32,000 nucleotides of DNA from Clostridia bacterium (GTDB lineage: Bacteria > Bacillota > Clostridia > Lachnospirales > Lachnospiraceae). The position numbers and the translations under genes were made by a program. The notes beneath the pieces were generated by a model. It was not told the DNA's origin. It saw only the letters and a program-made list of their open reading frames with translations, and ran no database searches. This document shows, piece after piece, positions 1 to 32,000 of the stretch. The DNA lies in NCBI GenBank assembly GCA_003246295.1, contig QKAS01000057.1, positions 969 through 32,968 on the forward strand, read 5' to 3'. Every line of letters starts with the position of its first letter. Within the stretch, counting starts at the first letter, position 1.

Positions 1-162
1 TGGGTAAAAGAGCTTGCTAATATGACAGGTAATGCTGTAATTGGAGCTTTGGATCCGAATTCATCAGCTGAAATCACGTTCCAGATGCAGCATGGAAATT
101 CGTTCTCCGAGGCGAAGACATGCTCTTATAACATTATTTGGTCGTTTGCATTAGCAAATTAG
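1..162 (+). CDS. 3' end of an unidentified protein; the gene starts upstream of the window.
   Basis: Frame 1 is open from base 1 to TAG at 160-162 (WVKELANMTGNAVIGALDPNSSAEITFQMQHGNSFSEAKTCSYNIIWSFALAN*). No family was recognised. Confidence 0.4.
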   Translation, partial: WVKELANMTGNAVIGALDPNSSAEITFQMQHGNSFSEAKTCSYNIIWSFALAN

Positions 163-220
163 TGATTACGGCTTAAAGCGATTATTAGAAACAATAGTAA
201 GTTGTTTCGGTATAAAGGTT

Positions 221-254
221 CGTGCTTCTGGGAGAAAACACTTCCGGAAGCACG
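221..254 (+). terminator. Stem-loop, possibly a weak intrinsic terminator after the upstream gene.
   Basis: CGTGCTTCTGG (221-231) pairs with CCGGAAGCACG (244-254), 10 of 11 bp, with a 12-nt loop. Only a weak T-rich tail follows (ATAACTTATTT). Confidence 0.3.
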
Positions 255-283
255 ATAACTTATTTAAAGGAGGATTTTTGTAT

Positions 284-1288
284 ATGATGAATTACGAATT
301 GTTCAAAGAATTAGTGGCAGAGAACTTCATGTCCTACATGCCAACGGAGTACCATGGATTTAGCTTGGATGTACATCCTGTGACAAAAGTAAACCAAACA
401 CTGGACTCTTTAAATCTTATCCCAACAGACAACAGTGACTGGAAGGTATCACCGACCTTGTACATTAACCAAATGTACAAGCATTACCAGGAATGTGGTA
501 TTTTGCAGGAGGTTTTTCAAAGAGCAGCCGAGTCTATGGTGCAGGGACTCAAGCATGCGCCGGATCAAAGGACAGTAATGGATTTTGAAAATGCCAGAAG
601 CAATATTGTCATGGCACTGGTGAATACGGAGCAGAACATAGCACTCTTGGATTCTATCCCACACAGACAATATCAGGATTTATCGATTATTTACCGATGG
701 GTGATAGATCAGTCTCAGGATGGTATTTCAAGTACAATTGTTAATAACTCATTGGCACAGAAAGTCGGTATGAAGGAAGAAGATTTATACCAGCTTGCGG
801 TTGTGAATACGAAAGAGTTCTTCCCACCGACCGTGAAGTCCATGAATGAAGTGATCCGAGATATGTTTGCTAAGGATGGGATGCCTGAGGATATGTTTGA
901 AATGATGATAGATGAGATGCCGGATGACCGGGCAATGTATGTGATTTCAAATGAGAAGGGAATCAATGGTGCAGTTTCGATGCTGTATGAGAATGAGCTG
1001 CATCGTCTGGCAGAACGTTTAGGAACAGACCTGTATATTATGCCTTCGTCTGTGCATGAGGTCATCGCAGTTTCTTCGCACATGGGCGATCCGAATACTC
1101 TGGCTCAGATGGTCAATGAGATCAACATGGATCAGGTTGCACTGGAGGAGCGGTTATCCAATCAGGTTTACCATTATGATAAAGATTTAAGAAAGCTGAG
1201 TATGGCTACCGATACACCGAATAAACGGCTGGACGGAATTGTAGCAGATGCCCAGCTTAGTTACTCTTCGAAGGAACCTTCACGTTAG
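284..1288 (+). CDS. DUF5688-like conjugative-element protein of unknown function.
   Basis: Long ORF. AAAGGAGG at 266-273 precedes ATG 284; the track start at 278 is TTG. The C-terminal pattern INGAVSMLY...LAERLGTDLYIMPSSVHEVIAV...VNEINMDQVALEERLSNQVYHY resembles the DUF5688 family as I remember it. Confidence 0.7.
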   Translation: MMNYELFKELVAENFMSYMPTEYHGFSLDVHPVTKVNQTLDSLNLIPTDNSDWKVSPTLYINQMYKHYQECGILQEVFQRAAESMVQGLKHAPDQRTVMDFENARSNIVMALVNTEQNIALLDSIPHRQYQDLSIIYRWVIDQSQDGISSTIVNNSLAQKVGMKEEDLYQLAVVNTKEFFPPTVKSMNEVIRDMFAKDGMPEDMFEMMIDEMPDDRAMYVISNEKGINGAVSMLYENELHRLAERLGTDLYIMPSSVHEVIAVSSHMGDPNTLAQMVNEINMDQVALEERLSNQVYHYDKDLRKLSMATDTPNKRLDGIVADAQLSYSSKEPSR

Positions 1289-1300
1289 GAGGAACGAGTT

Positions 1301-1426
1301 ATGGATGCAGTAATAGAAATGAGCATAGATGGATTGATTGATTTTGTAAAGTCAGAAGAGAATGAATTCATCATTCATCTTCAACTGGAAACGGAGGGCG
1401 AGGGGAATGCCGAAGAAAGCATTTAA
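1301..1426 (+). CDS. Possible 41-aa acidic small protein (MDAVIEMSIDGLIDFVKSEENEFIIHLQLETEGEGNAEESI).
   Basis: AGGAGG at 1288-1293 lies 7 nt before ATG 1301, and the stop is TAA at 1424-1426. It overlaps the likely RadC start at 1407 by 20 nt. No family was recognised. Confidence 0.35.
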   Translation: MDAVIEMSIDGLIDFVKSEENEFIIHLQLETEGEGNAEESI

Positions 1427-1958
1427 GCTTGATGTGGTATCCATCCGTCTTGTGAAGGATGCCCCAATCTATTCTGACACAAAGATTGACTCACCAAACA
1501 CGGCAGTGCATCTGATAGGAGATATCCTTTGTGAAATGGACCGAGAGGTCGTTTGTCTTATTAATCTGAAATCAGATAATACTCCGATTAATTGTAGCTT
1601 TGTCAGTATGGGAGCAATTAATCAAGCGATTGTACATCCAAGGGAATTGTTTAAAACAGCTATTCTTTCCAATGCTGCTGGTATGCTTTTACTTCATTGC
1701 CACCCAAGTGGTAATCTTCAGCCGTCGAAAGAGGACATCCGGATTACGGACAGATTGATTCACATCTCAGAAATGATGGGCATAACATTTATCGACCATA
1801 TAATTGTCGGTGGAGATAATCATCAGTATTTTAGTATGAAGGAGAAGGGTTTGATAAGCAATCCGAGTATCTACTATGCTTCGGATTATCATGTTCTTGA
1901 TTTTGGTAATCCGGTAAAAGTTATGGAAGAGCGGGAAGCAAAGCATAAGGGAAGGTGA
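1407..1958 (+). CDS. radC: RadC-like JAB/MPN domain protein.
   Basis: The JAB metalloprotease signature HCHPSGNLQPSKEDIRITDRL (HxHPSG...S..D) is present. The likely start is ATG 1407 (MPKKAF...) after GGAGGGCGAGGGG; the track ORF begins at 1362. Confidence 0.8.
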   Translation: MPKKAFKLDVVSIRLVKDAPIYSDTKIDSPNTAVHLIGDILCEMDREVVCLINLKSDNTPINCSFVSMGAINQAIVHPRELFKTAILSNAAGMLLLHCHPSGNLQPSKEDIRITDRLIHISEMMGITFIDHIIVGGDNHQYFSMKEKGLISNPSIYYASDYHVLDFGNPVKVMEEREAKHKGR

Positions 1959-1962
1959 GAGA

Positions 1963-2937
1963 ATGCATTTTACAGAAGAAGAACTTGCAATTGCTAAGTC
2001 AGTCGATCTCTGCCAGGTTGCAGCGAGCTTGGGATATACTGTCAAGCGTGTGGGTAGATATCATACGCTGAAGGAAATGGATTCAATTCGTATTTATCAA
2101 AGAACACATTGGTTTCGTTGGAGTCGGAAGTATGATCGGGGGGAGAATGGTGGATCTCAGATTGATTTTCTAAAAGTGTTTGCTGGGTTGGAAGTAAAGG
2201 AAGCTGTTTTCTGGCTCCTTGATTTCGCAGGTTATCATGATCATGAGAAAGAGCATGACCTTAAGCATCAGGTTGTATGGAAGAAGGAGGAATCAAAGAA
2301 AGAGTTTATACTTCCGGAAGCATCACCAACTAATCACTATTTATATCGGTATCTCAACCATACCAGATGTATTAGCAAGGAAGTAATTGATTTCTTCGTA
2401 AATGCTGGTCTGATTTATGAATCGAAACAATATCACAATATCGTATTTAAAGGGAATGATAAGGATGGAATCACCCGATTCGCCAGTATGCGCGGAGTCT
2501 TTGATCGAGAGGGTAAAAGTTTCAAGTGTGATGTGGCTGGAAATGATAAGAATTATGGCTTCAATGTGATGAACAATAAAAGCACAACAGTAATAGTATT
2601 TGAAGCAGCGATTGACCTTATGAGTTTTATCGAAGCTTACAGGGGCTATGATTCCAATAAACTGGCATTGGGAATGCTCTCGGATGCACCGCTTGTAACA
2701 TTCTTAAAAGAGCATCCACAGGTTCGTACGATTCAGTTGTGCTTAGATAATGATGCTCCGGGAAGAGAGGCAACCCTTCTGCTCAGGCATAAGTATGAGG
2801 AATTGGGCTATCAAGTGATTGATAGTCCACCACCAGCTCTTTTCAAAGATTATAATGAGTGGTTGGTTTCTGAAAAAACAAAGCCAGTTGAGGAATATGC
2901 CGAACATATTATGGTCAAGAATGGTTTGACGAGATGA
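1963..2937 (+). CDS. Toprim domain protein of the DUF3991 / primase-like type.
   Basis: The toprim Glu sits in VIVFEAAIDLMSF and the DxD motif in QLCLDNDAPGREA. The N-terminus (LGYTVKRVGRYHTLKEMDSIRIY...W..WS....GGSQIDFL) is typical of the DUF3991/toprim proteins that accompany Firmicute relaxases. GGAAGGTGAGAG precedes ATG 1963. Confidence 0.75.
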   Translation: MHFTEEELAIAKSVDLCQVAASLGYTVKRVGRYHTLKEMDSIRIYQRTHWFRWSRKYDRGENGGSQIDFLKVFAGLEVKEAVFWLLDFAGYHDHEKEHDLKHQVVWKKEESKKEFILPEASPTNHYLYRYLNHTRCISKEVIDFFVNAGLIYESKQYHNIVFKGNDKDGITRFASMRGVFDREGKSFKCDVAGNDKNYGFNVMNNKSTTVIVFEAAIDLMSFIEAYRGYDSNKLALGMLSDAPLVTFLKEHPQVRTIQLCLDNDAPGREATLLLRHKYEELGYQVIDSPPPALFKDYNEWLVSEKTKPVEEYAEHIMVKNGLTR

Positions 2938-2973
2938 CGTGTAGAAATTTCACCTTGATTCCGACAGCAAATC

Positions 2974-3054
2974 ATGTCCACAGTATGGGGTCACTCGTAA
3001 AATTGTATGTCCACAGTTTGGGTTTGATATGAAAAAGAGTGTCCACTGTTTCGG
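2974..3054. repeat. Three direct repeats of about 16 bp (ATGTCCACAGTWTGGG), spaced 32-33 bp apart.
   Basis: ATGTCCACAGTATGGGG at 2974-2990, ATGTCCACAGTTTGGGT at 3007-3023, and GTGTCCACTGTTTCGG at 3039-3054. Confidence 0.85.
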
Positions 3055-3062
3055 ATTTCGCC

Positions 3063-3278
3063 ATGGTATGAAATCATCATACCATTCCGTCGATTTGGTA
3101 TGAAAAAGTGATACTATTTTGGCAAAATGGTATGAAAACGTCATACCATGAAATTGTACTAGGGGAAACGAAATTGAAATCGTGAGCTCAGATGGTATGA
3201 AAACGTCATACCATATTAAGAAAATGGTATGAAAATACAATACCATTATGGCAAAATGGTATGAAAACATCATACCAT
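3063..3278. repeat. Six copies of a 23-bp palindromic (hairpin-forming) repeat, ATGGTATGA-N5-TCATACCAT, in 32-bp register.
   Basis: Copies start at 3063, 3095 (degenerate), 3127, 3192, 3224 (right arm degenerate) and 3256. Spacings are 32, 32, 65, 32 and 32 bp. The region is non-coding and lies between the toprim gene and the mob genes. Confidence 0.9.
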
Positions 3279-3297
3279 TGCGCTAAAGACAGGGGTT

Positions 3298-3315
3298 TTA
3301 GGGGGTGACCCCTAA
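3298..3315 (+). other. Perfect 7-bp stem with a 4-nt loop: TTAGGGG-GTGA-CCCCTAA.
   Basis: Read directly from the sequence. It lies just downstream of the palindrome array and upstream of mobC and the relaxase gene, so it is a candidate oriT or nic-region hairpin. Confidence 0.5.
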
Positions 3316-3323
3316 CCAGTGGC

Positions 3324-3959
3324 ATGAGACGGCTCTCGTGCGTATCTGGCAAAGTCCTTCGGACTTTTCAGGGGGCATTCTCAAAGGTGGAAAGAAAAGA
3401 ACGGATAAGAAAGGGGGCTACAAAAGCGTTGGAGAATGACAGAAAATTAATAACAGAAGCAAGGCAGCTTATCGATTGGTTGGATGTGAATGACATACTT
3501 ATGAACCTTTCGGAGAAGGACATTACTCTTCTGATGAATTATATGGAAGGTCATGGATACCAGCTTGGAATTAATTCTGAGAGACTATTCAAAATCAGTA
3601 AAGATTCGTTGGCTGATCAGGCGGTAGCTATATCCATTGATGATATTATTGATTCTGTATGTGATTGGAATTATGAAATGATTCAACATGCTAAGGAGAA
3701 TCTGGAGCATGCAACCGGTATGGGTGAATATCTCCAAGCACAGGAGTATTACAATGGTGTAAGAGTAGATGAGGGTATCCTTGATAAGATGTTTGATCAG
3801 ACTTATTATGGCAAAGAAATCATTCGGTTGGCAGAAAGATTGGCTGGAGAAGCAATACAACAACTACAGAAAACAGGGAATATTGATAAGGTATCAATGA
3901 CTGTCGCTGATACGATCAAGGATTATGGTACGGAACAAGAAAAGGGTAAGGTGAGATAA
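3324..3959 (+). CDS. Hypothetical protein upstream of mobC; the start is uncertain (an in-frame GTG at 3387 or a later codon is more plausible than ATG 3324).
   Basis: The 211-codon ORF ends TAA at 3957-3959 and overlaps the mobC ATG by 1 nt. No family was recognised. The 5' 60 nt contains hairpins and has poor coding character. Confidence 0.55.
   Translation: MRRLSCVSGKVLRTFQGAFSKVERKERIRKGATKALENDRKLITEARQLIDWLDVNDILMNLSEKDITLLMNYMEGHGYQLGINSERLFKISKDSLADQAVAISIDDIIDSVCDWNYEMIQHAKENLEHATGMGEYLQAQEYYNGVRVDEGILDKMFDQTYYGKEIIRLAERLAGEAIQQLQKTGNIDKVSMTVADTIKDYGTEQEKGKVR
3351..3367 (+). other. Perfect 7-bp stem-loop: AAAGTCC-TTC-GGACTTT.
   Basis: Read directly from the sequence. It lies inside the first 15 codons of track ORF 3324-3959, which argues that the true start of that gene is further downstream. 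Confidence 0.5.
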
Positions 3960-4288
3960 TGGCTGACAGGATACACTGTGTGAAGAAGACGCTTCGACTA
4001 ATGCCGGGAGAAGCAAAGGAGTTAGCACAAAAGGCTGAAATGGCAGGTATGTGTGAGGCGGACTATCTTCGTTTTTTAATTTCACAGAAGCCGAATGACT
4101 ATCCTGAAATCCGAATACTCCTAAAGCAATTAACAAATGAAATAAACCGTATTGGTAACAATATCAACCAAGTGGTTTATAATAATAATTCGGAGCTATA
4201 CCGGAGGGAGGATAAGGAGAATCTGAATGCCTATATGAAAAAACTGAATCTGACCATGAAAGAGGTGGTGGAGCAGTTTGGCAATTAG
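3959..4288 (+). CDS. mobC: MobC-family relaxosome accessory protein.
   Basis: LRLMPGEAKELAQKAEMAGMCEADYLRFLI and INRIGNNINQ match the MobC (bacterial mobilisation protein) pattern. The gene is immediately upstream of the relaxase gene and overlaps it. Confidence 0.85.
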   Translation: MADRIHCVKKTLRLMPGEAKELAQKAEMAGMCEADYLRFLISQKPNDYPEIRILLKQLTNEINRIGNNINQVVYNNNSELYRREDKENLNAYMKKLNLTMKEVVEQFGN

Positions 4289-5807
4289 TAAGATTCTTTA
4301 TATTAAGGATTGTGGAAGCAGTCATAATGGGAAGCATTTACGACAAGCAATCAATTATATCATGGTAAAAGAAAAAACGGGAAATGGTAAATATGTGGGT
4401 GGATTGAACTGTCAACCGGAGTTCGCTTATGAACAGATGAAAAAGACCAAGGGAATATTCGGGAAGGTAGAGGGCAGGCAGGGATATCATCTGATTATTT
4501 CTTTTGAAGATGGAGAGGTTGATGCACCAACTGCTTTTGAGATCATTGGTCGATTTACAAATGAGTATCTGGCAAACGGATACGAAGCCGTTTATACGGT
4601 TCATGATAATACAGATCATATTCACGGTCATATCCTATACAATAGTGTAAATTTTATAACAGGCATGAAATATCGTTATGAAAAAGGTGATTGGGCGAGG
4701 GATATTCAGCCAATTACAAATCGGTTATGTCAAGAATATGGGTTATCTACCATAGAAATATCGGAGGACAGAGAAAAACCAGATCATAAATTTAAGGAAT
4801 GGAATGATTATCGAGACGGGTCATATGCATGGAGTAAAATGATTTGTAGAGATCTGGATGCCTGTATCTTACAGTCTCAGTCATTTGATACTTTTGTTGA
4901 ATTGTTGAGTGAGAAGGGGTATGAGGTCAAACAAGGCGGAAAGTATCTGGCAGTTAAACCGATGGGTATGATTCGATTTAAACGATGCAAAACCCTTGGA
5001 GAAGAGTACACGGAAGAAAGAATCAAGGAGAGGATTTTGACAGAAACCTTAACCTTAACCGTACCTCAGAACAAGAATATTGCGCCTCATATTATCCGGT
5101 GCAAGGTGAAGCGCTTGAAAAGAGCAAAGCTCACAAAACTTCAGAAAAGATACTATGCCAGGTTGTACCGAATTAGGAAACTAAAAAAGCGACCATATAG
5201 CCAGGTATGGAAATACCGGGATGAAATTCGTAAGATGCAGCAGATCCAAGAACGGTATCTGTTTCTATTGAATCATGAAATTATGAGTATAGAAGAATTG
5301 GTTGTCGTAGGTGACCGAATTGCTGAAGGTAGTAAGAAAATCTCTAAGGAGAAGAGCAGAACCTTCAAAGCTAGAGCCAAGTGCCAGTCACTCTTTGATA
5401 TTGCAGCAGAGATGGAGGAACTAAAGGATGCAGAAAGTAGCTTTGTACGAGGGGAGTTGTTCTTTCAGGCAGAGCATGAAAGGTATCATGAACTGGCTGA
5501 ACAGCTCCGAGTAGAAGGATATTGTTTCGAGGAAGTAATGGAGTTAAGAGAGAATTATCGAAATGAGATATCACAGGTAAAAGAGAAAGAAAAAGCAGCT
5601 GCAAAAGAGATATCAATCGTAAAGGCTATCATAAGAGAAACGATGGAAGAAAAGATACGTCAGCAAAAGCAATCCGTGATCAACGAGGAAATTCCAGAAA
5701 TTAAGATGAAACAGTCAGCAGAAACTGCACATTCAGACCTAACACATTTAGAATCAATAGAGAAGGCATTAGAAGAGCAAAAAGGTGAGCGACAGCCAAG
5801 AAGATAG
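4278..5807 (+). CDS. MobA/VirD2-family relaxase (MOBP-like) with a long coiled-coil C-terminus.
   Basis: The histidine triad is VHDNTDHIHGHILYNSVN. The N-terminus MAISKILYIKD...AINYI is typical of this family. The start is TTG 4278, after GAGGTGGTGGAG. Confidence 0.9.
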   Translation: MAISKILYIKDCGSSHNGKHLRQAINYIMVKEKTGNGKYVGGLNCQPEFAYEQMKKTKGIFGKVEGRQGYHLIISFEDGEVDAPTAFEIIGRFTNEYLANGYEAVYTVHDNTDHIHGHILYNSVNFITGMKYRYEKGDWARDIQPITNRLCQEYGLSTIEISEDREKPDHKFKEWNDYRDGSYAWSKMICRDLDACILQSQSFDTFVELLSEKGYEVKQGGKYLAVKPMGMIRFKRCKTLGEEYTEERIKERILTETLTLTVPQNKNIAPHIIRCKVKRLKRAKLTKLQKRYYARLYRIRKLKKRPYSQVWKYRDEIRKMQQIQERYLFLLNHEIMSIEELVVVGDRIAEGSKKISKEKSRTFKARAKCQSLFDIAAEMEELKDAESSFVRGELFFQAEHERYHELAEQLRVEGYCFEEVMELRENYRNEISQVKEKEKAAAKEISIVKAIIRETMEEKIRQQKQSVINEEIPEIKMKQSAETAHSDLTHLESIEKALEEQKGERQPRR

Positions 5808-5823
5808 GCTGTTATTTTTTTGT
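5792..5823 (+). terminator. Intrinsic terminator overlapping the relaxase stop codon.
   Basis: ACAGCC (5792-5797) pairs with GGCTGT (5807-5812) around a 9-nt loop, followed by TATTTTTTTT. Confidence 0.55.
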
Positions 5824-5906
5824 CCAGATTCAGTTTGGTAATGCTTTTAAAAACTATGCTTCATAGGGTAATGCAAAATTAATAAATGGAAGTGAGGAGG
5901 ATTTAT

Positions 5907-7058
5907 ATGCAAGAGCAAATGCAGATAAACAAAGTGGATATCGGTATTATGATAGGAGATCTGGAAAGAACAGGCAAATATAGTGACGACCAGATTCAAC
6001 TAATTAGGGAAGATTTACTCTATGGACTTAGCAAAGAGTCGATAGAAAGGTATACCCAGAAGAAATACGATCTTAAACAGATGCAGGTTTTCTCAAAGTG
6101 TTTGAGAAACAATTATCCGGAGGAGGTCATTGCTGCGATTACGGCAAACGGTCTTAGTTGGCAGCAGATGGAGGTTGCGTTGGAATTCTATGAGAAAGGA
6201 ATTTCGATTGAAACCATTTCGAAGGTAGCATCTGGAGATGTAACAGCTGCCAATATGAAAAGAACATATCAAAGGGTTCTGAATGAGATGGAAAAGTCAG
6301 TTAGTAATGGTGATGGTAATGAACCTTACGTGAAACAGCTTATGGAGCAGATTAATGCAGTTGTAGATAAGCTTGAGTTTCAGGAACAGCGTTATGATTC
6401 TTTGAATCAGAAGTTGAGGGGTATGGAGATAGCAAAGAAGAATTCTGAAGAGGAGATTAAGCTTCGAAAGGAATTAGAAGAAAAGGATGCACTGCTCATT
6501 GAGCAACAGAATAAGCAAAATAATCTGCATGCAACAGTAGCCAAGCTTCAAAATGATTGCGAGGTGCTGCGAAAGGAGAAGGGTGAGATGGAAAAGATAT
6601 TAAATGAAGTAAGAGGAAATAATCAGCAAAGAGAATTTGGCGATGCAAAGAAGGATGTCGTAGTGACAGGATCAGAAGCAGGTAGGAGGCTAGAACCGGT
6701 GGAACCCATGCCGTTATATTATGGAATGCCGATTGGCTATAGCTTGTGCGTGATGAATGGTAATACGGTTATCATACCAGTAGTACCAATTGAAAAAACA
6801 GTAAGAAAAACTTCTGGTTCCATTGGAATTTTCTCTAGGCTATTGCTTAAAAAGAAATCCAGACAGGATCTTGTCAAGCTGATCACCGAAAAGGAATTGA
6901 CACCGGGGCAGTTAATTCAAATCAAAAGTGCTATCGAAAAGGGATTAGATGAAGATCAGTTACAAGAACTGATTCAAAACAAGGTTTCTGCAGAACAGAT
7001 GGAAATTATTATTGAGATTGCGACAATGCAAAACAGCAGGGGGGAATTGAGAGGATGA
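5907..7058 (+). CDS. Hypothetical coiled-coil protein with related ~40-aa modules at its N- and C-termini.
   Basis: GAGGAGG at 5894-5900 precedes ATG 5907. The central segment (EFQEQRYDSLNQKLRGMEIAKKNSEEEIKLRKELEEKDALLIEQQNKQNNLHATVAKLQNDCEVLRKEKGEMEKI) is coiled-coil-like. Confidence 0.7.
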   Translation: MQEQMQINKVDIGIMIGDLERTGKYSDDQIQLIREDLLYGLSKESIERYTQKKYDLKQMQVFSKCLRNNYPEEVIAAITANGLSWQQMEVALEFYEKGISIETISKVASGDVTAANMKRTYQRVLNEMEKSVSNGDGNEPYVKQLMEQINAVVDKLEFQEQRYDSLNQKLRGMEIAKKNSEEEIKLRKELEEKDALLIEQQNKQNNLHATVAKLQNDCEVLRKEKGEMEKILNEVRGNNQQREFGDAKKDVVVTGSEAGRRLEPVEPMPLYYGMPIGYSLCVMNGNTVIIPVVPIEKTVRKTSGSIGIFSRLLLKKKSRQDLVKLITEKELTPGQLIQIKSAIEKGLDEDQLQELIQNKVSAEQMEIIIEIATMQNSRGELRG

Positions 7059-7450
7059 GTTTAAATGTTGTGAATGAAGCAGTAGTTGAGATGGATTCTA
7101 AGAAGCATTCTTTTGGTGAGATGGAAAGAAAGTTCATTCTGGAATTTGCTTTTAAATCACAGGATAAAGAGCTGACGAAGCAACTGATTATGGAATTGAT
7201 GAATCCTGATGTGGACAGTCATATGGTTATGAACCGCTTTGGAATATTACTGGATCAAAAGCCTGTATGGTTGACTCAGATTGAGAACCTTCTTGTAGCT
7301 CTTGAGATGTACCGCATCGAAGAGGAAAAGGCGATTAATCGTCTATCTGAAATTATGAGAGCTTATGATATCGATATTTCAGAGGATATGCTTCGCAATC
7401 AGCCGTTGGATGAGATTAAGGAGCATGTGAAAAAGGGAATCAGTTTATAA
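7055..7450 (+). CDS. Hypothetical protein, 131 aa.
   Basis: An ATGA overlap with the upstream stop (7055-7058) suggests translational coupling. No family was recognised. Confidence 0.6.
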   Translation: MSLNVVNEAVVEMDSKKHSFGEMERKFILEFAFKSQDKELTKQLIMELMNPDVDSHMVMNRFGILLDQKPVWLTQIENLLVALEMYRIEEEKAINRLSEIMRAYDIDISEDMLRNQPLDEIKEHVKKGISL

Positions 7451-7466
7451 GAAAGTAGGTGTAACT

Positions 7467-8567
7467 ATGTCAGAGATACAGGATGCTGTTCAGATTATTC
7501 GAATCGCTTACGACGGAATCGAGATCGCCATGAAGGTAGGGAGTGGAACGATCGAATCCATGAAAAAGGCGATTGATTTGTTGGTTGGACTTTTGGATTA
7601 TGAAAAGTCCATGGGGAAATCCTCTATGCGAAAACTCTTACAAAAGGGAGGAGATCTACAGGTATTTCAGTTTCATACGGATGAACTCAAGAAGGTCGAA
7701 CGAATGGCGAAGAAGTATGGAGTACTATACTCAATCTTGCCTGACGTAAATAAAGAAGATAATCGGAGTGAAATTATTTTTCATTCAGAGGCATCACCAC
7801 GGATTAATATGATGGCGCAGAAATTGGGATTCGGAGAGATTGCTGGTCTTGATGATTATCTGAAGAATAGTAGTGAAAAGGATCTTGGTAAGATGCTTGC
7901 GTTTCTCCAGGCACAACAGAGGGGAAACGGGATAAGCCACACAGGTGAAGCAGTTAAAGCAAATATTTTGATGGAGGGACTAATTGAGAAGGTCGGACTA
8001 TTTGCGATGGAAAAACAGAGCATCAGTGTGGAGACGATTAAGGAGAACTTTCGTATCGAAACAAACCAGGCACAGGAAGTGATTAACAAGCTTGGAGCGA
8101 TTGGAGTATTGGATCAGGGAGATTTGGAAGGGAATTTTCGCGTACTAATGGATAAGGATTCATTTCAGAATCGAATTCGTGGATATCAGGAGCTGGCAGA
8201 TCGTATGAGAACGGTTTCAGCTTCTAAGAATAGGGATCTTGTTGATATCACAATCGCAAAGCAGCTTGTCTGGGAGGAGAATGATCATGCGGTCAAGACA
8301 AGGATTCCGGGTGGTAGTAAAACGTTCATTTGGCTTAATAAGTCAGATGTTATGGAAATTCACGATGGAAAGACGTTGTTGACATTCCTGGATAAGAATA
8401 AGGAGTATAAGATATACTCCGAGGATAATCAGGTCGTTAACCGGATGCGTGGAGATCAATTATACGATAAGCATTATGATATCGTTGCAAATGAGGTTCG
8501 ACAACGGTATGAGAGGTTTCAACCGCAAGCGAATTTGAACCATGCAATCAAAAACAAGGCGAGGTGA
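7467..8567 (+). CDS. pcfB: PcfB-family (DUF3801) conjugation protein.
   Basis: The N-terminus (AVQIIRIAYDGIEIAMKVGSGTIESMKKAIDLL...LQVFQFHTDELKKVERMAKKYGVLYSILPD) matches the PcfB/DUF3801 pattern. The position directly upstream of the coupling protein gene is the same as in pCF10-type systems. Confidence 0.8.
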   Translation: MSEIQDAVQIIRIAYDGIEIAMKVGSGTIESMKKAIDLLVGLLDYEKSMGKSSMRKLLQKGGDLQVFQFHTDELKKVERMAKKYGVLYSILPDVNKEDNRSEIIFHSEASPRINMMAQKLGFGEIAGLDDYLKNSSEKDLGKMLAFLQAQQRGNGISHTGEAVKANILMEGLIEKVGLFAMEKQSISVETIKENFRIETNQAQEVINKLGAIGVLDQGDLEGNFRVLMDKDSFQNRIRGYQELADRMRTVSASKNRDLVDITIAKQLVWEENDHAVKTRIPGGSKTFIWLNKSDVMEIHDGKTLLTFLDKNKEYKIYSEDNQVVNRMRGDQLYDKHYDIVANEVRQRYERFQPQANLNHAIKNKAR

Positions 8568-8572
8568 ATCAG

Positions 8573-10765
8573 ATGGTACAGAAGAAAAAGGGAATACATC
8601 CATCGTTCATCTTACTGGGTGCTCTGATTAGTGTGTATTTGGGATATCTGATTAATGGTGCATGGAAGAAAGGGATTGGATATCAGGAGTTTATGAACCG
8701 ACTCAATACGGTCATGGAAACTCCAATTGCGAATTATTATAATAGCAATACCAGTAAAGCGATGGTGATAGCCTTGAGTGTCTACATTATCGCTCTTCTT
8801 ATTTATATTACAAGTAAAAAGAACTATATGCCCGGTAAGGAATATGGTACGGCAGCCTTTGCTAACATTAGTCAGGTTAATAAGATACTAGCGGATAAGG
8901 AGAAAAGTTTTAACCGAATTCTAAGTCAGAATATCAGAATGAGTCTGAATACCAGAAAGACTAAGCTGAATAATAATGTTCTGATTATCGGCGGTTCCGG
9001 AGCTGGAAAGACTTTTTATGAGGTTAAGCCGAATTTGATGCAGATGCCACATCATTGCTCCTTTATTTTAACCGATCCAAAAGCCGAAATTCTTAGAAGT
9101 TGCGGAGAAATGCTCAAGCAGAACGGGTATAAGGTTAGAGTAATTAATCTTCTTGAAATGGAAAAGTCAGATGGATATAATCCGTTTGCTTATATCCGAG
9201 AAGAAACAGATGTTATTAAGCTGATTACGAATCTGATTGCTAATACAACTCCTAAGGGAAGTAACAGTTCAGATCCATTTTGGGAGAGATCGGAAAGTTT
9301 GTTCTTGCAAGCCATTTTCTATTATGTATGGTTGCAGGAACCGATGTCACGAAGAAATTTTGAGACGGTATTGGAGTTGCTTGGTGAGGCTGAGGTGACA
9401 GAACCGAATAAGCCTTCAAAACTTGATGAAAGAATGCATCGTCTGGAGTTTGAATCACCACTGGGATGTAATCATCCTGCGCTTAAGCAGTATAACAAAT
9501 GTATGCGAGGTGCAGGAGATACCGTTCGAAGTATTATAATTAGTGCAAATTCACGCCTTGCATTTCTTGAAAATAAGCAGGTACTACGGATTTTGGCTAG
9601 GGATGAGATGAATTTGGCTGAGCTTGGTCTTGGAGTAAATGGCGATGGTGAAACGCGGACAGCAATCTTTTGCGTGACGCCCGATAGCGATAAATCGTAT
9701 AATTTCTTATTGGGTTTATTCTATACCCAGGTTTTTCAAGAATTGTATTATCAAGCTGATTTCAATTGTGGAGGAAGACTTCCAATCCATGTGACATTGA
9801 TGCTGGACGAATTTGCCAACATCGCATTGCCCGATGATTTTTGCAGTCTTCTCTCCACCATGAGAAGCAGAGAAATCAGCTCAGTGATTATCATTCAGAA
9901 TCTGGCACAGATCAAGGCGCTATTTAAGGATACCTGGGAAACAATCGTGGGCAATTGTGACAGTTTGGTGTATCTAGGTGGAAATGAGGCATCCACCCAT
10001 AAATTCATCTCGGAGCTACTAGGAAAAGGAACGATAGACAAGAAATCCAGTGGTGAGACAAAGGGACGGCAGGGAAGCAGTAGCCGTAACTATGATGTAC
10101 TGGGAAGAGAATTGCTAACACCGGATGAGGCAAGAAAGCTGGATAATAAGAAATGCCTAATCTTTATCCGAGGGTTTGATCCGATTATTGATTCGAAATT
10201 CATACCATTTGGACATCATTCATTCTCACAGACTTTGGATGGCAAGGGAAACGCTTATGTTCATGTACCAATATCAGATACAGGGATTTCAGGACCACCA
10301 TTTGAGTTCTTAAGTCCCTGTTCAGTAAAGTATTATGAAAAGCGGAAGGAAAAAGGCGATAATGTATATATCGATACCTTAAATTATGAGGAGTTCCAGA
10401 TGCTTGATCATGTTGGAATAGAAAAACGGTTTACTGATCAATGGATAGAAATGGAACGATCTGAAAAATCATTGGATCAGCAGAATATGGGTAACAGATT
10501 AGATAATGATCATAAAGATACGAATAGCGTAAAGTTTAAATCTCCTATTTCGGTTCAAAGGTTACCTATCCGAGGGGTAGATACAATTACGAACCGATTG
10601 ATTCAATGGAAGTATTCCAAAGAGCAGACAGAAGAGTTAAAGCATGCATTAAGAACTGGGATTCCTGATAAGGAGATTATGGATTACTTTTATCCGGACA
10701 CAGCGGTGGAAGAGATGCAGCGAATCAGAAATGAATTTGTGGTAGCGACTGTAACTAAATCATGA
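8573..10765 (+). CDS. Type IV coupling protein (VirD4/TraG family ATPase).
   Basis: Two N-terminal TM segments, Walker A (IIGGSGAGKTF) and Walker B (VTLMLDEFANI). ATG 8573 follows AAGGCGAGGTGA; the track start at 8564 is GTG. Confidence 0.92.
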   Translation: MVQKKKGIHPSFILLGALISVYLGYLINGAWKKGIGYQEFMNRLNTVMETPIANYYNSNTSKAMVIALSVYIIALLIYITSKKNYMPGKEYGTAAFANISQVNKILADKEKSFNRILSQNIRMSLNTRKTKLNNNVLIIGGSGAGKTFYEVKPNLMQMPHHCSFILTDPKAEILRSCGEMLKQNGYKVRVINLLEMEKSDGYNPFAYIREETDVIKLITNLIANTTPKGSNSSDPFWERSESLFLQAIFYYVWLQEPMSRRNFETVLELLGEAEVTEPNKPSKLDERMHRLEFESPLGCNHPALKQYNKCMRGAGDTVRSIIISANSRLAFLENKQVLRILARDEMNLAELGLGVNGDGETRTAIFCVTPDSDKSYNFLLGLFYTQVFQELYYQADFNCGGRLPIHVTLMLDEFANIALPDDFCSLLSTMRSREISSVIIIQNLAQIKALFKDTWETIVGNCDSLVYLGGNEASTHKFISELLGKGTIDKKSSGETKGRQGSSSRNYDVLGRELLTPDEARKLDNKKCLIFIRGFDPIIDSKFIPFGHHSFSQTLDGKGNAYVHVPISDTGISGPPFEFLSPCSVKYYEKRKEKGDNVYIDTLNYEEFQMLDHVGIEKRFTDQWIEMERSEKSLDQQNMGNRLDNDHKDTNSVKFKSPISVQRLPIRGVDTITNRLIQWKYSKEQTEELKHALRTGIPDKEIMDYFYPDTAVEEMQRIRNEFVVATVTKS

Positions 10766-10896
10766 GTTGCTTCTTATTCATAAATGTTGTGTGATAAGCG
10801 GTGGATTTCATCCAGAGCTTATGGGATATCTTTGTGGATTAAATGCTGATTTAGAAAAAGACTCGTGGAAAACAATCAAATAATATTTTATCTGAG

Positions 10897-10920
10897 CAGC
10901 CGTTTCTGGCTGTTTTTCTG
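10897..10920 (+). terminator. Intrinsic terminator after the coupling protein gene.
   Basis: CAGCC (10897-10901) pairs with GGCTG (10908-10912) around a 6-nt loop, followed by TTTTTCTGTTT. A second GC-rich hairpin (GCCGGG-GAAAG-CCCGGC) lies at 10949-10965. Confidence 0.55.
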
Positions 10921-11125
10921 TTTAAAGGGGTGATTAAAACAAACACATGCCGGGGAAAGCCCGGCTTCCTTTATATTCGGGGCAACCCATTTTATAGATT
11001 CGTTTAGTAAAAGTCTTAAGCGAGTAGAGATCATTCATCATGGAGATTAGGTGGATACGAATAATGCTGTTTCAATTATATCGCTAATCTCCATAAAAAA
11101 ACTAATTCAAAAGGAGATTAAAACT

Positions 11126-11494
11126 ATGAGAAATTTCGAAGAAATGACAGTTATAAAGGTAAAGAGTACGAAAGAAAACAGAATCTGGAGTGAAGTGAAG
11201 AAAAAGGTTGCGGCAGGTATTTCCGGTGCTATGACGGCAGGAAGTCTTTTCACAACAAAAGTGTATGCTGCCACGGGAACCAGTGCAGTGACTCAACCAC
11301 TTGACAATCTGAAAACCTTAGTCATCGCAGTGATTGGTGCAATAGGTATTATTATTCTTGCTAAGAATGTGATGGAGTTTGCACAGGCATACCAGCAGCA
11401 GGATTCCTCCACTATGAATTCTGCGTTAAAAGGCATTGTTGCCGGAGTAATGATGGCAGGTATATCGGCTGTGTTATCCTTCCTGGGATTTTAA
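11126..11494 (+). CDS. Maff2-family small membrane protein (candidate VirB2/pilin analogue).
   Basis: AAGGAG lies 8 nt before ATG 11126. A signal-like segment ends at VYA-ATG. It is followed by two hydrophobic helices (LKTLVIAVIGAIGIIILAKN...LKGIVAGVMMAGISAVLSFLGF), as in Maff2 proteins. Confidence 0.75.
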   Translation: MRNFEEMTVIKVKSTKENRIWSEVKKKVAAGISGAMTAGSLFTTKVYAATGTSAVTQPLDNLKTLVIAVIGAIGIIILAKNVMEFAQAYQQQDSSTMNSALKGIVAGVMMAGISAVLSFLGF

Positions 11495-11507
11495 GAGCAA
11501 TAGGAAT

Positions 11508-11541
11508 AAACAAGACGAAATAATAAATCGTTTCGCTTGTT
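11508..11541 (+). terminator. Stem-loop after the Maff2 gene, possibly a partial terminator or attenuator.
   Basis: AACAAGACGAAA pairs with TTTCGCTTGTT (one bulge) around an 8-nt loop. No clear U-tract follows. Confidence 0.35.
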
Positions 11542-11608
11542 ATAAATAAGAGTCATGCAGTAAAGCAATGAAGATGCCTTGCTGCATGACGAAAGTGAGG
11601 TGATATCT

Positions 11609-12451
11609 TTGGATATCTTCAAGTTAGGAGATAAAATCCTGGCTCTGCTTGAGGTGGTTTTTGGATTTTGGAACAGTCAGGTTTCATTGGTGTTTTCACT
11701 TCTCGGACAGTCACCTGTTGATTTCAAAGGTGGAGGACCATGGGAAGTCATTCAGAATTTAGAACCCATCTTTGTGGCAGTTGGGTCATCTCTTGTAGTC
11801 CTATTTTTTGTCATTGGATTTTGTTCCGAGAGTATAGACATCCGAGAGGAAATGCGCTTTGAAATCATTCTCCGAATGCTGATGAGGCTGGGACTAGCAG
11901 AATGGTTGGTATCGAACAATGTGACTATTATGAAAGCAGTCTTTCTATCAGTTGGAAATCTCGTTGGTCTAATATCAGCAGATGGTTATAGTGAGCTTAG
12001 TATTGATAGTACGCAGGCTGAGGTAATTAAGAATCTTGGATTTGGCGAGAGCTTGATTATGCTTATTCTCGCTGCATTGTTATCAATCATTGTCATTATC
12101 AGTGGGTTCTTTTTGATATACACAGTATATTTCCGGTTTCTGAAAATACTTGTGATCGTACCTATGGGTACTATCGCATACTCAACCCTTGCAGGAAACC
12201 GGAGTGTGAGCCACACAGCACTCAGTTATTCAAGATACTTCCTATCGGTGGTATTTGAGGCTGTGACAATGGTTCTGGCAATTATGGTATGTAATGCATT
12301 TATCAATTCCGGGCTGCCTGCATTCACAGGAAATTATGCAGAGTGGGCAAAGACATTAATCTATCTGTGCGAATTGACATTTACCATAGCATTGACGGTT
12401 GGAAGTGTGAAGGGAGCGCAGAACCTAACGAGTAAAGCACTTGGACTGTAG
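11609..12451 (+). CDS. VirB6/TrbL-like polytopic membrane protein (CD0415/CD1112 family).
   Basis: There are at least 5 hydrophobic segments, and the gene sits between the pilin-like and VirB3/VirB4-like genes. The likely start is TTG 11609 (or GTG 11600) after GTGAGGTGA; the track start at 11579 is TTG. Confidence 0.75.
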   Translation: MDIFKLGDKILALLEVVFGFWNSQVSLVFSLLGQSPVDFKGGGPWEVIQNLEPIFVAVGSSLVVLFFVIGFCSESIDIREEMRFEIILRMLMRLGLAEWLVSNNVTIMKAVFLSVGNLVGLISADGYSELSIDSTQAEVIKNLGFGESLIMLILAALLSIIVIISGFFLIYTVYFRFLKILVIVPMGTIAYSTLAGNRSVSHTALSYSRYFLSVVFEAVTMVLAIMVCNAFINSGLPAFTGNYAEWAKTLIYLCELTFTIALTVGSVKGAQNLTSKALGL

Positions 12452-12669
12452 AGAGAAAAGATTATTAACATGACGGAATTCATGAAAAGAACTGCGAGTG
12501 TAGCACAATGGTACCCAACCTTGTTCTTCCTGATAGATTTAATACGTTGCGAGGTGTCATGGCGGTTGCTGTGAAATTGTAAGAGATGAAACTTATGCGG
12601 GTAAGATGAATTCAAGTAGCGTTTTGATGATGCTTGAGTTTATAAGTATTTAGAAGAATGGAGGTTATC

Positions 12670-13068
12670 ATGGAAATATTAGAATTAATGACAAGCCAGG
12701 GAAATGTTGTAATGGTTCGAATCAAAATTACCACGTACACCGATAATGGTTATATTTATATCGGTTTAGTATCGGTGGATGGCGAGCTTGAAGAGCCATT
12801 TGCCGATGTTACCGTGAATCTCGGCGGAGATGCAATTGAGTATTGCGGATATCTCGATACCGGTAATCTTCCAGAGTTGGAGGCTTTTATAACTGAGAAC
12901 GGAATCGGAGAGCATACCGGTTTTACAAAGAAGAGTGGTTATAATGAGTATCCATTTTATGTATTCAATGCTAGACGGTTACAAGCACTGTGCCCTCAGG
13001 GAGTTGCACAATATGAGCAGATGCTGAGAAGAGAACAACAAGTATATGAAAGGCAGCAATCCAGGTGA
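12670..13068 (+). CDS. DUF4313-like protein.
   Basis: GGAGG at 12660-12664 lies 5 nt before ATG 12670. The pattern YTDNGYIYIGLV...EPFADVTVNLGG...GYLDTGNLPELEAFITENGIGE resembles DUF4313 proteins of Clostridia mobile elements. Confidence 0.65.
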   Translation: MEILELMTSQGNVVMVRIKITTYTDNGYIYIGLVSVDGELEEPFADVTVNLGGDAIEYCGYLDTGNLPELEAFITENGIGEHTGFTKKSGYNEYPFYVFNARRLQALCPQGVAQYEQMLRREQQVYERQQSR

Positions 13069-13116
13069 GAATAATGGACAAAACCCAAATAAGATTTTAG
13101 GTTAGGAGGAGGGTAT

Positions 13117-13494
13117 ATGGTTATTGAGATTTCAAAGGACATCGAGCAGTACAAGGAATCCGTAATATGGGGACTTACCGCCAAGCAAATGATTTATTCT
13201 TTGGCATCGGTTGGGATTGGTGGGGGTCTCGTATTACTACTATATCAGCAGATCGGGCTGACTGCGAGTGCCTATGTTGCCATGCCAGTGGTGGCACCGA
13301 TCGCCTTGGGAGGCTTTTATACCTATAATGGTATGAGCTTCTATGAGGTCATGAGACGAAAGATACAAATGCTTTTCTTCAACTGTACGCTTTTGTACGT
13401 ATCAACGGAATCAGAGACAGAACTGAAGCGATTAATGAGAGAAGTTGAAGTTATACAAAGTGCAAGAAAGAAATGTAGGAAAAAAGGAAGGTGA
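13117..13494 (+). CDS. PrgI-family (VirB3-like) membrane protein.
   Basis: AGGAGGAGGG precedes ATG 13117. The N-terminal pattern is (I.KDIEQYKESVIWGLTAKQMIYS) followed by two TM helices. The stop overlaps the VirB4 start. Confidence 0.75.
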   Translation: MVIEISKDIEQYKESVIWGLTAKQMIYSLASVGIGGGLVLLLYQQIGLTASAYVAMPVVAPIALGGFYTYNGMSFYEVMRRKIQMLFFNCTLLYVSTESETELKRLMREVEVIQSARKKCRKKGR

Positions 13495-15890
13495 GGTTTA
13501 CCGTGGGTTTATTTACAGATGAATTTAGGGAGCTTAAGAAAGCGAGTGAACCGCTTTTTAAGGCTCCGAAATCCATACAGGAAACAATTGAAATCATGGC
13601 GGTGGCGGAGAACGGAATCTTCGAGGTGGCGAGGAACAGGTATTCCAAATGCTATCGTTTTGAAGATATTAACTATACTACCACCAAGGAAGAGGAACAG
13701 ATGGGGATATTTGAACAGTATTGCAAATTCTTAAATTCCCTTGATTTCAATTTTAAACTAACAATCAACAATAAGAATAAGGATATGGAAACCCTCCGAA
13801 AACAGGTACTGTTCCAGTTTCAGGAGGATGGGTTTGATCATTACCGTCAGATTTATAATGATATTATCGAAGATAAAATTCAGGAGGGAAGGCAAGGCAT
13901 CGAACAGGAGCGGTATCTTACGATTACGATTGAGCGCAAGAACTTTGAAGAAGCTAAAGTCCAGTTTGCCACCTTAGAGGCAACAATTCATAAAGCATTC
14001 AATGAGCTTGGTTCAAAAATCGTACCTCTTACAGGAAATGAGCGGTTAAAGGTTCTTTATGATTATTATCATCTTGGAAAAGAAGATCAGCAAAACTTTG
14101 ATATTAAAGAGTATGCAGCACTAGGATCGGATTTTAGGAATGATCTTTGTAATGGGATGGTGAAATATATGCCCGAATATTATCAGGATGAATCGAAATT
14201 CTGCCGGGCACTATTCATTAAGAAGTATTCCTCCAGTTTATCTGATCGATTTCTGAATGAGATCACCAGCCTACCGGTTCATAGCATTATCAGTATTGAT
14301 GCAATTCCGATCCCTAAGGAGCTGACGACAAAGATTCTTAAGAAAAAGCATCTTGGTATTGAAAGTGATATTATTAAGCAGCAAAGAGTAAGGAATAAAA
14401 ACAATGATTTCTCTTCAGAGATTTCGTATATGAAACGAACAGAAAAGAAGGAGATCGAGGACATTATGGATGATGTCAGAGAAAATGATCAGTGCTTATT
14501 TTATGTTGCGGTGACCATTATCATGATGGCAGAATCAAAGGAAGAGCTTGAGAGTATCTGTGAGACGGTTCAAACGATTGGAAAGCGTAATAGCTGTACA
14601 ATTGATGTTCATTATCTAAAACAACGAGAGGCATTAAATACTGCATTGCCAATAGGCGTAAGACAGGTGGAAACGATGAGAACCATGCTTACCCAAAGCC
14701 TTGCAGTTTTGATGCCTTTTAATGTACAGGAGCTGAATGATATCGGTGGGAATTACTATGGTATGAATCAGGTATCCAAGAATATCAATATCGGAAACCG
14801 GAAAAAGCTGATCAATGGGAATGGCTTCATCTTCGGAGTTCCCGGTTCAGGGAAATCATTCTTTGCCAAACAGGAGATGGGGAGCGTATTTCTGAATACA
14901 AAAGATGATGTAATAATTGTGGATCCAATGAATGAATATTTTGACATCGCTAAGACATTCCATGGAGCCGTAGTGAATATGTCAACCTATACAGATAATT
15001 ACATCAATCCCCTTGACATGGATGTGTGGGAACTCGATGTGAATGATTCCAAGGGTATGATTCGCGAAAAAGGAGAGTTTATGCTTGGATTATGCGAACA
15101 ATGCATGGGAGATTCCTTGAACTCTAGGCAGAAATCCATCATCGACCGCTGTGTCCGAAAGTTGTATATGGACATCGCAAGAACAGAGCCAAATAAGTAT
15201 GGGACAGAAAAGTATATTCCATTGATGACGGATTTTTATGAACTTCTGTTAGAGCAGCCAGAGGAAGAAGCAAAGGATATCGCTTTATCGCTGGAACTGT
15301 TTGTGAATGGATCTTTAAATATCTTCAACCATCAGACGAACGTTGATATCGACAACCGCTTTATTGTATACGGAATCCGTGACTTAGGAGCAGAGCTCTC
15401 GCCGATTACAATGCTGGTGATGATGGAGAATATTCAGAGTCGGATTATGGAGAATGCGAAGAATGGAAAAGCAACCTGGCTATTCTTAGATGAATTCCAC
15501 ATATTGCTAAATCGGGAGTATAGTGCAAAGTACCTTCAACAGTTATGGAAAAAGGTAAGAAAACAAGGAGGGCTCTGTACTGGGATTACCCAGAACCTGA
15601 TTGATCTACTTCAAAATTATGTAGCAACAACTATGCTGGCGAATTCTGAGTTTGTAGTAATCCTAAAGCAAGCGAATACCGATAGTGCAAAGTTGGCAGA
15701 GGTTGTCGGAATATCGGATGCTCAGTTGCGGTTTGTAATGAATTCGATGAGTGGTATGGGGCTGTTGAAATGTGGTAACGTAGTCATTCCATTTGATAAC
15801 ACAATAGGAAAGGATACAGATTTGTATCGCTTATATAATACAAATTTGCATGAAAAGATTGCTGAAGGTCGGAGAGAAAAAACAAATTAA
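13491..15890 (+). CDS. VirB4-family conjugative transfer ATPase (PrgJ-like).
   Basis: Walker A (FGVPGSGKSF) and Walker B (TWLFLDEFH); about 800 aa. The start is GTG 13491 or GTG 13503, after AGGAAGGTGAGG. Confidence 0.92.
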   Translation: MRFTVGLFTDEFRELKKASEPLFKAPKSIQETIEIMAVAENGIFEVARNRYSKCYRFEDINYTTTKEEEQMGIFEQYCKFLNSLDFNFKLTINNKNKDMETLRKQVLFQFQEDGFDHYRQIYNDIIEDKIQEGRQGIEQERYLTITIERKNFEEAKVQFATLEATIHKAFNELGSKIVPLTGNERLKVLYDYYHLGKEDQQNFDIKEYAALGSDFRNDLCNGMVKYMPEYYQDESKFCRALFIKKYSSSLSDRFLNEITSLPVHSIISIDAIPIPKELTTKILKKKHLGIESDIIKQQRVRNKNNDFSSEISYMKRTEKKEIEDIMDDVRENDQCLFYVAVTIIMMAESKEELESICETVQTIGKRNSCTIDVHYLKQREALNTALPIGVRQVETMRTMLTQSLAVLMPFNVQELNDIGGNYYGMNQVSKNINIGNRKKLINGNGFIFGVPGSGKSFFAKQEMGSVFLNTKDDVIIVDPMNEYFDIAKTFHGAVVNMSTYTDNYINPLDMDVWELDVNDSKGMIREKGEFMLGLCEQCMGDSLNSRQKSIIDRCVRKLYMDIARTEPNKYGTEKYIPLMTDFYELLLEQPEEEAKDIALSLELFVNGSLNIFNHQTNVDIDNRFIVYGIRDLGAELSPITMLVMMENIQSRIMENAKNGKATWLFLDEFHILLNREYSAKYLQQLWKKVRKQGGLCTGITQNLIDLLQNYVATTMLANSEFVVILKQANTDSAKLAEVVGISDAQLRFVMNSMSGMGLLKCGNVVIPFDNTIGKDTDLYRLYNTNLHEKIAEGRREKTN

Positions 15891-15906
15891 GAAAATTAGG
15901 ATGAAG

Positions 15907-15935
15907 CGGCACTGATGAAATTCAGTGCCGTTTTG
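15907..15935 (+). terminator. Intrinsic terminator after the VirB4 gene.
   Basis: CGGCACTGA (15907-15915) pairs perfectly with TCAGTGCCG (15922-15930) around a 6-nt loop, followed by TTTTG. Confidence 0.7.
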
Positions 15936-15958
15936 CACTATCAGGGGAGGTGAGTAGG

Positions 15959-17272
15959 ATGATGATTAAGAAGGTTGAAACAAAGCCAATGCAGATTCAT
16001 AAAAAACAGGATATTAAGATTCATAAAACTGTAATAATGAATCCCACTCCCAATGCGAGAAGGAAGCGTTATCTATTGCGAGGACCAGGGATAAAATCCG
16101 TAAGGATTCCGGTTGATGCAGTCTATCGATATCGTATGAGTAGAAATGGGAATGTCTCGCGGATTATGAATCATTTTCCAAATACAGCAAATCCTATGAA
16201 GTCTGAAGTTGGTAAACAACATCACTTTACCACAGCACAGAGTATTGGAGTTCTCGGTGGTACAATCGTGACGGAGCAACTGGAGGGAGGAGAAGAACTA
16301 CACGACAGTTCTGCTCTTGCAGGAATGGCGTTGCATCCATTTGTGGAAACCATTTCAGCGGGAAAAAACATGTATCAAGATAAAACTCAGTTGTTACAAC
16401 TAGCAAAAAAGATTAAGAAAGTTGATTCAGATAAACGAGCATTGCACCAGAAAAAAAGTGATTATTCAAAACGAAGATATAATAAGAAAACGGTTGGAGC
16501 GTCTAATAATGATAATTCAAAAGGATTGAAAGTAGTAGGAAAAAGGGATACCAAACCTAAAAAAGGCAGAACAGAGATTAAGAACAGCACAAGGAACCGA
16601 ATGCTGCACTTTTTTATCAATAAGTTCGGACAGAATGACAAAGGAGATAATATTGAAGTAGTTATGAAGGATCTGGTCATGATGAGGGTATCCATCATGG
16701 TAAAACATCTGGCTGGGTATATCGGAGGACTGCTTTTGATGCTGATGTTGCTAATAGCGATCGTTTCACTGATAGTAATGCTTGTAATCGCTGTTATTTA
16801 TAATTCACCGTTTGCCATCTTCTTTCCACCACTTGAGGAGGGAGATACAGTGAAGAGTGTGACCAGTTCCTATATACAGGAGTTCAATCAAGAAGTGTCA
16901 ACCCTTGCCTATGCACATTCTGGTTATGATGCGGGCTATGTAACTTATTCTGGTGCAGTAACAGATACCTTAAATGATGTTATGGTGGTTTATATGGTGA
17001 AGTATGGCGTTGGGGATACCGCATCGGTTATGAATGAAACAATGAAACGTAAGCTAAAGGATGTTTTTGAGGATATGTATAGCTTTTCAACAACTGTGGA
17101 AGCGGTGACCATTGAAAATGAAGATGAGACCACGACAACTCGTTATATATTACATGTGATTGTGACAAAAAGAACGTATGTAGATATGATCCAGATCTAT
17201 GGATTTGATGCTGAGGAAGTTCAGATGTTGGAAGAAATGATGCTGCCGGAGAATTTGGCTTTATTACAATAA
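15959..17272 (+). CDS. Basic, single-pass membrane protein. It resembles the N-terminal part of the CD1108-family / PrgK-like cell-wall hydrolases, but no hydrolase domain is present.
   Basis: GGGGAGGTGA precedes ATG 15959. A K/R-rich N-terminal ~250 aa is followed by a TM helix (GGLLLMLMLLIAIVSLIVMLVIAVIY) and then SPFAIFFPP...SYIQEFNQEV. The ORF stops at 17272 and I could find no lysozyme, CHAP or NlpC/P60 motifs. Confidence 0.6.
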   Translation: MMIKKVETKPMQIHKKQDIKIHKTVIMNPTPNARRKRYLLRGPGIKSVRIPVDAVYRYRMSRNGNVSRIMNHFPNTANPMKSEVGKQHHFTTAQSIGVLGGTIVTEQLEGGEELHDSSALAGMALHPFVETISAGKNMYQDKTQLLQLAKKIKKVDSDKRALHQKKSDYSKRRYNKKTVGASNNDNSKGLKVVGKRDTKPKKGRTEIKNSTRNRMLHFFINKFGQNDKGDNIEVVMKDLVMMRVSIMVKHLAGYIGGLLLMLMLLIAIVSLIVMLVIAVIYNSPFAIFFPPLEEGDTVKSVTSSYIQEFNQEVSTLAYAHSGYDAGYVTYSGAVTDTLNDVMVVYMVKYGVGDTASVMNETMKRKLKDVFEDMYSFSTTVEAVTIENEDETTTTRYILHVIVTKRTYVDMIQIYGFDAEEVQMLEEMMLPENLALLQ

Positions 17273-17332
17273 GGAATTTTGATGTGCATAGAGATATATG
17301 CATGAAGACATTAAAATATGGAGGAAACGTAT

Positions 17333-17713
17333 ATGATGAATAATACAACAATGGATTTAAAGAAAGATATGGAGTATCTGCTATTGGAACTCCAAAAGGA
17401 ATGGGAAGCGAGTGGAACAACGAGAGCAACAGTCGCTATTCAATTAGAAGAAGCACAAGAAGTGAATAAAAGGCTGCAGAAGGAAATCAATGATCGCCAG
17501 GTGCTATTAACGCAGGAGGAAATGACCTTTGAGCAAAGTATCCAGTTTACAAAACAGAACTATATCCTGCTGAGGCTGATAAAAAAGATTCTACGAAAAG
17601 AGCAGAGGACGAATAAGAAGGGGTTTGATTGTGAGTTCTCAGTTACACTTGATAAAGAGGAGTATCGAATTTTTCGAGAGCTAGTTCTAGTTGAGGACAA
17701 TAAAAACGTATAA
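17333..17713 (+). CDS. Hypothetical coiled-coil protein.
   Basis: GGAGG at 17320-17324 lies 8 nt before ATG 17333. No family was recognised. Confidence 0.55.
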   Translation: MMNNTTMDLKKDMEYLLLELQKEWEASGTTRATVAIQLEEAQEVNKRLQKEINDRQVLLTQEEMTFEQSIQFTKQNYILLRLIKKILRKEQRTNKKGFDCEFSVTLDKEEYRIFRELVLVEDNKNV

Positions 17714-17756
17714 TCGAAAATAAGAATGTAGAAAGTTGATATGGAGGTGTTGAAAG

Positions 17757-20700
17757 TTGAGAGTTGATTATCAGGTAAAGCAGATCTATGATATGATGAT
17801 CCAAGAAGTAGCAACAAGTGAGCTTAAATGGAGAGATGTGTGCCGCTTAATGGGACAACTCTATCGCTATGAGTTTGATAATATTTTGATGATATATGCT
17901 CAGCGGCCACATGCAACTCTGGTCGCTGATTTTGATACATGGAAGAAAGTGAACCGTTATGTAATGCGTGGGAGTAAGGGGATCGCAATTTTTCCTTCGA
18001 GAGCACTGCATCCACGAATGAGATATGTTTTTGATATCTGCGATACAGGTGGGAAGAAACAGGATTTAACATGGGATTTGAATGGTGAGAAGCTGACGGA
18101 TTTTGTGGCTTTCATGAAAACAAGTGGATTATTCAAAGAAGAAAGTAATCAAGTGGATTCTGACGATCTTGATGCGCAGGACATTTTTCAGAAAATTTTG
18201 AAGACTCAGCTAAAAAACTTTACAAGAACATACGTTCGAGCTATAATAAAAGAAGAATATTCAGATCGAATCAATGAGCTAACGAGATTAGTCGGGGAAT
18301 ACGGTCTGGAAAAAGACGATATTATGAACGAAGCAGATAATTCACCTAACAGTCCAGTAGCACAATTTATTTATCAAAGTGCTTTCTATGCCATCGGCAC
18401 AAGGTGCGGTTTTGACCTTGACATTCAGGAACAGGATTTTGGTTCGGTACTTCGATACCAAAGTGAAGATGAGATATATCTGATCGGGACATTGGTAAGT
18501 GATATCTCCTGTAACGTTCTAAGAGAGTTTGCAAGAAACCTAAAACAGATGGAAAAGCAGAGAATGCTGCTAGAAGAAAGGGGTATAACACATGGCAGAG
18601 ATCGCATTGACTTATACGGAGAAGGAGGGAATCCTATATCCGAATCTGGAGTTACCGAAGGAGGAAGAGCTGAATCTCCACAACCTTGGGAAATACGGAA
18701 TGATGGCATTGAATTATCTGATGGAGAACGAACCGGCACGGCTCAAGACATTAATGAGATTCGGATTGTTGACACAGAAAATGTACGAAGTGGACGAAGA
18801 GGCAAATCAGCTTCTGGATATCCTCATGATGGACTATCTGGCGAAGAACAAGCCGAGAGATCCAAATTCCACGATAGAGATGTGGCAGATCAGAGAGCAG
18901 GCGAAGATGCAGGCAGAGGAAATCGTATTGAATCAGATCGTATTGAAATTTCATTAGAACATGATCAGATTGAGAGCGAAATAAAACAGGAACTGGATGA
19001 AATCAATTCATTCGGCAAGCAAGGGGAAGCCAATTACCAACAGGCTTCCTTTTCTTTTGACAATGCAGTGGGTCAGACTAAATACACCTATCTGGAAGCG
19101 AAGAAAGAATTGATAGTACCCCATGAATATGTCGTGGAAGTGATATTGCGTGGTTCGGGCTTTGCTAATGGAAAAGGACGAATTGCTATAATATATCAGA
19201 ATGAGTCAGTTCCTTCTGAACGAGCAAAGTTAATCAAGAAGGAATATGGATTAGGTGGTGCAGGATGGCCGATCGATGGTTATGGATTACATGGGTATAA
19301 CACTTTTAAGAATCAGGGTATTGGTATTAAATGGAGAGATGAAGAAGGAGAAAAGGAAGGCTATGTAAGCTGGGCAGTTGTAGAGCAGGAAATCGGGGCT
19401 CTGATATTGACTGGAGTATATGATAAAGATCAATTACAGAATAATACGAAATCAATTGATGGTGACAGTGTTGGTTATGACGAGATCGAGCTGGTAGATG
19501 AAAATGATACTGACCATGAAGATAGGGAGTCGCTTCAACGAGAACAACAATGGATCGATGATGAAATCCTTGATGATTTTGCTATCCCGGATGAGCTGGA
19601 TGAGATGTATGGAGTGGTAGATGAAGTTGTGACAATCGAAGGGTTATCAGAAGACAGACTCCCCAATGATCTGGAATATATGAGTGACATTACAACCAGA
19701 AGTGTGGAAGTCGGTTCCTTGCCTCGTTCTTTGATTATCACTGAAAAGAGAAACTTCCATTATACTCAGTTGGATGTTGATGCTGCTGGAGCAAAGACCA
19801 GATACAATTGGAATGTGGAAGCAATCCGCACATTATTTCAGATTGAAGGTGACGGAAGATTTGCTACTACTGAGGAACAAAAGGTTTTGGCAAAATATGT
19901 TGGCTGGGGTGGATTGTCACAGGTATTTAATGATGCAGACAATTCGTGGAGACATGAATATGTGGAACTAAAGAATTTACTATTAGAAGATGACTATGTG
20001 GCAGCAAGGGCATCGGTTAACAATGCTTTCTATACCTCTCCTGAAATTGCAAGCTGTAAGAATCAAGCGCTTGTTCGGTTTGGATTTCAAAATGGCAATA
20101 TATTGGAACCATCCATGGGTATCGGAAATTTCTTTGGATCACTTCCGACAGCCATGCAGAATTACAATCTCTTTGGAGTGGAGATTGATTCGATATCGGG
20201 ACGAATTGCGAAGCAACTGTATCAAAACGCTGATATTCGAATCACTGGATTTGAGAAAACTTCATTTCCTGACAACTTCTTTGATGTGGCAATCGGGAAT
20301 GTTCCCTTTGGTGATTATAAGCTTTTTGATCCGAAGTATAATAAGCTGAACTTTCGTATCCATGATTACTTTCTGGCGAAATCAATCGATCAGGTGAGAC
20401 CGGGAGGAATCATTGCCTTTATCACAACCAAGGGAACACTGGATAAGAGCAATCCTTCCGTAAGAAAATACCTTGCAGAGCGAGCAGAATTAATTGGAGC
20501 TATACGACTTCCGAATACAGCTTTCCGCGATAATGCGGGGACGGATGTAGCGACAGATATCTTATTTTTGCAAAAGAGAGAGCGAGCCATCGTGGTAGAA
20601 CCAGATTGGGTACACTTGGGTTATACAGAGAATGGAATTGCGGTTAACTCTTATTTTGTAGAGCATCCCGAGATGATGCTTGGAACGATGGAATATGATA

Positions 20701-21599
20701 CAAGGATGTTTGGTGATGGGAGCAAGTATACTACCTGTGTGAATCGAGATCCTGACTTTAATCTGTATGATTCCATACAGAAAGCCATTTGGTCATTATC
20801 AGCCACGATCACTGATTATGAGAGGTTCGAGGATATTGCAGAAGAACCGTCTGATCATATTCCTGCTAGTCCTGATGTGCGTAATTACACCTATACTTTT
20901 ATGGATGGAAAGCTGTATTACAGAGAGAATTCAAGAATGTATCAAAAAGAGTTAAGCCTCAATATGGAGGAGCGCATCAAAGCGATGGATAAGATCAGGA
21001 TAATAACTAGAGAACTGATCACGCTTCAGACTGAAGGATGCAGCGAGGAGGTATTGATTAATAATCAGAAGAGCTTGAATGAGACTTACGATGCATTTAC
21101 AATGAAGTACGGCTATCTTACAAGCAGGGAGAATGATAGAGCCTTCCGTAATGATTCAGACTATCCTTTGCTCTGCTCTCTTGAAGTAGTGGATGAGGAT
21201 GGTAAGGTGAAGAAAGCTGATATGTTCTACAAGCAGACCATCAAACCAAAGTTAATCATAGAGCGGGTAGAAACGGCGGTAGAGGCACTGAATATATCTA
21301 TGAATGAGTATGGCACGGTTAATCTTCCCTTTATGTTAAGTATTTATCATCCATGTATTACAAATATTTTTGAGGACTCTCATCAAGTCAGTATCATATC
21401 AGAGCAGGAAAAGGCAGAGCTGGAACGAAAAATGATTATCGATGAACTGTCGGGGCTTATTTTCCTGAATCCAATGTCGTATAATGAGAACAACTTAAAT
21501 GCTGGATGGGAAAGTGCGGATGAGTATTTGTCGGGGAATGTGAGGGATAAGTTCCGAATTGCCAAGGCATTTGCCGAAACGAATCCGGAGTTGTTTTGA
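17757..21599 (+). CDS. Polyvalent conjugative-element protein. It has an ArdC-like N-terminal domain, a low-complexity linker, a conserved GSGF...EYGLGGAGW module and a gamma-type N6-adenine DNA methyltransferase domain. It ends at an in-frame TGA.
   Basis: GGAGGTG at 17743-17749 lies 7 nt before TTG 17757. The ArdC-like segment is YEFDNILMIYAQRPHATLVADFDTWKKVNRYVMRGSKGIAIF. The methylase motifs are motif I (ILEPSMGIGNFFG, ~20100) and motif IV (VAIGNVPFGDY, ~20290). Homologues as I remember them continue into a helicase region that is absent here. Confidence 0.85.
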   Translation: MRVDYQVKQIYDMMIQEVATSELKWRDVCRLMGQLYRYEFDNILMIYAQRPHATLVADFDTWKKVNRYVMRGSKGIAIFPSRALHPRMRYVFDICDTGGKKQDLTWDLNGEKLTDFVAFMKTSGLFKEESNQVDSDDLDAQDIFQKILKTQLKNFTRTYVRAIIKEEYSDRINELTRLVGEYGLEKDDIMNEADNSPNSPVAQFIYQSAFYAIGTRCGFDLDIQEQDFGSVLRYQSEDEIYLIGTLVSDISCNVLREFARNLKQMEKQRMLLEERGITHGRDRIDLYGEGGNPISESGVTEGGRAESPQPWEIRNDGIELSDGERTGTAQDINEIRIVDTENVRSGRRGKSASGYPHDGLSGEEQAERSKFHDRDVADQRAGEDAGRGNRIESDRIEISLEHDQIESEIKQELDEINSFGKQGEANYQQASFSFDNAVGQTKYTYLEAKKELIVPHEYVVEVILRGSGFANGKGRIAIIYQNESVPSERAKLIKKEYGLGGAGWPIDGYGLHGYNTFKNQGIGIKWRDEEGEKEGYVSWAVVEQEIGALILTGVYDKDQLQNNTKSIDGDSVGYDEIELVDENDTDHEDRESLQREQQWIDDEILDDFAIPDELDEMYGVVDEVVTIEGLSEDRLPNDLEYMSDITTRSVEVGSLPRSLIITEKRNFHYTQLDVDAAGAKTRYNWNVEAIRTLFQIEGDGRFATTEEQKVLAKYVGWGGLSQVFNDADNSWRHEYVELKNLLLEDDYVAARASVNNAFYTSPEIASCKNQALVRFGFQNGNILEPSMGIGNFFGSLPTAMQNYNLFGVEIDSISGRIAKQLYQNADIRITGFEKTSFPDNFFDVAIGNVPFGDYKLFDPKYNKLNFRIHDYFLAKSIDQVRPGGIIAFITTKGTLDKSNPSVRKYLAERAELIGAIRLPNTAFRDNAGTDVATDILFLQKRERAIVVEPDWVHLGYTENGIAVNSYFVEHPEMMLGTMEYDTRMFGDGSKYTTCVNRDPDFNLYDSIQKAIWSLSATITDYERFEDIAEEPSDHIPASPDVRNYTYTFMDGKLYYRENSRMYQKELSLNMEERIKAMDKIRIITRELITLQTEGCSEEVLINNQKSLNETYDAFTMKYGYLTSRENDRAFRNDSDYPLLCSLEVVDEDGKVKKADMFYKQTIKPKLIIERVETAVEALNISMNEYGTVNLPFMLSIYHPCITNIFEDSHQVSIISEQEKAELERKMIIDELSGLIFLNPMSYNENNLNAGWESADEYLSGNVRDKFRIAKAFAETNPELF
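18592..18957 (+). CDS. tnpV: TnpV-like 121-aa ORF nested in the +1 frame inside the polyvalent ORF.
   Basis: ATG at 18592, preceded by GAAAGGGG (18575-18583); stop TAG at 18955-18957. The translation MAEIALTYTEKEGILYPNLELPKEEE..LGKYGMMALNYLMENEPARLKTLMRFGLL..VDEEANQLLD..MWQIREQAKMQAEEIVLNQIV follows the TnpV family pattern over its full length. Confidence 0.55.
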   Translation: MAEIALTYTEKEGILYPNLELPKEEELNLHNLGKYGMMALNYLMENEPARLKTLMRFGLLTQKMYEVDEEANQLLDILMMDYLAKNKPRDPNSTIEMWQIREQAKMQAEEIVLNQIVLKFH

Positions 21600-22022
21600 G
21601 TTAATGTAAAGGCACTGGAGCAGGTTCAGCCTAGGAATCTGGACGCTTCGGAAATTGATGTGAGAATCGGAACTACTTGGATTGAGGCTGAGGATTATGA
21701 GAAGTTCATTTATGAATTGCTAAATACACCGCGTAGAGCAAGGGTAATGAGAAGTCAGTATTACGATTCTGGAATCCAGATTCATTTCATAGCCTTGTTC
21801 TCAAGAAACCATTCCATGCTCATCATTTATCAGGACGTGTGTTATCCGGTAACAAAGGAGTTTCGTGAAAAACTTTATGGAGAGGTGATGAAAACATATG
21901 AGGAAGAAAAGGAAAAGAAGCAGGAGGAGCAACAAAAAATGATTTGCAGAAAGAGAAAGAAAAATCAGGACAGTTTCTGTGTTTACATTAAAAAGTTACT
22001 ACTCGTTAGATTGGAGCAGTAA
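21600..22022 (+). pseudogene. Same-frame continuation of the polyvalent gene beyond the TGA (about 21600-21790), followed by unrelated sequence to the TAA at 22020-22022.
   Basis: 17757 and 21660 are in the same frame. The reading after the TGA is VNVKALEQVQPRNLDASEIDVRIGTTWIEAEDYEKFIYELLNTP, which is the segment that follows the methylase domain in full-length homologues as I remember them. Resemblance ends near GIQIHF (~21790). Confidence 0.6.
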
Positions 22023-22752
22023 CTTTTTTTTGATAAGTAAGCGGGGGAAGACCCATTTTCTTTTTAAAAAGATTGCTAAACTGTGAGGAGGAAGAAAAAC
22101 CACATAATTGTGCAATCTCTGTACAGCTATATTGGTCTTGCTGCAATAAGAGGCAGGCATTTTGAATACGTTTATTAATAATATAATCAGTAACCGAGAC
22201 ACCGGTGATGCTTTTAAATTTATGACGAAAGTAATCATAACTGTAACTTAGTTCAGCAGCCATTTCTTTAATGCTCTTATGATATAAAAGGGTAGAGTCT
22301 ATCTCATGAATCAGCTTATAGATATCTGCACTTTGATGTGTATCTGGAATGAGCCTAGATAAGTAAATTAGGATTTCCGTAGTCTTGAGGTTACAAAGTT
22401 CAAAGTAGAAGTAGTTTTTATGTATAAATTCATTTTCAATTTCTTTAAATAGCGTATTTAGTTTACTTGCTTGAGAACAATAAACACCGCTAGATACCTT
22501 ACTAATCTGATGTGTGCTTTTAAAGCGAATGCAAATATAATGTGTATGTTTTTCACAAATATGGTCTCTTACATCGTTGGCTCTTGTAAGACAGATACTA
22601 TTAGGATTATAAGAATAAGGAATTCCATTGATAATTGTAGTACCCATCCCAGTTTGGAAGAAAATAAGTTCATGTGTATCATGAGAAAAATCCTTTAGTG
22701 AATAATCTGCCTGATAGTAAAAGGAGAAGATAGAATCGATAACAACACTCAT
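22006..22752 (-). CDS. AraC-family transcriptional regulator (cupin-like N-terminal domain plus a double HTH).
   Basis: The C-terminus (SIKEMAAELSYSYDYFRHKFKSITGVSVTDYIINKRIQNACLLLQQDQYSCTEIAQLCGFSSSSQFSNLFKKKMGLPP) is a typical AraC HTH. AGGAGGG lies 9 nt before the ATG at 22752. The gene is divergent from the GH2 gene. Confidence 0.88.
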   Translation of the reverse strand: MSVVIDSIFSFYYQADYSLKDFSHDTHELIFFQTGMGTTIINGIPYSYNPNSICLTRANDVRDHICEKHTHYICIRFKSTHQISKVSSGVYCSQASKLNTLFKEIENEFIHKNYFYFELCNLKTTEILIYLSRLIPDTHQSADIYKLIHEIDSTLLYHKSIKEMAAELSYSYDYFRHKFKSITGVSVTDYIINKRIQNACLLLQQDQYSCTEIAQLCGFSSSSQFSNLFKKKMGLPPLTYQKKVTAPI

Positions 22753-22847
22753 AGGTAAGAACCCTCCTAACAATATAAAAATGACAAAAATGATGTTCGT
22801 ATTATTATATCAAATGGATAGGGAGATTGCTATATTTAAAGTATAAA

Positions 22848-22881
22848 AATCAATTAGTAAAACAAATCAATTAGTAAAACA
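22848..22881. repeat. Perfect tandem duplication of a 17-bp unit, AATCAATTAGTAAAACA.
   Basis: The units are at 22848-22864 and 22865-22881. They abut the AAGGAG Shine-Dalgarno of the GH2 gene in the AraC/GH2 divergent intergenic region. Confidence 0.9.
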
Positions 22882-22892
22882 AAGGAGATATT

Positions 22893-25310
22893 ATGAAGAA
22901 TAAAGATTACAATGCTTTAGAAGCAGGTGAAAAGAAAGCGGATGTCTTTAATGAAAATAGTGCTAGAATCGTACAAGACTTAAGTGGATACCATTGGAAA
23001 ATGGAAAAAATGCGTGTGGGTCAAGGGAAAGAAGAAGGGCTTCATTTACTTAAAAATGAGCTGTCTGGGAATGATTTTAGCTGGAATACAGGGCATATTC
23101 CAGGGGATGTTTACACGGATTTATATTTAGCTGGAGAGATAGAAGACCCTAATTTTGGAAGAAACATGGGGAAAGCCAAATGGGTGCAGGAGTATGAGTG
23201 GTGGTATAACTATGCGTTTAATGTTTCAGAGGAAATGAAAGGTAAACGTATTACACTTGTATTTGAAGGGGTAGATTATTCTTGTGAAGTATGGTTAAAC
23301 AATGAATATCTAGGTGCACATAAAGGGATGTACTCTTCATTTGAATTTGATGTAACAGATATCGTAGACTTTAAACAACCTCATGTACCAGTTAACTTAC
23401 TAACTGTAAAATTAGATCCACCTCCAAAAAATCAAAAAAATATCGCAGGAATGAAACACAACTTTGCAGGAGATTATTTAACAGGACTTATTCCATTTGG
23501 AATTTGGAGACCAGTTAAATTAGTTGCTACAGACAAAGTAAAAATCGATTGCTTTAGAGTAGACTATAAGGTGTCTGAAGATAAAGCGCTTGCTAAGATG
23601 GAAGTAGAAGTACAGGCATATGAAAATAATATAGAAGACCTTAGTTTACAGATTACGTTAAGAAATGAAGAAGGAACACAAGCTGTGAAAAAACCTATCA
23701 TGCTAGGATTGGGTGAAAACAAAGAGAAGGTTTCTTTTGAAATTGTAAATCCTAAATTATGGTGGCCTTATGAATTAGGGGAACCTAATCTTTATGAATT
23801 ACAAATTAGCATTTTACAAGGAGATCAGGTATTAGATTGTCTTACTGAAAAAATAGGGGTTCGTGAAATTAAATTACAAATGAATCCTGGTTTTACAGAA
23901 GAAGAGACAAAACTTCCTTGGACGTTTACTATTAATGGAAAACCAATGTTTCTTCGTTCAGCTTGTTGGGGTGGACAACCATCATTCTTCTATGGAAGAA
24001 ATAACGTAGACAAATATAAGCTGTTTTTAAACAAGGCTAAAAAAGCCAATATTAATAACCTGCGTATCTTCGGGTGGCATCCACCAGAAGTTAAAGAGTT
24101 CTATGATATTTGTGATGAACTAGGCCTTACTGTATGGACAAACTTCTCATTTGCAACACAGGAATTTAGAGAAGATAAAGATTATATAGATGATGTGAAA
24201 TATGAATGCTCAATGGTGGTTAAAGAGCGTAGAAACCATCCATCGATGGTAATGTGGATGGGTGGAGAAGAAGTATTCTTCTCAGAAGCTCATGTTGAAA
24301 GTGGTAATAGAAAATTAATGGAGAGAATCGGAGAAGTAACAAAGGAGTTGACAGATGTACCTTATGCAGATGCTTCACCACTTAGCTCAAGAGAAGGCAT
24401 TCGTATGGGTTATTCGACAAAAGAATCAGCACATGCAAACTCACACTATTATGCAGCAGGGGCAATCTTTATGGAAGACTATTATCCAAGTCTTGACTAT
24501 GCGATTATTCCAGAGCTTACAGCAGCTTCTTCTCCTAATGTAGAAAGTCTTAAAAAGTTTATTCCAGAAAATGAGTTATGGCCTATGGGGCCAAGCTATG
24601 GCTATCATGCATGTGATCTTCATGTGCTTCAAAACTTAAATTATGAAGTGTTTGGAGATATTAAATTTGGCTCATTAGAAGAGTTTGTAGAAGCAACACA
24701 AATTGCACAAGGGACGATTGCACAGTTCTCATTAGAGCATTTTAGAAGACAAAAACCACATGTAAGTGGTGTGGCATTATGTCACTTTATGACAAACTGG
24801 CCAATCATCAAATGGGATATCGTAGACTACTATGGTGAAAACAAAAAGTCTTATGAGTATGTTAGAAGATGCTATGAACCATTACTTCCAAGTTTACAAT
24901 TTAATAAAAGAAGATGGTTACCAGGTGAAAACTTCGAGGGGAATTTATATGTAATCAATGATTACTACAAGACTTACAGTGATATAGCTTATCAGTATGA
25001 AGTATTAAATGCAGATAAACAAGTTGTTTATACAGGAGACCTTCAAATTAATATTGGGGAAAATAGCTCTGTCTCATATGGTAAGGTTAATTGGAAGGTA
25101 GAAGGTAATGTTTCGGAAAGCTTCTATATTAGGTTAACTTTAAAAGATGGCAATTCGGTAATTGCTTCTAATGAGTATTGCTTATTGATTGCTGACCAAG
25201 AAGAAGCTAAAAAAGTTGCATTAGAGCTTTATAAAGAGATGCATAAGGGAAGAGATGTTTTTGGGAAAGGCTACTATAGATACACTCCTGAAATGATAGA
25301 AAATTTATAG
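22893..25310 (+). CDS. Glycoside hydrolase family 2 protein (beta-mannosidase / exo-beta-glucosaminidase-like architecture).
   Basis: The N-terminal sugar-binding pattern is WWYNYAFNV...ITLVFEGVDYSCEVWLNNEYLGAHKGMYSSFEFDVTD, followed by a TIM-barrel region (NLRIFGWHPPE...ERRNHPSMVMWMGGEEVFF). The protein is 805 aa. Confidence 0.8.
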   Translation: MKNKDYNALEAGEKKADVFNENSARIVQDLSGYHWKMEKMRVGQGKEEGLHLLKNELSGNDFSWNTGHIPGDVYTDLYLAGEIEDPNFGRNMGKAKWVQEYEWWYNYAFNVSEEMKGKRITLVFEGVDYSCEVWLNNEYLGAHKGMYSSFEFDVTDIVDFKQPHVPVNLLTVKLDPPPKNQKNIAGMKHNFAGDYLTGLIPFGIWRPVKLVATDKVKIDCFRVDYKVSEDKALAKMEVEVQAYENNIEDLSLQITLRNEEGTQAVKKPIMLGLGENKEKVSFEIVNPKLWWPYELGEPNLYELQISILQGDQVLDCLTEKIGVREIKLQMNPGFTEEETKLPWTFTINGKPMFLRSACWGGQPSFFYGRNNVDKYKLFLNKAKKANINNLRIFGWHPPEVKEFYDICDELGLTVWTNFSFATQEFREDKDYIDDVKYECSMVVKERRNHPSMVMWMGGEEVFFSEAHVESGNRKLMERIGEVTKELTDVPYADASPLSSREGIRMGYSTKESAHANSHYYAAGAIFMEDYYPSLDYAIIPELTAASSPNVESLKKFIPENELWPMGPSYGYHACDLHVLQNLNYEVFGDIKFGSLEEFVEATQIAQGTIAQFSLEHFRRQKPHVSGVALCHFMTNWPIIKWDIVDYYGENKKSYEYVRRCYEPLLPSLQFNKRRWLPGENFEGNLYVINDYYKTYSDIAYQYEVLNADKQVVYTGDLQINIGENSSVSYGKVNWKVEGNVSESFYIRLTLKDGNSVIASNEYCLLIADQEEAKKVALELYKEMHKGRDVFGKGYYRYTPEMIENL

Positions 25311-25363
25311 ATATAAATAGTTTTTAATGTATTTGTTATTTGAATTATAAATAAGGGTAACTA

Positions 25364-25390
25364 AGAGGTAATAGGTGAACTATTGCCTCT
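25364..25390 (+). terminator. Stem-loop between the GH2 and alcohol dehydrogenase genes (possible terminator or attenuator).
   Basis: AGAGGTAATAG pairs with CTATTGCCTCT (11 bp including one G-T pair) around a 5-nt loop. The T-tail is weak (TTAAG). Confidence 0.35.
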
Positions 25391-25412
25391 TTAAGAAAGA
25401 AAGGAATATCAG

Positions 25413-26591
25413 ATGAATAATTTTGTATACCATACCCCTACTCAAGTAGTATTTGGAGAGCAGGCAGAAAAACAAGTAAGTGATTTAGTACGTACGTATG
25501 GCGGAAGTAAGGTACTCATTCATCACTATGGAAATGAAGTATCTTCTATAAGTACGCTGATAGACAGGGTAAAAGAGGCTCTCTCAGCAGCGCAAATCGA
25601 TTATGTTTGCTTAGATGGTATTGTGCCTAATCCACGCCTAAGCAAGGTTTATGAAGGAATTAAGCTATGCAAAGAAGAAAAAGTGGACTTTATATTAGCC
25701 ATTGGTGGAGGGAGTGCTATTGATTCTGCCAAAGCCATTGGTCTAGGTGCTTCGAATGAAGGTGACGTATGGGACTTCTATACAGGTAAACGTATTCCGA
25801 AGCGATGCATCTCAGTGGGTACAATCCTGACTATTCCTGCATCTGGTAGTGAGATGAGTAGTGGTTCAGTTATTACAAAAGAAGAGGATGCTTCGAAATG
25901 TGTTTGCTTTCATCCTTCTACAGCTTGTAAATTTGCGATTATGAATCCAGACATTACGTTATCTCTTCCTACTTATCAAACAGCATGTGGGTGTGCAGAT
26001 ATTTTAATGCATACTTTAGAACGTTACTTTGCACCAGGTGAACATTTAGAACTTACAGACCAAATCAGTGAAGGCTTAATGCGTACGGTTATAAAGCAGG
26101 CTAAAGTTCTAAGAAAAGATTCTCAAAATAGAGCGGCAAGATGGGAAGTGATGTGGGCAGGAAGTTTATCACACAATGGTCTCACAGGATGTGGAATGGA
26201 CTTTACAGACTATCCTATTCACGATTTGGGACATGAATTAAGTGCTCATTTTGATGTAACACATGGTGCTTCACTAACAGCGATTTATGATGCTTGGGCA
26301 AGATATACTTTACATAAAATACCAGAACGTTTTAGTAAATTTGCCATTAATGTATGTGGAATTGAAGCAGAAGGGACAAAAGAGGAAATAGGTTTTAAAG
26401 GAATTGAAGCATTGAGGGCATTCTTTAAATATATTGGTGTACCCACAACTATGGGAGACTTGAAGCTTTGTATAGATGAGGAAACACTGAATCAGATGGC
26501 AACAAGTGCATCTCAATATAGTAGGCAGAATCCCGAGTTTACCTATGCGTTAACCAAAGAAGATGCATTAGTTATTTTTAAAAGTAAATAA
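25413..26591 (+). CDS. Iron-containing (group III) alcohol dehydrogenase, of the butanol/1,3-propanediol dehydrogenase type.
   Basis: The motifs AIGGGSAIDSAKAIG and HDLGHELSAHFDVTHGASL are present. The protein is 392 aa. Confidence 0.88.
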   Translation: MNNFVYHTPTQVVFGEQAEKQVSDLVRTYGGSKVLIHHYGNEVSSISTLIDRVKEALSAAQIDYVCLDGIVPNPRLSKVYEGIKLCKEEKVDFILAIGGGSAIDSAKAIGLGASNEGDVWDFYTGKRIPKRCISVGTILTIPASGSEMSSGSVITKEEDASKCVCFHPSTACKFAIMNPDITLSLPTYQTACGCADILMHTLERYFAPGEHLELTDQISEGLMRTVIKQAKVLRKDSQNRAARWEVMWAGSLSHNGLTGCGMDFTDYPIHDLGHELSAHFDVTHGASLTAIYDAWARYTLHKIPERFSKFAINVCGIEAEGTKEEIGFKGIEALRAFFKYIGVPTTMGDLKLCIDEETLNQMATSASQYSRQNPEFTYALTKEDALVIFKSK

Positions 26592-26599
26592 AAGATAAA

Positions 26600-27184
26600 G
26601 ATATAAAATACATAACATGGACATCTTCGTGTAACTGCTTTGATTTTACTGATACATCATTCATATTTGCAGATGTACCAGTAATTGTGTAACGTAGCTA
26701 CTATTCGTATAGACTCCGGTACGAACCTTCGTTTCGAAGTACCACTCATTGCTTTTCTTTGTCTGATGTATTTCAAGATCACGTTTATCTTCCAGGTTTT
26801 TGGTTGATATTGGTGCGGTTATAATACTTGCATCAACGATAGTGCCTTCATGCATCATAAAGCCAGATTCATAAAGACGCTTATTAACATCTGCAAAGAT
26901 TTTCTCACCAATCTTGTGGCGGAACTTAAGCAGAGTAGTTGCATCAGGCATTCGCTGCTCATTGAAAACTATATGGATAAATGAGTGATAGCATAGCTGT
27001 CATAAATAGAATTTTCGATTCCTTCATCTTTTGCTTTTCTTGCTGCATCTCTTGCTCTTTGGGCCAAAACGGCCTTTTCATATATCAATTTGGAACCTAT
27101 CTTCTCAATCACTGTCAAACAGGAATATGTCCGATGAAGAATTAGCAGCTTACTCTTCATGGAACAAAGAAGTGAAAGCTGCAT
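26600..27184 (-). pseudogene. Degenerate IS5-family transposase gene, frameshifted and 3'-truncated.
   Basis: On the minus strand, ENSIYDSYAITHLSI* is followed after a frame change by FNEQRMPDATTLLKFRH...GTIVDASIITAPISTKN...RDLEIHQTKKSNEWYFETKV, which is the IS5 pattern. A further frame change gives TSANMNDVSVKSKQLHEDVH. No complete DDE domain remains. Confidence 0.65.
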
Positions 27185-27217
27185 GTAGTAACAAAGTTGA
27201 ATAAACAGTAAAAGTTA

Positions 27218-27250
27218 CGGAATTCTGATTTTTGAATTCCGGATTTTTTT
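27218..27250 (+). terminator. Orphan canonical intrinsic terminator.
   Basis: CGGAATTC (27218-27225) pairs perfectly with GAATTCCG (27234-27241) around an 8-nt loop, followed by GATTTTTTT. No intact + strand gene lies upstream of it. Confidence 0.6.
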
Positions 27251-27314
27251 ATGAGTTATACCCTGAAATTAAGCTCTTGCTTTTATTAAAAGTACAATAG
27301 GATATGAATACGAA

Positions 27315-27351
27315 GATATTCAAATCACTGGATTTGAGAAAAGATCATTTC
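27315..27351 (+). pseudogene. A 37-nt relic of a second, related copy of the polyvalent methylase gene.
   Basis: 27315-27351 (GATATTCAAATCACTGGATTTGAGAAAAGATCATTTC) matches 20232-20268 (GATATTCGAATCACTGGATTTGAGAAAACTTCATTTC) at 34 of 37 positions. The latter encodes DIRITGFEKTSF in the methylase. Confidence 0.7.
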
Positions 27352-27411
27352 TAAAACAAGACTACTTGTAAAAGTTCCATGAACAGCAGTAAGTGACGAA
27401 GATATATATCT

Positions 27412-27453
27412 ATATCTGTATATAATAGACATAGATATATCTGTATATAATAG
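27412..27453. repeat. Two copies of a 17-bp direct repeat, ATATCTGTATATAATAG, 25 bp apart and ending at the -35 box.
   Basis: The copies are at 27412-27428 and 27437-27453. Each contains a TATAAT hexamer. Confidence 0.8.
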
Positions 27454-27482
27454 TTGACAAATTATATGTAAAGTGATATATT
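27454..27482 (+). promoter_or_regulatory. Near-consensus sigma-A type promoter with an extended -10.
   Basis: TTGACA (27454-27459), a 17-nt spacer, and TGaTATATT (TG at 27474-27475, -10 at 27477-27482). It lies 125 nt upstream of the TSUP gene. Confidence 0.65.
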
Positions 27483-27483
27483 G

Positions 27484-27499
27484 ATTGAAACGTTTCAAT
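27484..27499. promoter_or_regulatory. 16-bp perfect palindrome, ATTGAAACGTTTCAAT; a LacI-family-type operator overlapping the predicted transcription start.
   Basis: The perfect dyad is centred on CG. The TGAAAC/GTTTCA half-sites resemble LacI-family operators (for example Cra/FruR-like boxes). It starts 2 nt after the -10 hexamer. Confidence 0.55.
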
Positions 27500-27606
27500 A
27501 ATGGTGTTTACTGATTAATACAGAAGACATTGATTTTGCTAATACAAATTCTTTGGAACAGATTTGTTAATTTTTGAAAAAGATCAGCTAGTAAGGAGAA
27601 GAAATA

Positions 27607-28311
27607 ATGATAGTTTTGTACGGAATAGTAATTATATTTGCATATGTAATACAGACTATATTTGGATTTGCAGGAACTGCGATTATTACTCCGTTATTAT
27701 TTCTTATTGTAGGTGCAGATACAACCGTTGCAGTAACCGGTATGCTTGGAGCAATTGGGTGTGGAACCGCAGTAATAAAGGTGCGAAAAAATATTTTATT
27801 TCAAGAGGTATGGAAAATAATACCACTTATGATTGCAGGAATAATCATTGGTTTTTATCTAAGAACGGTTGTGACAATGGGATATCTTGTAAAATTATAT
27901 GGGATTTTTATAATGGGAGTTTCCTGTGTTATGTTTATTACGAATGGAAGAATACGGCTGTCAAGAAATGTTAATTGCTTGCTACTGCTTTGTGCTGGGG
28001 TTATTCATGGTTTATTTGTTTGTGGAGGACCACTATTGGTTCTATATGCCATGCAGGCCATTCCACAAAAAGAACATTTTCGTGCTACGATCAATTTTAT
28101 ATGGATGATTTTAAATGCTATCCTAGTTATAGGACATTTTAGAGAAGGTTTATATACAGGGTCTTTTTTTTATTATGAAGGAATTGCGATTATTATGGCT
28201 GGTATGGGGATATATGCAGGAGAAATTATTAACAAACGTATTATGCAAAAGGGATTTATGAAAGCTGGAAGCGTGCTACTGTTTGTAACTGGCTTACTTC
28301 TTCTAAAATAA
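27607..28311 (+). CDS. TSUP-family (TauE/SafE-like) membrane transporter.
   Basis: A 234-aa polytopic membrane protein. The N-terminal pattern (YVIQTIFGFAGTAIITPLLFL) and the second-half repeat (GVIHGLFVCGGPLLVLY) are typical of TSUP permeases. AAGGAG lies upstream of ATG 27607. Confidence 0.75.
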   Translation: MIVLYGIVIIFAYVIQTIFGFAGTAIITPLLFLIVGADTTVAVTGMLGAIGCGTAVIKVRKNILFQEVWKIIPLMIAGIIIGFYLRTVVTMGYLVKLYGIFIMGVSCVMFITNGRIRLSRNVNCLLLLCAGVIHGLFVCGGPLLVLYAMQAIPQKEHFRATINFIWMILNAILVIGHFREGLYTGSFFYYEGIAIIMAGMGIYAGEIINKRIMQKGFMKAGSVLLFVTGLLLLK

Positions 28312-28416
28312 ATAAAAGTGAATGTGTAATAATGTTCGAATACCAAATATAATTCTCGTTCTGTCGTCCAAGTTTTTGAAAATGAGCAGGGTAGCTTATC
28401 AGCAGATAGATATTTC

Positions 28417-28577
28417 TATTCGGCTGAACGATATAGGCGATTGTCTTTAAGCAATGCGAAGACTAACCGCACAAGTTTACGAGCAGCTAATGCGAGTGCA
28501 CGTTTGTGTTGATATCTGTTCACCTCTTTGTACTTTTGGTGATAGAAAATTTTGTACTCCTTGTCGCATCTTACAAG
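28417..28577 (-). pseudogene. 3' remnant of an IS110-family transposase gene.
   Basis: The minus strand reads LVRCDKEYKIFYHQKYKEVNRYQHKRALALAARKLVRLVFALLKDNRLYRSAE*, with the stop at 28417-28419. This is the characteristic IS110 C-terminal tail. No upstream catalytic region is present. Confidence 0.65.
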
Positions 28578-28657
28578 AAAGAACGTAGCTTCGTATAGAT
28601 AATACTTTAAAAATTGGAATCATGTATCAAAAAATATATTAAGAGGAGAACCAATGT

Positions 28658-30145
28658 ATGAAATTAGAATTTGAGTATGGTCAGGGGACTATGAGTGCAG
28701 AATTACCCGATAATACAGATGTTTTTATTCCAGGAGAGACGGTAAAAGACCCGGAATTCATATCGGAAGATAAGCTGGAGGAGGCGTATTTGGAAAGTCT
28801 TGCGCATCCAATTGGTATGTTAACATTAACAGAAATGGCACATAAGGGAAGTACAGCTGTGTTTATTATTCCAGATCGTGTAAAAGGTGGAGAACAGTCA
28901 ACAAGTCACAGAAAATTAAGTATAAAATATATTCTGAAGGAGCTTTATGCTGCGGGAGTAGAGAAAAAAGATATTCTTTTTGTTATTTCGAATGGATTAC
29001 ATCCAAGAAGTAAAGAAGCCGATGCAAAAGCAATTTTCGGAATAGAGTTATTCGATGAATTCTGGTTTACCGGACAAATTATCAGTCATGACAGTGAAGA
29101 TCAAGAAAACATGGTATATCTTGGCACAACACGCAGAGGCGACCCGGTATATATGAATAAGTATGTATTCGACTGTGATATTCCAATATTGATTGGACAT
29201 GTTCAAGGAAATCCATATGGTGGATATTCTGGTGGTTATAAACATAGTGCCACTGGAATTACAAATTGGGAATGCATTGCAAGTCATCATGTTCCTTCTG
29301 TAATGCATAGAGATGATTTTACTCCAGTAAACGGTGGAAGTCTTATGAGAGATAAATTTAATGAGATTAGTATGTATATGGAAGAGAAAATGGGACATCC
29401 ATTTTTCTGTTGTGACGCAGTATTAGATACCAGCTCAAGACAGATTGCTATTTATACCGGATATGCAAAAGAAATGATGCCAATCAGCTGGAAATGCGCA
29501 GATAAAAGAACTTATGTACATTGGGCAGAGAAAAAATATGATGTGCTTGTATTTGGTATGCCACAGAAATTCCATTATGGAGATGGAATGGGAACAAATC
29601 CGATTATGATGATGCAGGCATTAAGTGCGCAGGTATTACGATTTAAACGTATTATGAGTGATAAATGTGTAATAATTTGTGCATCGACGTGCAATGGCTA
29701 TTTTCATGATGAGTTGTGGCCATATTTAAGAGAACTTTATACTATGTTTCAGCATGATCATATGTATACCTTGCCCGATATGAACCGATATGGGGAGTAC
29801 TTCGCAACTAATGAAGATTATATACGTAAGTATCGTTTTTGTAATGCATTTCATCCTTTTCATGGATTTTCTATGATGTCCTGTGGTCATATTGCAGAAA
29901 TTAATACCAGTGCAATCTATATTGTTGGAGCAGAAGAACCAGGATATGCACGGGGTATGGGATTAAAGACCAGAGAGTCCTTTGAGGAGGCTTTAGCGGA
30001 TGCTAAAAAGAAATTTGTTGGACATAATCCTAATATTTTGGCTCTTCCAATGACATTTAAAAAGGCGGCCGTACATCTTTGTATGAAAAACCCGAAGGAT
30101 GACAGTATGGATGAATCTGGGCACAGATATGGTGGCTGTTGCTAG
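28658..30145 (+). CDS. LarA-like (DUF2088, nickel-pincer-dependent racemase/epimerase family) protein.
   Basis: The N-terminus (EFEYGQGTMSAELPDNTDVFIP) and the core (IGHVQGNPYGGYSGGYKHSATGITNWECIASHH) resemble the LarA H...GFSGG.K...H region. AGAGGAG lies 9 nt before ATG 28658. Confidence 0.7.
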   Translation: MKLEFEYGQGTMSAELPDNTDVFIPGETVKDPEFISEDKLEEAYLESLAHPIGMLTLTEMAHKGSTAVFIIPDRVKGGEQSTSHRKLSIKYILKELYAAGVEKKDILFVISNGLHPRSKEADAKAIFGIELFDEFWFTGQIISHDSEDQENMVYLGTTRRGDPVYMNKYVFDCDIPILIGHVQGNPYGGYSGGYKHSATGITNWECIASHHVPSVMHRDDFTPVNGGSLMRDKFNEISMYMEEKMGHPFFCCDAVLDTSSRQIAIYTGYAKEMMPISWKCADKRTYVHWAEKKYDVLVFGMPQKFHYGDGMGTNPIMMMQALSAQVLRFKRIMSDKCVIICASTCNGYFHDELWPYLRELYTMFQHDHMYTLPDMNRYGEYFATNEDYIRKYRFCNAFHPFHGFSMMSCGHIAEINTSAIYIVGAEEPGYARGMGLKTRESFEEALADAKKKFVGHNPNILALPMTFKKAAVHLCMKNPKDDSMDESGHRYGGCC

Positions 30146-30545
30146 ACAAGAAATAACTGAAATAACACATATGTAAATTATATCCTCTCAGCGGATTAGT
30201 GAAATTATTAATAGATTGCTTATGCTTTTGTGGGAATTTTTTTTTGCAGACAATCGAAAACTTTCATTTCGTAATCTGCGAGACGGATGCGTTTTAGAAA
30301 AAGGAGAATCTTAGAAAGAGCAATTACTTGCCCTATTTTACTTAGAGAATCCTTTTTTGTATCTCATCCTGTAACTCTGATTTCAATTGCATAAAATTGG
30401 ACCATTCTTCATCGGATAATGTTAACACATGAGAATAAGAAGAACCATGATCATGAAAACAGAGGCTACTATTGATTATAACAAAGCTTGTATGGAAAGG
30501 AGAGAATTGATGTATTAGGGACTAAATATATCAATCAAGAAAGAT

Positions 30546-32000
30546 ATGAGAGAAGTAATGAATATGAATCAAGGGTGGCTGTTTCATTTAGGAGAAATTT
30601 CTTATGATGAACTAAATGGCCATTATGCAACTTACATGCACGCTAAGGCACAGAGTGGACGAGGTGCTGCACAGGAATTATTTTATGATGAAGATTTTAG
30701 AAAGGTGAATCTTCCACATGATTATGTGATTGAACAGGAACCATCACAACGATACAATGAAGCACAAGGTGGATATTTCCGTGATAATGCGTGGTATCGT
30801 AAGCATTTCCAACTTCCAGTATCTGATGAAGGCAGGAGAATTGTGATTTTGTTCGATGGAGTTGGAAGGAAAACGGAAGTTTGGGTAAATGGGCAACCAG
30901 CAGGAAAAAATGATAGTATGTATAACAGTTTTTATATGGATATTACACCTTATCTACATTATGGTGAAGAAGATAATGTTATTGCGGTACATATTCAAAA
31001 TGAGGATGACGCAGAAGGCTGGTGGTATGAAGGTGCTGGAATTTACCGTAATGTTTGGATGATTAAGACGAGCGTCACATCAATGGATGTCTGGGGACTT
31101 CGTATTCGTCCACATAAAATTAAAGAGAGTCTCTGGAAGGTTGGAATGGATATAGACCTCTATCATATGGAGAAACCACAGAATGTTAAAATCATATGTA
31201 CATTAAGAGATGAAAATGGACAGGATACCATGTCGGTATCCTCCACTGTATTAGCACAGTTTGGAAGAAACAATTATACGATGGAACTTGTGGTAAATGA
31301 TCCACATCTGTGGAATCTAGACTATAGTGTGCTGTATGAGATGGTAGCAGATGTTTGGGTGGATGGTGTACTTGAAGATAGCGTTAAGGAGAAATTTGGA
31401 TTCCGAGTAGCTCATTTTGACCCTGATAGCGGCTTTCATCTTAATGGGAAACCGATAAAAATACGTGGGGTCTGCATACACCAGGATCACGCAAGGCTTG
31501 GGGTGGCAGTGCCTGCTAATGTTTTGGAATTCCGGCTGCAACAGCTGAAACGCGCAGGCGTGAATGCTTATCGCTGCGCACATCACAATCCAGCACCTGA
31601 ATTATTGGATTTATGTGATAAGATGGGAATTTTAGTGCTTGATGAGAACCGATGGTTTAATTGTAGCGAAGAAACTTTGAAACAGGTTCGATTCATGTGC
31701 TGTAGAGATATGAACCATCCAAGTGTAATACTATGGTCAATAGGAAATGAGGAACCACTACAAAGCACGAAAATGGGAAGAGAGTTGGTACGCCAGCTCA
31801 GGGAATTTGTGCGCCGAATTGATCCGTTGCGACCGGTTACAATTGCCTTAAACGGTGGATTTTATAATTCATATGCAGCAACAGAATCAGACGTTGTTGG
31901 AATTAATTACCGTATTTCCGAATATAAGAAGATGCATGAAATTCATAAGGGGAAAGCAATTATTGCAACAGAAAGCGGTGCGTCAGATAATGACAGAGGA
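30546..32000 (+). CDS. Glycoside hydrolase family 2 protein (beta-galactosidase / beta-glucuronidase-like), 5' partial; it runs off the window.
   Basis: The frame is open from ATG 30546 (alternative starts at 30558 and 30564) to the window end. Motifs seen are NQGWLF, VILFDGVGRKTEVWVNGQPAG, GWWYEGAGIYRNVWM, GVCIHQDHARLGVAVP, RCAHHNPAPELLDLCDKMGILVLDENR and the canonical acid/base motif WSIGNEE (31734-31754). This ORF is absent from the supplied track because it is incomplete. Confidence 0.85.
   Translation, partial: MREVMNMNQGWLFHLGEISYDELNGHYATYMHAKAQSGRGAAQELFYDEDFRKVNLPHDYVIEQEPSQRYNEAQGGYFRDNAWYRKHFQLPVSDEGRRIVILFDGVGRKTEVWVNGQPAGKNDSMYNSFYMDITPYLHYGEEDNVIAVHIQNEDDAEGWWYEGAGIYRNVWMIKTSVTSMDVWGLRIRPHKIKESLWKVGMDIDLYHMEKPQNVKIICTLRDENGQDTMSVSSTVLAQFGRNNYTMELVVNDPHLWNLDYSVLYEMVADVWVDGVLEDSVKEKFGFRVAHFDPDSGFHLNGKPIKIRGVCIHQDHARLGVAVPANVLEFRLQQLKRAGVNAYRCAHHNPAPELLDLCDKMGILVLDENRWFNCSEETLKQVRFMCCRDMNHPSVILWSIGNEEPLQSTKMGRELVRQLREFVRRIDPLRPVTIALNGGFYNSYAATESDVVGINYRISEYKKMHEIHKGKAIIATESGASDNDRG

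Follow-up and report, generated by a model that had tools for sequence, protein, structure and literature searches.

Nine repeats lie at regular intervals in the non-coding DNA between a primase-like gene and the mobilization genes of a Clostridia bacterium, and the question raised by this locus is what such an array does. We examined it within a 32,000-nucleotide stretch of contig QKAS01000057.1 (referred to here as the window) and in related loci. The choice of origin by the transfer machinery is poorly understood in Gram-positive ICEs. In our reading, to which we assign a probability of about one half on the strength of comparative sequence analysis, the repeats belong to the transfer origin (oriT) of a conjugative element whose relaxase is of the MOBP type. 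They would make up the distal, element-specific part of that origin, be read there by a docking protein and not constitute an independent origin.

Repeat array and adjacent core

The window contains a Firmicute-type conjugation module, the order of which starts with genes for DUF5688, RadC and DUF3991-Toprim proteins, followed by the gap that carries the repeats (Table 1). The DUF3991/Toprim gene is found upstream of the array in all syntenic loci. On the 3' side of the gap are genes for a 176-aa protein (X), a NikA-like/MobC protein, a MOBP relaxase, a 390-aa protein (p390) and a 131-aa protein (p131), and then for a DUF3801 protein ("PcfB family" by its NCBI name), a VirD4-type coupling protein, PrgI, VirB4 and an ArdC-N/methylase fusion. 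GC content drops near 22 kb, and host-like genes start beyond this point.

Table 1. Positions of the array, the putative nic core and the flanking genes in the window
Feature	Position	Strand	Remarks
DUF3991/Toprim (primase-like) gene	1963..2937	+	Pfam PF13154, PF13155; stop forms the left edge of the non-coding oriT region
Three direct repeats, (A/G)TGTCCAC(A/T)GT(A/T)T(G/C)GG	2974..3054	+	Starts at 2974, 3007 and 3039
Distal site triplet	3063..3149	.	3063-3085 perfect, 3095-3117 degenerate, 3127-3149 perfect; step 32
Central "empty slot" without a site	3150..3191	.	Holds the triplets 64-65 bp apart
Core-proximal site triplet	3192..3278	.	3192-3214 perfect, 3224-3246 degenerate, 3256-3278 perfect; step 32
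IR1, GC hairpin TTAGGGG-GTGA-CCCCTAA	3298..3315	+	Stem conserved, loop free; in all core-probe loci
IR2, inner hairpin GCATGAGA-CGGC-TCTCGTGC	3322..3341	+	Type co-varies with the MobC N-terminal RHH strand
Invariant box GCGTATCTGGCA, putative nic region	3340..3351	+	From alignment; nic position predicted
Third small hairpin AAAGTCC-TTCG-GGACTTT	3351..3368	+	Invariant among close relatives of the window; ends the conserved core
Gene X, 176 aa, corrected start	3429..3959	+	Conserved gene in the core-mobC interval; without known domains
NikA-like RHH / MobC accessory protein	3959..4288	+	Pfam PF21983, PF05713
MOBP-type relaxase (MobA/VirD2-like nuclease domain)	4278..5807	+	Pfam PF03432, NCBIfam TraI_MobP
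p390, 390-aa coiled-coil protein	5886..7058	+	Encoded just 3' of the relaxase

A scan of the 32-kb window allowing for mismatches confirmed the three direct repeats and six 23-bp palindromes that had been claimed in a preliminary description of this DNA. The palindrome, ATGGTATGA-N5-TCATACCAT, is perfect at 3063, 3127, 3192 and 3256 and degenerate at 3095 (three mismatches) and 3224 (two mismatches); at three mismatches or fewer these six matches, all inside the gap, compare with 0.04 expected from shuffles. The direct repeat ATGTCCACAGTWTGGG occurs without mismatch at 2974 and 3007 and with three mismatches at 3039, its sole further match in the window (4727, three mismatches) being attributable to chance. 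Measured steps are 33 and 32 bp between the direct repeats and 32, 32, 65, 32 and 32 bp between the palindromes, just as a spacing of 32-33 bp with one 65-bp gap had been described. The nine repeats are real, and the array is found nowhere in the window except in this gap. The 9-bp stem ascribed to every palindrome is perfect in the four perfect copies and imperfect in the two degenerate ones.

When 185,579 species-representative genomes were searched with the exact palindrome, no array was returned and the matches were single chance copies. Comparison of the array with Rfam yielded no family match, only two sub-threshold hits to miRNA families (E 0.75). A minus-strand ORF of 107 aa that runs over the array (2950-3273) was rejected as a chance ORF; it is not conserved in relatives, and arrays are no more open than shuffles.

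Homologs of the ORF called at 3324-3959 are 173-184 aa in length and span 83% of it, and other gene callers predict 176 aa; the true start of gene X is therefore taken to be the TTG at 3429, which is preceded by a AAAGGGGG ribosome-binding site. The non-coding gap then extends over ~491 bp (2938-3428) instead of the 386 bp given previously, a figure that followed from the mis-called start. That start, the ATG at 3324, falls within the IR2 hairpin, and it had concealed the oriT core (3289-3372), which the preliminary description overlooked. In alignments of relatives this segment is nearly invariant and comprises a GC hairpin, an inner hairpin, the GCGTATCTGGCA box and a third small hairpin, an anatomy that we regard as that of a putative nic core. 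The relaxase presumably nicks at the invariant GCGTATCTGGCA box, which appears to resemble MOBP-type nic sequences (YATCCTG|Y). These corrections provide a precise oriT annotation for a family whose origin now lies beneath a mis-called ORF.

Architecture of related arrays

Eight syntenic loci were obtained by way of protein X, one of them from an Enterococcus faecium optrA/fexA plasmid. All eight have three sites, a double-length empty slot, three further sites, ~40 bp of intervening DNA and then the GC hairpin, with arm sequences that vary from locus to locus (ATGGTATGA, ATGCTATGA, GTGATAGCA, AGATATAG). A DNA probe for the core, CCCCTAACYAG-N15-45-GCGTATCTRGCA, identified at least 120 metagenome contigs, mostly from the human gut, and had zero matches on viral contigs. 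Among the probe matches listed, the strongest self-similarity lag was exactly 32 bp in 90 of the 98 distinct upstream sequences, and mean self-identity reached 0.50 at that lag versus ~0.25-0.31 at other lags.

The steps 32/32/64-65/32/32 recur over dozens of arm alleles. The step across the empty slot is 64-65 bp in essentially all arrays and hairpin potential is never located there, and the sixth site lies ~55 bp from CCCCTAAC, in helical register, in nearly all arrays. The distal triplet is kept in all relatives, with differing arm alleles, and palindromes are more frequent at slot 6 than at any other slot. As regards motif, copy number and phase, a comparison of which among relatives had been suggested from the single sequence, the layout and the 32-bp phase are kept, the arm motif is hypervariable and some arrays are reduced. 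The direct repeats extend the array upstream in its ~32-bp register, and this extension is lineage-specific; TGTCYACA-type repeats with steps of 32-33 bp occur in L038, L041, L044, L046 and L042 and are missing from L043 and most other lineages.

Loci that have no X, mobC or relaxase gene downstream still possess the core together with 6, 4, 3 or 2 sites, and where the array is reduced (4, 3 or 2 sites) it is always the core-proximal sites that are retained. The neighbors of these relaxase-less loci with core and array include ABC-F, GNAT, Fic, ORF6N and abortive-infection-like genes. In two other loci (L080 and L133) the core is present and the array is absent.

Runs of four or more A residues number 8.5 per 234-nt array, flanking DNA having 2.0, and are concentrated at two sharp phases within the 32-bp unit; in many alleles a third phase is occupied by T-runs. 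Oriented, phased A-tracts are the allele-independent skeleton of the array, on top of which the hypervariable arms are placed. Since there is about one A/T-tract per helical turn, the ~230-bp array should be intrinsically curved.

Array exchange and candidate readers

Pairs of closely related elements differ in their arrays to an extent that their surroundings do not. L063 and L151 share 89-99% identity on either flank and 42-43% in the array; for L065 and L165, identity between -2.8 and +1.1 kb is 93-100% everywhere but in the array. Three places account for all differences between L054 and L165 over 13 kb, namely the array, the inner hairpin together with the 5' end of mobC, and a segment with a small HTH gene, and the differences between L065 and L054 are confined to IR2 and the 5' end of mobC. 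To judge from these alignments, the array is a cassette that is exchanged independently between otherwise near-identical elements.

The repeats had been proposed to serve as a relaxosome assembly platform for the adjacent MobC or RHH-like proteins. The first half of this proposal survives, insofar as the repeats form an oriT array and a probable phased protein platform; MobC or another RHH protein as its reader does not. MobC was eliminated as the reader of the array, given that one MobC RHH beta-strand occurs with at least eight arm alleles and that strand and arm have an adjusted mutual information (AMI) of 0.05. The AMI between the same strand and the inner hairpin IR2 is 0.37, and KPFR-type MobCs are paired with GCACTTGTATTACAAAGTGC in 16 of 16 cases; the data are therefore able to reveal genuine coupling of a protein to its site. 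The N-terminal RHH strand of MobC is the probable reader of IR2, not of the array. RHH proteins of the R64 NikA and RP4 TraJ type bind an inverted repeat next to nic, a role that the NikA-like/MobC protein of the window would match with IR2, and one that explains IR2 and not the nine repeats.

Several other products were considered as readers and rejected. X is 98% identical between elements with different arrays, 66% identical between elements with the same array, and missing in L075; its structure model (pLDDT 83) returned no PDB neighbor, no significant match and no DNA-binding fold in a structure search. The toprim protein, the relaxase and p131 all occur in near-identical pairs with different arrays, the relaxase being 99% identical between such elements. 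The PcfB-like DUF3801 protein, which has a weak FtsK-gamma match, is 97-99% identical across three alleles. XRE-type HTH genes, located at about -3 kb in some relatives, encode identical proteins alongside different arrays and were found in no more than 13 of 62 loci. Owing to shared ancestry, the candidate proteins were not told apart by global identity correlations or by class-level AUCs.

A comparison of 21-kb loci that share an identical PcfB-like protein pointed to p390. Between L168 and L170, identity is low in the array (43%) and in the 5' half of the p390 gene (53%), and high in the C-terminal part of the toprim protein (97%), mobC (90%), the relaxase (92%), the C-terminal part of p390 (96%) and p131 (97%). 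The converse is seen between L168 and L182-188, where the array (98-100%) and the N-terminal part of p390 (97%) agree more closely than the core, X and mobC (78-85%). Over 45 loci, the N-terminal half of p390 reached 85% identity or more in four of 858 pairs with different arrays and fell below 85% in one of 108 pairs with the same array, and subfamilies of this half line up with related word families. The exceptions are two recombinant groups, L054 and L154 versus L165 (97% identical in the N-terminal half) and L069 and L077 versus L089 (89-90%), in which the array differs and some words are shared. The exchange between L168 and L170 could also have been a single tract from the array to the middle of p390, and the two fastest-evolving pieces may simply look the most different. 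With the evidence thus mixed, the N-terminal half of p390 is the best candidate for the reader of the array, and we propose it tentatively, at less than even odds.

In the predicted structure of p390, the N-terminal part is a bundle of short helices built from tandem ~50-aa repeats (aa ~16-141; pLDDT 84-91), which is followed by a coiled coil of ~100 residues and, beyond a disordered linker, by a small helical domain at the C terminus. Searches with the N-terminal part gave no recognizable DNA-binding fold and no significant structural or sequence/family neighbor (best Foldseek E = 0.17). A helical-repeat bundle joined to a coiled coil, if modeled correctly, would suit multivalent binding.

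Possible roles of the array

Read from left to right, the order of parts suggested by these comparisons starts with an optional set of TGTCYACA direct repeats and two triplets of sites with an empty slot between them, followed by ~40 bp, IR1, IR2 and the GCGTATCTGGCA box. Each 32-bp unit, equal to three helical turns, would present two "words" of 6-9 bp between oriented A-tracts, so that all words lie on one face of the helix. It is hypothesized that an oligomeric, element-encoded protein binds these words cooperatively on duplex DNA, most strongly at the palindromic core-proximal sites, and that the bound protein wraps or bends the array against the nic core and thereby helps to assemble or license the relaxosome on its own oriT. 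The swappable N-terminal helical-repeat module of p390 could supply this protein.

Because the arm words are both hypervariable and exchanged as a cassette, we propose that they act as a specificity label. A more elaborate version of this idea, which we consider speculative, is that the oriT carries a code in three independently recombining parts, namely the array with the p390 N-terminal module, IR2 with the MobC RHH strand, and the nic box with the relaxase, in which the array functions as an "address label". If so, the label would keep co-resident sibling elements in gut Firmicutes from using or hijacking each other's origins, and the orphan loci with core and array would be parasites that copy a label. 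The phased hypervariable cassette and the separately swappable pair of MobC and hairpin offer testable determinants of oriT specificity and cross-mobilization, and could sharpen the prediction of which elements mobilize which islands or orphan origins.

The explanation that competes best with an oriT function, unlikely as we consider it, is transcriptional. The six sites would be operators of graded affinity, arranged as two lambda-like triplets, for a repressor or activator that is encoded elsewhere in the element and controls the operon of X, mobC, relaxase and T4SS genes. The array does lie upstream of the relaxosome operon, each triplet has one or two strong palindromes plus weaker sites, and no neighboring protein is cleanly coupled to the arm allele; diversification of the immunity type would account for the many alleles, and hypervariable cassettes are swapped in immunity regions as they are here. 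A sigma-70-type consensus scan of 2938-3428, however, found no plausible plus-strand promoter, so that by this one kind of scan there is no convincing promoter in the array or adjoining it. The fixed helical register of the array is with the nic core and not with a promoter, and the small XRE-type HTH genes, which most loci lack altogether, are not coupled to the allele. The array is moreover kept with the core where no relaxase operon lies downstream, a retention that a part of the transfer origin fits better than an operator does.

Somewhat less likely still is that the palindromes act as folded structures in the transferred strand, either as a single-strand promoter or as an ssi or sso that serves the primase-like protein or the RNA polymerase of the host. 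The primase-like gene is adjacent, no cleanly co-varying protein has been found, and both strands of the window's array fold as single-stranded DNA far better than shuffles (z = -7.7 and -7.3), as is expected of any set of palindromes. The central AAAAAGT is conserved, and the arms vary yet often remain complementary, as free stems around an A-rich loop would. The distribution of stems over 52 clean arrays points in the other direction. Perfect stems of at least 7 bp, which shuffles do not give (0%), are found at slot 6 in 52% of arrays and at slots 1, 3 and 4 in 15-29%, and are rare at slots 2 and 5 (4-6%). The "six hairpins" are thus peculiar to the lineage of the window. In some arrays a site is made up of two words that are unrelated and of mixed orientation (e.g. 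AGAACTT-AAAAAGT-GCTATCA), and at such sites a hairpin is impossible; these sites fit the recognition of half-sites on duplex DNA.

An apparent strand asymmetry among stem mismatches (A.C 63 versus G.T 10 in the raw counts) was discarded, as it collapsed upon dereplication to 15 A.C versus 6 G.T, plus 16 A.G, with no clear bias on either strand. Independent hairpins, furthermore, need neither a strict 32-bp spacing nor a fixed distance to the core. Stem-loop clusters are known from mobile elements that transfer single-stranded DNA, including rolling-circle sso sequences and a documented ICE sso of three stem-loops in ICEBs1 (PMC4595007). An sso needs a conserved fold of one strand, whereas here hairpin potential is conserved at some slots only and strand bias is lacking; ICEBs1 sso1 is unlike the array and is not adjacent to its nic (PMC4595007), and the array has no match in Rfam. 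Conservation lies in the words, in the A-tracts and in their phase, and it favors recognition of duplex DNA. The array is probably not an ssi, and the earlier suggestion of an ssi used by the primase-like protein is weakened by hairpins that are not conserved at slots 2 and 5 and by the lack of a strand-specific wobble signature.

A purely architectural role, which we rate as slightly more doubtful again, would have the phased A-tracts impose a static bend that aids melting or the geometry of the relaxosome, with words that go unread and resemble one another through duplication and concerted evolution. A-tract enrichment and phasing are indeed the only allele-independent features, and arrays are swapped between near-identical backbones. 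Unread spacers would not, however, keep dyad symmetry to the extent seen at slot 6, and in each of dozens of independent alleles the six sites retain the same set of words. An iteron replication origin or a parC/tubC-like partition centromere for an extrachromosomal form of the element, both raised in the preliminary description, is very improbable: repeated, phased sites in two clusters for an oligomerizing protein give the array a superficial likeness to plasmid iterons, R1 parC (clusters of 5+5) and pBtoxis tubC (3+4), but here the array is locked to the nic core, and no Rep, ParA/ParM/TubZ or ParB/ParR-type gene was found either in the window or in the ~20 kb that surround the array in relatives.

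Placed within an oriT, the array has partial counterparts in known systems. The oriT of the F plasmid contains the TraM sites sbmA-C as well as TraY and IHF sites, and that of RP4 has a bent region wrapped by TraK. As in these origins, multiple accessory sites and bent DNA, both predicted in the present family, occupy one side of nic, with the sites placed between the hairpins of the nic region and the flanking genes, and would serve to build the relaxosome; unlike them, the array has a strict plan of 3+gap+3 at 32 bp, hypervariable cassette words and a reader other than the adjacent RHH protein. In Enterococcus faecalis, oriT2 of pAD1 and pAM373 reportedly has direct repeats of 5-6 bp with ~11-bp periodicity, which, like the array, are plasmid-specific, helically periodic, situated beside a large inverted repeat and proposed to have a role in specificity. 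The relaxase there belongs to another family, and our units are instead 32 bp long with two words, often in dyad symmetry. Relative to known arrays of oriT accessory sites, the present array is unusual in its rigid 3+gap+3 arrangement, in its hypervariable cassette words and in its independence from the adjacent RHH protein.

Like the element in the window, Tn1549 combines MobC with a MOBP7-type relaxase and has its oriT on the upstream side of mobC. We take its 257-bp gap upstream of mobC to be the oriT reportedly defined by Tsvetkova et al. 2010. The two relaxases are 34% identical and the cores are unrelated, and examination of the DNA of this gap (CP063580, L167 2954-3210) found no phased array. 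Since Tn1549, L080 and L133 have none, origins of the MOBP7 type do not in general require an array. Conjugative elements of the family described here are abundant in human-gut Firmicutes, close homologs of the PcfB-type neighbors numbering nearly a thousand, and a fragment of the family lies beside optrA/fexA on Enterococcus resistance plasmids.

Inner hairpin and MobC

The N-terminal ribbon-helix-helix (RHH) strand of MobC was found to co-vary with the inner hairpin of the oriT core, with an adjusted mutual information of 0.37. In several related loci (L054, L065, L165 and others), the hairpin and the RHH-strand region have been swapped jointly as two short patches, and gene X, which lies between the two patches, remains 97-99% identical (L065 vs L054). 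The inner hairpin and the MobC RHH strand are predicted to form a second specificity pair that does not depend on the array. Codons 1-35 (3324-3428) of the 211-aa ORF called for gene X almost certainly go untranslated: homologs and other gene callers use the TTG at 3429, and the ATG at 3324 falls within the conserved inner hairpin.

Coordinates of features in the window and in related loci
Feature	Locus	Position
Inner core hairpin	window	3322-3341
MobC N-terminal RHH strand	window	3959-4020
DUF3801 protein ("PcfB family" in NCBI names)	window	7467-8567
1280-aa fusion protein, ArdC-like N-terminal domain and Eco57I-type methylase domain	window	17757-21599
XRE-type HTH genes	L054, L113, L165, L100	about -3.4 to -2.9 kb from core
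XRE-type HTH genes	L168-L174	2642-2971
IS110 transposase	L180	1365-2627
Group II intron-type reverse transcriptase (RVT_1)	L181	18569-20497
Plasmid-borne fragment of this ICE family	L042, NZ_CP079928.1 (E. faecium pEF7150-3)	41.7-46.8 kb

Variation around the core and origins without a relaxase

Most alleles, and most of the loci compared, carry a conserved CTATAT(A/T)-type box between array site 6 and the IR1 GC hairpin; the lineage of the window is without this box and has TTGCGCTAAAGACA in its place. IR1 is degenerate (GGGGGCGTGGCACCCTAAC) in L169 and L170 (about 5840-5870), where the array and nic box are otherwise intact, and an insertion appears to separate the array from the core in L125. 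Orphan origins, consisting of the core and 2-6 array sites without a relaxase, occur at L094, L159, L093, L061, L107, L108, L134, L142 and L141/L086, and one type retains mobC only. Their array allele is GGTGTGTCA-AAAAG-TGACACACC, and the surrounding genes include ABC-F, GNAT, Fic, ORF6N and abortive-infection-like genes. These origins may belong to mobilisable islands that borrow the machinery of an ICE.

A fragment of the ICE family comprising toprim, array, core, X, mobC, relaxase and p390 (the 390-aa protein gene) is present on Enterococcus optrA/fexA plasmids, including NZ_CP050817 and NZ_CP096049 in addition to that tabulated. The label "multidrug transporter" given to the X homolog on these plasmids is apparently a mis-annotation.

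Other genes and the probable right end of the element

The DUF3801 protein is extremely conserved. It has a weak FtsK-gamma winged-helix match, and precomputed annotations list this match for many homologs as well. Its recombination is independent of that of p390 and of p131, the 131-aa protein (99% against 52% for L058 vs L165). The 1280-aa fusion probably serves the element as an anti-restriction/methylase protein. The element probably has its right end near 22000, where GC content falls from ~0.40 to ~0.32 and the genes change to an AraC regulator, a GH2 glycosidase, Fe-ADH, TauE and a LarA-like protein. The window contains no integrase. In L181, a reverse transcriptase follows a VirB4 gene call of reduced length (667 aa, vs 792 aa in its relatives).

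Upstream of DUF5688, which an IS110 transposase adjoins in L180, are small HTH genes of the XRE type, whose products carry a CxxC...CP motif at the C-terminus. They number 0, 1 or 2 and occupy a recombination hot spot adjoining a large LPXTG/SpaA-type surface protein gene.

Follow-up and report, generated by a model that had tools for sequence, protein, structure and literature searches.

The stretch of DNA analyzed here (the window; 32,000 nucleotides from a Clostridia bacterium, contig QKAS01000057.1) contains a large ORF (17757..21599, + strand, 1280 aa, TTG start) within which a second, complete ORF of 121 codons lies in a different frame. The original prediction identified the smaller ORF as a tnpV gene nested in the +1 frame of the larger, hereafter the host ORF, and offered three readings: a globular protein overprinted on a disordered linker, a frameshift product joining an ArdC-like domain to TnpV, or three separate genes that only appear to be fused. 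The coordinates and offset of the nested ORF were correct: it is wholly contained in the host ORF, terminates with a TAG at 18955-18957, and is offset by +1 (18592 − 17757 = 835 = 3 × 278 + 1). The features of the locus are summarized in Table 1.

Table 1. Features of the tnpV/host locus in the window.
Feature	Coordinates	Strand	Basis or remark
ArdC-N-like N-terminal domain, host aa 1-278	17757..18590	+	Pfam ArdcN sub-threshold; conserved in homologues
Sigma-70-type promoter-like element, TTTACA-17 nt-TATAAT	18219..18247	+	Inside the ArdC-N-like coding region
Shine-Dalgarno box for tnpV, GAAAGGGG	18576..18583	+	8 nt before the ATG
Low-complexity, predicted-disordered tether, about host aa 279-446	18591..19094	+	AF2, host-frame reading
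tnpV cistron, also the candidate dual-coding segment	18592..18957	+	ATG to TAG, 121 codons
KYTYL...GSGF...EYGLGGAGW module and N6-adenine methylase	19095..21599	+	Pfam; alignment with homologues
Host gene remnant (VNVKALEQVQP...RIGTTWIE...SGIQIHF)	21600..21790	+	Translation compared with intact relatives

The product of the nested ORF was assigned using profile and structure searches. An HMM search matched it to Pfam TnpV (PF14198) from end to end, residues 7-117 aligning with positions 1-111 of the 111-position profile at 83.3 bits (E = 1.5e-23; cutoff, 27 bits), as had been predicted. Its length, 121 aa, and its location on a Firmicutes mobile element are those of the family; that it is nested and not free-standing, as in Tn4451, concerns gene organization rather than family membership. 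The AF2 model had a mean pLDDT of 77.8, with residues 31-120 at 82-91. A PDB sequence profile search returned only noise, no NCBIfam model matched, and the PHROGs match was to a family of unknown function. Using Foldseek, the model had no match in the PDB (best E = 0.5), and the best hit in BFVD was an uncharacterised siphovirus protein (E = 0.12). The function of TnpV in Tn4451/Tn4453 is uncharacterised and was once postulated to be Xis-like (PMC3158075); the PDB sequence and fold searches provided no support for such a role.

The +1 frame of the host gene contains another open stretch, also of about 120 codons, at 19990-20349; it was not conserved, with 1-8 stops in 113 of 113 unique homologous segments. 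Given this non-conserved +1 ORF of equal size, the length of the nested ORF is not in itself significant. What sets it apart from chance is its family match together with its conservation in 165 of 165 related loci.

The "ArdC" label that had been given to the N-terminal part of the host protein held only in part. In the window, the Pfam ArdcN match scored 21.1 bits, below the cutoff of 22.6, and it exceeded the cutoff in the relative L084 (25.2 bits). In the AF2 model, most of this domain had pLDDT values of 70-89, and confidence was low at aa 51-102 and 182-196. Read in the −1 frame, tnpV gives host residues 279-401, and translation reproduced the quoted low-complexity sequence, HGRDRIDLYGEGGNPISESG... 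AF2 predicted this part poorly: pLDDT was below 50 for residues 275-446 and fell to 23-31 across about 279-402, where the model had no secondary structure between better-predicted flanks. These values agree with the disordered linker proposed over the tnpV bases. Farther downstream, Pfam Eco57I was matched at aa 822-915 (27 bits; cutoff, 25.3). As stated in the original prediction, no host-frame ATG occurs after 18957 before 19605; GTG and TTG codons are present from 19068 onward.

Homologues of the host protein carry ArdC-N-like (ArdcN), methylase and SNF2 helicase domains in one polypeptide. In the window, the helicase part has been lost: an in-frame stop at 21597-21599 is premature, the nonsense codon being colinear with intact homologues, and homology of the remnant to intact relatives ends near 21790, after which a SpoVG-like fragment follows. 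By this comparison the host ORF in the window is a truncated pseudogene, and in this copy dual coding may have lost its importance. A Pfam search detected no peptidase domain in the host protein.

The first ~22 kb of the window encodes a relaxase, a VirD4-type coupling protein, PrgI and a VirB4-like ATPase. The host ORF adjoins these type IV secretion and relaxase genes, with the same synteny in L001 and L002, and its location is accordingly that of a polyvalent protein on a conjugative element. A megablast search of the host gene against the PLSDB plasmids returned no matches. Gut Firmicute conjugative elements with an ArdC-N-like/methylase/helicase module carry tet and erm resistance genes.

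The conservation of the two-frame layout was evaluated in two samples of loci, 85 found via TnpV and 80 found only via the ArdC-N-like domain. Both samples are phylogenetically clustered, with many human-gut loci coming from one clade, and the Fisher p-value therefore exaggerates how independent the loci are. All 165 loci had tnpV in the +1 frame, full-length in 164 and cut by a contig end in one; the latter was in the host-side sample (80 of 80, of which 79 were full-length). No host-frame stop was found inside the overlap in either sample. In the TnpV-side sample, the host frame had 0 stops across tnpV in 85 of 85 loci vs 6-20 in the third frame; its open stretch began about 770-900 nt upstream and continued to the locus end, in many cases for >1700 codons, and in no locus did a stop end the ArdC-N-like domain ahead of the overlap. 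The control set of standalone tnpV genes was small (L085-L089; three unique genes) and contained 6-11 stops in the −1 frame. Thus, the host-equivalent frame of a tnpV gene is not open by default. Whether approached from TnpV or from the host domain, every sampled homologue had the open, TnpV-like +1 frame that the original prediction had asked to be checked; neither a stop-filled +1 frame nor an interrupted host frame was seen in the 165 loci.

Cultivable strains with an intact element include Roseburia inulinivorans DSM 16841 (L081), Roseburia faecis JCM 17581 (L042), [Clostridium] fimetarium DSM 9179 (L006), Lachnoclostridium phytofermentans KNHs2131 (L007) and Eubacterium ramulus (L035). 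The layout was also found in more distant relatives. Plasmids of C. botulinum and C. perfringens carry it with TnpV proteins that are 36-44% identical. The nested copies in L083 and L084 were also full-length TnpV matches, scoring 86 and 85 bits, respectively. In metagenomic L171, the ArdC-N-like domain was 28% identical and TnpV 37.5% identical. The predicted two-frame layout is one that recurs in three deeply divergent lineages.

We used the variation among loci to evaluate selection on each frame. Variability in the overlap followed the TnpV phase, the entropies at TnpV codon positions 1, 2 and 3 being 0.51, 0.32 and 0.89 bits. Amino-acid identity averaged 75.5% for TnpV, 53.6% for the host-frame reading and 56.1% for the non-coding third frame; the corresponding pN/pS values were 0.29, 2.2 and 1.0. 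For the TnpV frame, the median dN/dS was 0.16, and the estimates lay at about 0.16-0.29. The proposed comparison of dN/dS in both frames therefore revealed purifying selection on TnpV and none on the host peptide: no amino-acid-level selection was detected on the host-frame overlap peptide, which was no better conserved than the non-coding frame.

Selection on the host frame was nevertheless evident as stop avoidance with covariation. Specifically, T occupied 0 of 2837 TnpV third positions in contexts that would create a host-frame stop vs 15.3% elsewhere. When only four-fold degenerate TnpV codons were considered, T was found at 0 of 1123 third positions before AA, AG or GA vs 204 of 1619 (12.6%) elsewhere. 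In columns in which the context varied, all 277 occurrences of T had a safe neighbour, and T appeared in 0 of 1912 cases with a dangerous one. Constraint on the segment is almost wholly on TnpV, the host-frame peptide being sequence-neutral and only kept stop-free. The host frame may possibly also be constrained to stay hydrophilic.

These data bear on two of the alternatives. The locus could consist of three separate genes, ardC-like, tnpV and methylase/helicase, that look fused owing to a stop-poor, purine-rich strand. Such a reading would agree with the calls of NCBI PGAP, in which tnpV is annotated and the large gene begins only downstream of it (L002) or gaps remain (L001), and with the ability of the +1 frame of the host gene to hold chance ORFs of about 120 codons. 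However, the absence of host-frame stops across tnpV in 165 loci, as compared with 6-11 in standalone tnpV genes, the strict avoidance of T with covariation at stop-creating sites, the lack of any stop ending the ArdC-N-like domain ahead of the overlap, and, in the window, a downstream part without an ATG until 19605 all argue against it. We rejected this reading as having almost no chance of being correct. Equally improbable is that tnpV is an unexpressed fossil of a captured gene, with only the host frame expressed. Most gene callers do miss tnpV, as expected of a fossil: Prodigal-type callers report the giant ORF, yielding 59 called TnpV clusters vs at least 1211 host clusters. Yet purifying selection is of the classic kind in the TnpV phase and lacking in the host phase, and loci down to 36% identity keep an intact tnpV ORF with its ATG and Shine-Dalgarno box; a relic would have decayed.

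The start signals of tnpV were examined in the window and in the nested loci. The Shine-Dalgarno-like box that had been predicted for tnpV was present (Table 1), and nearly all nested loci had a GAAAGGAG-type box 7-9 nt before the ATG, the distant L084 and L171 among them. The predicted RNA fold around the start had a z-score of −2.4, with the Shine-Dalgarno box unpaired; this fold was unremarkable and gave no lead towards an RNA switch. The promoter-like element lies 373 nt upstream of the tnpV ATG in the window (about 340-380 nt) and matches the consensus at 11 of 12 positions. Among 53 unique loci, the entropies of its two hexamers were 0.12 and 0.19 bits vs 0.90-1.11 in the spacer and flanks; the hexamers were always 17 nt apart, and synonymous sites were frozen at the element. 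In L083 and L084, the element was not evident (9/12). We infer that it may be active as a promoter. Together, the conserved Shine-Dalgarno box, ATG and promoter-like element point to independent expression of tnpV.

Both signals are also read in the host frame. The Shine-Dalgarno box appears there as the invariant Glu274-Arg275 (GAA-AGG), and the promoter-like element overlaps host codons Phe155-Thr156 ... Ile163-Ile164. The original prediction had pointed to a conserved motif at the start of homologous linkers. This was right in spirit, the invariant residues being E274-R275, but what is conserved is the tnpV Shine-Dalgarno box read in the host frame. Apparent "conserved motifs" in and around the linker, namely E-R, L400, T156 and I163, are likewise shadows of the Shine-Dalgarno box, the stop codon and the promoter-like element. 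Such shadows of nucleotide signals call for caution when defining domains in polyvalent proteins.

The same signals weigh on a further alternative, programmed +1 frameshifting that would produce an ArdC-N::TnpV fusion instead of, or beside, free TnpV. Two database proteins, P0204 and P0275, resemble such fusions, but both are singletons: P0204 changes frame about 25 residues into the overlap, and P0275 (locus L170, a single 2.4-kb contig) differs from its sister L171 by a one-base frame change. Being consistent with one-base indels, they were set aside as Rosetta-stone evidence. In the window, a TAA occurs in the TnpV frame two codons (6 nt) upstream of the ATG, and the open upstream extension of that frame varies among loci from 0 to about 40 codons, so TnpV has no conserved N-terminal extension. 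The strong Shine-Dalgarno box and ATG are conserved, and an Rfam scan of 17000-19600 yielded a chance match only and no frameshift element. The frameshift reading thus found no support, and we consider it very unlikely.

The reading that best fits these data is that the segment is conserved and dual-coding, with a tnpV cistron in the +1 frame inside a large polyvalent-protein gene. We judge this to be quite probable. The first reading of the original prediction, a globular protein overprinted on a disordered linker, is strongly supported by the open frames, the stop avoidance and the contrast between the predicted folds. Ribosomes initiating at the internal Shine-Dalgarno box and ATG would make a folded TnpV of ~14 kDa, predicted to comprise a β-hairpin and a helical bundle. 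Ribosomes arriving from the start of the large ORF would translate these 366 nt in a phase shifted by one base, giving about 125 residues, rich in G, R, E, D and S and presumably unstructured, that would tether the ArdC-N-like domain to the downstream modules. The host frame escapes stops in that T never occupies a TnpV third position followed by AA, AG or GA. Both products, TnpV and the read-through host protein, are expected to be made. The literature searched contained no transcript, Ribo-seq or proteomic evidence for either.

A variant of dual coding, rather than a contradiction of it, is that read-through serves only for co-expression or stoichiometry, the disordered stretch being cut by a protease and having no function beyond being translatable and cleavable. 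A host-frame sequence that is predicted to be disordered and is no more conserved than a non-coding frame would suit such a role. Moreover, auto-processing of polyvalent proteins into functional units has been proposed, according to PMC12084326, which cites PMC5512222. Physical linkage to the methylase/helicase is not obligatory, since L171 encodes it in a gene of its own. However, even L171 keeps the ArdC-N-like domain fused, through the overlap, to a C-terminal module, and the host protein has no detectable peptidase domain. We regard this variant as unlikely.

The order in which the two frames arose was evaluated using a neighbour-joining tree, in which nested tnpV copies were not monophyletic and standalone genes were placed within nested diversity. 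Nested TnpV proteins of different lineages were 36-45% identical; standalone copies were 50-58% identical to the main nested clade. With moderate confidence, we consider the TnpV frame to be the older one and the host-frame linker to have been overprinted on it. It is also conceivable, if rather improbable, that the TnpV family was born or fixed inside the linker, with the nested state ancestral and the free-standing tnpV genes, Tn4451-type or ParB-linked, being escapees. This second history is suggested by the tree placement and by the nested copies spanning a deeper divergence than that between standalone copies and the main nested clade. In that case, a widespread Pfam family would owe its origin to overprinting.

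Same-strand, out-of-frame nested genes include lambda Rz1 in Rz, comS in srfA-B, and B, E and K of phiX174. Like these, tnpV is a small, complete cistron equipped with start signals of its own in another frame of the same strand. It differs in being longer (121 codons), in belonging to a widespread and independently existing Pfam family, and in that the pair is borne by chromosomal ICEs or plasmids across many genera. The polarity is also reversed: here the nested gene is selected, and the host reading is unconstrained, disordered and joins two domains. The ardD gene, which lies antisense within tniA of Tn5053 (PMC3533173), is similar as an accessory gene hidden inside a larger mobile-element gene, but it is on the complementary strand, whereas tnpV is on the same strand, in the +1 frame, and conserved in 165 loci.

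TnpV itself resembles its Tn4451/Tn4453 counterparts: it belongs to the same family, matching the HMM over its full length, has about 120 aa, and resides on a Clostridia mobile element. Their genes are free-standing; the present one is embedded out of frame in a giant ORF. The standalone relatives examined, with their 6-11 stops in the −1 frame, each follow a ParB_N gene. The host ORF and its homologues, apparently multidomain and beside type IV secretion genes, are similar to the polyvalent proteins of Iyer et al. 2017 (PMC5512222), except that a linker between two of the domains is a resident gene read in an alternative frame. That paper makes no mention of TnpV, overlapping genes or linkers. 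No earlier description of an overlap involving TnpV or a polyvalent protein was found in the literature searched, mostly non-subscription journals, in agreement with the claim that the arrangement was undescribed.

Annotation pipelines resolve the overlap inconsistently. As noted above, Prodigal-type callers miss tnpV. In L001 and L002, PGAP called tnpV, shortened the polyvalent gene and left the ArdC-N-like domain unannotated; in the plasmid records examined, it annotated the large gene only. Because callers miss one frame or the other, censuses of TnpV and of anti-restriction domains in ICEs and plasmids are biased.

Among bacterial gene pairs nested on the same strand, tnpV and its host would rank with the longest and most widely conserved. 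The pair would provide a natural example of two genes fused across an intervening gene without loss of that gene, a "gene fusion by overprinting" in which the physical linker of a giant protein is supplied by a resident gene, conserved across many genera. It also connects the uncharacterised TnpV family with the ArdC-N-like/methylase/helicase module found in conjugative elements of gut Firmicutes. Because TnpV is invariably beside the ArdC-N-like domain, and beside ParB_N genes when standalone, we tentatively suggest that it may work together with that domain, as a small accessory factor, in DNA transfer or establishment. The link to the ArdC-N-like module thus gives a concrete hypothesis for what TnpV does.

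The ORF listing of the window contained tnpV as the original prediction had described it: a 121-codon ORF preceded by a GAAAGGGG box, lying entirely within the 1280-codon host ORF of the ArdC-N-like/methylase polyvalent-protein gene and offset by +1. Its assignment to the TnpV family was borne out by Pfam, as PF14198 matched the product end to end at 83.3 bits (E = 1.5e-23; cutoff, 27 bits). In the host ORF, the Eco57I-type N6-adenine methylase domain scored above threshold, and the N-terminal ArdC-N match, at 21.1 bits, was slightly under the threshold of 22.6. The host frame indeed has no ATG after tnpV until 19605, as predicted, but GTG and TTG codons are present from 19068 on. ORF length alone is no evidence for tnpV because the same +1 frame is also open for approximately 120 codons within the methylase region. 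This second ORF, used as a negative control, is not conserved, with 1-8 stops in 113 of 113 unique homologous segments, and shows that the purine-rich host gene yields long chance ORFs.

Coordinates of the features in the window and in the comparison loci
Feature	Sequence	Position	Strand	Details
440-aa ORF	window	15950-17272
131-aa ORF	window	17318-17713
Host ORF	window	17757-21599	+	1280 codons
Promoter-like element	window	18219-18247	+	TTTACA-17 nt-TATAAT, near-consensus, 373 nt 5' of tnpV ATG
GAAAGGGG box	window	18576-18583	+	8 nt 5' of tnpV ATG
tnpV	window	18592-18957	+	ATG to TAG, 121 codons
Second +1-frame ORF	window	19990-20349		ATG start, 119 codons
Nonsense codon of host gene	window	21597-21599	+	in-frame (…PELF*VNVKALEQ…), colinear with intact homologues
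tnpV-calling NCBI record	L001	5184-10038
tnpV-calling E. faecium record	L002	5217-6615
Free-standing tnpV locus	L085/L086	4058-5432
Free-standing tnpV locus	L087	3684-5375
Free-standing tnpV locus	L088	673-2090
P0275 locus	L170	929-2038
565-aa gene	L171	1294-2997		ArdC-N-like domain, nested tnpV/linker, small C-terminal module
1913-aa gene	L171	3075-8816		DUF6908/methylase/SNF2 helicase

Conservation of the two-frame layout was evaluated from both sides. On the TnpV side, scanning one genome per species with a profile yielded 281 TnpV-encoding stretches; the best 80 of these were analysed together with the window, two loci from NCBI and two from plasmids. The tnpV ORF was intact in each of the 85 loci, the host frame had no stop across it, and the third frame contained 6-20 stops. 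The host-frame open stretch begins 770-900 nt upstream of tnpV and mostly reaches the end of the fetched locus (>1700 codons). On the host side, a metagenome scan was queried with the aligned ArdC-N-like domain alone and was thus blind to TnpV. Stop-filled +1 frames, which would have spoken against nesting, were not encountered in the homologues sampled: a +1-frame TnpV was present in 80 of 80 host-side loci (79 full-length, one cut by a contig end), beginning 10-30 nt 3' of the ArdC-N-like domain. No host-frame stop fell within the overlap in these 80 loci; stops farther downstream in five of them are probably due to indels or decay. Free-standing tnpV genes (L085-L089) are interrupted by 6-11 stops in the corresponding -1 frame and, like the stop-filled homologues of the second ORF, show that openness in two frames is not automatic. 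Based on this two-way sampling and the two controls, we rejected the suggestion that three genes only look fused.

The other suggestion, that programmed frameshifting makes an ArdC-N::TnpV fusion, is improbable, and nothing supports it. In the window, the TnpV frame contains a TAA two codons (6 nt) 5' of the ATG, and, depending on the locus, it stays open upstream for 0 to ~40 codons. Of 1.84 billion representatives searched by profile, 2409 were TnpV relatives, the best 150 of which are all 50-379 aa long. Two database proteins, P0204 and P0275, do resemble such fusions. However, P0204 changes frame ~25 residues into the overlap, and P0275, found on a single short contig, departs from the sister locus L171 through a one-base change of frame. 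Both were read as mutations or assembly errors. Frame chimeras, in which ArdC-N leads into TnpV or TnpV leads into the host frame downstream, were seen in P0204, P0275, P0158 and P0179. All four are singletons that one-base indels or deletions within individual contigs could explain, and they show how easily this locus is mis-translated.

Selection on the nested, putatively dual-coding segment was evaluated using 69 unique nested coding sequences. Nucleotide variability tracks the TnpV codon phase, with entropies of 0.51, 0.32 and 0.89 bits at positions 1, 2 and 3; the host third position is the TnpV second position, the least variable. The TnpV frame had a mean pairwise amino-acid identity of 75.5%, the host frame 53.6% and the stop-filled third frame 56.1%. 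Thus, the host-frame peptide is conserved no better than the third frame. By the Nei-Gojobori method, the TnpV frame had a pN/pS of 0.29 and a median dN/dS of 0.16. The corresponding pN/pS was 1.0 in the third frame and ~2.2 in the host frame, the latter an expected artefact because host 'synonymous' sites are the constrained second positions of TnpV.

The single clear mark left by the host frame is stop avoidance. A host stop is possible only where a T-ending TnpV codon precedes AA, AG or GA. In nested genes, T ended 0 of 2837 TnpV codons in such contexts versus 15.3% elsewhere; the counts are drawn from related sequences, so a nominal p-value overstates their independence. Standalone tnpV genes use T in 19% of the equivalent contexts. 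Restricting the count to four-fold degenerate codons gave 0/1123 versus 204/1619. In columns where the next codon varies, T occurred 277 times, always beside a harmless neighbour, and in none of 1912 dangerous contexts. This covariation is hard to explain except by avoidance of host-frame stops.

The two readings differ as predicted proteins. Structure prediction with an alignment gave TnpV a β-hairpin at residues 7-18 followed by helices, with block-mean pLDDT of 82-91 over residues 31-120. For the host, the prediction covered the N-terminal 581 residues and placed confident helices on both sides of the linker. The disorder originally proposed for the linker was supported: pLDDT was <50 at residues 275-446 and 23-31 at 281-400, and residues 279-402 had no predicted secondary structure. 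The linker contains 10-15% each of G, R, E, D and S, and 15% hydrophobics, largely because the E/K/M/Q/A/L-rich TnpV sequence and its G/A-rich third positions are read one base earlier. The -1 frame of standalone tnpV is more hydrophobic (25.7%), which hints, in a small control set, that solubility of the host linker is to some degree selected for as well. Host E274-R275 is GAA-AGG, the tnpV Shine-Dalgarno box, and L400 overlaps the tnpV stop codon. The few 'invariant' linker residues thus reflect signals at the nucleotide level.

A GAAAGGAG-type box lies 7-9 nt 5' of an ATG in nearly all nested loci, and local RNA fold prediction left the tnpV Shine-Dalgarno box unpaired. Unexpectedly, a promoter-like element lies inside the ArdC-N-like coding region. 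Among 73 unique loci, it ranked first of the upstream sites in 56. Its hexamers had entropies of 0.12 and 0.19 bits across 53 unique aligned segments, versus 0.90-1.11 in spacer and flanks, and the 17-nt spacing was without exception. Its codon phase is constant except for a doubtful 9/12 match in L083, and no clear counterpart of the element was seen in the copies on Clostridium plasmids (L083, L084). Synonymous sites in the hexamers are frozen (TTT, ACA, ATA), and conservation of the element explains why T156 and I163 stand out as isolated invariant residues where the protein alignment is otherwise poorly conserved. The element is a candidate internal promoter for tnpV.

The main nested clade comprises Lachnospiraceae and relatives (including Roseburia, Blautia, Lachnospira, Anaerostipes, Eubacterium, Lacrimispora and Butyrivibrio) and also occurs in Enterococcus faecium. 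Plasmids of C. botulinum and C. perfringens encode full-length TnpV ORFs, 36-44% identical to that of the window, ~710-730 nt into annotated ~2000-aa genes labelled 'SNF2-related' or 'helicase-related'; the host frame across them is free of stops. In L084, from C. perfringens, the host protein scores above threshold for ArdC-N and is 46% identical to the methylase part of the window's. In a third lineage, L171, the ArdC-N-like domain shares 28% identity with that of the window and is followed by GAAAGGAG-7 nt-ATG and a nested TnpV (37.5% identity), and the methylase/helicase is a separate gene. By this gene order, L171 is a split version of the host architecture in a very divergent lineage. 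Thus, the constant feature is tnpV nested directly after the ArdC-N-like domain, not the methylase fusion.

In a neighbour-joining tree of TnpV from the window and L001-L088, standalone genes are closer to the main nested clade than are the plasmid nested copies: standalone L087 and L088 are 50-58% identical to that clade versus only 36-45% for L083 and L084. Nested copies thus do not form one simple monophyletic group, and tnpV may repeatedly have been gained or have escaped. The tree would accommodate either capture of tnpV by read-through or its arising in place. In small mobile elements, each of the three unique free-standing genes directly follows a gene with a ParB_N domain, which may be a clue to the partner or function of TnpV. 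The next genes are VapE-like, ALP_N (actin-like partition) or of no assigned family. Structure and sequence searches found no solved relative of TnpV.

In the window, bases 1 to ~21800 belong to a conjugative element encoding DUF5688, RadC, DUF3991/Toprim, relaxase, DUF3801, a VirD4-type coupling protein, DUF4313, PrgI and a VirB4-like ATPase. Relatives of the large gene encode ~2000-2240 aa, SNF2 helicase included. Homology to intact relatives extends to ~21790, ending at a SpoVG-like C-terminal fragment (Pfam SpoVG positions 43-82 of 82, exactly at the gathering score). Given the in-frame nonsense codon and this end of homology, the host gene is a pseudogene remnant here, and tnpV and the overlap are intact. 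Lower-GC chromosomal genes follow beyond ~22000 (AraC-family regulator, GH2, Fe-ADH, TauE, LarA), so the element appears truncated on its right side. Between the VirB4-like and polyvalent genes, the 440-aa and 131-aa ORFs had no Pfam hit; L001 has a 629-aa NlpC/P60-Amidase_5 protein at the corresponding position, and the longer of the two ORFs may encode a cell-wall hydrolase that has diverged or decayed.

Taken singly, TnpV, polyvalent proteins and nested genes on the same strand are already known. We found no description in the literature searched of tnpV nested in a polyvalent-protein gene; Iyer et al. 2017 (PMC5512222) mentions neither TnpV nor overlaps, and the papers found that name TnpV use it only as an annotation label or discuss standalone genes. 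Databases treat the locus inconsistently. NCBI calls tnpV in L001, with the large ORF truncated or omitted, and in L002, with the large gene starting after tnpV; the ArdC-N-like part is unannotated in both. The plasmid records L083 and L084 annotate the large gene and omit tnpV. Prodigal-type callers output nothing but the giant ORF, and called TnpV clusters close to the window's number only 59, versus at least 1211 host clusters. The polarity is unusual, in that the folded, selected small gene is inside and the host reading is an unconstrained linker. The nested arrangement is widespread and directly testable.
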